A stretch of 64,000 nt of DNA from Oopsacas minuta (GCA_024704765.1 JAKMXF010000199.1:186001-250000), one strand, 5' to 3'; shown: positions 1 to 64,000, counted from the first letter of the stretch. Notes: generated by a model not told the origin, from the sequence alone. Numbers and translations: made by a program.

Positions 1-1189
1 AAATTTTTAGAGTGATTTTGCTTTAAATTTCCTTTAGAATAGACTTTGTTTTCAACTACATTTGAAAGAAAAAATTTTAGTTTTGCATAGTCAATATCAT
101 CTTATGTGTTGAGATACATATTGGATGGGCAATACAGTTTTAGAGATATGCAGTGCCGGCCAGAAAGAAGAGCCCAAAAAATATTTCTCAAAAAAATTTT
201 CATTATGATTAACATCTTTGCGGGTATATCCACATAGAAAATATGTTTTATGGAATTGAAATTGTAAATTAGAATGTTTACATTAAGATATCACAAAACT
301 TTCATTTTTCCGTTTTCAAACAAGTTGAACTCATTAATTTAATTATTATTATTGGAAATGATATTTTTACAAACTTGCGTAGAATAAACTTTTTTTAATC
401 AGATTGAAATCTATACAATAATTAGAAGCTTGTGCGAATTTTCGAATCAACCAAGTGATAATTATAGCCATTTTTGCCAAAAATGGCACATATTCCAAGA
501 TCTGCATTATTATATGTTTTATCTTAATAAGTTACCTCCATTAATTATCTTTGTATCTATGTGTATGTTAATCATTTATCATCTCAAATTATTCTATAGT
601 GAGTATGCATGAATTTAGGGCTTTTCCTGCCATATGTGCCTGACAAGCCACAAACAGAAATGTATTTCAGGGAGAGTTTCGGATTGTTATGAAAATTTGA
701 ACCAATAATATCAATATTGTATTGATTTACATTCTGAATAAGCAATTCTGCTTTCATGAAACATTGTAGATATTTGATTTCCAATTATTTAGTTGGTTAT
801 CTAGATAATGAGGTTAACACCTTTAAAAATGGGAAAATCAACTTTAGTGACACTTCCTCTCATCTATAACACTCTAATTTTACCATTTCAATTTCATAAA
901 AGGTTTTCTGACAAATATCCCTGAATGCCATGCCCAATTCCGGGAACTCTAGAAGGTTGGCAAGTAATTTCTACCAATTTATCCTTGTAATTTATACCAA
1001 TTTATCCCTGTAATTTATACCTATTTACCCATTTATACGAAATTACAATCTAACAATTTACATATATAAATGGAGATATAAGTCTTGGCATTTCGTAATT
1101 TCATAAATTCAAAATCCAAAATGGTAACAATTTCGTAGGTATTCTGTCGGCTATTTATCATACGGATTTGTTACTGCTCGACACGATGA

Positions 1190-1590
1190 ACAGTTGCCAA
1201 TGTACCTCTTGTGTTCTCAGATGTTCATCAATGAAGCTATGAAACTAAAAATACAGATCGCCTCTAAAGGAAGCATTCTGACACTAATGATTCCCAATTA
1301 GCATTCATTAAAATTCTCCGGGATAAATTTCAATGTAGAACTACCCTTAATAACACAATTGTAAAATGTAACCAAGATATGGAGGATGGATTGTTTGCTT
1401 CAATCCTCCACATTCTGATTTCCAACCTCATTGCTCAAGCTACATCCGCATATTATAGGTGAGACACTATTGTTCCTGTTTTGAGGGAAGTTATTTCTAT
1501 AGTAATGCACCAAAATTTAGGAAACTTTATTCAGAAAATTCCTATAAGCAATGATATAGTCTACAGATGAATTGGTGAAGTGGAAGTAGA
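1190..1590 (+). pseudogene. hAT (Buster/ZBED5-like) transposase N-terminal remnant
   Basis: Manual translation gives LPMYLLCSQMFINEAMKL (BED-finger region) and, across frameshifts, HIIGETL...REVISIVMHQ...IQKIPISNDIVYR*IGE, matching the HTIGE..IPLSNDTV.RRI motifs of Buster/ZBED5 transposases. Boundaries approximate. Confidence 0.6.
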
Positions 1591-2350
1591 TTTGGAGGTA
1601 GGAGTCCCAATCCCTGGGCCTTTTTCAATCACAAGATTGCTGGATTGGTATCGTTTTCAATCCTGATATTGATTGAACAATTTGTATGAACCTATACTAT
1701 AATTTGTTTAGAGAATAGATATATCATATAACCGTTTAATAGCATATTTAGGATTAGTAGTAGAATGATGGCAAATCAAATAAGTAAATAAGAATGATCA
1801 TTTCTAATGTTTCCGTGATGTAAATACACTGGAAACCGCTTAACCGGGACTCGGATAATCGGGATATCCGCTTAAACAGGGCAATGTATTAGGAACATAT
1901 TTTTGCATACAAAAGTCGCCGGATAATTGAGACATCGAATCGGTTAATCGAGATTTCTTCTCCAGGTTAACAGAAATAAATTATTATTATTATTAACTTT
2001 GCTCACTCGCCTCAAGTTTCATTGCCTATTCCATCATGTATAGATCACCTCAATAATCCAGACTGTTGTTCATCCAAACGTTTTGCATCGCCCTATGGAG
2101 TACGGATAAGTGAGGTTGCAGTAATAATCACGCGCATTATTGTTTAAACTGTATTTACTTACTTTCTACATATTTATCGTAACGCTTTTTCATGATATCT
2201 TGAAGCGGTATAAACCCTTACTCCAACGACTTATCTGTGCTAGACCCTATTTGAATCAGGATTAGTAGTAGTGTAATAAGATATTTCTGGTTATAAGACC
2301 ATGAATAACTGGTTTTGAATACTTAAATAATCATAATCAGTTAATTGGGA

Positions 2351-2587
2351 CTATTGGCTAATGGGACAAAACATTGACTCCTGAGCTGTCCCGATTAAGC
2401 GACTTATAATGTGTACTAATCGACATTCTTTTCTCATTGTTTCGAACATACATAGAGAATCTATAGACTCATCATTACGTTTGGTCCTCAACTTATTACC
2501 AAGGTAAGCAACACATGAAAACAGTCGTCCAGCTTCTACTGTTGTTGGTGGGACAATGTAAATCAATTGGTATATGTCCTCTAACAA
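2351..2587 (-). pseudogene. hAT C-terminal dimerisation-domain remnant
   Basis: ORF contains IVPPTTVEAGRLFS...NKLRTKRNDESIDSLCM, resembling the hAT dimerisation motif P.TSVEAER.FS...K.R.RL.DE.LD.L. Confidence 0.5.
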
Positions 2588-3067
2588 GATGCCTCTCTTC
2601 CGTCTTACAGGTCTCTAAAATCAGGATTGGGGACAAAAAATACGGAGCCTACGAATTTGCAAGTTGGGCACATAATTTTATGTAGATTTCGAACCTGTCT
2701 CGAAAAGAATATTTGCATTACAATATTTTTAAAGTTGGCGTCATAACAACTTAATATTACTATTGGCATTTATCATAAGAAGGTACACAAGATCGAAAAT
2801 AAGTTAGACTATGCATAGCCTACTAAACGTAAGGCCATTTCACAGAGGTAAATGTGCTTGGACCAGGGATAAGATGAAGGGGATTTTCTTATACACCCAT
2901 GATGTAAGTATATATTTTTTGAAGAAAATTGATATTGTTGTCTGGTTTATCAATAATTTCCTGAGATTTATATCGTGAATTTATGTTATTCCAAATTCAA
3001 TTTCTGATCATTTTAACATACTTTGCTTTTATAATATTAGCTCACTGTTTATTTATTTCTTTGGCAC

Positions 3068-5102
3068 ATGCATAACTTGTGTTCTATTCCCAGATATACT
3101 ACTGGATACCACAATGATCATAGTGGTGTGGCAGTGTTTCACATTCCTTCTGGTCCGAAAGATATCGTCCATAAGTGGAAACGATTTCTTCATAGGGATG
3201 CTAAGTATTTCTTTAGAACTTGGATATAAATTAAAATGATATTTCTAAGGTTTAGGCTTAAATTATTATTACGTAATTGTGTAATTATATGATAGATCTT
3301 CACACGATGAAAAATATTTTGTTTATGTTAAGCACTTTGATTCTGACGATATAGTTGACACACAAACTTATCTTGACATAGATGGTCAAACGAAGACAGG
3401 ATCAAGAAAGGCTACTCTGAAGAAAGGTGCAATACCTAAATATCTACATATCTACCTGGCTGCCCTGATCGTCTTAATGATCACACCATTAAATATCCAA
3501 GGCTTGATATAGACAAGAGGAACTTGATTTACAGACCCAAGTATGTCAAGTTGTGTCAAATATTTAAGTTGTACTCTTGCATGTTTTTGGTATTGTACTA
3601 TATAGGCAATTAAACAGAGCGTTGATGTATTTGAAGAAGAGCAGAGAAAATTCACTGCCTCTAATTTAGATGACATAATCACTAAGTCACATAACGTAAA
3701 GATCCCCCAAGAATGGATTATTTGGAATATGGGTAATGTAATTACTTGTAGTATCGTCTATCTAACGATAAACAGTGGAGCTATTTCTGTACAAGATAGT
3801 CTTAGTATTGACATATTTCTTCAAGTGAGATGTTACCATCTTGGGATATTAGTAAATCTACCAATCAAATCTATTTGTGATATGCGCAGATCTCTACATT
3901 GATTGATGAATTGTTTTAATTCCACTGAGTGTATTGCAGTTGATGTTGGTAACACATATTCCCTATGCACTGACAGTTTATGAACATTGTTTCGAACATT
4001 ACCCAACTTTTTACAATCTATTTAGGGCCTTCACATTGCATTTCTTCCAAGAAACAAGCTATTTCCTTGCTGGAACAAGTATTCGATCATTCAGGTAGGA
4101 TTCATAATATATAAATTCTTATTTCATATGAGTACAATTACAAGTTATCTTATGGTTCTAGGTGCCTACAAGTTTCCCAACCTATTATCCCAGCTCTATA
4201 TTATTTTGGGCCTGCTCGAAAACTCTACTGTAAAGAAAATACGTCGCCGGTATAATATGGTTACATTGATGTTATCTTTAATGTGTCATTTATCATCTTC
4301 TGCTTGTTTCAGACAACCTCGTAATATGGATTGTGTTTCTCTGCCTCACGAATCATTATTTTTTCGGTTATCTTCTAACTTTGGCCTTGATACGGATTTC
4401 TTGACTTATCTCTGAGCAGAAACAACCGAATTTAACCAGTATGAATGTCATGTTTGCCTTAATATTGATGAGATTCATGTGAAATCTTGCATTAGTTATA
4501 AAGGTTAGTTCTTGTACTATTTCAATTTATGAAGTCATTCTATATATTTTGTGTTTTTATGGAGGAAAGTTTATTGGTGCTGCTGAATGTTCAAATCAGA
4601 TGAGATAGAAGCAGCCAAAACTATTTTATGCTTTATGCTTACAAGCTTGTCTAAGAAATGGTCTAGTGTTGTGCGTTTGTTCCCATTAACCAATTCTAAA
4701 GCAAAAGATTTACTCCCACTTACTCCGCAAATAATTTGTGATATCGAAATGTGTGGATTAATTATAGATGCGATTGTCTCAGATAAATATCCTTTGAATG
4801 TGAATCTTTTCAAGTTACTTGGGAATAATACAGATCTTCTACCCTGTGTCCCTCATCCCAATGCTAGTGGACGCTCTCTTTATCTAGTTTTTGATTTTGT
4901 ACACATCATAAAGTCTATTAGGAACATTTGGGTCAATCAAAAAGATGATGACTCTATATTCTTTTGTCCAAAATTTGAAGATATTTCCAATTCTACTCAC
5001 TCAGTACGATTAGTTGAAGCATCTTTTCAGATATTTTTCATTATTATGATACTTCATCTACACTTTTTATTCCAATCCTTGAAATTTAAGATTTGAAGCT
5101 AC
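3068..5102 (+). pseudogene. P-type transposase, 5' part (THAP domain plus N-terminal catalytic region), degenerate
   Basis: MHNLCSIPRYTTG...VFHIPSGP...KWKRFLHR is THAP-like. ORF 4587-5096 has LCFMLTSLSKKWSSVVRLFP, IVSDKYPLNVNLF and LVFDFVHIIKSIRNIW, typical of P/THAP9 transposases. Multiple stops and frameshifts. Confidence 0.75.
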
Positions 5103-5257
5103 TGTTATGAGACAAGCGATATAGGTTTAATCAAGTATGTCCGAAAGAAATAGTAATAAGTAAGTTGCTCAAAATTAGCCTACTCTATTCTACATAACTA
5201 TTAAAGCTACGTACTAACTTATGGTTAACTAACAAGCTATCCTCTAATACTATAACA
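5103..5257 (-). repeat. 3' LTR of the Gypsy element (155 bp)
   Basis: Direct repeat of 9487-9640; by-eye alignment gives 8 substitutions and 1 indel (about 94% identity). TGTTAT...ATAACA terminal inverted repeat. Confidence 0.95.
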
Positions 5258-5272
5258 TCATCCCCTCCTTCT
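5258..5272 (-). other. Polypurine tract
   Basis: Minus strand reads AGAAGGAGGGGATGA immediately before the 3' LTR. Confidence 0.85.
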
Positions 5273-5299
5273 ATCCAAGGGGCCCAATCTTGATCCTTG

Positions 5300-8200
5300 T
5301 CATTTCATTACATCCCAAGGAATAGGTTCTGCAAAGAATTCAGTCTTCCTTCTTTGGCGTTTTGGTTTCGCCTCTCCTCCAATCCCTTCCCCTACTCTAG
5401 TAGGGTTATTGTCTTCTTCTTCTCCTTCTACTTCGCTAAGCCCCTCATTTCCTTCTTCTTCGGGATGAATATACTCTCCTGCTAAATTATCGGTGCTTAT
5501 CATCTGAGGACTACAATATGTCATCCTGCGAAAAGCTTTGCACCTGCTCAGGTATACCCACTTCTCCTTCTTACTCGTTGGTTCGAGTATTCGAACGTTC
5601 GTCCTTCTTCTTGCGACAGCAATATATGGACCTATGAAGATTGGGTCTAAACTGCTACGCCTGACCGATCCTTAAGAATGACTTGATCATCTTCTCCGAT
5701 ATCAGAATCCACCTTTCCTCGATCATAGAACAGCTTTGTCCTTCTATATGCTTCTTCAGCGTTTTCTCTACCAATCTCCTCAAGTCGATTTCTCCTGTCC
5801 CTAAGCTGCTCATAATATTCTTCACTTGTAACACCCTCGTTGACTGAATAGCCGATGTTCAAGTCTAAGCTATTCCTAAGTTTCTCACTGTAAAATATCT
5901 CATTCGGGCTCAGACCTGTTGATGAATTTCTAAGAGAGTTACACGTAAATGATACTTCGTTTAGTAGTAACGGCCATTCGGTCTTCCTCAACTTCCTATC
6001 TGCAAGCAAGCAAAGCATTACTTGCTTGACCGTCCCAATGCTGTGCTCAGCCAGTCCATCCCCCTTCGGATGGTAAGGGGAGGAACGCCTTTTTTTCAAT
6101 ACCTAGCTGCGTACACAACTCGTTCATCGCTACACCATCGACTTTCCTGCCTTGATCCGTCACAACAATACGAGATAATCCGTGTCTGAAGATCCATCCA
6201 GACTTAACGGCGTCTATTATTGATTCAGCGCTCTGATCCTTCATCGAACCTAATTCCACTAGGCGTGAAAACATATCTACCATCAGTAGAAAATATCGGT
6301 CACCAGTATCTGCCCATGGCAATGTAGCGATGTCAAAAGCTAACGCACTCCTGGTGCCAGCTCTTCTACTATATAGGGCTGGAGTGTTTCCTTCGGCTTG
6401 TTGTGGTGTTTGGGCTTGAGGCAAACAAGACACCGCGAGCAAATTTCCTTCACGTCTTTATACATACCCTTCCAGAAATATCGCATTTTTAACTCATCTG
6501 CTGTTTTAAGGTGACCCATGTGCCCGAAGTTATGGACCATTCGTATGACCCTTTCCCTCAACATGGGTGGTATGACCACTCTTGTCCCGCGACACAACAA
6601 ACCTTTTGAAATCCTCATCCTTGAATCGTTCTTATACCTCCCTCTGGCCACACTACCCCCATTCTCGATCTGTTGTATGGCGAACGAAATAGAAGGATCA
6701 TCAGATTGTTCGTTTTTATCTCCTGCTCCCAGTCCAGATTTGCAATGAGCTGGTAAACCTTGTCTTCAAAGAACCTCGAATCGTCATTAATCGCAGTATT
6801 AAAATCTGTCTGGCTCCTACTCAAACAATCCGCCACTACATTTTCACTTCCTTTTCGATATAATATTGTATAGTCAAGTTCTTCCAGCTCTAGGATCCAC
6901 CTAGCGAAGGTGTGTCGGGGATCTTTCTGAGTTCGTAATCAAGCGAGCAGATTGTGGTCGTTTACTAAGTAAACACTGTCTGCTGCTTTTAGAGAATCGT
7001 ACCAGTGCCGTGTTGCAGCTACTAGGGCCCACATCTCCTTCTGCTGCGCTGTAATTTCTCTGAGTTTAGGTCATTGACGACAAGAAGTAGCTTATAGGTT
7101 GTAACCTTAAATCTTTCTGAGAGAGTACCCAGCGACTGAAACATCGCTAGCATCAGCTTCAATGTAGAAAGGCTTATCCCACATGGGAAAGGAAAGGTTG
7201 ACCAGCTCCTTAGTCAGTTTCGCCTTGAGTTTCTAGAAGCTAGACTGCCTCTCACCATTCCAATCCCAAGCATGTCCCTTTCTAGTCAGTTGGTAGAGAG
7301 GCTCGGCTATCTGTGTGAAAGCAGGAATATAGTCACGATAAAAGTCAGCCATTCCAAGGAACCTCTGTAGTTCCTTCACTGTCGAGGGAGGCTTAAAGTC
7401 AGTTAAGCCCTTTACCAAGGATGGGGATGGAGTGCGCCCCCAGGGGGAGATCGTATGACTCAGGAACTCACCAGTGTCGTAACCGAAACGACACTTATCA
7501 CGCCAGAACTGGATATTCGCGCTGCGTAAGCAGGACAGAGCCACCCTCAAATCCGACATGTGCTGATCCCAATTGGCTGAATGAGTTAAGCAATCGTCTG
7601 CATACGACTCCGTGTTAATGGTGGAATAGAGTGCGGTATCCATTACCCTCTGGAATGTACTTTGGGAGTTGCACAATCCAAACGGCATAGTCAACATCTC
7701 ATAATGTCCCCTCTGTATGATGAATGCAGTCTTCTCAACGTCCTCCTCACGAACCTTCACACACCAGTAGGCTGATGCAGCGTCCAGGAATGAAATACGT
7801 TACTTCCTTGAAGCTTATCTATTATTGCCCTTGCGTCAGGCATGGAATACGAATCTTTCTTTGTCAAATCATTCAAAGCTCGATAATCAATGGCAAACCT
7901 CAAGAGCCATCTTTCTTTTTCACCAAAACAATGGAGCTGTTCCAGGGAGATTTCGAAGGTCGGCAAACGCTATTCCGTAGCATTTCCTCAACTTGACGAT
8001 TCGCTTCGGCTTCCCATATGGGAGGCATCCTGCGTACTGGTTGCTTGACTGGTTGAGCCCCGTTCGTGTCAATCAGGTGCTCACCCAAATTCGTCCGAGT
8101 AGGTTTCTTTGGATCCAAAACTAAGACATCAACAAACTCACAAAGCAAACGCGCTAGTCCTTCTCGTCTCTCGCCGTCCAATTTCGGGTTGATGTCATAG

Positions 8201-9440
8201 TATATTTCAGAAGTATTGTCGGCTTGATTCGAACATTCGGCGACGATTGAACGATCCCAAGGAGTCCCACCCTTGTAAGAAGCAACCGATGCTTTCCAGA
8301 AACCACCAAAACATACCTTGCAATTATCCCAGTCGAACTCAACCGAATCAAAGTTGGACATAAAATCTCTGCCCAATATGAAGATCCTCTCTTCAGTATC
8401 GATTACCTTGAAACGAGAAGGCATGACCTGTTGATCTCCAATATCTACAGTCACGTTGGCACAACCTAGGACTGCGATTGGGACGCTACAGAGACCAAAT
8501 ACATGACCGCGTTCTGTTAATTTGGAGGCGCTTCGACCGATTTCTTGAAGGGTGCGTCTTCCAAAACTGAAGGTTTTGCTCCGGTATCCAACATTGCGTG
8601 GAGCTTGACTCCATTTGCCCATACTTCTAAAGTAACTGCATTCTCGTACAGTGGTCTGCAGGCAGGGTCATGACCTTTGCCTCCACATATGCCGCAAACT
8701 CGCTTAGGCAGAACCTCCATCATTGCCCTCTCATGGCATTGATAACACTCTAGTTGTGAAGAAGCACGCCGTATACCTCTCCAGTTTCGAGTCTGCCTGG
8801 GTTTTAGTCTGAGAGCATTAACACCCGCATTTTCCTGGGAAACGTTAGGATCATCCAGATTGTTAAACTGCTTCTCCGCAGGCTCATCTCTCAGGGTTGC
8901 CACCTTGATGAAACTTCGCAAACCGATATCGATGGCTAGTCCATTCTGGCTCAAGAACTCCTTAACCTTCATAATGAATTCTCCCGCTTCAATTTCGGTT
9001 AACGGCTCTTTATCAGCAATCTCTGCCTTTGCTTTAATCCTGACTTCCTTAGGAAGCTGTCCCGTCAACATCACACATGCAAATCGGGACCCAATTTAGC
9101 TCTTTTCACTTCACGTAGTAGGCTGTAGAGAAAATCACCAACGGGCACTCCAGGCTGCCACTTCATTTCATTCACTCTAGCGACAGCTGCGAACTCACCG
9201 ATAGGTGGATCGAGCCTCTTCCTCAACAAGTCGAACGCTACTTCTAGTGTATCTTTCCCAAGCACCGCTTCTTTCGCAACCTCCTTCTCTTCCAGGTTTC
9301 GGCAAACAAGGCTGGCAACATACTGATGACGATCTTCACGCCTCCCTCACCTTGAGCAAGCAGTGGCCCTGCGGCCTCCGTAAATAGCGGTTGCCAATCC
9401 TCGATCCGTTCAGTAGTGGTGAGCGGGGTACTGGGATACC
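5300..9440 (-). pseudogene. gag-pol (zinc knuckle, aspartic protease, RT, RNase H, integrase), frameshifted
   Basis: CYQCH/CGICGGKGH knuckles, LDTGA protease and ILGRDF, FAIDYRALN, MPFGLCN..TFQRVMD and YADD RT motifs, ELQRFLG, ADCLSR, HNFGH..C..C integrase Zn finger, VVTDQG and DGLAEHSIGTVK integrase core, spread over ORF fragments 5647-9265. Confidence 0.95.
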
Positions 9441-9471
9441 TTGATTCTGTGCAGCCATCAGACGCGATTGA

Positions 9472-9485
9472 ACTTATTACTATTT
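9472..9485 (-). other. PBS position, complementary to the element's own LTR (putative self-priming site)
   Basis: Sense strand reads AAATAGTAATAAGT one base after the 5' LTR; this is the exact complement of the sense LTR sequence at 5148-5161. No TGG-starting tRNA PBS is visible. Confidence 0.7.
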
Positions 9486-9486
9486 A

Positions 9487-9640
9487 TGTCATGAGACAAG
9501 CGATATAGGTTTTATCAAGTATGTCCGAAAGAAATATAATAAGTAAGTTGCTCAAAATTAGTCTACTCTATTCTAGATAACTATTGAAGCTAAGTATTAA
9601 CTTATGGTTAGCTAACAAGCTATCCTCTAATACTATAACA
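9487..9640 (-). repeat. 5' LTR of the Gypsy element (154 bp)
   Basis: Direct repeat of 5103-5257, followed by TSD CTAC. Confidence 0.95.
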
Positions 9641-9644
9641 CTAC

Positions 9645-10928
9645 TATTCAAATTAGACCAATTTTCTGTTGCAAAACTGGCGCCAAAGTAGAATTTCAAA
9701 TCATGCTGGCCATCTGTGCTAGATAAACAGAACATTAAGCTTGTACCTCGGATATTTGATTACACTAATGTAGCTGCCTTGACCTTACATCAATCGAAAG
9801 ATTATATTCAAAGCAATCAGACTGGTGACTTTATAGCTTTGATTTGTCAAGTTTGGAAGCTTTTCAATGTCAAAACTCCTTGGAAAGGCGTTCGTCTCAA
9901 AGATCGAGATTCTCTACCACTTGTGCAGGATGATCCCAGGTTTAATTTTACATCTATAATAGTTCGTTGACTAGAGTACTGGAGACCCTTACCATTTACA
10001 CGAGGAAAACTAACAGCTCAGACCTTTGCTAGCTTTCGCCATTTAAATATTGCTATACCAAAGCTTGTAGAATATTTGACTGGAGAATGTGGATTCTCTT
10101 ATGTATTGTCATCTTTTATACAAAATGATCCAATTGAACACCATTTTGAATTATATCGACAGATGTCAGGTTCAAACTATAATGTTTCTGTATGTCAAGT
10201 ACTAGAAAGTGAAGCGCACTAAAACTGTCCAATATTCTCAAGTTATATTATAGGAAAGATTATGACCGTAGGGATAGAGGCTCCTTTATGGAATTTATCA
10301 GTATATTTCAAATCCACGAAACGATATTGATCTTAGTTGTACAACTAGTTGTGGTGATAAGATGGATGTTAATCACTTTACGTGTGTTCTCAAGTTTGAA
10401 ATTTTTCCCCGAATTCTGATGCAAGACAAGCTCTAGCTTTCATCGGTAGGTATGCAGCTTTTTCTTTGGTAAGGAAATAAACTAAAACTTCAGAATTGTG
10501 CCCAGAATGTTGCTCTTTAGTAACTGAGGATAAGTCTATAGAAATAGAAGATCTAGATTTGAATTTTTCGCTGATTCAACTCCTAGATCGTGGCGGACTT
10601 AAATGGCCATCTAAACAAGTTCTTAATTCTGTTTTTGCAATCTGGAAAGTGTTTACAATTATTGAACGTCCACCAGTTTTCAAAGATTTTCTACGATCGG
10701 ATTCAAGATCAATTTTAGTGTAGCTAACTCTTCTTAAACTTGATAGTGAGGAGATTGAAGACTTAGATTATGTGTTCCGATTGCTGTATGGAATGAAAAG
10801 GCTTACTCCATTTAATTTTGACAACAGTAGCCAATTTTTTACTTAATAATAATGCCAAGAATCTAAGTATTCCCGTTACCTGTTCCAAAGATGATCAAAG
10901 GACATATCTCAAATTATCTTCTAAATAA
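9645..10928 (+). pseudogene. P-type transposase, 3' part
   Basis: Removing the Gypsy restores DLKLLFKLDQFSVAKLAPK*...VLDKQNIKLVPRIFDYTNVAAL; further on, SYVLSSFIQNDPIEHHFELYRQMSGSNYNVSV and LDRGGLKWPS, all characteristic of P-like transposases. Confidence 0.85.
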
Positions 10929-11196
10929 TTTATTGTATTCATCATTGTATTTACTAGGTTATATTTTATACTTGTGTTTGTACTGGGAAGCAATTAAATC
11001 CCATACTGCTATATTAATGATAATAATATTTAATTAAGAATAATAATAAAGTAATTTATAATGATATAAATGTGTTGTAGCCTAGAAAAAGTCGACTGGA
11101 TCTTATCCCTGGTCCAAAGTAGTGAAATGGCCTTATGTTTAGTAGACTATTGACTATGCTATAGAGTAGTTTGTGAAATTGGCCTCACAAACTGCA

Positions 11197-13400
11197 TTAA
11201 ATATATTTAGGAAAACTTTCAACATCTTCATTGCATTTGTATCTATTCCAGACCTTCAAAAAGCAAGAGTGAGATGATACAACAGCTTGTTCTGAGACAT
11301 ACCCCAGACGCTTTAACGAAAAAAAAGCAGTTTTGATCAAATGGTACAATGTGGCGGTAAGCAACATGGACTTTAATTGAACATTGTAGCCCTGTTCTAT
11401 TATAAGCATCTTCGAAATGATGAATCTGATCAATGTATTCACTTTCAATATTTGTTCCGAAGCTTGGTGCAACTACATTACTAAATCTCTTCAGGGCAAT
11501 GAAGGCAGAGTTTGAAGGAGAAAATACCCGTCTATTATACATCATGAGCAGTTTACCTATTCCATTTCCCTCGAATGCATTCCCATAGTATGTGCTCCAT
11601 GGAATGTTTTTATTTCTTAATAGAGATTCGTGCGTGAATATCTCTTCCTCTGACATTTTTGTTAGTTTGACATCATACAACTTTCGTCTCACTACTAACA
11701 TCAAATACTACTCTGGTATATTGAATATATCTATTGTATTTGACATACATATTCCTATTGGAGGGAGATCTTCCATTCCATACAATTAATTGGTTTTTGA
11801 TCATCACTGTAGACTGTAGAAAGTTTGTCGCACATCGTTGAATGTAGAAGAGACGATCTGCAGGTATTCTGGGTCTCGTTTAAACCTAGGTGGGTGTCCC
11901 AAGTACACCCGATACATGGATACCGCCCTGTCATTAACCGATCGAAATACTCCCAGCTTTGAGATCAACTGTAAGTGTGACATCATACTTTGTAAAAGAA
12001 TTGCTTATTTTAATCCATTGTTCAACATTTCACAAGTTGATTTAAGTTACGGATCTTCCTGTCCTCAATTCGTTGCTTCTCAGATTCTGATTGAGGTGGA
12101 AAATGTGTAGACTTTGGGCCACTGACACTTAGAGAATAACCCCTTCTTCTCGTGGGAGTTGGAAACTTAATGCAATGTTGTCCCCTTCTTGAAAACGTAA
12201 TATGTTATGGCAAACATACTGATCGAGTGTATTTCTGTGATCTAGCGGCTGGTGGGAATAGTCAATCAGATACTTTTAGTGCAATGATGCGATATAACTT
12301 GCGAATTTCGCTCAACCAGCATCTGCTACAATGTTTAATAACCTTTGCTGGATAATTTATTATCAGTCTTCCTGGTTTTGCATGTGAAAATTCGGATTTA
12401 GCAAGAAAACTTCTTCCAAATCTAGTCGCTTCCTCACGCATTGGGAATTGATTACTAGGAGTACATGTTGAACGCGTTTGATGCAAGAGATTGGACTAAT
12501 GAAACCGAATTGGCTTCTCTGAGGAGCATTGCTACCCGAAACCTTGCGAAATACAGTTTACAGGGTGTAGAAAAACATTGGCCGAAGACAATTTTGATCT
12601 ATAGTAGGGGTTCATATATTTTCGTGATTGTTCACCTAAATTTGTTAACTAATCAGCTGGTTCCTTAAATAACTGATGCGAAGTGGGGTTAATATTCCCA
12701 ACTTTGGAACAGCACCAACGACCAACCTTGAATTTAGTTGTGCTTCATCCGCATCCATAATTAAGTGTAATATGTTTTACGTAATTGGTTAGGATATTTA
12801 TGTTTTAACTTTATGTTGGCTAATGTTTTTCGTTATTATAGTTAATATTTGGCATTGACCACAAATAGTCCTTAGTTTTGCTTTCAGCAGTCTTGAAATA
12901 TTTCGCGTTCAAGACAGCTGAAATCGGAACTGAGGAGTTGACAGGCACCAAATATTGAATTCACTTTTGCAAACGTTTTGTGATTGAATTAATATTTACC
13001 AACAGTTCTACATCTACATAAAGTTCTGTGCCCAACCTGTAAATCTCATAGGGTCGGTATTCTTTGCTCGAGTTCAGGATTTCAAAGACCCGTTCGTCTG
13101 TTTTCCACTGATAATTCGTATTTTAAATTCTTTAATAACCATGATTTACAATGAGATATCCCTTGAGGCTTTCTAAGAGACGCTCAATGGCTATTTTAAG
13201 TATATTCACAATTGATAAATCTTTTGATTTGAAAACTTCAGAACTGTAATCTGTAGCAAATATGGGTTCCATTTCGTCAGAGAGTTTCTTTCCCATTTTC
13301 ATCCATCCTCGATAATATTTCACAACAGAATTTGTTGATTACTGGCTTTGCTCTAGTTGGGCTCGAGTATGTAGATATTAAGTCCTCACAGATGCATCCA
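11197..13400 (-). pseudogene. Degenerate Transib/Chapaev-like (RAG1-core-related) DDE transposase
   Basis: Fragments in colinear order: TVDLK...GL...YPCIGCTW, NIPE..LML, YYGNAFEGNGIGKLL, F..VV..SFG, SIKVHV..HIVPF, LGYVSEQAVVSSH..F.KVWNRY. Termini not located; upstream boundary approximate. Confidence 0.6.
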
Positions 13401-13659
13401 TATAGCATTCTTGAATAACACGCTGATCGACTGATCTAGTATTATTACATGAAGGAGATTTCTTGTGTTCATCTAACAAATTTTATCGTTGCTTTTGCTG
13501 TTATGAAATTAGCATCTCGTCTTCATAGGGCCCTTTATACCTATCTTCAGTGGACTTAATGCTTCAGTAATAGATTCAATTTGGAAAAATTCTATATTAC
13601 TAGGGTGTATATGACCCCAAGGTCTAACAGAGCCGTTTGAACTGGGAACTTTATCTTAA

Positions 13660-14265
13660 CTAATGCGCTTAGTTTGCTAGGTCACTGCACAACATCTTAG
13701 TGCTCCATGTTAGCTTAAGTGTGTTAAATAAACAAGCTAAATTCTGTAGTGTTATTGGTCGCTACGCGACTACCTGCATCGAAATCACAGAATAGATAAA
13801 ATTTAAGTTCAAGATTTTATTATCCATGGGCTATCTAAATTGCATTCAATGGCCTTCTCTGGTTCACTAGGGATGCTGTCGCTTTTGGTTAGTAATCTTG
13901 GCACTTCGTGCCTCGGGTACTCAGAAATTCTTGAATTTTTCTAAGTATTGATTTTTGCAGTCATAATGACGTAATAATCCCATGATGACTTAGCTTTGTC
14001 AGGGTCATGGCATCAGGACATTTGTCACATTTAGGGGTGCCTGTGATTCAAATTTCAAACTTTGATCATCTATATGGGCTGAGTACTAGTTAATCATTTG
14101 ATTTTCGCTAATCCTAAATGTGACAATGACGTCATTGGTTGGAATTTCCGTCCAAGATTCTATCTTGCCTGAGCCAGGCCCAAATACCCTTGTATGTAAT
14201 ATTTCAGTCATAGGGGTCTCCAATTTCTTCAATAAATTCCGAACATCCAAACATATATGTGTATA
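13660..14265 (-). mobile_element. Copy of a dispersed non-autonomous family with a Helitron-like 3' end
   Basis: Reverse complement resembles 32500-32660 and 62480-63014 (agaaggccattgaat..., gtcgcgcagcgacc...); GC-rich hairpin followed by a degenerate CTAG terminus at 13660. Confidence 0.55.
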
Positions 14266-15623
14266 CAGTATGTCCAATAATTATCGCAACACATCATTAT
14301 TTCTAATTCTAACACTGCTATAGTTATATTTGATAAGTAGAAGTTACTGTACTAATATAGAAAGTTAATTGGTATCTATTTGAACATAAAACTGAGGAAA
14401 CACAATGGGATTATATTTTTTGCTAATGAGGATGACATCATAAGATATAATGACGTCATCTTTTAGCATCTTTCATCATAAATTAGAAAATTCTCTTACC
14501 TATTAGCTGAATAATTTAGCATTTAGCGTTGATATGGCTCAAAATTTGATGGGAGAAAATATCAAAACTCTATTGATTGGCGATGAACATACACCTACTA
14601 AAATCTCACGCATTTTAGATGTTGATCGAGGGACACTTTACAGGGTTAAACAAAGGCTCCAAACAAATATAACCCTTAAACACAAAAGAAGCGATGGTAG
14701 ACCAAATTTACTCGGCAATTCAATAAAATATACAGCTACTCAGTTCATTAAATCGGATCAGAGACTAGTATGTAAACTTGCAACCAGGTTAGCTAAAACA
14801 AAGAAACTAACTGTCAGTAAAAGTACAGTCCATCTTACTCTTCAGAAACTGAAATACTCACCCATTTCTTGTCCAGATTCCATTGCTATCTGAAAATAAT
14901 CGTCTCTTCAGAATTGAATGGGCACAGAAAAACAGATTTAAACTGTGGTGTAGAGCTATGTTTGCAGATGAAGTCTCTTTTTGGCTTAATCGTAGGAAGG
15001 TTCGAATGTGGACAAATCAGGGAGAGAATGATCACAAAAACTACCAAACACTCACCGAAACTACACATATGAGCTGCATTTTCGTCTTTCGATACCTTCC
15101 CATTGTGCATATTTCGTCAAAATTTGGATACACAATTCTTTGTTAAGATCCTTGAATGGCATCTTCTTTTACAGGCTGAGGCTTTCCACGAAAATAGATG
15201 GTTTCTCGTCCAGGATAATGATCCAAAGCACCGTTCAAAATTTGCCCAACAATGGATCTCAGAAAAAAATGCCAAATAATGTATTTCAGTGCCCAGTCAA
15301 TCATCCGACCTTAATCCGATAGAAAATCTATTCGGCTGGTTGAAAATCAAGTTGCAAAACAACATGCCAAATCACTAGCTGAGCTTGAAAAATGTATCTA
15401 GCAATTTGGGATTCTCTCCACCCGAATTTTTGGAACCCTATTGGAAATCTATGACGCGTAGATTTCAGATGGTCTTAGAAAACGATGGAAATAAGATCAA
15501 ATATTAATCTTTAGTGTATTCTCAACAAGTAGACAAAAAAACTAGATCATATACTTTATATTTATTGTTTCTGGGTGACACTAAGAAATCTCCCTAGTGT
15601 TGCAATAATTATTGGACATACTG
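14266..15623 (+). mobile_element. Tc1-like DNA transposon (1358 bp), frameshifted DD34E transposase 14534-15507
   Basis: 27-bp TIRs cagtatgtccaataattat(c/t)gcaacac, TA TSDs on both sides, motifs MFADEVSFW, QDNDPKH, PSQSSDLNPIENLF. Confidence 0.93.
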
Positions 15624-16219
15624 TATATGTATATATAGTGAGGAGTTATTCTCATGACTCTAGGGTCCTGATAGTAAAATCCCAAGATACTAGTGTCTTA
15701 GAAATATTTCTGGGACCCTAGGGTCCCAGCTCGAAATTTTATCCTAGGACCCTAAGGTCATAGCCTAAATATTCGCTCCAGGGCCCTATAATTACTAATG
15801 CAAATTTAACTTGATTTTTCTACTATTAAACATACATTAGTTATTTCTATATTAGTAATTAGGTGTAGTTTATGGAGGGCTAAATTCGGGGTGGTGGTAT
15901 TCTGAAACCCTACCAAATCGCTAATAAATGTAGTTTATCAAAGATCATCATATTTCATTTTACACGAATTTAAGAAGTGATCATCGAAACGTCTCCAATA
16001 TCCTTTCGCAATTGTATAAACGAACATAGGAACAGGAATATTTCAACAATTATTCCTCTCTTTCTATTATTAAGTCGATTCAAGTACAGTTTTTTAGTTT
16101 CCTTTCTGATTATTGGATAGTATTCAAATTTACTATAAATATTGAGAGATTCTTCGACTATTTTTCTATAAGCTAAAATATATTTCTAAATCCTAGTTTT
16201 CTGTAATCTATGAACCTAT

Positions 16220-17460
16220 CTAAGTAAAATTAGTTTGCAAACTAGGGCAAGTTGAAACTTTATGCCCAGCTATACAACAAAAATTACACCTCCTTTGTTT
16301 TCTCTCAATCGAGGCTTGAACTCTGGCACCTTTCTTCTTTGACATTCCTTTCCTTCTTTTTGAAATAGGATCCAAAAGAATAGGAGGATTTGAATCTAGC
16401 AAAGAAGAGTTAAAATGAATATTTGGTTCATGTTAATAATTTATCATTATTGAATCCTGGACTGAATTTGCAGATTGGATTAACGGAATGTTCAAATTTC
16501 CAGGTGAGCAACGTAAGGGTATTGGAAGTTCAATGATCCCAGTAGGGCTTAGCATGGCATCTGTCCACTCTTTTAATTCATTGAATAAGCAATTAGAATA
16601 CATAAAAGCTATGTATCTGAAGCGGGACATCAAAATATTAAATTTATCCTTATCATCGTATTTCCTTTGTCGAGTGTTAAGAGAGCTTATTGATTCAAAG
16701 CTAATTTGTTCAGTAATAGCAACTGGGATTGTGGATACAGATTCTGCAGTCATCCAATCTTTAGTGCACCATCTTTTAGCATGTGTTTCATCTGGAATTT
16801 TCTTTGACTGTACTATAGTACAAAGACTTATTAAAGGCTTACATGGAAGACCCATAGTTTTGATGTATCCACAAGTCCAAGATTTGGGATCTAAAGACCC
16901 ATTGGGATTTGAAATATGATGCACATGCCCATTGTCTGTAGCTATTAAGCATGAAGATTTCTCTAACTGATCTTTGAACCGACCATACGCATAAAAAGTT
17001 AACTTGCATGCAGCATGTTCTATGAAAGGCAAATTGTTATTCCTGCTGAAATATTGACACCCGATCTAATTTCATTGGTTTCTAATAACAAATTCCAGAT
17101 AAATTTTTAATTATATTTCTATTAACATGCCATACACAAAGACGATGTGGTGAATCAGGGAATATTTCATTTATTCAAAGGGATATCGTGGGATCATCAT
17201 CGGTGAAATATCACTAGGAGGTTTCGAGTTTAAGTTTTTGAATTTTTCGAACAACCAAGTGAAAGTTTGAATAGATTCGTTAGTTATTAAAGTCGAGGCA
17301 AAAACGATCGTCTTCCCAATGCTATTTATTCCCAGAAAAGGAGCAAGTGGCAATCTCAGGTTGTTTGTTTTAATATTCTCTCAAACATTTTTATAGCTAA
17401 CTTCATCGGGTTTTGCAATCGAGAATCAAAATTTAATCCATTAGGATAATTCTCTATAAC
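16220..17460 (-). pseudogene. FAR1/FHY3-type MULE transposase remnant (MULE, SWIM, zinc knuckle)
   Basis: PLAPFLGINSIGKTIVFASTLITNESIQTFTWLFEKFK (MULE core), WTCGYIKTMGLPCKPL (SWIM-like), RRCNFCCIAGHKVSTC (CCHC knuckle). Confidence 0.75.
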
Positions 17461-17589
17461 CTATTTTGTAATGTTTCGTTCTTGAGAAGTGAGCGTTAAC
17501 AAGTTGATAAATCAACTCGATGGGGTTTCTAGATTTGTTGTATTTAGGACAGTTAAAGACTTCATTTCCATTCTCATTCCTTGGATTGA

Positions 17590-17760
17590 GAATTAATTCC
17601 CATTCGGAGCCCTTGAATTTCGGGAATTATCTACTTAATTCCCATTTCTATTCTCAGCCCATTAATTTCGGGAATTAAGGCTTAATTCCTATTCCCATTC
17701 CCATGCCCATTCTTAAAGGGAATGAAGCTTGAAACCCAAATCCCAATTCCATTCATAAAT
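17590..17760. repeat. Low-complexity cluster of AATTCCC/GGGAATT motifs
   Basis: Repeated aattccc(att) and its reverse complement in both orientations. Confidence 0.5.
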
Positions 17761-18892
17761 TGAACGCATTACTGGTGGGTACTGGAATCCGAATTTCAAG
17801 CAGTTACTTTTGAGAGTTGTACAACCATCGACTCTGCTAAATCAGAACCATTGGCATGTACACTTTGCATTTTGAAAGGAATTGTGGGTTTAACTACTTG
17901 ATTTTTCTTTGTATATAGCCTCGCTTTGCAGAACCTGCGATTTTCATGTACCTAGAATTCAAGATCATCAGATTATCTATTCAAAGTTTAAATTAATCCT
18001 TGCATGCTTGCGTTAGCATTTAACCTTTAACTTTTAATCCTCTCAATTGAAAGTTAAAGGAATAGCCATAGGTTCTTGTAAATATGATTTTATTCTATAC
18101 CTAACATATTAGGACATATTTATACCCTATTTAGCGACAAGTATCTTATAGTAGATAATATACTAATCAGGCGAGATTGCCATACTTCGAGATGGGATAA
18201 TAAACAAGTTACTTTTAACAACCACACTCATTAATTTGCATTTAACAAATAGATTCGTAGCATATTACGACGAAGCGACTTGCATATTCCAGCGATCCCG
18301 GGGATGGAATAATTTATTCTCGAGTCTCTCATGTATAGCTACAGCCTTATTGGAAGAACTATATGTAATCATTTAATTCGAAAGATAATAACCAATATTA
18401 GTGGGAAAGTTAGGCCATAATGTTTGAACTTTATCCTGGAAAATTTTGGCCTAATATATCGAAACAAAAATGAGGATATCAAACCATTGTAAAATTGATT
18501 TCGGAAAGACCGACGGTTGCATAGCCACATACTATCGGGGGCTAAAGCGGCGTTCATAATTAAACGAGTAATGAAATAGTTGATTGGTAAGAAACATAGC
18601 CAAGAGGTCAGAACTGCACTACCATCCTGTTGGCTCGACATTCATTGATATTACATATTTGTATGAAATAATTATGATTTCGTAAATGTTATGGTTTGTA
18701 CTTTGAGGAGTATTGTTCGGGAATAAATAGTATGGGTTTGGGGGAATAATTCTGAACACTAAACTGAATAAAATCATGATAATCAACATTTGAAATATAA
18801 TCTTTCTACGTCCAAATGGTTTACCACACAATTAGATGGATAGTATAGTACAAGAATTAAGAATTAAAAATTGGTCAAACTTTAACAAATTA

Positions 18893-21136
18893 CACAGGCA
18901 TACAAAAAATGTTATATTGCAGTTCTTTATTTTTTAATCACTGATTTAGACTAATTTAGGTGCGCTGATTCTGAATATCTATTCAGTTTTTTCTTATCAC
19001 GTCAGGTTTTTTCACAACCATATAGCTACATTTTCAGAAAAATTCCGATTTTTGCCAAAAATTCATCATGATTACATATTACAACAGCAACATTGCGTAC
19101 ATAGTATATATATTCAAATAGTCTTATTTGCTCATTGGTTTTTAACTAGTCTGTTATTCTTTTTGGTTGACATATCGAAAAGAAAGTATTTCAATTCTCC
19201 AGACATTTTTGTTATATTTGTGGTTTCTATACTCCGAAACCTCAGATGCAGAATATTACTGAATTTGTGAATAGGGCTTACCATGCGTATTTCAAAGTTA
19301 AGCTGGGCGACCAGGACAAAAGTTGGGCACCTCATAAGGTCTGTAAATCTTGTGTAGAATTATTGAGGTCTTGGAGTAAGGGTAAAGAGAAACACCTCCT
19401 TTGGGAATTCCTATGATTTGGATAGAATCAAAAAATCATTTCGATGATTGTTATTTCTGCATGGTAAATGTTATGGGCTGCAAAAAGAGTGACAGATACC
19501 TGCTGAATTACCCAAATTTAGAATCTGCTATTCGGCCAGTGCCTCATTGTAGTGATCTACCTGTATCAATATTCACAGAGTTTCTCGGACTCTATGATGA
19601 TGAAGATGGTGCCAATTCGGAAGAAGTCAATGATAATGACTGTGAATATGATGTTGATTTTCAAGGTCCTTCCTCGGAGCCTTCTCTCTTTATCCAAGCG
19701 GAATTGAATGATTTAATTCGTGACCTTAACCTCTCGAAAGAATTTTCTGAGTTGCTTGCATCTAGATTGAAAGAAAAGAATCTACTCCATCAAGGAACAA
19801 AGGTAACATTATATCGTTACAGGGAGCAAGAGTTTCAACAGTATTTCTTCGAAAAGAATGGTTTGGTGTTTTGTCCAAATGTTGAGGGTCTTCTACTAGC
19901 AATGGGAGTTCTGAACTACAATCCAAGTGACTGGAGGCTGTTTATTGACAGCTCCAAAAGGAGTCTGAAATGTGTACTACTCCATAATGGAGATATATTC
20001 GGTTCCATTCCTATAGGGTATTCAGTTAAACTCAAAGAGGAGTACAATAATGTGAAAGAGATATTAGAGATTATTAACTACTCTGCACATGATTGGGTCA
20101 TCTGTGTTGATCTCAAAATGGTCAACTTTCCATTAGGACAACAATCTGGGTTCACTAAGTACCCTTGTTTTCTTTGTTATTGGGACAGTAGAGATAGGAA
20201 CCAGCATTGGATAAGGGAAAGGTGGCCTCCGAGAGAAAGTTTGAAAGTTGGGGACAAAAATGTAATTAATAACCCTCTGGTACATACAAATAAAATAATT
20301 CTACCTCCTCTCCACATTAAGCTTGGTTTAATGAAGCAATTCATCAAAGCATTGTATAAAGACAGATATTGTTTCAAGTATATCCGATATTATTTTCCAG
20401 AAATCAGTGAAGAGAAGAAAAAGGCAGGGATATTTGAAGGTTCACAGATTCGCAAGTTACTTAGGGACAACAGCTTCAAAGATTCAATGAACGAGGAAGA
20501 GAAGAGAGCGTGGCAGGCTTTTTCTAAGGTCGTTTCTAATTTCCTTGGTAATAAAAAGGCATCCAACTACAAAGAACTAGTCACAGAGTTAGTCGACAGC
20601 AATCATGCTCTTGGCTGTAATATAAGTATTAAAATTCATTATTTGAGAGACTATCTTGATAGATTTCCGGATAATCTAGGTGATATGAGTGAAGAACAAG
20701 GTGAACGATTCCATCAAGACATAAAAGTGATGGAACAGCGATATCAAGGAAGATGGGACACACATATGATGGCAGATTACTGTTGGTGCCTAAAAAGAGA
20801 TTGTCCTAACGAACAGCATTCAAGAAAGTCAAACAAGAGAAAATTTTTAGATTGAATAGTGCTCATATTACATGTTTATAGTATCACTTTCTTCCATTCA
20901 TATTAGTAACAATTATATCATTATTCTTAGTGAATGAAATATTGATATTTTCAGAAATTTAATTGATCCAATCTAACATATAAGGGTTGAAACCAATTTT
21001 GTTCTATCAATGTAGTAATAGGATTGTGAGGTAACTTGACGTATTAGGGAGAAACTGACTAAATAATCGGAATCAGCAACACAGAATTAATATATCAGTT
21101 GACAAAATCAATACAACTAAAAAGTGTAGGGCTGTG
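18893..21136 (+). mobile_element. Chapaev3-type DNA transposon, nearly intact
   Basis: Termini CACAGGCATACA and TGTAGGGCTGTG (10/12 inverted match), 3-bp TSD TTA on both sides, single transposase gene. Confidence 0.88.
19172..20855 (+). pseudogene. Chapaev3 transposase: two N-terminal frameshifts, then 484 open codons
   Basis: NSPDIF-CYICG, DQDKSWAPHKVCKSC, GIPMIW...HFDDCYFC, VDLKMV..GQQSGFTKYPCFLCYWD, PPLHIKLGLMKQF, SEEQGERFHQDI, MMADYCW. Confidence 0.92.
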
Positions 21137-24100
21137 TTATATCTCACAAGGATATCAACATTACTTCACTAAATTTTGACCAAACTATTGAATTTATTGC
21201 CATTTAATATATTGGATGACAAAATTATTGACTAATTTTTTATTATGAAATTATCAGCAAAAATCAAATATTCCCTAAATGGAGAGGCTAAGAAATATTT
21301 TTAGTATCGAATGATCTGTAATTATGATTTATACTATTTTTGCTAAAGGCCACAAGTTTGATATTTATGAATTATACCTCCTGAATCTAGAAAAAGTAGT
21401 TTCTCTTATCTGTGCGGATTTCTCCCCAGATGAGCTAAACTTAATTGAGCGAGATTCTGAAAGTGACAATGTAGATAAATGCTTAATATGTTTCATTATA
21501 AAATTGTCTCATTAAATGTGATTAGATAAATAAATGCATTGTTAGCTTGAATACTTTCATATAAGTACATTACCAAATATATTGGCAAATATATTATAAA
21601 ATGGTTTCAAGATATGAAGCCACTAAAATGTGTCCTGCACTAAGTTTTGAGGGTTATTCTTATAGATTTGACAAATTATTGACACCAAATATAAAAAACG
21701 ATGGTGGTGTCGCACCAGAGATTGCAATTGGTATATAGCAAAACGATGAGTAGATTAGCGATATTCATATGCGAACACCCCACCATGACCATTGCATACT
21801 GGATCCGGATGCTAGTTGCGTTGAAATAGTAGTATCGGATCTTAAAGTGGATGCTAGGACTCAGTTAATTCCTAATTTAAATAGTGCTGCTACTGCAATG
21901 ATCTCGGCCAATCATACAATAGCTCCAAGATTCCTTTGTTTAGTACAGTGGTTCCCAACCGTACCTAACTCACGTACCCTTCGCGATAGGAGAATTTCCC
22001 GCGTACCCCTGTGAAAAAGTATAGCTGAATTTATTATATAATGTTTATTTTACTAGAAAGAATTGTATCATAATAAATTACTTTTCTCAATGAGATGGTT
22101 GCGATTGCTTCAATGCAGCTAGCTTCTTAGTGTCAGGCTAAGTATTTGTAATTGCACATCGCATGAAGTCTTGAACAGACAATCGATTCCTGTATTTGTT
22201 TTTTTTGTGAAATAGTGTCGAAAAACTGGATTCACACAAGTAAGTGGAAGGAAATGGGATTAGCAATATAATAGCCAGTTGAAATATTTTGGGGTACGCA
22301 TTGACCATCTTACACCAAAAACTAATCAAATGAACTTCAGTGAACAATTCTTTTGCAATGCTATCATTGATCACTTCAATGCATTCTTCCTGTTCGGCTT
22401 CTGGGATTGGATTAAAATCAACTTTGAAAGGCTTTCCAATAAATTTGAAGTCTCTGTAGTGAGTGCATTCAGATTATGAAGCTGATTCAATTTTCCTTTG
22501 CTAATTTGACCACTCCACAGATCTAATTTCATTATAAATGCATTGACCTTATCCACAAAGTTAAATATTGTGTTTTCTCTTCCTTGCATAGATAAATTTA
22601 GTCTATTCAGTTGAGAGGTAATATCAACCAGGTAGGCATGTTTTTATGCTTTGCTCGCCAATGTTAAAATGCAACATTAAGTCTTGTTGGTTCTTTTGCC
22701 TAATAAACTCTTGAATTTCGGCTTGTAATTAAACACTCGCTTAACAACATTACCTCTGGATAGCTAGCACACTTCCATATGAAATAGAAGAGTTTCTGAA
22801 CTCGCATCAAGATCGTTACATAACTCTCGAAAAAGACGTGTATTCAAAGAACTACGCTTGATGTAGTTTACCAATTTGATAACCCAAGACATAATATCCA
22901 AAGCAAAATGTGAGAGTGTTTTAGAAGCAAGAGCATGTCCATGTATCATGCAGTGTAGTGACAAAACATCTGAAAATTGAGTTCTAACTCGGGCTTGAAA
23001 TTCTGAATGACGTCCTAACATTGTTGGAGCTCCATCAGTACAGACACTACATAGGTTTTGCCAGATCAAACCGTTATCAATAAAGAATTCGTTAACTTTT
23101 TCAAATACGTTAGTTCTTCTTCTTGTTGTTTCTAATGGTAGACAAAAGAGAAAGTCTTCTTTGAAATCCCCATCATGAATATATCTGGCGAAGCAAATTT
23201 ACTGAGCACATGAAGCTACATCTGTCGACTCATCTAACTGGATACTGAATAAACTCAACGGTGCTGTTTTCATCTCGGATACAACTTGTAACTTGACATC
23301 TTCTGACATATCTACGATAACACGGTGAACAGTGTTTGTGGAAATGGAAATGGTACTAATTTCTGAAAGTTATCTTCACATAATATTAACCTAACTGCTC
23401 CTTTGATGCAAGGAAGGACCAAAGTTTCCCCAATTGTATGCGGTTCTTTTGTTGAGCTAATTTCAAGGAAATAACCTAAGACGCTTTAATTACTGAAACT
23501 GTAGCTGATTAAACTTCCCAGTGGTCTCTTATCGGACTTTCTTTTCGTTGAAAATACAAAGGATCTTTGTCTTCAAGTTCAGAATGACATGTTTCTAAAT
23601 GCCCATTCAAAAGACTTGGTTTCATGTTGTCAGCAGAAAGTGTTTTAAATCAAATAATGCACTGGGATCTTCAATGTTATTGATATTGATTGAAGTAAAA
23701 TCATATTTAATATATTCGTCGGAATACATTCGTCTTTTCTTTCCAGATGCCATTAAGAATAAGCGTACGATATTGCAGAATAAGAATGTATGGAATAACA
23801 AAGTATAGACTATCTATTTATATTTATCACTGAAATATGATGTTTATATAAAACACTAAACTAATGAATACATACGTAAGTAGACATTGTATCACAGTAA
23901 GTTTTTAACGCCAACATTATTATTATTCATCAACTTGAATCTACAAATTATAGTTACCAATAACACTGATCTACAACATTTTTGATGATCTTCTTTCTCT
24001 ATTATTTTTGCATAGTATTGATATATATTGGGAATTATTATGTATGTTTTCATTCTTAAGGGTACTAAAAGTAAGAAATTTCTATTCTAGTTATGTCGGC

Positions 24101-24268
24101 CTTTCAATTGACTACCTGGTCAGAATATTTCTAAATTCAATTCTACACATCACCTTTATCCAATTTATTTGGTTTTAATTGCTTATATGATATAAATTGC
24201 CTCTAATAGTATTTAAAATCTGTTCTATTCCACTCGACATTTAGTTTACCTTGTTCATTTTATTGTTT

Positions 24269-24690
24269 ATGGCTTCTCGGGTTTGTAAAAATTCTTCTGA
24301 AAAGTTTTGTCGTATTTGTGGGAGGTATACTACATCTGACCAACGGCCAAATATACAAAGGCTGTAGAACGCTGTTATTTCGCATATTTTGGATGCCATC
24401 TTGTGGATCAAGATAAGCCGTGGGCTCCACACAATGCCTGTAAGACATGCGTTGAGAACTTACGCTTGTGGCATGCTGAGAAGAGAAAGAAAATGCCGTT
24501 TGCGGTTCCAAAGATATGGAGAGAACCAATGTGTCATCTTTCGGATTGTTATTTCTATATGACGAAAATTGATGGTATCACAAAAAAGAATAAATCCAGT
24601 ATTGTGTATCCAGACGTACTGTCCGCCATTAGGCCATTCCAAATTCAGAGGACCTACCTGTACCAGTTCCATTGGAAATATTGAACATTA
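24269..24690 (+). pseudogene. N-terminal fragment of another Chapaev3 transposase, inside the hAT element
   Basis: MASRVCKNSSEKFCRICG..., DQDKPWAPHNACKTCVENLRLW, MPFAVPKIWREP..HLSDCYF. Confidence 0.85.
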
Positions 24691-24714
24691 GCAATGACAA
24701 TGATATTAGTGGAG

Positions 24715-25127
24715 ATACTATCATTGTCACTGGTATCTGTTTGTCTGTCTTGTCTGTCTGTCCGTTTGTCCGTTGCTAAGGAAGCTGAAATGGAATGTGG
24801 AATTCGTATTTACAAAAATGTATGTATCTATATATCTATGGTGTTAATCAGGAAATATACAAATTTCATAAACTTGACTAAAGGTTAGCGAATATGCTGA
24901 ATCCGAATCACACTTAAGGATTTGTCATATACAAATTTAAGTTGTTTATATGAATATAAAGTAAACAAAAGTAAACAAATTTCAAAATTATCCTAGAAAT
25001 GTGGTTTCAACAGTTATTGTGGGGTAATCGGGTACGCTGATTCCGAATATCACACAAACTAATAGTCAAAGCGAGGGCCGAAGGCCGAGTACGGACACGA
25101 AGTGTTAGAATCCGCGTAGCGCGCTAG
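24715..25127 (+). mobile_element. Helitron/HINE-like non-autonomous element (GTCY microsatellite, 3' hairpins, CTAG end)
   Basis: tgtctgtcttgtctgtctgtccgtttgtccgtt at the 5' side; ggccgaaggcc hairpin and gcgtagcgcgCTAGt terminus; related to 53640-54420 and 36279-36330. Confidence 0.5.
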
Positions 25128-28123
25128 TGATAGTTAATATTAGTATGATTTAATAGGTAATAAACATGAATGTTTAATTTCATATATTTAATTGCATATT
25201 AGTACAACCTTCCAACCATAAAATTACAAATTCTAGACCTGTTGTGAATACATACTTAACTCTTTCATAAACAGCCCTTCAAATTATTCAATTTCAACTA
25301 TTATTATTTAATCATCAAAAAGTTCTACAATTTTGTATATCAATGCAATCTATGAAATCTCAATTAAGCAATTCGCTTACCCCTAACAAAATGACTCGCG
25401 TACCCCAGGTTGGGAACCAGTGGTTCAGTAAATCGATTCATCTATAAATCGACAGAAATTGAACAATTTCCTTTCGCTCCCAACTTCTAGGGAAACACTG
25501 ATATTACCTGCGATCCTCAGCAAACATTGTTTGGTGCAAACTTTCTCATATATTCTTCTCAAGGTAATGAAATACTCATTTTTGACACACAGGAAAACAT
25601 TATAAAACTATCTACTTGAGTACTTTGGTCACTTATTCCTTCAACTTTACTATTCATGCATTTGAAAATGGCAAACTAATTTCACTCATATACTGCTTAC
25701 TCTCTGCGAAAACACGGGTCTTATATTCCTATATATTTCTATCTCTGAAAGACAATGCAAGCAAACTTTATAATTTTTTATCACTAGAGTTTGTCACTTG
25801 TGTTTATGAGAGTCGGTTGATGGCTAATATTAGACTGGAATTTCCTACTGCTTTCTATCCGTGGCTGCTACTTCCATTTTCCAAGCAGTGTATCGAAAAG
25901 TACAAGTTCTAGGTTTGTTTCAATTTTATATAAATGAAGAACGTCATTGAATCTATATACGAAAGCTTCTTGCACTGGCCTTTATCTCAATCGTACTTAT
26001 CCCTCAAATATTCCAGGGGCTAATGTATGAGTCCTGTTAGTTATGTCCACTATTATATTATTTTGAAAATTATTGGATAGAAGTTGTGGATGATAAGCTC
26101 GGGAATATGTATGGGGTACAAATAAGGACAAATAATAATCTAGAAGGGTGACATCTACGGTTAAATCGGGCGATGGCAAGGTACATGCGAATATTTACAA
26201 ATTCGTATCAAATTTGTTCAGAGAGCAGGATGTACAGAAATTCTTTTAGCTCAAATTGCAGCAGGCAATGTCAGGGCTCAAAGTACAATAATATAAAGTA
26301 TAAACAAATTATTGAATATCCTAAAACATTACACAGGATTTCAACTTAGGACAAAAGGATATAGATGAATAACTGACCGGAATAGCTCTAAACATATCAC
26401 AACCTACTAGTATATCCCTAAAATATCTCATATTTCTTTTGATTCTTTCTGTAGTTTTTCAATAAAAATTAGTGTGTTCATATACAATCATATATTTTTC
26501 ATTTGTTCACTCTATCTCTATAGCTTTCGATCATTCATATACTTCATTATCGTTACTTAATCATTCTAATCTCCATATTTAATTATTCTATCCTCCTTCA
26601 TAACTTTCACTCAAATATGGTTTGCCTCAACTGTGGAAACCTCACTGTCTGGCTTGAAAGGTTTTTGATTGACTATGTACATACATTGCCCCATAGTGTG
26701 CATGATATGTTGTATACATTATTTATACTGGGTAATATTCCAAGAAACCAGATACGCGTAAGTTTGGTTCAACTTGGACAAAAGAATTATAAGCTTATTA
26801 TGTCCTGTTCATAATACTAGTACATACTGAACTTTACAACTTAAGCAACTTCTGTCCGTAGATAAATGTACACGAGATTTTGGTAATATAACATGATATA
26901 TAGGTTTTCAGGTCTTGATGCAGCGAACTGACCCGAAATTCAAAGTTTGCATATTGAGCTAATATTTCAGATTGTAGTATTAACATAATTTTGTCCATAC
27001 CATTATGGTTTCTTATAATGTATAATTATCCTGGAAGGGATACATCATTTGTTGGGTAAACGTATTATGAGCTAATTGTGTTGAATTGCCCATAATACTG
27101 ATGGACTATTCAGCACAATTAGCTTATAATAAGTTTGCCTCTTGTTTGTATACATACCCACAGTTACAGCTCACGCAAATTCCGTGCTTTGATCAATACA
27201 AGGAATATATCTGAGATTTGGGTAAGATGTCACATATTGAGGTTAAGATGCGAGCTACATTTCAATGGATAGTTATCAATACCACTATGATTCGATTTAT
27301 TGTATCATTTTACTAGAGAGGGGACGAATCTCTCCGTTCCACCAGTTCATTTCGCCACTGTGTACACATTCTCATATAATTAAACCATAAGGAAGTAGTC
27401 AATCGAAAACTTTCGAAGCCAAATGAGTATTACACATTTTAAGTTTGTGATATAGATAAACTTATATGTAATTATGTATATAAGTAACGTAGTGTGGGCA
27501 AACAATATTAATGAAATTTAAACTAATATATTTAGTGAGATTAATGTTAACAAAATGACAAACGGAATTATTCGGGTATATATATTGGCAGTTAGAGTAA
27601 ACTACATATGATCCTAAACGGAAAAAAATACTTGCACTCAAATTCGGAGTATATTTAGAATATATAAATCCGGGGAATTGGACCACTTTCTCCTGAATTC
27701 AATGTAAACCAGTCATAATAATACTATACTAAGTATTAGTTAATCGCACCTCTGGATAGTCCGAATAATGTGCACCTGAGACATTGATCATTATCAAGTT
27801 CAGTAATTCAGGGAGCCCCGAACTATTTGCTTACCCAGGAATTCACGCTCTACTTCGCCTGTAACCCATGGAATGGTAGGCTGAAATTTGTATTCTGAGC
27901 ATTCAAAAATTGGACAATATTTCTGGATATGGCTTCCATCCACATTGGGACATATCCTATTGTCAGGTACTATACTAAAGCATGCCTCCGTAAAGTCTGA
28001 AAGGGATTAGTAAATAAATAGACCCAAAGAAAATATTATTTCTGAAGGAAATATATAGATCTTAATATAAAGAAATTAATCAACAAATTTACAACAACTG
28101 AAGGAGAATATAAATTTTCATTA

Positions 28124-29999
28124 TTATGAAATTAGGATTTCTTTGATGATGCTAAATAGACTATCAGAGATCATCATATGATCACAATCAACCTCCAAAC
28201 TAACAAGGTTATCTGACTGAATAATAATAGAAACCAATACTAAAGATTTTTTGGAAGCAGTTATTCCAGCATACAATTTAGTATGTTGATTTGAAGTTGG
28301 TATCGGATTCAGATTACATCCTTCTAAGATCTGGTGATCAATAGAATTACTGCATTGGTTCATGCAAATATCACCTTTAGTTACGCTCATTCCTCCAAAT
28401 CTCTTTTGGTATTTTAGGAATGACATTTCAGGGAAATACACAGGCAGCATAAGTTCTCCACAAGTTGGGTGGATATAAATAGAATTATTAATATTAGCAT
28501 CCAATGATCGTACGAATAACTTCGCGGGCTGAATGGAATCATTAAAGTCGATACCAACTGAATAATAAACTTTCGATAGAGGAAAAATCTTTCCGAATTC
28601 GTTTCCCTTTTGCAAATTTGTACCTGAAGCTGGATCTATTGAAAGATCAGAAAAGATAGTTCCAGCTTCATGATTTTCAATCAGTAATTCAACTTCGATC
28701 ATCCTAGGAGTATTGATATTGAATCGACGTCTAAGCATACGATATTTGATTGAAATTCCATTACCATTGTATTTATTCATCACCTCATTATAATTAGTGG
28801 TCACAAATTTTGGTAAAATTGGTTCTAGTTCATCAATAAGATTCTTTGTAGGTGTCAATAAGGTGTCATTGCACATAGGTTCAAGAATATTCGCATTAAC
28901 ATCTTCTTCGGTAAATTCGTCAATCAAAAGACATTTACTCTGTGGGTTATTTACATTTGACGATAATGGTTCAATTGGCTGGTTACTATCTGAAGTATCT
29001 GAAGTATCTGAACCGGAAGTATTGTCCGTCTCACTATGGAGTTCATTCTTATGAATAGGAACAGACTCTTCGAATTCCCTATGGCCAGATAATTCCGAAA
29101 GAGAAGAAGCAGAACTGTGAGTTGAAATGTCTGAATCGTAAGATTCATCTGTATCCGTGATTGATTCTGAATCTGTTGCAGAACTTGATTCACCATGACT
29201 CGAATAAAATGTATTTAAGTCTTTAGTTCGAATATATCCAACAGGCTTTTGAATGAAAGTATTATCGGATTCTACGAATACATCTCGAACAGTAGACTTT
29301 GGTGCTTTGTGAGGAAAGTCAGGCAAAAGCTTATAGCCAACAACTTTGATATTTAGGAAATGTGATAATGAGCCTAATTGCCATTGTTCTCGATCTTTAT
29401 AAGGTGAACGTAATTGAGGGGCAGGCTTATGTGATATTATTAGTTTCTTAGAATACTTATGAATTATATTGTCTCCTGGAGGGAACAAAATATTTCTAAG
29501 CAATCTAGATTTATCTCTTATGTCATAACTTTGATCAAATCGACCTAATGAAAATACATACTGGCACAAAACACGTGTCTGCTTAGAATTAAGACAAACA
29601 AGTTTTGCAGCAAGATTTAAGGTTTGATGTTTCACAGGATCAGTTTCATATAAAAACATCTTAGCTGCTTTTCGAAGAACATCTGGAGCGATTAAGGGGA
29701 TTCGATGACAATGCTCACCAATGATCCAAATAATACTAGCTCTGGCATTACTATTTTCAGTCTTGTCCAGCATCTTTGATAGACGGATAATAACATCTTC
29801 ATTCTGACCAGGTCCTAAATGAAGTAGTCTCTGAATTACAATTACACTTTCACCAGCAATATCAAGATCTGTGCAGGATAATAGCCCGAGCAGACCAGAT
29901 AAGCATATATCGGATATCTCAGGAACTCGGCTAGCAATGCGTCCTATCGCATGAATTGCTGCAGAAACAAAGAGAAAATCATCATTATAGATGTAGACA
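28124..29999 (-). CDS. AP3B1: AP-3 complex subunit beta, exon 3 of 3 (end of trunk, acidic hinge, ear domain, stop)
   Basis: Acceptor ttttAG at 30001-30000. Reads (S)VYIYNDDFLFVSAAIHAIGRIA... in frame into ORF 28124-29773 (ARASIIWIIGEHC, DVLRKAAKMF, FDQSYDIRDKSR). AP3B1/AP3B2 co-orthologue. Confidence 0.93.
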
Positions 30000-30478
30000 C
30001 TAAAATAGAAAAAGTAATAAAGTGTACAATATTGGGAGAGGTTGAGGATTATTATTATGGAAAAATGAAAAAACCCCGCATTAATTGGAAAAGACAGGAG
30101 TAGTGGGATTTGGTGGTAGTACAGGGCGTATGATCGATTCGATTGTAAGATAGTAGACTTATACTAAATTTCGAGTTGCAAAGTTGACTAATTCCTAGAT
30201 AATGGATAATTAATGAATGAATAAATAATTTATTATGAAATAAGCTTATGTATTACTCGTAGAGTAGGGTATACTTACATAAACATATCTCAAAGCAACA
30301 ATTAATTCATTTAATGATATTACAAGATATATTCGATAAACATTAATACTCGGATAGTACATAAACGAATCCTGAAAGAGTTCTTATTTGAGTTCCGTTC
30401 AAAAGTAGTGGTCGACTAGCTGAGGCTAATGGATCCATAAATTTGAACAGAATATTGAGTGCAAAACTGGGCCAAATA

Positions 30479-30785
30479 CAGTAGAACCTCCGAGATCCGG
30501 GCAGTGTGGGACCGGAGGGTGCCCGGATCTCGGAAATATCATTAACTCCATGGTAGCTACAACCTATAATGTACATATGAGTTCCCTTAGATATTCGAAT
30601 TCTGGTATTAAGTTTACATACTGTGCATAAACGTAATCCAATATGAAATATAGTAACTGAAGTCAACGTTGATATGAGGAGAATAATATGAAATTGTGAA
30701 ATTCTTTTGGACAGATATAAACTAAGGGTGCCCGGTTGAGGGAGGTGCCCGTATCTTGGAGGTCCGGATCTCGGAGGTTCGACTG
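30479..30785. mobile_element. Tc1/pogo-type MITE (307 bp)
   Basis: 22-bp TIRs cagt(a/c)gaacctccgagatccgg with TA on both sides. Confidence 0.85.
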
Positions 30786-31239
30786 TACCTCGGTCTACCG
30801 CTTAATCATATATATCAAACATTTATGGTAATATTTCTCTGAACAACTAACAATATTATAATATATTTGCAAGAAAAAATACAATGAGACTAGAAAGCCA
30901 CTGAAGGAGCGATATCGTAAATCGAGTAAATAGGTCAATTAGTAGGCTGACAAGTGCAAAATAGACTCAATTTATCGAGCGACGTCGAACAAGGAGCCAC
31001 TCGATAGTATTAGGATCAATTTTGAGAATGGAATGTGGACATATTCCCGAAACCGTCTTAAGTTATTAGGGAAAAGGTAATTTTGCATATGGTCATGTGA
31101 CACTTAAACGACGGGGAACTTTACACTAATACGAAAGTAGCTACAATAGAACTTAATTAGTACGAATTGGTGAGTACAAATTTCCCGAAATAAGAACGAA
31201 TATTTAAACAAATCAGGTCACAGAATGGTTTTCAATAGA

Positions 31240-31390
31240 GAAATCCAAATTTCGAAGGTCTACTTATGTACACCTAGCTTATTACAATTTCCTAACTCCA
31301 GGTAAATTTCTTCTCTATCGAGTAACAAATTTAAACTAGATTACCAGAGTTTGTCCCGATTAAGCAGTGTTTTCCCTGATTAACCAAATA
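31240..31390 (+). repeat. Partial copy of the MITE family at 45865-46404
   Basis: Matches 46170-46310 by eye (aatttcctaactc.agrtaaatttcttct...gagtaacaaattt...tttgtcccgattaa). Confidence 0.65.
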
Positions 31391-32399
31391 TTTAGAGTCT
31401 GCCAGAGAACTTTACAAGGCGTTCTTAAGATGTGCTAGAGTTGAGGGCCTGGATGCGAATATACTGATAGTCTCTAAGTATTATTACTAAACTTAATCTC
31501 AAACTTAAAATTAGTTGAATTTTAAAGTTATATTAATGTCAGTTTTTGATATCAAAAGTTAAGCCTATCCTGGAGCACACTTAACTTAAAAATGTACCCA
31601 CGTGCCAATTTTCATGTAATCGGTTGGGAAGAGTTCGCAAAACGGACCCAAGGATGGACGAATGTCGTACATCGTCAATGTGAATAAGGCATCTCCATGT
31701 TGGAGAAGCACTAAAAATCATTATCACAAAATCTGAGGCTTAAATTATCACTAAATACAAAAATAATTGAATTGTGTTTAAATATAAATGCAAAATCTTT
31801 CGAAGGAGCTCGAAAGGACTATTCCCCTGAGTCCTGATAATTCACTTGGCGGCTCAGATTTCATTCAAACTGTAGTGGAAATTGGGATACGCCCAGTGAA
31901 TTATGTGACAAAGGTTGGCAGATATGCAGGAGTAGAGGGGTCAAAATACACTACCCGAACAAAATTACTTTCACATCACTAAATACGATAAATCCTGGAA
32001 TGACGGAAAATATTTGAATATCTATAAGACAATATACCTAAAGGAATTATTTGAGTATTATCGTTAACAATGTCCTGACTAAATCGACAAATATCTCTCT
32101 AATTAGATATTTTAAAGCAAAACTTTGCTCATTAAATAGATTATGAGGTAATTAAGTCTTCAATTGCTGATAGGATAGGATTCAAATAAGATGGAACTAA
32201 CTGATAGCATGTTTGAATGCTACGATTCCGTATTACCCTAGTATGATAATATCAAATTGGTAAGAGCAAACCTTGTTGATATATATTGCAAAGCGGCGAA
32301 ATATATTTTTAAACTTCGATACGACTGAAATGGCATTCTCATTTCACACGCACAGTTTAGGCATTTGTTACGAGAGTCTTATTGGAATGTTGATACGCA

Positions 32400-33376
32400 T
32401 TGAGAGTTGAGGTGAAAAATTAACATTTCCTAAATTTCAAAAATTCTTATTACCCAAGGCATGAAATGTCGAAATAACTATCCCAAAGCCACATAGCATC
32501 TCCAGTGTCACCACAGAAGGCCATTAAATATAATTTGAATGGACGATGGATAATATAATCTTCGAACTTTAACTATTCTGTGAATTAGAGGCACGTAGTG
32601 ATGAGTATATTCTGGAGTATAGCGACCAATAACACTATAGAATTTAGCTGTTAACCGTAGATGGCACAAGTGGGACACAGTGTTTGAAGAGTAAATCATA
32701 CTTCCAATCATTGAAACAATGTCAAATTTGGTAGGGCATGCATCAATGACCCCATCTAGCTAACAATCATAAAATTAAAATTTGTTTAAATATTTTTCAA
32801 ATCATGAGTTAACAAAGAAGATAATTGTGCAATATCCATGAAAATGACATTTTTCTGCTGCATTTTCTATGTACATGCGGGATGTTTGAAATGTCAACCA
32901 TTATTGTTCATAATGAAAGATTTGGACCATGGATATATTCATGATAATAATATAGGAACAAGAACAATTAACTCAAAATGAAATCACTAGATTCGCAAGA
33001 TTGAATGAATTGTATTTTTATGTGAAATGCGTCGAATACGAACTATTGTAAATTGCCATGTGCATCATCTGGAACATAGGAAGAGGTAAAGTGTATGTAT
33101 TATAATTGAATATTTTCTGAAATAGGGCTATGAGGTTTGGCTGGGAAATTTATGTATTTTCGCCAAGATAGTCGTTTTGATATATTCAAATTTAGAGAGA
33201 GTTTGCAAGAAGTTAAGTACTTGAAGTGTTGCAAATTTGAAAAGATCGTATAAAACACTTGAATAGTATAGCATTTTTGATAAAGGCAAAATGTGGAATG
33301 CACTCTACGGTTAACACCTAAGCTAACCTGGAGTACTAAGCTGTCGCGCAGCGCCGTAGGAAGCGAAGCGCGCTAA
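32400..33376 (+). mobile_element. Copy of the Helitron-like non-autonomous family
   Basis: Shares blocks with 13660-14265 and 62480-63014; ends gtcgcgcagcg...gcgaagcgcgCTAA. 5' boundary approximate. Confidence 0.5.
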
Positions 33377-34518
33377 TATAAATTGAAACACAAAATAAAC
33401 AAAGTGTTTAAACAAGAATATTTTGGTGCCAAACAAGGTTATAGCTTATGTATTAAAGCGAGGGTAGCTAGTTTATGGGAGCAGTCCCTGAAGCTTGTCC
33501 GGGGCGCCAAAACTTGAAACATAAGGACCGCGGGCGGATTTTTTCCGACCCCTGATATAGATGATATAATATTTATATGCTGTCAAGCTCGGCCCCAGGC
33601 TTATTTAACGGGAGGGAAAGAGCGAGGCAAAAGATTTCATAAGGGGGGCAGTTCCATGCAATATTTTCCATATATAGGACCTTAACCTCTAGAACCTTTG
33701 ATAGATTCTAGGTAACTAAGTTCAACTCGGATTCTACCGGAATACTTAAACTATGGTGGCTTCGGCACTAATACACCAATATTACATAAATTTTCAAATA
33801 AATGAAGAAGTATGGCCACCGTCCAGAGATAGAGTTCACAAAGGTTGGTAGGTATGGAATGTACACAAAATTATAATTCAAAATTTCTTCCATAAAACCT
33901 GAGAGGTATGCTTATACTTTGTAGTTTTATTAAGGATGAACTTCGAGGGGTGCAAAAACCTTCACCCAATTTGGCTCGAAATATGCAACCATAATCCTTG
34001 TTATATAAATATACAATCCCCCTCTGGCGGCGCACCTCCATACTGTCTATTTTTGGAATGTTGGATATTTATACGTATCGTTGTACGTAGGGGAACATAG
34101 TGAAAATGAAAACAAATACATTAATAGAGCAATTACTACTAGATTCCAAATCTAGTTGACAAACTATATCATAAACAACAAATAATAACAGATATCATTT
34201 TATTTTATCTGCATCCATAGAATCATCTGCATGAAGTGTCACTTTAGTGGCACAAAACGAATTCACTATTTCAGTCCAATTTACGTTAGATTAATGCATT
34301 CAACACACTATTTTAACGAAATTACGCTTACAGCGAATAAAATGTAACCATACCAATGAGTTTGTTGTAAGAGTGTTGTACTGTACGTATTACGTATAGC
34401 TGCCTAAAGTTGAATTTCATCACTTATATATAATGGTAATTCCGAAAGGAAAAGTGTATGGAATTCGTGAAAAAATAGACTGGGCAAAGGATGGTGTAGT
34501 ATCAAATTCATTTGTTTA

Positions 34519-34644
34519 GGGTCAAATCCTACGAATATAATACATAATATGGGGGTCAAATCCTACGAATATAATACATAATATGGGGGTCAACATACTA
34601 CGACTAGAATACATAATATGTGGGTCAAAGTCCTATTACAATAA
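34519..34644 (+). repeat. 34-bp minisatellite (about 3.7 units), interrupted by the Chapaev3 insertion
   Basis: gggtcaaatcctacgaatataatacataatatgg units start at 34519, 34553, 34587 and 34622; the last unit resumes (tacataatat) after 41559. Confidence 0.9.
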
Positions 34645-36800
34645 CACAGGGTTACATAAATATATGTTTTCAGTACACAATCTAAGTTATCCAATTTTTC
34701 TAATACAACTTTTCGTGCTGAGTTTGAAAAACGCATCCATTTATGCCATCACGTCAGGATTTTATAGTATAGAACAAGACTTGTTTTTGAATAGTACATT
34801 TTGACATTAATATAAATGATCAAATAAAATGTTCCCAACCTCAAATTTTCATGTGTAAATATACTTAAAATAATACATTTCTTGTTCACCACACACTTCT
34901 ACATATGAAAGGACATATAGCATGTGTTATCCTATAAATTTTCTTAAGAACCTAGATTAGGACTCCAAGAACTTCCTTTAAACTCCCTTCTATGAGATTT
35001 TCTCGCGCAATGTATGTCCACACAATCTCGCTTCAGGCTCCAACAGTAGTCCGCTATCATTTTACTGTCATACCTTCCTTGGTAACGCTCTTCCAACGTT
35101 TGAATGTCCTGATGAAACTGTTCACCCTGCTCATCCGATACGTCTCCAAGGTTTGTTGGGAATTCATCCAAGTGGCTATGTAAAAATGAATTTTGATGCT
35201 CATATTACATCCGAACTTATGAAAGCTTTCGAGCAAACGATTGATTAAATTCACATAATTATAGTCTCTTCTATTTCCTAAGAAGCCTTTCACAAACGAT
35301 ACAAAGGCTTGCCATGCATCATACTCAGTATCCAACATATGAGCAGTGAATTCGGGATCTTTCATCAATTTTCGGATGTCTGGCCCATTGAAGATACCAG
35401 ATTTGACTTTTTCATCGCTCAGCCGGTGGAATCGTGAGCGAAGGTATTTAAAACAATCACCATCCTTGTTGAGAGTTCTTGCGAATTGCTTAATTAACCC
35501 GAGTTTAATATGCAAAGGTGGGAAAACAATCATTTTCCCGCCCACCAGTGCTTCGTTGATCACATTAGCACAACCAACAATTAAACTTTCTCTTTTTGGC
35601 CACTCCTTTCTGATCCAATGTTCATTCTTCGCTCTACTATCCCACATACACAAAAACAAGGATATTTTGTGTACCCACTTTGTTGCCCGAGAAGGAAGCA
35701 AACCATTTTTAGATCTACACAGATGATCCACTTGTGAGAATCGTATCTAATTAATTGCAAAACCAGATTGACATTTTCATATTTTTCATTTAATGTCACA
35801 GAATGAGCAAGGGGTATTGACCCAAACTGATTACCATTGTAAGTAAAACAACTTTTAAACTCCTTTTTGAGCTATCAATAAAAGTCTCCATTCATTAGCA
35901 TCATATGTTTTCAGACCAAGTTCTTTTAACAGGCCCTCAATGTCACAACAGTAAACACAATTTTCACGTTGAGCAAAATATCGTAAGAACTCCTGTTCTC
36001 TATGACGATAACATGAAATCTTGGGATTACCGACAATTCGCACCTAATTAGATTGGTCAATTGATTCCGAATATGATTTTTAGCATTGTATGATCATTTT
36101 TTGTTTTTATTCATGTACATAAAGTAAAGAAATTTCAAAAAGTTCGTATACATTTAACGGCTACAGAGGTAATCGAGTGTTCGAATAGCATATCGTGAAT
36201 ATTCGACTTAGAGAGTGACTTTCAAAACATACATAGGATACTTAGTAATACATAACACAAATTACCGGTTGATTAGGAATAACCTAGGCGCCCGAAAGGT
36301 GCCTATTGAGGACGCTTCGTGTCCGCAACCGCGTACCGCAAGGAAGAGTAGCTTACTTGTATATGTTGAATTTTTGAACTATACAAGTAGTAAAGTATGG
36401 ATTGACAATCTGTGATCAAAGAATTTATCCATACATTTGGAAAAATTATAAATAAAATCATTCCGGATTTATCATAATACAATTTGAAGCTGTTCTTCTA
36501 TGGAAAATCTTCCTTATATTTCCCCATATTGAGCTGCCCTAACTCAAAATTGCTACTTAAATTCCTTTAATAATACGGTGGACTCCGCTTAATAGAGTCA
36601 CCGGTTAATCTGGCCAACACCTTTATCCAGTAAATATAGGTGATAATTTAATCTCTGGATGGGTACTGTTTCGGTTAAGTAAACTAGCCATCCACTTGTA
36701 AATATTGGCCCTGCTGGGATAGATCGGAATGAGAGCTGTAACAGATATTTTGTTCATTTAACTTATAATCATGATGTTACGTAGGTCATGATTAAATGAA

Positions 36801-36852
36801 CTTCATATCACCCTATCCTTAGAAGTACTTCTAAAGATAGGGTGGTATGAAG
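36801..36852. repeat. 52-bp spacerless near-perfect palindrome
   Basis: cttcatatcaccctatccttagaagt|acttctaaagatagggtggtatgaag; 24/26 bases pair. Confidence 0.9.
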
Positions 36853-37258
36853 TGTTAGTTATACCCCCACACAATTATCCTACAAAATGGGGACATGAGA
36901 ATATTTGCCAGTAGGACATCCAATTCAGGCACTAAGAGTTACGCAAAGTTTGAACCACCCCGTTCGTGCCAGGAAATTAACCCTTTAGGTTTCTATTCGA
37001 TAAGAAGTCAGATAAATCAAGTCAAGTCATAAATAAACTATATTTACTGTCTAATATGCATGTGTCTACAAAATACTGAATAAATAATATAGATAAGAGA
37101 GTCGTGTTGTAAATAATGTTGTAGGAGAAAGATCAAGAGAAGTGTAGCTACCACATTATAACCATTGTTCTTCTTCCATGGTAGCTGCACCTCAATGGAG
37201 AGGATAGAGGAGAGGAGTGGAGTGAGAAGAGAAAGAGATGTGGCGGATTGGCTGTGTA

Positions 37259-38541
37259 AGCAAAGAGGGGTCTGCAAAGCTAGAGTTCATTTTGAAGGGA
37301 TGGTGATAGTCAAGCGCACGAATGAGCACTCCCATGGGCCTGACGAGCAGGCAGCGGGCTGTTGTGAAGCGAAAGCAGGCATGAAGAGGAAAGCACGGAA
37401 GTCCCAGGATAGCACACACCACATAGTGGGCGAGAGTTTGCCAACAGCATCAGAGGGTACTGCTGCTAAACTCCCCAAACTGGACAGCCTGAAGCGGACG
37501 ATACAACGCCAACGTGCTAGTGTACTTGCAGCTCCAGCACAGCCTACCACTCTAGTAGAGCTAGCTCTACCAGCAGTCTACCAGCAGACAGCCAAGGGAG
37601 AACAGTTCTTACTCTACGACTATGGTACAGACGATGTACACAGATTCCTCATCTTCGCGACACAACACAACCTCGGGATGCTGCAGCGAAGCAAGATCTG
37701 GCTAGTTGATGGCACCTTCAAGACGGCACCTCCCCTCTTCGCCCAGGTGCATGTGGTGCATGGACTCCGTGGAGGAGATGATCCTATGAAGACCGGTCAT
37801 CTGTTACCGAGCCTGTTCGTGCTACTGCCCAGCAAGACGGAGGCTGCCTACCTGAGGATGTGGGAACAGATCCGCCTACTGTGTCCACTTGCCCAGCCTC
37901 AACAGATGCTCCTGGACTTTGAGAAGGGCGCGATTACCAGCTTTGAGCATGTCTGGCCTAATACAGTAATGAAGTGCTGCTTCTTCCACCTTACACAGAA
38001 TATCTGGCGGCATGTGCAGTCTGCCTACACACATGACGAAGAGTTGGCTATGCGCATCCGGAGGATACCAGCCCTTGCTTTTGCCCGACCGGCAGACGTA
38101 CCCGATCTGTTTGATCAAGTGGCAAGGGACCTCCCCTTTACGCCTGAGATTGGCGAACTAGTCGACTACTTTGAGAGGACGTATGTCGGCCGCACAGTTG
38201 CCAGCGGATATCATGTAGCGGCGACGTACCCTATTCACCTGTAGAACAACCACATCGTACAACCAACGCCCGTAGAGGCATGGCACCGCAGCTTCAATGC
38301 CACTGTCGGCTGCCATCACCCTACCATATGGAAGTTTATCCTCTCCCTCAAGCGTGAGCAGGGCCTAGTGGAGGGACGGCATACTAACTACCTTGTTGGC
38401 AAGCCACCAACCAAGCGGAGGCGGTCCTAACAGAGTGAGGAAGCGTTGAAGACTCTAGTTCGTGAATATTATTCTCCAGATCGTTCTAAAATGGAGTTCT
38501 TGCAGGGTGTAGCACATCATTTCAGTCTGGGAACCGATTAA
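37259..38541 (+). pseudogene. Inverted duplicate of the MULE transposase, 5'-truncated
   Basis: Translation identical to the minus-strand copy from QRGVCKARVHF onward; same in-frame stops (TAG 38242-38244, TAA 38428-38430); natural end ...EFLQGVAHHFSLGTD* at 38541. Confidence 0.92.
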
Positions 38542-39891
38542 CATGTTAATCTAAAGGATTATCTCTAATCAATGTATTGAGGGCTAGATAATCCTTTAGA
38601 TTAACATGTTAATCGGTTCCCAGACTGAAATGATGTGCTACACCCTGCAAGAACTCCATTTTAGAACGATCTGGAGAATAATATTCACGAACTAGAGTCT
38701 TCAACGCTTCCTCACTCTGTTAGGACCGCCTCCGCTTGGTTGGTGGCTTGCCAACAAGGTAGTTAGTATGCCGTCCCTCCACTAGGCCCTGCTCACGCTT
38801 GAGGGAGAGGATAAACTTCCATATGGTAGGGTGATGGCAGCCGACAGTGGCATTGAAGCTGCGGTGCCATGCCTCTACGGGCGTTGGTTGTACGATGTGG
38901 TTGTTCTACAGGTGAATAGGGTACGTCGCCGCTACATGATATCCGCTGGCAACTGTGCGGCCGACATACGTCCTCTCAAAGTAGTCGACTAGTTCGCCAA
39001 TCTCAGGCGTAAAGGGGAGGTCCCTTGCCACTTGATCAAACAGATCGGGTACGTCTGCCGGTCGGGCAAAAGCAAGGGCTGGTATCCTCCGGATGCGCAT
39101 AGCCAACTCTTCGTCATGTGTGTAGGCAGACTGCACATGCCGCCAGATATTCTGTGTAAGGTGGAAGAAGCAGCACTTCATTACTGTATTAGGCCAGACA
39201 TGCTCAAAGCTGGTAATCGCGCCCTTCTCAAAGTCCAGGAGCATCTGTTGAGGCTGGGCAAGTGGACACAGTAGGCGGATCTGTTCCCACATCCTCAGGT
39301 AGGCAGCCTCCGTCTTGCTGGGCAGTAGCACGAACAGGCTCGGTAACAGATGACCGGTCTTCATAGGATCATCTCCTCCACGGAGTCCATGCACCACATG
39401 CACCTGGGCGAAGAGGGGAGGTGCCGTCTTGAAGGTGCCATCAACTAGCCAGATCTTGCTTCGCTGCAGCATCCCGAGGTTGTGTTGTGTCGCGAAGATG
39501 AGGAATCTGTGTACATCGTCTGTACCATAGTCGTAGAGTAAGAACTGTTCTCCCTTGGCTGTCTGCTGGTAGACTGCTGGTAGAGCTAGCTCTACTAGAG
39601 TGGTAGGCTGTGCTGGAGCTGCAAGTACACTAGCACGTTGGCGTTGTATCGTCCGCTTCAGGCTGTCCAGTTTGGGGAGTTTAGCAGCAGTACCCTCTGA
39701 TGCTGTTGGCAAACTCTCGCCCACTATGTGGTGTGTGCTATCCTGGGACTTCCGTGCTTTCCTCTTCATGCCTGCTTTCGCTTCACAACAGCCCGCTGCC
39801 TGCTCGTCAGGCCCATGGGAGTGCTCATTCGTGCGCTTGACTATCACCATCCCTTCAAAATGAACTCTAGCTTTGCAGACCCCTCTTTGCT
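37259..39891. repeat. Giant inverted repeat: two 1306-bp arms, 21-bp spacer
   Basis: All mirrored ORF coordinates sum to 77150 (no indels); main and shadow ORFs translate identically; arms 37259-38564 and 38586-39891. Confidence 0.97.
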
Positions 39892-40018
39892 CACACAACC
39901 AATGCGTCACATCCCCAACTCTCCTCTGCACACCAAATAAATATCCATTCTCCGACAGCTTACCTCCTCCTCTTTGTGACTTGATCAGCCTAAAGGTCGG
40001 CTGATCAAGAGGTTCCAC
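38609..40018 (-). pseudogene. FLYWCH-MULE transposase (parental copy); GTG at the start position, two premature stops
   Basis: FLYWCH (SQRGGGKLSENGYLF...HWLCEQRGVCKARV...HSH), LVDGTFK, LLDFEKG, CFFHLTQNIWR, DYFERTY, PVEAWHRSFN. Confidence 0.92.
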
Positions 40019-42144
40019 TATTAAGGATTATTAAATTTCAAAGACAATGTAATAAGTAATATTGTGAAAACGAATCTGAGTTTGAACTAGATCATTTTCT
40101 ATTTATGTCCGAGGATTGCAAATATCACAGGTGATTACACCCTGTTTACTACATTCTTCTTTACCAAGTATAGCCCAAGAGTATTTACTTCGTGTGTGTT
40201 TACTTAATACTTACTATAGCAATCTTTGGAATTCATATCATTAAAGTGATTCATGGAATCATGTCACTAAAATTAGAATTATCTATCCAATTAAGACCTT
40301 CCGTGGCAGATATAATTATTAGATAATTGATTATTTATGTGTACTTAGATTAAATTAATTAACTAATATCATATCAAATTGACCAATCAAATTAGGTGCG
40401 AATTGTCGTGGTGCGAATTATCGGTATCCGGAAATCTTGGTGTGTGGACCCAGCAAATTCTTTTGGTTAAGCCTAGATGCTAGTAGTTCGGAAGCAGCCT
40501 TTGACAAGCAAGATCACGAACCAAGTCATTTAACTCTTCCTGGTTGAATGTTTACAGTGGTTTAGATTTGATAAATTCTTCATCTCCACTCTCATCAGGT
40601 GACTCCACATCATCAATATTTTCTGGTTCTGGATCAGGTAAAAATTGATAGCAACCAGTTATTACAGGTTCAAGTTCAAGATTTTTCCAAATTGAAATCG
40701 GAATTTCATCACTATGTTGAACCGGCCTTATTGCGGAAGGTATAGAGGAATATTGTATTCTTGATTTGTTCTCCTGATTGAAACCTAGTGTTTTGACCAT
40801 ACAGAAGTAGCAATCATCATAATGGTTTGTCGGTCTTCTCCATATCATAGGAATTCCAAATGGCATTGACTTTAGTTTGTTACGTGACCAGTTATATAAA
40901 TTCATGAAGCATTTCTGACAAACTATATGTGGTGACCACTCTTTGTCTTGGCCGCCCAATTACATTCCAAAATACGCATGGTATAAATTGCGTACTGTAT
41001 CATCTATCGCCCGTTTCTGTGTCTGGAATGTTAACTCTCCACAAAATATAGCAGACACTATTCGGATCATTAGAAAATTTCCACCTTGAAGATGCCATAA
41101 AACAATTCGCTAAAATATAAATTAATGTTAATATCTTACCATATACTCTCTATATATAGTGACTATAAGCCTACTATATAGCATGCATAAGAATAACACT
41201 ATTCTATTAATATCTCAGCTAAAGTTAGGATTCCTTATACTATGAATGGAATTTATAAGATAAATGTGCCTTGACTCCGAATAAACAGAGTTTTGGAACG
41301 CCCAAATATCTAGTCATAGAAAACACAATAGCAAGGAATATAATGTGTGCTAGAAACACCGTTAAACAACAAATTATATAATTACAACTTGGGAATACTA
41401 GGCCTAGATGAAACTATGCACAAAAATTACGAAACATCAATATCAAAAAATCTGGACATGATGGGCACAAATGGATGGCGTTTTTGGCCTCAGAGGCCAA
41501 AAGTTAATTAGAAAAAATCAATGGGATAGTTTGTGTAAAAATGCTGTTGCCCAGTGTAATACATAATATCAAAGACAAAATACAAGACTACACGATGAAA
41601 TGCCGAATGTGGAAATATAATTGAGAGGCCATGATTTAAGTATCGTGAAAATTTAAATTAATGATATGAATAAATATAAGCAAAATATTGTAACTCAAAG
41701 AACCTCCCACTATATTTATGGATAAGCAGAAAAGTACAAAATTTCAGATAAAGAGATTATATTTCCAATAGCAAATAATAAATCTTTGGGCACCTCAGAG
41801 CATAGCAAAAAGATTTGAGTTTGAGATTTAGACATTTCTCAAAACTATTAACAATATATCTAAACCGAAAATCATCCAACACATTTTATGTTTAAATAAT
41901 GCATATTGATAAATGAGTTATTCAAGGTCTCTGGGATTATTCAGGAAAGTAAAACATCAACTTGGACAATATTTGTAATTGAGAAAACTTTAATAATTTA
42001 GTATTTCAGCATGGAAAATGCAATGCTGAAAAGGATGGGGAAAATGCACTGCTCCTGATACATAAAACCTGTGCATTACTTAGTCAACACTGCCCTCCCC
42101 CCCAAATCAAGAGTAAATATGACGCCATAATAAATAGAACTCAC

Positions 42145-43010
42145 CTAAATTCTCTTAATATCGAAGTAGAGTTTACTTGATTTGCTATATTTATTAGGAT
42201 GTCAAGTTTAATCATCTTAACATGTGTAGGCTCGTCTGTAGTGATATAAAATAATCTCAAAAAAGGTTCAAACAATCCTGGAGTATTTGCGGATATTGTT
42301 GCAATATTAGTCAAAACAATAGTACGAATCTCACGATGTGATTTAAGCAGTCTTGTTATAGGTCGGACTACCACTGCTAGTTCATTTTTAGGAGCTATGT
42401 GATAATATAATTGAACTACAGCTAATACGACAGACGAATTTCGGCTATGTAAAAGAGATTTAGCAGCACTTAGCAATAATCGATGATCAGGGTCCATGTT
42501 AACTGTAGGAGAAATAGATTGCTGCTCGTGCAAGACGAGTGAACCTTCAGAGCTAGATTCAGAACTGGAGTAAAAATGTTGATCACTGGGAGTAGTATCC
42601 AATCTGTTCGGGTCTAAAAATTGAGTACGGGCATAACGGGTGAGCATATTTAGTACAAAAACCTGGCCCCATTCATCAATATCAGGAAGAACGTTACATA
42701 GTTTGCGATAGTTTTGATGAATAAAAACAATTCTATCCGGACAAACTTGCTCGAAAGCAACTATTGCACCTCCAACTACCATAGTAAACTGATCTTTCAT
42801 AAGTTTTTCAATCACGTCAATTAACTGATCTTTTAGTGATGGATCAAGTGAGTGTAGTTTAGGGATAGAATGAGCAACTGTTTTCCGTACAAAGGGACTC
42901 ATGTCTTGAGCGGAGTCCTTGATGGCCAACATTACAATGGGGGCAATCATTGGGACCCTAATACTGGAAAGAACCCTAAGGGCACAGGAGCGAATAAGTT
43001 GATTAGAATC
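42145..43010 (-). CDS. AP3B1: AP-3 complex subunit beta, exon 2 of 3 (Adaptin_N repeats)
   Basis: Acceptor ttttAG at 43012-43011. DSNQLIRSCALRVLSSIRVPMIAPIVMLAIKD...SPFVRKTVAH...DEWGQV...ILREF; donor AG|GTGAGT at 42144 (phase 2, joins exon 3 in frame). Confidence 0.95.
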
Positions 43011-43101
43011 CTAAAACGGATAAAAATATTAAAAATAGAATGAAACACTCCCTTGTATTGAATTGATATAGAAAGTGCCATAAAAAATAACAAGAATCAT
43101 A

Positions 43102-43192
43102 TATCCGTAATCACATAGTATAATTTCGATAGTTATTGATATCAGGGGATTATATCTATAACTATCGAAATTATACTATGTGACTACGGATA
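43102..43192. repeat. 91-bp hairpin (35-bp arms, 21-nt loop) near the intron 1 acceptor
   Basis: tatccgtaatcacatagtataatttcgatagttat ... ataactatcgaaattatactatgtgactacggata; one mismatch. Confidence 0.9.
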
Positions 43193-43451
43193 ATATAATT
43201 CATGTTACTACATATATATTCGGATGGTAGGTGGCTGATTATATAGTTGAAAGCAAAAAACTAAATTCAATAACTATGAATGTGAAGGTTTTCGCTATGT
43301 AAAAACTAGAAAAAGAAATATTTCAATTGAACTGAAATGTGTAGTATTTATAAAGTAATATCTTGGTAGTCAAAAAATTATTTAACTACAGTAGATAACC
43401 AAATAAGGATAGTATCGAGACCAAGAAGATATATTTCTATTTGGGGTATAA

Positions 43452-43482
<31 letters not shown>

Positions 43483-44048
43483 TATACGATGTAATCAAAG
43501 TATTCTAGAATTTTAAGGACTAATATTACATATCCCTAAAATATTCCTATTTGGTAATTTCATCTCAGTGTAAATGCTGTATCTGATTTAATTCGTGACC
43601 ATAATGATGAATCTGACGTCATAATTTTTGCAAGAAAAGAATGTTAAGTAAAACAATAAAGCACAGAGTTTAGGTCACTGATTGTTTAAATTATTTTATG
43701 AAAAGGAAACCATTTACCAAGTTCTATTTTAGCTAAATCCGGCTACATATTAAGAATTTACATATCGGAATTACCCTATATCCATTTTTCTAAAGATTGG
43801 GATAATTTTATGATAAAAACTGAACAAGTAGTGACACAATTAGTACACATGAAAGATATGTTGTGGTCGAATACTTTTGCTCTTTAACTGTGCATCTACA
43901 TAAAACATACATAATATCAATATACAGGGAAGGCGAGAGAGAACAGGCTAAAAAATAATTGGTTTCACTCAGAAACGATAAAAGAGAACATAATTACGTA
44001 AAAAGAATAAAACATAAAATATATGTATATTTCATTCAATATAATATA

Positions 44049-44330
44049 CTAGAGCGCTTGGTAAGTGCCCAGGTTAGCTTAAGTATTAATGAATTAAAGA
44101 GCTAAATTTTATAGTGTTATTGGTCGCTGCGAAACAGAATATATTCGAAAATATGGAAATTTAGAGATTTAGATTTTTGTACAGTCATGATGAAGTAATA
44201 ATTCTATGATGAGTTTGTGTTTGGTCAAAATCATGAAGTCAGGAAATTTTAAACATTGAGCAAACTCACAATTAAGTCAAATTGGTAATAGTTATCACAT
44301 CAAAATGTATTACAAGGATGTGGGAAGTCT
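44049..44330 (-). mobile_element. Partial copy of the Helitron-like family
   Basis: CTAG terminus at 44049, then ccaggttagcttaag...gtgttattggtcgctgcg shared with 13700-13780. Confidence 0.5.
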
Positions 44331-44394
44331 GGTACATACTATAAATTGACTGTACTGATTTGGCAATAGTTTCGACGATTAACAAATTCTAATA

Positions 44395-44710
44395 GGATGC
44401 TCACAATAATGTGTCCAAACGGTAGCCCGCGAGACCATTCGCTGTCGCCCGCGGACAATCATATAATACATGTTTATCAGCGGAAATTTTCCCAAATTGA
44501 CAACCCACGCAGCAAAAATATTTTCACTCTTGGAAACACATATTTATGTGATCAGATGTTCTCCTGCATGAAGTATATAAAATCTACAATAATATCAACC
44601 ATCACTGATTCACTTTTGGAGCAATGTCTTCGTCTAGCAACGACTGATATAGAAGCAGATATTGATTTTTTAGTTAAATCCAAGGAGTATCATCACTCTC
44701 ATTAGCTAAA
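44395..44710 (+). pseudogene. hAT (SPIN/GTF2IRD2-like) internal-deletion derivative keeping the C-terminal dimerisation domain
   Basis: NTYLCDQMFSCMKYIKS...TDSLLEQCLRLATTDIEADIDFLV...HHSH, preceded by a hAT-type subterminal ggtagcccgcg motif. Confidence 0.7.
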
Positions 44711-44932
44711 TTTCGTAGGTTAGGTAGATTTTTCTGCGGTGATATTCTTCTATGAACAGTACATAGTACCCAAATCTAGGTTTAGTTCTATTGTCCACTT
44801 GCTAGAAAACAAGCTGAGTTTAAAAGAGACATCAAATGATTCGAATCCATTTAAATGATTATAATTTAAGTCAATAACCTTAATTTTCAAGTAGAATCCA
44901 TTGTTAATGCAATATCAGGTAAAATGGTTTAA

Positions 44933-45850
44933 CTAGAAAATCGCTTGCTTGGTCGCTGCGCGACGAGCGAATATCCTTGGCTTCGTCCTTTGTTTTAGCA
45001 TAAGTATGAAACAACTACATTTGTCAGTTCTATTGGATCGCTACGTGATGGGATACCTGGGGCGTAACTAGAGATCCAAGAGAGAGTTGGCAAGGATGGA
45101 TATTTGCCTCAATGCTAGATAAGCCCTAGGATATACTCGGTACCAGAAATGGAACCGGTCAGGCCTTGACCGACTGACCAGTTGGATCTGGTACGAGTCG
45201 AGTTCTGAATGGATTATGACTATAAATTGTGTATTAAGGCGTACCTAAATTCAATAATTGTTTCGCTAGAATAATTATAGTTAGAATTGTTAGCATTGAT
45301 TAAGCGCTGTGTAATAATTGTTGTTAGTAGACATTGACCGGTTGGCTCGAGTAGAGTTTCAAATTACACCGCTCGGGTCGGGTTATGGAAAAGCAGGCCG
45401 ATTCCATTTCTGCTCGGAACTACGTGTATCGAGAGAAATTTTTCTGATTTATTAAGTTTATATTATCCATAGTCAATCTAAAACCATCTATGGCATTCTG
45501 TGAAAACATTCAATTCTGGTAAAGTCGTAATTACATGATAATTTCATGATGTGTATGCAATTGTTCAATGTAATGACGCAGGGCATTTGGCATATTGTGG
45601 GGTACATGTGATTCAAACTTCGACCGTCTATCATAAATATTGGCTGAGCAGGCTAATATTGTGATTTTTCGATCACAATAATTAGCCTGATTAAAATTTG
45701 ACAATGACGTCAAAACTTCGTCATTCGTGCGAATTTTTGTCCAACACTCAAACCTGTCCGAGCCAGGGTCAAAATACCCCTCTTGGCCAAATCAGCACTG
45801 GGTCTTCTAGTTTGGTTCACCAATCCCGAACACAGAAACAAAAATAAATA
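44933..45850 (-). mobile_element. Copy of the Helitron-like family, interrupted by a hAT MITE
   Basis: rc end gtcgcgcagcgacc...CTAG at 44933; 45690-45810 resembles the reverse complement of 62500-62620. Confidence 0.45.
45145..45412. mobile_element. hAT-type MITE (268 bp)
   Basis: TIRs cagaaatggaa(c/t)cgg; 8-bp TSD CTCGGTAC/CTCGGAAC. Confidence 0.8.
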
Positions 45851-45864
45851 TATACATATATGCA

Positions 45865-46404
45865 CAATCAACTTCGCTTAATCGGGACTCATCGGTTCTA
45901 GCTCTTTTGCCCCAATTAAGCGGAATTCCGAATTACCCGGAGATTTTCTAAAAATAATAATACTAAAGAGCAGCACTATTCTATTTTTCAGTCGCAGAGT
46001 CCCATAAACCAAGTTAACCACTCTATGGTTGAGCAAAACCCATCCAATGTAAAAACTTCAACATTTTCGGATTCTTTAGTACCCCCCCTGAATCATAATG
46101 ATAACAAACACTAGTAAATAGAATTTGATTTGGCTAAATTAATCCCAATTTTAGTCTATATCTATCTAAATTTCGTACATGTACCTAACTTATTAGAATT
46201 TCCTAACTCAAGATAAATTTCTTCTCGATTGAGTAACAAATTTTCACTCGATAAGCACAATTTGTCCCGATAATGCAGAGTTTGTCCCGATTAACCGAAA
46301 ATATTTAATTTTAACTTTAATGGAGATGATTCTGCTTCTGGAAATTCGTCCCAATTACGCGGATTTCCCGAGTAACCGGTGTCCTAATTAAGCGGAGTTG
46401 ACTG
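45865..46404. mobile_element. Tc1/pogo-type MITE
   Basis: TIRs ca(a/g)tcaact(t/c)cgcttaat; the right end is followed by TA and a (TA)n tract. Confidence 0.7.
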
Positions 46405-47081
46405 TAGACATATATATATATATATATATATATATTTGTATAGATTAATTGCGCTCAAACATTAAGAAATGTGTTGCAACTTAATCTGTATTATTTACCC
46501 ATAGTAACATAGAACCTAAGGGAACGTTGACAGCATTACAAATTTGTAGGGCTTCGTTAGTACATGTTATGAAGTGATTTTAGGAAATGTAGTTTGGAGC
46601 TATCATTCAAATACCCACAAAAGCACTATTTATTAGGTATTTGAATGATAGTTATATAGATAGCAACTCAATCTATAGTATTTACATATAAGAAATCGAC
46701 CCTGAGGAACAATTTACACATTTGCATAGTTGCTATTCATACGGAACTAAACATGATATCAAATATATCATTACCTTTGTGTGATTTATCTTTGAATATT
46801 GATCGATATAATATATTGATATTTAGCAAAGATAAATGATTGCCATAAACTCGAATACATATACGTATAAACTATAGATAGATTAGAAATATTTTTCAGA
46901 TGACATTGTCATTTGAAAAATATTTACAACAGAAATGGGAATATAGGTGGAAGAAAAAGGAATGACAAGAAAAAGAAATTCGGACTAATGGGAAATAGCC
47001 AAACAAACTTGTCGATGATGCCAATTGTTTCCTAAGAGTCGATTTCCTATAGGTAAATGATACAGATAGAGTTGCTACATA

Positions 47082-48436
47082 CAGTGCCGGTCAAAAAGAA
47101 TTGCTCAGAATAAATTTACCCCAATTTCTTATATCTATGACTGATTTTAACAATAATGCTTTATTATAATCAAGTAAATTGTTGTTAGTATTTAGTAAAA
47201 CCTCCTCTTGCTTGAAATACAGCTTTACATCTTTGCTGCATACTCTCAATTAGAGTATGGAGCCTGTTAATGTCGATGCTATCCCAAGTGCTTAATATGG
47301 CATTCCACAACTCTGAGTAGTTGGATGGGCTTTTCTCTTGAATTCTGAGGGAAATGTGATCCCAAAGATTCTCAATCGGATTTAGATCAGGTGACTGAGC
47401 AGGCCAATTCATAACTTCTATTTTTGCTCACCAACCATTGCTTAGACCCTTTGACCTATGGCATGGGGCGTTGTCTTAATGAAAGGTCCATCCAGAATGT
47501 TGAGAATGCAAATCAACGCTTGGGATTAGTGCATTTTCCAATATATCAATGTAGGAATTTGTCTTGAGGTTCCAAGATACTTTCCACAAGAGTCCTACGC
47601 CACTCCAGCAAAAGCATCCCCAAACCATGATGCCACCTCCACCAAACTTGCAAGTTTTTGAAGACCCCTTTCTGAGAACTCCTCCCTTTCATCCTCCTGA
47701 CGTAGGCTCTCCCGTCATTAGTATACAGAAGGAACCTAGATTCGTCACTGAACACAACTCTTGCCCATTCTTCAGTATTCCAATACTTGTTCGATCTTGT
47801 GAAGGAAAGTCGGTCTCTTTTGTGCTTGGTAGTAAGGCGGGGCTTCCTTCGCGGTTTTCGTCCGAACAGTCCAGCCCCTGGTAACCTTCTCTGAACAGTT
47901 GAAGTGGAAAGTTTTATCGAATATTCTGATAACACTTCAGCTTTGATCTGAGTAGCAATCTTAAATCGATCCTTTTTGCATTTTCTGACCAATAAATTGT
48001 CTTGCCTTTTGGTTGTGACACGAGGCCTACCCAGAATAGCGAGGTCTCTTACCGTGCCAGTCAGTCTGTGTTTCTTAAGCATCTCGGCTACACTTTTTTG
48101 GCTACACCCAACCATTTTAGCTACCTCCCTCTGAGTATGGCCACTTTCTGAAAGTAGTATTAGGTTGGCTCGATTTTCAATGGAAATTCGGGGTTTAGAA
48201 GGTGTTGAAAATTCGATAAAACAGATAAATTGGAAAAAAAAAAAGAATACAAAATAAAAACTGTAAGATGTGCAAATATAATGAGTGGATTAGCTGTGCA
48301 GTGTTGGTGTGTTACTTGTCAAAATACATATGGCTGAGTATGGTTTCGCAGAATTCAACTATCTGGTCAGTGTATACAATTTGACATTTACTATACTGCA
48401 TACATTCATCTTGAGCAATTCTTTTGACCGGCACTG
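47082..48436 (-). mobile_element. Tc1-like DNA transposon (1355 bp), disrupted DD34E transposase at about 48200-47185
   Basis: TIRs cagtgccggtcaaaa(a)gaattgctca, TA TSDs, motifs GRPRVTT, VVFSDESRF, *DNAPCH, WPAQSPDLNPIENLW. Confidence 0.93.
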
Positions 48437-49699
48437 TATTACTAAAAGTTGGAATAATCTAAAATTTCAGATTAAATAATAATGCAATATTGTGGATCCA
48501 AAGACAAAATCATCAAACTCATATGGAATGTTCGGGAACCAAAACAACTGTGTATACAATGAAATACACAGATAATTTATAATGAAAATCTCCGAATGCC
48601 ATCCCATGGTTCAGGTTCCACCTTAACACTTGCTTTCATTTACAGAATTAACACAAGCAATGACCTGAAATCAAAAATTAGCTCTTTCTATAGGATTACT
48701 TGTGGTTTTTACCATAAATAGAGTAAAATGTAAAAGAGTCTAAACAAAATTACCACTGTTATCACAAGTATAACAATTAGTGGATTTGAAATATTGGATA
48801 AATCAGTGTCAAGCCACGAAAATTCAATATTTTGTGACATAATAATTTAGAAACCACATGAGGAAATGATTTGAAATTTGACCATACATGTGGCTGGTTA
48901 GTAGCCTCTCACACCCTAATTATTAGACAAATCTGAGGAGGTTGGTGAAATGGTAGGATAATCTAACTTGGGATTCCTCATATGATACCCTTAGTATGTT
49001 TCTGTGTTGAGTCTTGAAATTGCTATTTAGTGAAGTAGTCGTTTGCGGAAACAAGATAGCATAGTTCCAGCTTCAAATTGAGTTAAAGGACAAATGAATG
49101 TGAAGTTATGTAAATATACAATCAGCCGATTCTCGTGGCCCCCTGTAGAATTAAACATTAAATAGTTAAGTTAACATGGTGAGAATGGTAATATGCCTCA
49201 ATGAATTTGTCAGGATGAACAGTGTGGTGAGAGATGATATCCTGGGAATTTAAGCCAAAGAGTCAATTCAACGAATGCAAACCACTTATTATCCCATTTC
49301 AGTCTCGTTGACCTACACAATATTCTCATTAACTAAAATCTTAAAGTCTTTCCCACTTATATATAAAGTCTGGTTCCAAATCCTGAAAAGCGGGCTAGAA
49401 ATACGGTGTTAAGGGATCGATCATTTTGGGAACAAGTGATATAAGGGAATTCGAACCTGGTGAGTTGGAAAATCACTCAACCTGAAATATGCGATATTGA
49501 CTATCAAAGATAATTGTCAGATATGTTCAATGATGTGATAATTACTTCAAAGACGTACGATAGTGCCATTAAAGGAACAGTCTTGAATGGGTATAGTTAA
49601 ACAATGTCTAGGAATCCTTTCGTAATCCACATGCACAAGGAAGAACAAATACTTATCCTAAAAAGATTCCTCTTGAAAAATGCATTTTGCATCAGATGC

Positions 49700-51100
49700 C
49701 ACTGGATCAGATATTCGTAAATTAGATAAATGTCAGAAAAATCTTTATACAACGCTCTAACAATTAATCAACCTCTCTCAAGGGTCATTCCCATTTCGCT
49801 TGGTGAAATGATCAGTAGCGATCAGACAAATAGCGAAATCACACATTTTCTGCAAACATGGCGTAATTATGTCAAAAAATTTTTAAACAAAGATACCACT
49901 CCTACTCGCAACGAAGTCGACTTTAGCTGGCTAATGTTGCACAGTACTTGTAATGCATTCAATTCTTAAAGTCTAGAAATATACCAGACCCACTGCTGGC
50001 AAAAATTCATCATACTTGATAATCCACATTTGCTCAGCTCACATAATGCACAGGTTTAGTTACAAACTAGAAAAGAAAAGTTCTCTAAGCCATCCAAAAG
50101 GACGAAACAAAATATAATGTTTATAATGACTAGGCTAACAAGTTCAACAACCCTGGAATACATGAGTGAAATTCTCACAGCTTTATGCATTTCCTGTTTT
50201 GCAAAGGTGAGGTCCCAAAAACAACATAATGCATTAATAAACTTGAAGATGCAATATCTCAGCCGTGAGTAATAATGACTCTATATCTGACATAGAATAC
50301 CTAGAAGAATTGGAAGAAGAAATGCCGAATGAACAATTGGGGTAGCTTGACCTACAAAGAAAAATCAACCTTTGGTAGACATTTTCAGGATATTTTCAGT
50401 AGTGCTCAACTTTTACACGAAATTTAAGCATAAAATACTTGCATCATTCTTTTGAGGAAAATATAGAATATTACTTACCTGATTTGCCAGGGATTTTGGC
50501 AACTCAATATATGCCAATCTCCCCACTATGGACAGGTGTAATACTTGGTCCGATATTATTCCTTGGGAAGTTAGATGTCACGTTCACAAATTCAATTGCA
50601 GAAAATTGGATGCGCATTATGAAAATTAGCATATTGCAGAATGAAACTAAGTTAAGACCTGGTAATTATATAAGAAAGGTACGTGAAGACATTTCTGGCA
50701 GAATAAAAGCCTTAAACTTTGCATTCCTGCCCATAAGCAACAAAGTATTCAAAAGGATAAAAGTATAGGGAAAGGATACTACACAAGTGGAGAAAGAAGG
50801 AAGGGAAGTCAAAGAAGCAAACGTAGCTATTTTAGTAGAACAGAACATTCTAAAATGTGAGTAAAGACAGCCAAGCAAACTTGAGGAGAAATATAAGACT
50901 TAATCTGCACAATCCTGAAGAAAACGAAAAGAACCCGATAAAAATGGACTTTTGCAAGATAAAGAATGACTATACTTTCCATAATCCAGTAATTGCCAAG
51001 TCTCATGTTATCAAGATTATCGATCATGGGAGATTCTGTCCTGTAAACCCAACCTGGCAAAAAAGAAAAATGCAACGAAATCATGCTTACATTTGTTAGT
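49700..51100 (+). pseudogene. Heavily degenerate coding remnant, possibly a MULE-related transposase C-terminus
   Basis: PLWTG...TNSIAENWMRIMKISILQNETKLRPGNYIRK resembles the TN..VE.W...LK motif after MULE cores; family assignment weak. Confidence 0.35.
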
Positions 51101-51823
51101 CGAGTTATATATGATAATCAAGCTACTGATAAATCCCTGGAAATACGGAAATTGGTCCCATCGAAAGAAAAGCGTATTGCTCCGGATGGAATTGTTTGTT
51201 CAGTTCTCTCTCCTATATCTTAACAGGTACTGACCATAATCACAGTGAAATTAGGCATTATTAGTATCCAATATGAGAGGGAATCAAAGATATTCGTTCA
51301 AATTACTTCAATTCGCACTCAACTTTATTCGCTATAACAAACTATTGTTCAATCGAGGAGCATATACAGTTTGACCGAACAGGCTCTTGGGGTACAGACC
51401 TGGAGATATTTTAGCAGCACAATTGCTCAAAACAGACATATTCCTATCTAAAGATTTGGACCGCTGTTGGAATATATATTCGACTTAAGGATTCAACGAT
51501 AAGAAAGATGCACACCTGTTAACAGAAAAGAAGACATTTCTTCGTCTCCACTTAAGTCATTTTCAACCAGTGACTAAACCTAATTCAGAAGATAAAGTGA
51601 ATTTGAGGGACAAAGAATCTGAATTAGATCCTACTAGATACAAACAGCAAGTAATTACTTCTAATCAACAATATTAGCTAGGAGTAAGTCATCAAGTAGC
51701 ATGTTATCCAGCAAATCAACAAGGGAAATTAGAAAAGTAGTCCCTAACTCCATATACCATTATTTTCCTAGGATTATATTACATCATTTGATTGCTTGCA
51801 TGAATTAACAAATTATCTAAACT

Positions 51824-52090
51824 ACCTAGCCTAGTATTGATAACTCCAAATGGCACCTCTCTACGCCCCCATGATACCAGAATTATACCGATTCAAAGTG
51901 TGCTCGATTTTACAAAATTGTGAAATTTTTCGATATTTGTGCAACGTCATTGTAAGTCATATAGGTATCAGAGTAGGATAAAATGAAAATGACAGAAATT
52001 ACCTAGCTTAGTACTGATATTAGTCCAAATGGCACCTCTCTACGCCCCATGATATCATAATTATAACGAATCAAAGTATGCTCGATTTCT
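51824..52090 (+). repeat. Direct repeat of about 90 bp, period about 180 bp
   Basis: acctagc.tagta.tgata...tccaaatggcacctctctacgcccc(c)atgata...tcaaagt.tgctcgattt occurs twice. Confidence 0.8.
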
Positions 52091-52689
52091 CGCTCTTAGC
52101 TCGCTGTAACTTCAGATATGGAAAAATCTTAAGTTACTGAAAATATATACTACCAAAAACTCAAATGTTCTCATAGGTAATTTGACTATTACTCAAAACT
52201 GCATCTGTTATGGCTCCGAACATTGTGAAATCCTTTATTCCATAACGTGGTTAAGCGGACATCAAAGTGCTGTATGGTGTATTTTACAAATGGGTGGCGT
52301 TTTTTGTGAATTTAATTCTCCAATTTCAATTTTGAGTTCTTCTAGAATCGGGAGATTGATTTTATAGACTTTGATGGAACATTCAGGAAACGACTTTTTA
52401 TGTCCGCCACCATTCTAGGTGAACACCCACAATAGACCTTTTCAATGATAGAATTCCTATATTTGTATTTACCTTTGAGTATCACCCAACAACTCCACCT
52501 TAGCGATAATTACAAATGTCCGAATCCCATGATAACATCCAAAATCTTAAAACAGGTTCTATACCTTTGAGTAACCTAATTAAATAGATTCGTACTATTG
52601 CTTCGACATATATTCTAACAATATCCGCTAATAATCCAGGACTTCATCATCAACAAGTGAACAGTACAAGCTTTGCGAAGTTACTGATA

Positions 52690-53420
52690 ACAAAGTAATT
52701 GCGTGAGACTTTTTCTCTCCCGTAGAATACAGAATGACAATGTTCGCAAATATCCACATTTTCATTTATACCATCTGATGAACTTTCCTATCATGTTTGT
52801 TAAAGTATATTTCCCAAATTGTACTCCACACGAACATGGTCAAATATATTGCTTTATGATAACGAGTGCGAAGTTAGGTGAATATTCGACCATCAGTATT
52901 TGAACCATTAATTTGACCAACTTCCCATGGTCAGAATGTAAATATTTTTGTACCATTTGAAAGAAAAGATACGGACGTTGCTGAGAATGAATATATATTG
53001 TACAAACTTTCACTTTTTCTAATAGAAATTGGTAGATCTAACCGGCAGTAGTTCACATATGAATTTAGTATACTTAGAAAATTATTTTTCCTTGAAATCA
53101 TGTGCATCTATTCCTGCTGTATTGACGTTTATGTATTTAAAATATTACGTTAAAATATCCAACACTTTTTGAGGAATTTAAGTTGAAAACTATCGTGTTT
53201 GAGTCGAGTCTCTATAGATTTGTACTAAGCATACAAATTCAATGAAACATTCTGATCCATTTTATCTATACGCATACAGATTACTGCAATATCAACTGTT
53301 TGATCTCAGTTGGCTCATTATGAATTGCTCAATGAATTATAGAAACTACGAGTAATTTCAATTATGTCATAGCATTTAGTTTCCATATACGTGTATTCCA
53401 AAATAATTCAAATATAATCA
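52690..53420. repeat. Left arm of a long diverged inverted repeat (partner 57170-57995)
   Basis: For example aacttcccatggtcagaatgtaaatatttttgtaccatt is the reverse complement of 57640-57678; colinear similarity over about 700 bp. Confidence 0.85.
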
Positions 53421-53639
53421 ATGTTTGAAATGTCGAGTAGAAATGAACAATTCAGAATTATTTGCTAATTCTCAATGAATTAATCAACTGAAGTCAGATG
53501 TGCCATGCAATAATTAAATACGATAAATAGTCACATGATAATTTCCCCATTTGAAATACAAAATAGGGTTTCTGAAGAGTAAACTACTTGAAATAGTCCT
53601 TATGTATTTCGATAAACCTATATTATTAAATCTCAATGA

Positions 53640-54420
53640 TTATCTGTCCTTTTGTTTGTCCGTTGTCAACGAAAGGATTTACGGTATGCAAAGTTGAGAT
53701 TGTCGCATAGCTACGTAATTATCGTGTTTATCAAGGAAGTAAATAGAATTCAATATAACTTCTGTAAATATATCAAACATGCTAAATCCGATTTTAACAC
53801 TTGGATTAATCATATGTGAATTTATTGTTGTTTTATGAATATAAAGTAAACAAATTGGCCAAAATTTCAAACATAGATACGGGCTAGCTGTAAACGGCCA
53901 CACAGGGGTAATACAATACTCTGAATCCGAATTTCACATTTTCAAGCATTTCAGATGCAAATTTATTGGTACACTGGGGTAATCGAGAATGCTGAGTCCG
54001 AATATGATATTGTAAACAACATATTGTGAATATTTGTTGGCTTTTAGGTATATAAAGTAAACAAATATCAAAATAGAGGTAGAATCATACTTTCAACGAC
54101 CTTACTGGAGTAATCGAGCATGCTGAGTCCGAATATGGCATTCTTTGTTTGTTGTTCCTTCGATATGTAAATGTATTGTTGTTTTTATGAATATAAAGTA
54201 AACAAATCAGCAAAATCTCAAAATTTACATAGATACTTGCTCTCAATGGCTACAAATGGGGTGATCTCACAAAAATAATTCAATAATATGTATGCTATAT
54301 ACGTTTATTTGTGAATTACATTGTTCTAAATATATCTATATTATAAAACTCAAAGGCCGTCAATTTGGAGCTTAATGGATACCTCGAGGCGTAATGCGTC
54401 GAGTTCATCGCGAAGCGAAG
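53640..54420 (+). mobile_element. Non-autonomous element with internal tandem units of about 130-200 bp (Helitron/HINE-like)
   Basis: tgtttgtccgttg head shared with 24750-24780; repeated gaatataaagtaaacaaat...ggggtaatcgag.atgctgagtccgaatat units. Confidence 0.5.
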
Positions 54421-55177
54421 AGTCAAAGGCTCTCTTATCCTTTGTTTCATCCATTCATAAACAAACTTTAGTTTTTATCACTTTCATTAAAAAATGTTTT
54501 ACGACTCTACAAATCTAAACTCTTATACAAGTCTTATTAACAAAGGTTTGTAGTCTATTTTTCAATATACATTAGAACCTCGTTAATACGTACACCAGTT
54601 ATGCCCAACTGGCGGACCGCGGTCCGGAACGGACCTTTCTTCAATCTAGTCCGGACCGCAAGCTTTGTATTGAATTCATCCAAACTCCTTTTAAAATTCT
54701 GACTATCTACCAAATATTTTCTATGTATTTACTTTTGAGATATTTTTTGCAAACCGTATTTTATATACTATTTCTATACTATTTCATTTGAATAGATACT
54801 TTACTTACACTGATTTATTACATTAGTTATTATTCCAAGTAAATAGTTTTTGACTTTTATGTACTTTTTAGCATTAGATTCATAGTAGGAAATTTAGTGG
54901 GATATTGCAGTTTTAAGGAAGTGATTAATCTAGTGAAATATATAAGTTGTGGACCACTGATCCTTTTGGTATATATATATGGACCTTTATGAAATCCTTT
55001 AGGCACCTATGACGTGCACCAAGAGACAGTCGAGATTTGTACTCCTTATCCGGAGTACGCATTAACCGGAGTAAAACAATTGAATTTCCATTGTACGGAT
55101 AAAAAAGTGGTAAAATTATGTTCGTCTTAACAAGAAATTCGCATTGAATGTGTTCGTATCAACGAAGTTTCACCGTA

Positions 55178-55274
55178 CAGTATTTCTCGAATAGAACCCG
55201 GGACGATAATATATTTCGAGGATCCTTCAGGGGGGCGATTATTCGAAGGGCTACTTACTATTCGAGGAAAAATG
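55178..55274. mobile_element. Tiny pogo-like MITE
   Basis: Imperfect TIRs ca.t.ttt(c)ctcgaatag with TA on both sides. Confidence 0.4.
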
Positions 55275-56489
55275 TATCTAAATTATGCCCTATAAATCAA
55301 AGATTGTATTATTTCATCACATTTTGGAATCATCTTTCGTTTCGACCCTCCTTCAATGGAACCAAATAGTTTCATTACTTCAAGTGGAATCAATATGTAA
55401 CTTCCTTTATTTCTATTTAAATTATTTCCGTGGCATCGGAATGCATGTTAGATGTGTAATAATTAAATGCTATAACAAAAGTTAGATATATATTTCTGGT
55501 GAGTACGGCGCATAAAGCAGTTTTATGTTCCGTTTTTAGTTCAACGAGAGCGTCAGCAGTTACTTTTACCTATTGACTCCACTTTCAATTCATACAAAGA
55601 GGCTGTGAGCTTGCATTATGTTGGCCCTAGCGCTAGCGATTCTATTTGGGGCATTATTTGTAAAAAAACTACATGGCAGCAATAATCCGGCTCAACGAAA
55701 ATCGATATATTTGAAATGGAAAATAATTCACATAATATCCGTGCGTTAATCGAGCGAGTGTCCATCCATCAGTCTCGCCTCAGCCATCTATAGATTTCAT
55801 ACAGTGTAAATCGATTTCTCCATGTCCACCATCTCCACAAAGTACAACAAAATAATTGATTGTGAGTTATAATCTCGACCTTTCTCAATAGAGGATTTGC
55901 CAACTATTCAAACTGCCACAATTGATCGAGATATTGTTCATTGCCTGGAATCTTCATTCCTGTATTCCTTCTGTCCTACCCCTCGTTTATGTATTTCTAT
56001 ATCTGATTCCTTACATATAGCTTAGCTATAGTACAGTTATACATAATAATATAAAAACCTCGTGTCCTCATTTGAAATGGTGACTTTCATTTATCTGAAA
56101 AAATGACCTTTCCTTGATGATAGAAAAGCTATACCCAAAACTGTACTTAATATAGCTATATATAAGTTATTTGTTTCTTTCTCTGCTGTTTCTATATTTA
56201 CCTCTATTTGCTTACTCATTATGCACCTATCAATGTTTGTCTCCAGGTCCTCCGGCCGGGTTCTGGCAGTGAGTGAGGATTTATGGTGGAAATGACCCCA
56301 AATTGTGTGAGCATTTGACATCTAGACTGATAACATTACATAAGTAAAGATTATATTGTCCCTATAACCTACATAAAGATAATACAGGGTATTTGATATT
56401 TGAAATCGCTCAGGGGTGGGAAAATTGAAAAATCCTCGTATCAAATACACACCAATGACCCATATAGATGGAAAGTACTAACAACACTT

Positions 56490-56882
56490 CAGAGCATTAC
56501 GCGCTCCTAATTTCTGGAGCGCGCTTCAGCGCTGAAAAGTGAGCTCGCTTCCACCTCCACTCCCTACTCAGAAACGGAGCACACTCGGCTCCCGCTCCAA
56601 TTGCTCTCCTCTTCATTCTTACAGGAGCACATGAGATTTGTATTTTAAGTTGTCAGGACTAAATTTAACCATTATACAAACGGGAAATTGCTAAATGTGC
56701 AACGTTAACCATTTCAATAAATTGTGAATTATACAAAAGTGTCCCAGTATCCACATTTTATAGCAAGAATACTGTATTTGATGCAGAATAACGATGATAT
56801 TTGTAAATTGTTTGCAATTAAATAGGAGCGCGCGCTCCAGGTCCCGTTCCTCAAAATTGGATGGCACTCCTTTTATGCTCTG
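56490..56882. mobile_element. hAT-like MITE with CAGAGCAT termini (copy 1)
   Basis: cagagcat...atgctctg termini, GGAGCG-rich subterminal motifs; inverted relative at 61169-61620; TSD only 5/8. Confidence 0.55.
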
Positions 56883-57169
56883 TAACACAGCGTAAACTCT
56901 GAAGCATAATGTTAGCCCTATGAGCGATGAACAATTAAAGGGGAAAATACGAGCGATCCTAAGAATGATAAACAATCACAAGGACAAACGATAGAAATAG
57001 ATTTTGATATAACAGTAAAAGTGAAGATAAATAATCTAACCTAGAATATATATGCGAGTTCTTATAACTCATAACTTCTGCTACCTACTTGAGAGGTACA
57101 CAACAACTAAATACATTAACTCGTAAGACTACAAATCAAGGCTATGCAAGGATTATATATCCATATAAT

Positions 57170-57995
57170 AATTGATTATATTTGAACTATTTTGGAATAC
57201 ACGTATATGGAAACTAAATGCTGTGACATACTTGAAATACTCGTAGTTTTCATAATTCAATGAGTAATTCATAATGAACCATCTGAAATCAATCAGGGAT
57301 ATTCCAGAAATCTGTATACGTTACTATAGTTAGAATGGATCAGAATGTTTCATTAAATTTGTGTGTTTAGTAGAATTCTAATAAAGACTCTACTCAAAAA
57401 AGACAGTTTTCAAACCTAAATATCACAAAAGTGTTAGATGTTTTAACATAATATTTTAACACACAACCGTCTATACAGCAGGAATCCATGCCCATGATTT
57501 TAGGAAAAAATAGTTTGTTTAAGTATACTAAATTCATGTGTGAATTACTGCTGGTTAGATGCACCAATTTCCACTTAAAAAAAATAAAAGTTTATAAAAT
57601 ATAAATTGATTCTCAGAAATGTCTGTTTCCCTTCCTTCTAATGGTACAAAAATATTTACATTCTGACCATGGGAAGTTAGTCAAATTAATGGTTGAAGTA
57701 CTGCTGGTCGAATATTCAGCTAACTTTACACCCGCCAAACAGACTATCGTCTGCAAGTTAAAAATAACATTTGGTTTTAAATACTCTAGGGGTCAGAATA
57801 AATGGGGAGGTGAAATATATACGGGTCTGAAATATCCAACGTGTAGAATTATATAAATAGATTATATTTTATAGAATCCAGATAATTCGTGAAAACAGCC
57901 ATTAGAATCATTGATCAAAGTTTTCTTGTGTCAATATTCGAAATTTAATACAAGGGGAATTGAAATACGCAGGAGAGGTAAATCAAGAAATTAAT
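57170..57995. repeat. Right arm of the long diverged inverted repeat
   Basis: Reverse-complement similarity to 52690-53420. Confidence 0.85.
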
Positions 57996-58224
57996 AAGTG
58001 GGGTGGGCAAGTGTATTCAGACCCCTAAAGCAGGGTTTTTCAAACTCTCACGGGCCAAGGGCACACTTTTAAAAAAATTGATCATGATCACACACAGGTA
58101 GACTTATTTGGGCAAGGCCACGTTTGGTCATGTTGGCCAAGTTGTTAAAATGGTCATGGAACTCAACTTAACTAAAACGGTATTTCTAACCATCAACCTA
58201 GGTTGCTGAAAGTTTAGAATAGAG

Positions 58225-60582
58225 CAGGGGTCGGCAACCTTTTGAGCCTGCGGGCCAGATTGAGTCTTTCAGTGTATTGCGCGGGCCAAGCGATCACCAT
58301 TCTCTGATCTTATTCGAAATTTATCAATTGTCGAATTGGTAATTATAAATAAATATGTTAGAATTGTCTTTAATAATGGAAGAAAACTAGAATAAGTGAA
58401 TTATTAATGCAATTCTTGATGCTGTCCGTCCTTTGACAGTCTTATTACATCAGATGATATTGTAGAAGTTAATAATCGCATTACATTTTCCTAATGGTCG
58501 TCCTTTAATCTCGTTCTTAGCTTGTTTTTTGCATATTTCATTCTTGAGAAAAGTTGCTCGCAAACATAAGTACCACCAAAAAGTACTGCAATTGTCTTGG
58601 CATGCTTCCTCAGTACTGGAAATTTGTCATTTGTCAAGTACTTCTGATAGAATACCACAAGAGAAAGATCCCGATACCTTGACTTAAGCTCAACAGAATT
58701 TTGAAGCTCGATTAGCTCCAATTGCATCTCTTCTGGGGCTTCAATATAATTGACGCCAAATGGACTAGCGAAATAACTGAACTCCCTTTGATACTTCTCT
58801 ACGTCAGCAAACCGGATATCAAATTGTACGCTTAGATCAGATATAAAAGTAGAATAGTAAGTTACATCAATTGGCTGATTTGCATTAAGACTAGGAAAAT
58901 GTACACAACTCTGCTGATTCAATTGAAACTCCCACAATCGCAACTTAGCTTGAAATGCACATACATGTTCATAAAGGACGTTAACTAACTGGTTCTTTCC
59001 CTGTAGTTTCAAATTTAAACTGTTCAAGTGATTGGTAGTATCCACACGAAAAGCAAAATCTGACAACCATTTTGAATCACTAAATTCAGGAACTTCCAAA
59101 CCCCTTTCTCTAACGAATGTCGTCAATTCATTCCTCAGCTGATACACTCTCTCTAGCATAAGCGAACTTCGCAATAATATAATAAATGACCGTATTGAGA
59201 ATCTATCTCTTCCATCAGTTGTTGAAATTGACGATGATTCAACCCCCTTGAGCGTACAAAGTTCACAGTCTTAACAACCACTCGCATGACTTCTTGCATC
59301 CTCAAAGATTTTGCACATAGGGCTACAAGATGAATTTGGTTCCACTTAGGGATACTACAACTGGTTTAAATATTTTTAATGCAGTTAAAAGTGTTATAGT
59401 GACTTTGGTCTAAAATTAGATGATCTTTGTGGAGTGACAACAGATGGTGCCCCAGCAATGACCGGTATCGTGTACGGAGCTGTTTCATTAATTGAAAAAG
59501 AGATGAGAAATGTTGGAATCGAGCGAAATTTAGTACGGACACACTGCATAGCTTGCAAACTCTTCAGTGATATCAAAGTGCGCATTAATCCCTCTTATAA
59601 AAACAGCAACTTGAGCAGTATCCTTGAGATCAGTACTCTCATCCAAAGCAATGGCGAAAAATTCAAATTGGCGCGTAAGTTCTTTTAATGATAGTTTGAC
59701 GTCAGCAGATAAATCTTCAATTCTACGTGTGACAGTTCGTGCAGAAAGACTGATGTTAGCGACAGGCTTTTTTTCTCAGGGCAAACAAAGTCAACCGCAG
59801 TTAGAAGACATTCTTTCACAAATTCTCCATCAGTAAACGGTTTCATTTTTCTGCCAATGATTTCACTGATAGCGAAACTTGCACAAGTACTGTTTGCGGA
59901 TTCGGTATTTTGCTTTGTGAAAATATCTTGTTGTTTACACAGGGATCCTCGTAGAGAATTAATCTTTACTTTTCGCTCTTCTCCAATAATTGAATCAAAT
60001 TTCTCCGAGTGCTTTGTTGTGTAATTTCGCTTTAGATTACACTCTTTTACAACAGCCACAGTTGCATTACATAGTAAACATAAAGGCTTATCTCCAAACA
60101 TAATAAAAAAGTATTGTTCAGTCCAACTTTCCGTGAATGTTCGATTTCCCGATCTACTTTTCTTCTCTTATTTGATGCCATACGTAAATAAATCTGAACA
60201 ACAAAATCACTCGAAAAATGCTAAACTTAAAGATAGTGAAGTTAATGAAAAATTGAAAAAATACTTACTAAAATGCTTTTGAAATCAAGGACTATTTACT
60301 AACAATGATAAGTGAACAAAGAGCAGCCTTGAAAAGACGTAATAATCATATTTATTCAATTATATTATTGACAGGTTGTAACTTGTAAGGTGCTAAAGAA
60401 ATACATTGCGCAAGCACAATCACCACTATTCATTGAACGATGTATTGAACCATGCATTCACCATCAAGGATTATCTTAGAAAAATAATATTCTAAAATTT
60501 TTGCTTCCAATTGATGAACAAATTGGAGTTCACAATATGGATGCTAAGGAGAGCGCCGCGGGCCGGAGGTTGCCGACCGCTG
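58225..60582 (-). mobile_element. hAT transposon (SPIN/GTF2IRD2-like, 2358 bp) with a frameshifted transposase at about 60181-58470
   Basis: 16-bp TIRs cag(g/c)ggtcggcaacct, 8-bp TSD GAATAGAG/GTATAGAG, motifs PLCLLC...NLKR..TKH, VTTDGAPAMTG, HCI, FGGTYVCEQLFSRMK. Confidence 0.93.
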
Positions 60583-61168
60583 GTATAGAGCAACTTATGT
60601 ATTACAGTTTTGCCGTTATGTTATACTTTATAGTTAGAGATTCATTTTCATTTTATATTATAATTCTTCTAAGCATAATGCATTTATATTTGGATTCAAC
60701 TTATACTATTAGTTATATGTGTACAATTAGAATTACAGTACTGATTCTATTAGCTATATATGTACGATTAGAATTACAGTCCTATGTAGGAGCAGGTACA
60801 ATTATGATAAATATTACAAATTAGGATTTGCAAAACAGAATTCAGAAGTTGAACATACCGGTCAAATTCGTTTACAAATAACGTCAGCTGCTCTATATCA
60901 TGTGATGAATAGAAGTTGGTCGTGTAATGATATGGTCCAATCCTACTAGCAAGACCCGAACCAAATAGTTTGATCATGGTTTGTAATGGAAATATTTGGG
61001 CACAGGATTATAGGTTTGAGGTAATTATTCTGAAGGCTAAACTGAATGAAATCATAACAATCAACATCTAAACACAAATCATTCTAGGACTAGGTAGCTC
61101 ACCACAAAAAAGTGTATATAATAAGATGAATTCTATCATAATTTTGAAAAACTCATATGTGAACGTCT

Positions 61169-61620
61169 CAGAGACCTAAAGGAATGCGCTCCAATAATGT
61201 TCTGGAGCGGAAGGTGCAGTGGTGCTCCATTTTTGAAAGAAGGGGGAGTGGCCTATTATTTAATTGCAAACATTTTACAAATTTTATCGATACTATAAAT
61301 AAAATTCAGTATTCTTGCTATTGAAGAAGGATGGGACACTTATGTATAATTCACAATGTATTGAAATGGTTTGAAGTTGTATATTCACCAATTTCTCGTA
61401 TGTACAATGGTTAAAGTAAACCTGATTGCATAAAATACAATCTATTTTGAATATGAAAGAATAAAAGGAGAGCAATTGGAGCGAGTTCCATTTTCCAGGA
61501 ACGGGAGCAGGAGTGCACTTCATTTCTCAATAAGGAGCGGAGGTGGAAACGTCGCTCATTTCAAGGCGGGAGCGCTGGACAAGAGCGCGCTCCAAAAAAT
61601 GAGGAGCGCTAAATGCTCTG
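61169..61620. mobile_element. hAT-like MITE (copy 2, inverted relative to 56490-56882)
   Basis: Reverse-complement similarity (ggagagcaattggagcg..., tttaattgcaaaca.tttacaaat); ends atgctctg. Confidence 0.55.
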
Positions 61621-62479
61621 GAAGTTAGACGTAAACTACCCAAGATAACGTCACTTTTGTCCTCCAACAGGAATAGTGTACTATTACATACCTAGGTAAT
61701 TGGTTATTTGGACAATAATTTGCACAAATTATCCCCGAGATAGTACCTATTTATGAACCCTTCGATTCGGAAAAGAACAGTTATGAAAATGGCAATTTTG
61801 CTACAGATAACCTCGCAAAACAGGGATAGGGTAATATTTTCTTGATTAATTCAAATTGCATGGAAAACCTCATTAACAAGGTAAATGTTAAATATTGCCT
61901 TAGGTTAACGAGGCCTAAAACACATTCAGTTATCACGTTAAAAGGGATTATTCCGAATGATCCAATAAAACAGAGTTGACTAGGGGTAAACTTCCGGTAT
62001 ATAGAAGAAGGCAATTTGAAATAGTTGCTTGAATCAAAGTCTGGCACTGTGCAAACAATGTACCAACTGTCTAGTACATTTACTCAATGGCTTAAGGTTT
62101 CAAGGAAGAAAATTCCACTCAAATTTTCACAAAATCGTAATAATAAATTCCAGGAATTCAAATATATCTAGGTGTCTTTTTCGCCAAATTTTTTGAAATA
62201 TTTGTCAGTGTTACAATAATTGAAACCAGAGGCGGTTCCAGTATTTCGCATAGCCTGGGCCAAGATTACAAACCAGGGTAAATATTATTATATAATGGGC
62301 AGTGATGGTCTGAAGATATGGCAAAAGGGAACCAGATCGGGGCCCAGATTTTCAAATCCGTGGCAAAAGCACAGTTTGCCCCACACTGAGAGCTCTACTG
62401 ATTGATTGATTGATTGATACATTAGAAGTAATATAACAAATAGACAAATATATACTATTAAAACTCAAATAATCTCTAT

Positions 62480-63014
62480 ACATATGTTTGTATATCCAGA
62501 ATTGATTGAAGAAACTGAAGGACCACAGGGCTGATTTTTGGCATACAGGGGTATTTTGGGCCAGGCTTGGACAGGTTCGGGTCATGGACGAAAATTCAGA
62601 CCTAATTATGATGTCATTACAATCTTTTTGGATTTCAAAAATAAAATTATTACCCACGGCTCAGTCAATATGCATGATAGAAGTTTGAAATTTGAATCAC
62701 AGATACTCCTTAATGTGACAAATGTCCTGGTGTCATGATCCTGACAAAAATATATCATCATGGGATTATCACGTCGTCATGACTGAACAAAAAAGTCAAA
62801 ATTTTCCTGATTTCTTCTACACGAGGGATGTAGTGCCGAGACTACTAACTAAAAGCGACATAACATCTCCGGTGTCACCATAGAAGCCCATTGAATGTAA
62901 TTAGGATGGACCATGGATAATAATATCTTAAAATATTAACAATTCTGTGAATTCGAGGCACGTAATGCTGAGTATATTGTGTCGCGCAGCGACCTAGCAA
63001 GCGAAGCGCACTAG
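62480..63014 (+). mobile_element. Copy of the Helitron-like family with the best-preserved 3' end
   Basis: gtcgc-gca-gcgac hairpin, then gcaagcgaagcgcaCTAG|t at 63011-63015. 5' boundary approximate. Confidence 0.6.
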
Positions 63015-63530
63015 TATATGTTGCAATGACAACCATAAAGAAATCCGCGTATCTCGAATTGATTATCGTGGGTGCTTGAGCTTCGATATAACAAGAGTTG
63101 TTTTACCTTTTAAGAATATTGGAAGCCAATGTAACGTAACTATATTAGGCAAATAAGACTACTCTAAATCCGAATTTGAAATTTAAGATATTTCATATGA
63201 AAAATATAGTTGTTTGATGAGTAGAATGTAAATAAAAAATATGAAAATCACAATGATAAGTAAATATCAACTCTCAACTGTTGTGTAGAAGGCAAAATAT
63301 GTATTCGCATGTTAGACTCTGGAAAATGTAAATGTACCAATCAATTTATGACTAAATGCATTAAGCATAAATTAGATAATGGGAATCATCAATAAATACT
63401 GTATTTCTAAATAAGCCCCCTTCAATTTGGAAATGAACGTCTAGTTCATTATAATGAAACGAGCAAAAGCTGGCATAAATGTATGCATGAAGAGATAAAA
63501 AAAAGTATTATAGTATAACAAAGAACTGAC

Positions 63531-63941
63531 TCTCAATGCCTTTTGGAAAGTGCTAACAGAAAGAAGGGAAAGATCTTGTTGTTCTTCGGCATATCTCTCT
63601 AAATATACATACACAAGTTTTCTAATCTCAGTATTTTTGGAAACAACATTCTTGACAACGGCTGCAAATAGTTCAGAACAATTTTGACCTCGGGCTACCA
63701 TTTCTATTATCCTACGCATCGCCTCAAGCTTCAGGGATTCCTTATTGTTATCTAATAGCCTACGGAGTTCATCAAACTTGCGATAATTTTGAGAAAGAAA
63801 TGAGGTAGGGTCTGTACCAGGTAAACTGTAATTGCTAGATCGACGATTATCAAAGTTTGGTCCAAATCCAACCGAAGATAATTTCGGATCGGGACTAATA
63901 CCAACATCAGAGGCATTGTAACCAGAATTAGCAGTAGACAT
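63531..63941 (-). CDS. AP3B1: AP-3 complex subunit beta, exon 1 of 3
   Basis: ATG at 63941 (MSTANSG...); [64 protein letters not shown]; donor GTCAGT at 63530 (phase 0). The three exons sum to 3153 nt = 1050 aa plus stop. Confidence 0.95.
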
Positions 63942-64000
63942 TGACAAAAACACAAATCTAAAGATAAAATATCAATATTTACAATATCAGAGATATATTA

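Follow-up and report, generated by a model that had tools for sequence, protein, structure and literature searches.

Positions 36025-40430 of the window, i.e., of the whole 64,000-nt stretch of Oopsacas minuta DNA analyzed here, are probably occupied by a dead, non-autonomous member of a palindromic MULE family maintained by conversion, and not by a locus-specific silencer. The probability of this reading is estimated at about 0.72. The evidence includes the boundaries of the element, the presence of the same layout at other loci of the genome, the relationships between the two arms within and between copies, and the selection recorded in the transposase gene.

Structure of the Palindrome

In a gapless mirror comparison about the coordinate sum 77150, the left arm (37259-38564, plus strand, herein referred to as L-type) and the right arm (38586-39891, minus strand, R-type) differed by 0 mismatches in 1306 nt and 0 indels, an exact value that may be slightly flattering because the SPAdes/Pilon pipeline can equalize near-identical arms. 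The two indel-free, tail-to-tail arms of 1306 nt and the 21-nt spacer described in a previous sequence-only reading of the window were thereby confirmed. The spacer forms the palindrome center (38565-38585) and has no self-complementarity; it is the same in the copy L001 of this element and homologous in the copies L002 and L004.

A repeat finder delimited the arms as 37224-38564 and 38586-39926 (1341 nt, 99% identity, 21 nt between them). The 35 nt lying outside the perfect part, 37224-37258 on the left and 39892-39926 on the right, are alike at 26 of 35 positions, and the left one, read on the plus strand, is a diverged FLYWCH-like remnant. Farther out than these outer homeologous zones, the similarity between the arms is at the random level. 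The GC content is 0.53 in the arms and 0.36 in the AT-rich surroundings.

The Duplicated Transposase Gene

Each arm contains a transposase sequence running from the middle of the FLYWCH domain to 23 nt beyond the stop codon, with the sense strand being plus in the left arm and minus in the right arm. The minus-strand ORF 38906-40018 encodes the Pfam domains FLYWCH (PF04500, residues 12-68) and MULE (PF10551), and the plus-strand ORF 37165-38244 of the left arm encodes MULE (PF10551) as its only Pfam domain. The PF10551 match (E 3e-9) exceeds the gathering score in the ORFs of both arms, indicating the presence of a MULE-type DDE transposase domain. FLYWCH was found only in the right-arm ORF, and therefore the gene truly begins on the right arm, on the minus strand. 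The N-terminal FLYWCH coding part (39892-40021, minus strand) is present on the R side only; the left arm begins in the middle of FLYWCH and is joined to an unrelated 1.2-kb flank.

Both arms are interrupted by the same two nonsense codons, an in-frame TAG at 38242-38244 (mirrored at 38906-38908) and an in-frame TAA at 38428-38430 (mirrored at 38720-38722). The natural stop codon is located at 38539-38541 (mirror 38609-38611), 23 nt ahead of the spacer, and the region of the third catalytic residue is downstream of the first nonsense codon. The start codon of the R side is mutated to ATA (40019-40021), with an ATG at the aligned place in L001. The L-type ATG is located at 37195, upstream of the left outer homeologous zone. 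Having two nonsense codons per arm and no start codon, the window copy encodes no transposase. The claim, made from the sequence alone, that a dead FLYWCH-MULE transposase has been duplicated in inverted orientation is thus supported by both the Pfam domains and the nonsense codons. The accompanying claim that homogenization of the arms post-dates the death of the gene also holds, since both arms share both nonsense codons. The nonsense variants of the window copy were not recovered in contigs from public reads: at position 38722, all aligned contigs carry the letter of the family majority, and contigs of this kind drop rare variants.

The Complete 4.4-kb Element

The palindrome forms the inner part of a complete 4.4-kb MULE, which is bounded by TIRs and TSDs at 36025-40430. 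The TIRs include a 32-nt inverted pair (36031-36062 and 40377-40408) and are lengthened by a repeated terminal motif. The left TIR (36025-36062, plus strand) consists of the motif CGACAATTCGCACC and the box GATTGGTCAATT, and forms an inverted pair with the right TIR (40377-40430, minus strand), where the terminal motif occurs twice. The TIR pattern was found two times in the window, with zero occurrences expected by chance, and its motif is common to the TIRs of the relatives L002 and L006. Outside the TIRs, the left TSD copy (36015-36024; GAAATCTTGG, 9-10 bp) recurs with the same 10 letters as the right TSD copy (40431-40440).

The boundaries were also visible in contigs assembled from public reads. 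These contigs originate from 5 runs, 4 of them from one sample, and they indicate presence only. In the runs X1 and X3, position 36014 is joined to position 40431, and the 10 letters at the joint, no more and no fewer, match both sides; the TSD, GAAATCTTG(G), which is found on both sides of the element, is single in this empty-site contig. Therefore, the ends of the element are 36025 and 40430, and the target duplication is 9-10 bp. The contigs are short and break inside the repeat, and the spacer is covered. Read depth over the arms is 20-100 times that of the unique flank, and several internal-deletion joints were found, so the family is abundant and includes shorter derivatives.

Between the TIRs and the arms, there are two flanks. 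The L-flank (36063-37223), extending from the left TIR to the left arm, is an AT-rich non-coding region of ~1.2 kb with a GC content of 0.355. It is 90-95% conserved in L001, L007, L009, and L010 and has no detectable match in subfamily 2. The R-flank (40022-40376, minus strand) is the 5' untranslated, promoter-side part of the element and can be aligned to the R-flanks of the same four copies. Gapped and word-7 comparisons of the two flanks (1.2 kb on the left, 0.5 kb on the right) detected only the TIRs and the edge zone of 35 nt, a result compatible with, but not specific to, the whole element being a decayed full dimer.

Position Within the AP-3 Beta Gene

The element sits between two Adaptin_N exons of the AP-3 beta gene, which is encoded on the minus strand. 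The upstream exon (42144-43010, minus strand) corresponds to positions 111-342 of the Adaptin_N profile, and the downstream exon or ORF (28124-29773, minus strand) contains Adaptin_N positions 421-521 together with AP3B1_C and AP3B1_C_2. From this position, the element is inside the transcribed span, in the orientation of the host gene. Pfam scans of the minus-strand ORFs between these two exons did not find an exon for Adaptin_N positions 342-421.

The element also breaks the reading frame of another transposon, the pieces of which are located at 40555-40959 and 35858-36043 on the minus strand. The location in AP-3 beta, assigned to a putative intron 2 in the sequence-only reading, holds as to the span of the gene; the element is not directly intronic, being nested in this other transposon. 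Probably, the window copy was inserted, in the host orientation, into a transposon already residing in an AP-3 beta intron.

Two contig joints at this locus were considered in other terms. Because the MULE is nested in the outer transposon, which is probably multi-copy, the empty-site contig need not represent an allele: other copies of the outer transposon would yield an identical contig, and interpretation of the joint as a recent heterozygous insertion was accordingly downgraded. The joint 35698->40841 was rejected as an AP-3 beta splice, as its ends are not GT..AG and its shorter side has only 28 letters. This joint is a variant of the surrounding transposon.

The Palindromic Family in Oopsacas minuta

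The best relatives of the right-arm ORF are proteins of O. minuta, a glass sponge, with identity of at most 92%. Eight loci of this genome besides the window were fetched through matches to the annotated transposase: L001, L002, L003, L004, L007, L008, L009, and L010. Tail-to-tail pairs of transposase genes were found in all eight of them as well as in the window, on a route of retrieval by which single-arm copies in O. minuta could be missed. Seven of the eight loci are 2.7-kb palindromes with stretches of 1.0-1.25 kb at 99.75-100% arm identity; in L003, the center and a part of one arm are deleted. The FLYWCH N-terminus precedes exactly one arm in each copy. The sequence-only reading had proposed a candidate locus similar to maize Mu killer; a one-off rearranged derivative of that kind is contradicted by the occurrence of this layout in the window and at the eight other loci, four of them with separate TSDs.

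The whole palindromic unit transposes, because the full 4.4 kb, including both flanks, can be aligned at 90-95% identity for the window, L001, L007, L009, and L010, and the last four of these copies have their own 9-bp TSDs at different sites. Diverged copies share the outer edge and the spacer, and therefore the layout arose once.

Intact reading frames were found in some copies. L002 has a fully open gene of 480 aa. L-type ORFs with an in-frame ATG (MERIEER...) are open in the window copy until the first nonsense codon and over 438 aa in L007; the L-type ORF of L002 has 415 aa. The L-type start and the L-flank lack conservation between the subfamilies.

Homogenization of the Arms Within Copies

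When the four arms of the window copy and L001 were aligned, the numerous substitutions separating the copies, together with indels of 15 and 22 nt, proved to be shared by the two arms of any one copy; the spacer and the outer edge are the same in the window copy and L001. A tree was then constructed for the middle 1150 columns of 16 arms from 8 copies. In this tree, the two arms of each copy are nearest neighbors, with support of 0.999-1.0 where the arms differ. Arm identity within copies is 0.995-1.000 in seven of the eight copies and 0.943 in the center-deleted L003, compared with 0.81-0.98 (2-19% different) between copies. Among 302 variable columns, there are 0 fixed differences between R-type and L-type arms.

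The ends of the arms show the opposite relationship. At the outer edge, and also in the ~100 nt bordering the spacer in L002, L004, and L008, the arms of one copy are 61-88% alike, and the identity of same-side sequences between copies is 84-98%. The L-type and R-type versions of the outer zone are each conserved across copies and group by side. Conversion has reached the ~100 nt next to the center in the window copy and, almost completely, in L001 (92-100% identity), and the identical part of L001 extends ~12 nt farther outward than that of the window copy. The divergence of the arms beside the spacer in L002, L004, and L008 means that these parts were assembled as distinct sequences around a real center. 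Isolated differences between the arms were kept in L001, L007, and L010, so collapse of the arms during assembly is not automatic. The GC3 values are 0.57-0.60 for the palindromic genes and 0.45, 0.47, and 0.62 for the single-gene relatives; neither GC nor GC3 shows a clear mark of biased gene conversion.

We read this pattern as that of a single, old inverted duplication, the arms of which have repeatedly overwritten each other with copy-specific tract ends. We infer arm-to-arm gene conversion as the mechanism; self-templated repair synthesis at transposition leaves the same pattern. Repeated intra-element conversion (or such synthesis) with variable tract ends would keep the arms alike, and in the window copy it probably carried the two nonsense mutations into both arms.

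Selection and Single-Gene Relatives

Between the palindromic subfamilies, the dN/dS of the transposase is 0.27-0.29 at a dS of 0.40. The layout therefore did not kill the family. Together with the open 480-aa gene of L002, these values mean that the family kept a working transposase and kept moving while palindromic.

Three relatives from other assemblies of the metagenome type have one gene each. L006 (ENA ERZ25072740) is a compact 2.0-kb FLYWCH-MULE with one gene, 196-nt TIRs, and a 9-bp TSD. L006 and the window family share the transposase lineage (60% aa identity), the type of 15-nt TIR motif, the subterminal box GATTGGTCAATT, and the length of the 9-bp TSD. In contrast to the window family, L006 has its single gene between long TIRs and lacks an internal palindrome. 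Since single-gene relatives exist elsewhere, the palindrome is a derived state that arose apparently in the Oopsacas lineage and was successful there.

Alternative Explanations

If the intron is transcribed, a hairpin RNA from read-through would be structurally inevitable. The read-through by the host gene suggested in the sequence-only reading stands insofar as the R-type arm, with its intact 5' part, and AP-3 beta are both on the minus strand, giving the order sense to antisense; a role of the locus as a unique silencer is not supported. A host read-through transcript would fold into a perfect 1.3-kb hairpin as a by-product of the layout of the family.

Under one reading of these features, the duplication is a built-in brake on copy number. 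Transcripts passing the center, from the element's own promoter or that of the host, would give perfect 1.3-kb dsRNA that conversion keeps perfect, and dead intronic copies would supply siRNAs constitutively in an early-branching animal. We regard this as a speculative and rather unlikely possibility. A literature search found no publication on Dicer, Argonaute, or Piwi for Oopsacas, and Dicer and Argonaute are unmentioned in the O. minuta genome paper (PMC10280926).

A Mu-killer-like silencer, in which the sense copy in an intron of a gene with broad expression gives a host-driven hairpin and the resulting siRNAs silence the MULE family in trans to the benefit of the host, is improbable. The geometry of the locus fits this explanation, with the host gene and the R-type arm on the minus strand. 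The perfect 1306-nt complement makes possible a long hairpin with a 21-nt loop, and the window copy yields no protein. The mechanism itself is known from maize Mu killer, a unique rearranged inverted-duplicated MuDR derivative, the read-through hairpin of which silences normal elements (PMC3440606). However, the palindrome was found in every sampled copy, including those with intact ORFs such as the 480-aa one of L002. Moreover, the family diversified under purifying selection while being palindromic and high-copy, so any hairpin silencing has not stopped it. The dN/dS values obtained under this layout thus argue against the hairpin as an effective killer of the family.

It also seems doubtful that the palindrome has been selected by the element itself, whether as a self-limiting hairpin, as a spare copy for conversion repair, or as a second, convergent gene for an N-terminally truncated, FLYWCH-less transposase acting as a regulator. 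In agreement with such selection, the layout persisted through a dS of 0.40 in two subfamilies, the L-type ORFs described above are open, and the existence of single-gene relatives elsewhere makes the layout derived yet successful. On the other hand, neither the L-type start nor the L-flank shows conservation between the subfamilies. Conversion can copy a harmful mutation into the second arm just as easily as it can restore a damaged one, and the window copy is an example of the former. The persistence can also be accounted for by a neutral structure hitch-hiking with frequent homogenization.

An artefactual origin of the structure, with the palindrome or its perfection resulting from hybrid de Bruijn assembly, polishing, or chimeric long reads, is very improbable: although the assembly was produced by SPAdes from Illumina and Canu-corrected PacBio reads with SSPACE scaffolding and Pilon polishing (PMC10280926), and the arms of inverted repeats share graph edges, nine loci differing by 2-19% have a common outer edge, spacer, and L- and R-type flanks, the arms beside the spacer are as little as 61-88% alike in three of them, isolated arm differences were preserved in three others, and the spacer is covered by contigs from reads.

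Comparison With Known Systems and Significance

The window copy thus probably belongs to a MULE family in which the element's own gene forms an internal palindrome maintained by conversion; a literature search did not find any account of a palindromic MULE family that is mobile. Several systems share some of its features. The palindromes of the human and primate Y chromosomes reportedly undergo arm-to-arm gene conversion (Rozen et al. 2003). Sex-chromosome and ampliconic palindromes resemble the window family in having long arms, a short spacer, ~100% arm identity while copies diverge, and diverging unconverted edges. Unlike the transposon-borne, mobile 2.6-kb palindrome of the window, such palindromes are fixed in the chromosome, range from 10 kb to Mb, and contain host genes.

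Galileo, of the P superfamily, is a Foldback-like transposon with very long TIRs. Like the window family, it is a DNA transposon with kb-scale inverted repeats that tend to be more similar within than between elements. The repeats of Galileo are terminal, whereas the window family has separate short TIRs, an internal coding tail-to-tail repeat, and two unrelated flanks. In Drosophila, hpRNA endo-siRNA loci consist of long inverted repeats and give hairpins able to target related selfish genes. The window locus shares the long inverted repeats, with its hairpin being predicted, but the hpRNA loci are fixed host loci and the window palindrome is a mobile element.

Mu killer is similar to the window locus as an inverted duplication of Mutator-superfamily transposase sequence that a flanking promoter could read through (PMC3440606). 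It differs in being a single immobile, rearranged silencing locus, whereas the window family is mobile and multi-copy, with TIRs, TSDs, and a selected transposase. The content of the arms is also different: nearly the whole gene, tail to tail, in the window family, and the TIR with the 5' part in Mu killer. An intronic inverted repeat of a transposase resembles a Mu-killer analogue, and here it is merely the element's own build.

Relative to the rest of the family, the window locus adds a nested, host-sense intronic setting and nonsense mutations spread by conversion, together with single-gene outgroups and a selection test. If arm-derived small RNAs exist, this would be a sponge transposon bearing its own RNAi trigger. 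If the reading as a conversion-maintained palindromic family is true, O. minuta would provide a compact, multi-copy natural system for palindrome biology: its small genome would contain dozens of 2.6-kb palindromes, independent of each other and differing in age by degrees. From each copy, one could read the ends of its conversion tracts, the way in which centers are deleted (L003 being a case), and the production or absence of hairpin RNA.

Palindromic Sequences in the MULE and Other Copies of Its Family

Each arm of the dead FLYWCH-MULE copy contains one 16-nt perfect mini-palindrome, GATTAACATGTTAATC (window 38536-38551 and 38599-38614), which overlaps the natural stop codon of that arm approximately 13 nt from the spacer. 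This mini-palindrome could be the seed of the original fold-back or could have a role in 3'-end formation. Another palindrome, of 31 nt with overlapping arms, is located at window 36800-36853, within the flank between the left TIR and the left arm; it is also kept in two other palindromic copies, L009 and L010.

Two further palindromic copies in O. minuta are altered. In the sister copy L001 (JAKMXF010000307.1), the left flank contains a pogo/Tc5-like insertion (L001:13731-15742) with the domains CENP-B_N, HTH_Tnp_Tc5, and DDE_1. In L003, the centre of the palindrome is missing and one arm is incomplete, so that a 165-nt one-sided loop remains (L003:7393-7557). Deletion of the centre is the classical way in which palindromes are stabilised.

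Transposons at the AP-3 beta Locus

The MULE splits a transposon-like gene on the minus strand (window 34947-36014 and 40441-41150), the reading frame of which is broken by the insertion. The pieces of this gene include ...MPFGIPMIWRRPTNHYDDCYFC... and ...EWRLLLIAQKG..., and a Pfam search with them matched no family. Read depth suggests that the gene is multi-copy. Upstream of the AP-3 beta exon, the minus-strand ORF at window 47546-48115 is a Tc1/mariner-like element, encoding a Tc3-type transposase HTH (PF01498, E 4e-15).

Forms of the MULE Family

A compact single-gene relative of 2.0 kb, L006, was found in assembly ENA ERZ25072740 (L006:5681-7699). It encodes a FLYWCH-MULE protein of 482 aa and has TIRs of 196 nt each, built from 15-nt CGACATTTCGTTACA repeats, and a TSD of 9 bp. 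Run X5 (sample S2), labelled as a different organism (organism B), contains fragments that match the arms and left flank at 95-99% identity; the source of these matches could be a mislabelled sample of this species, a closely related species, or transfer. Read contigs that join window positions 39275 to 40383, 36540 to 39105, and 36091 to 40067 show family members with internal deletions, and one of these forms has high depth. These joints suggest that short non-autonomous derivatives of this MULE family exist.
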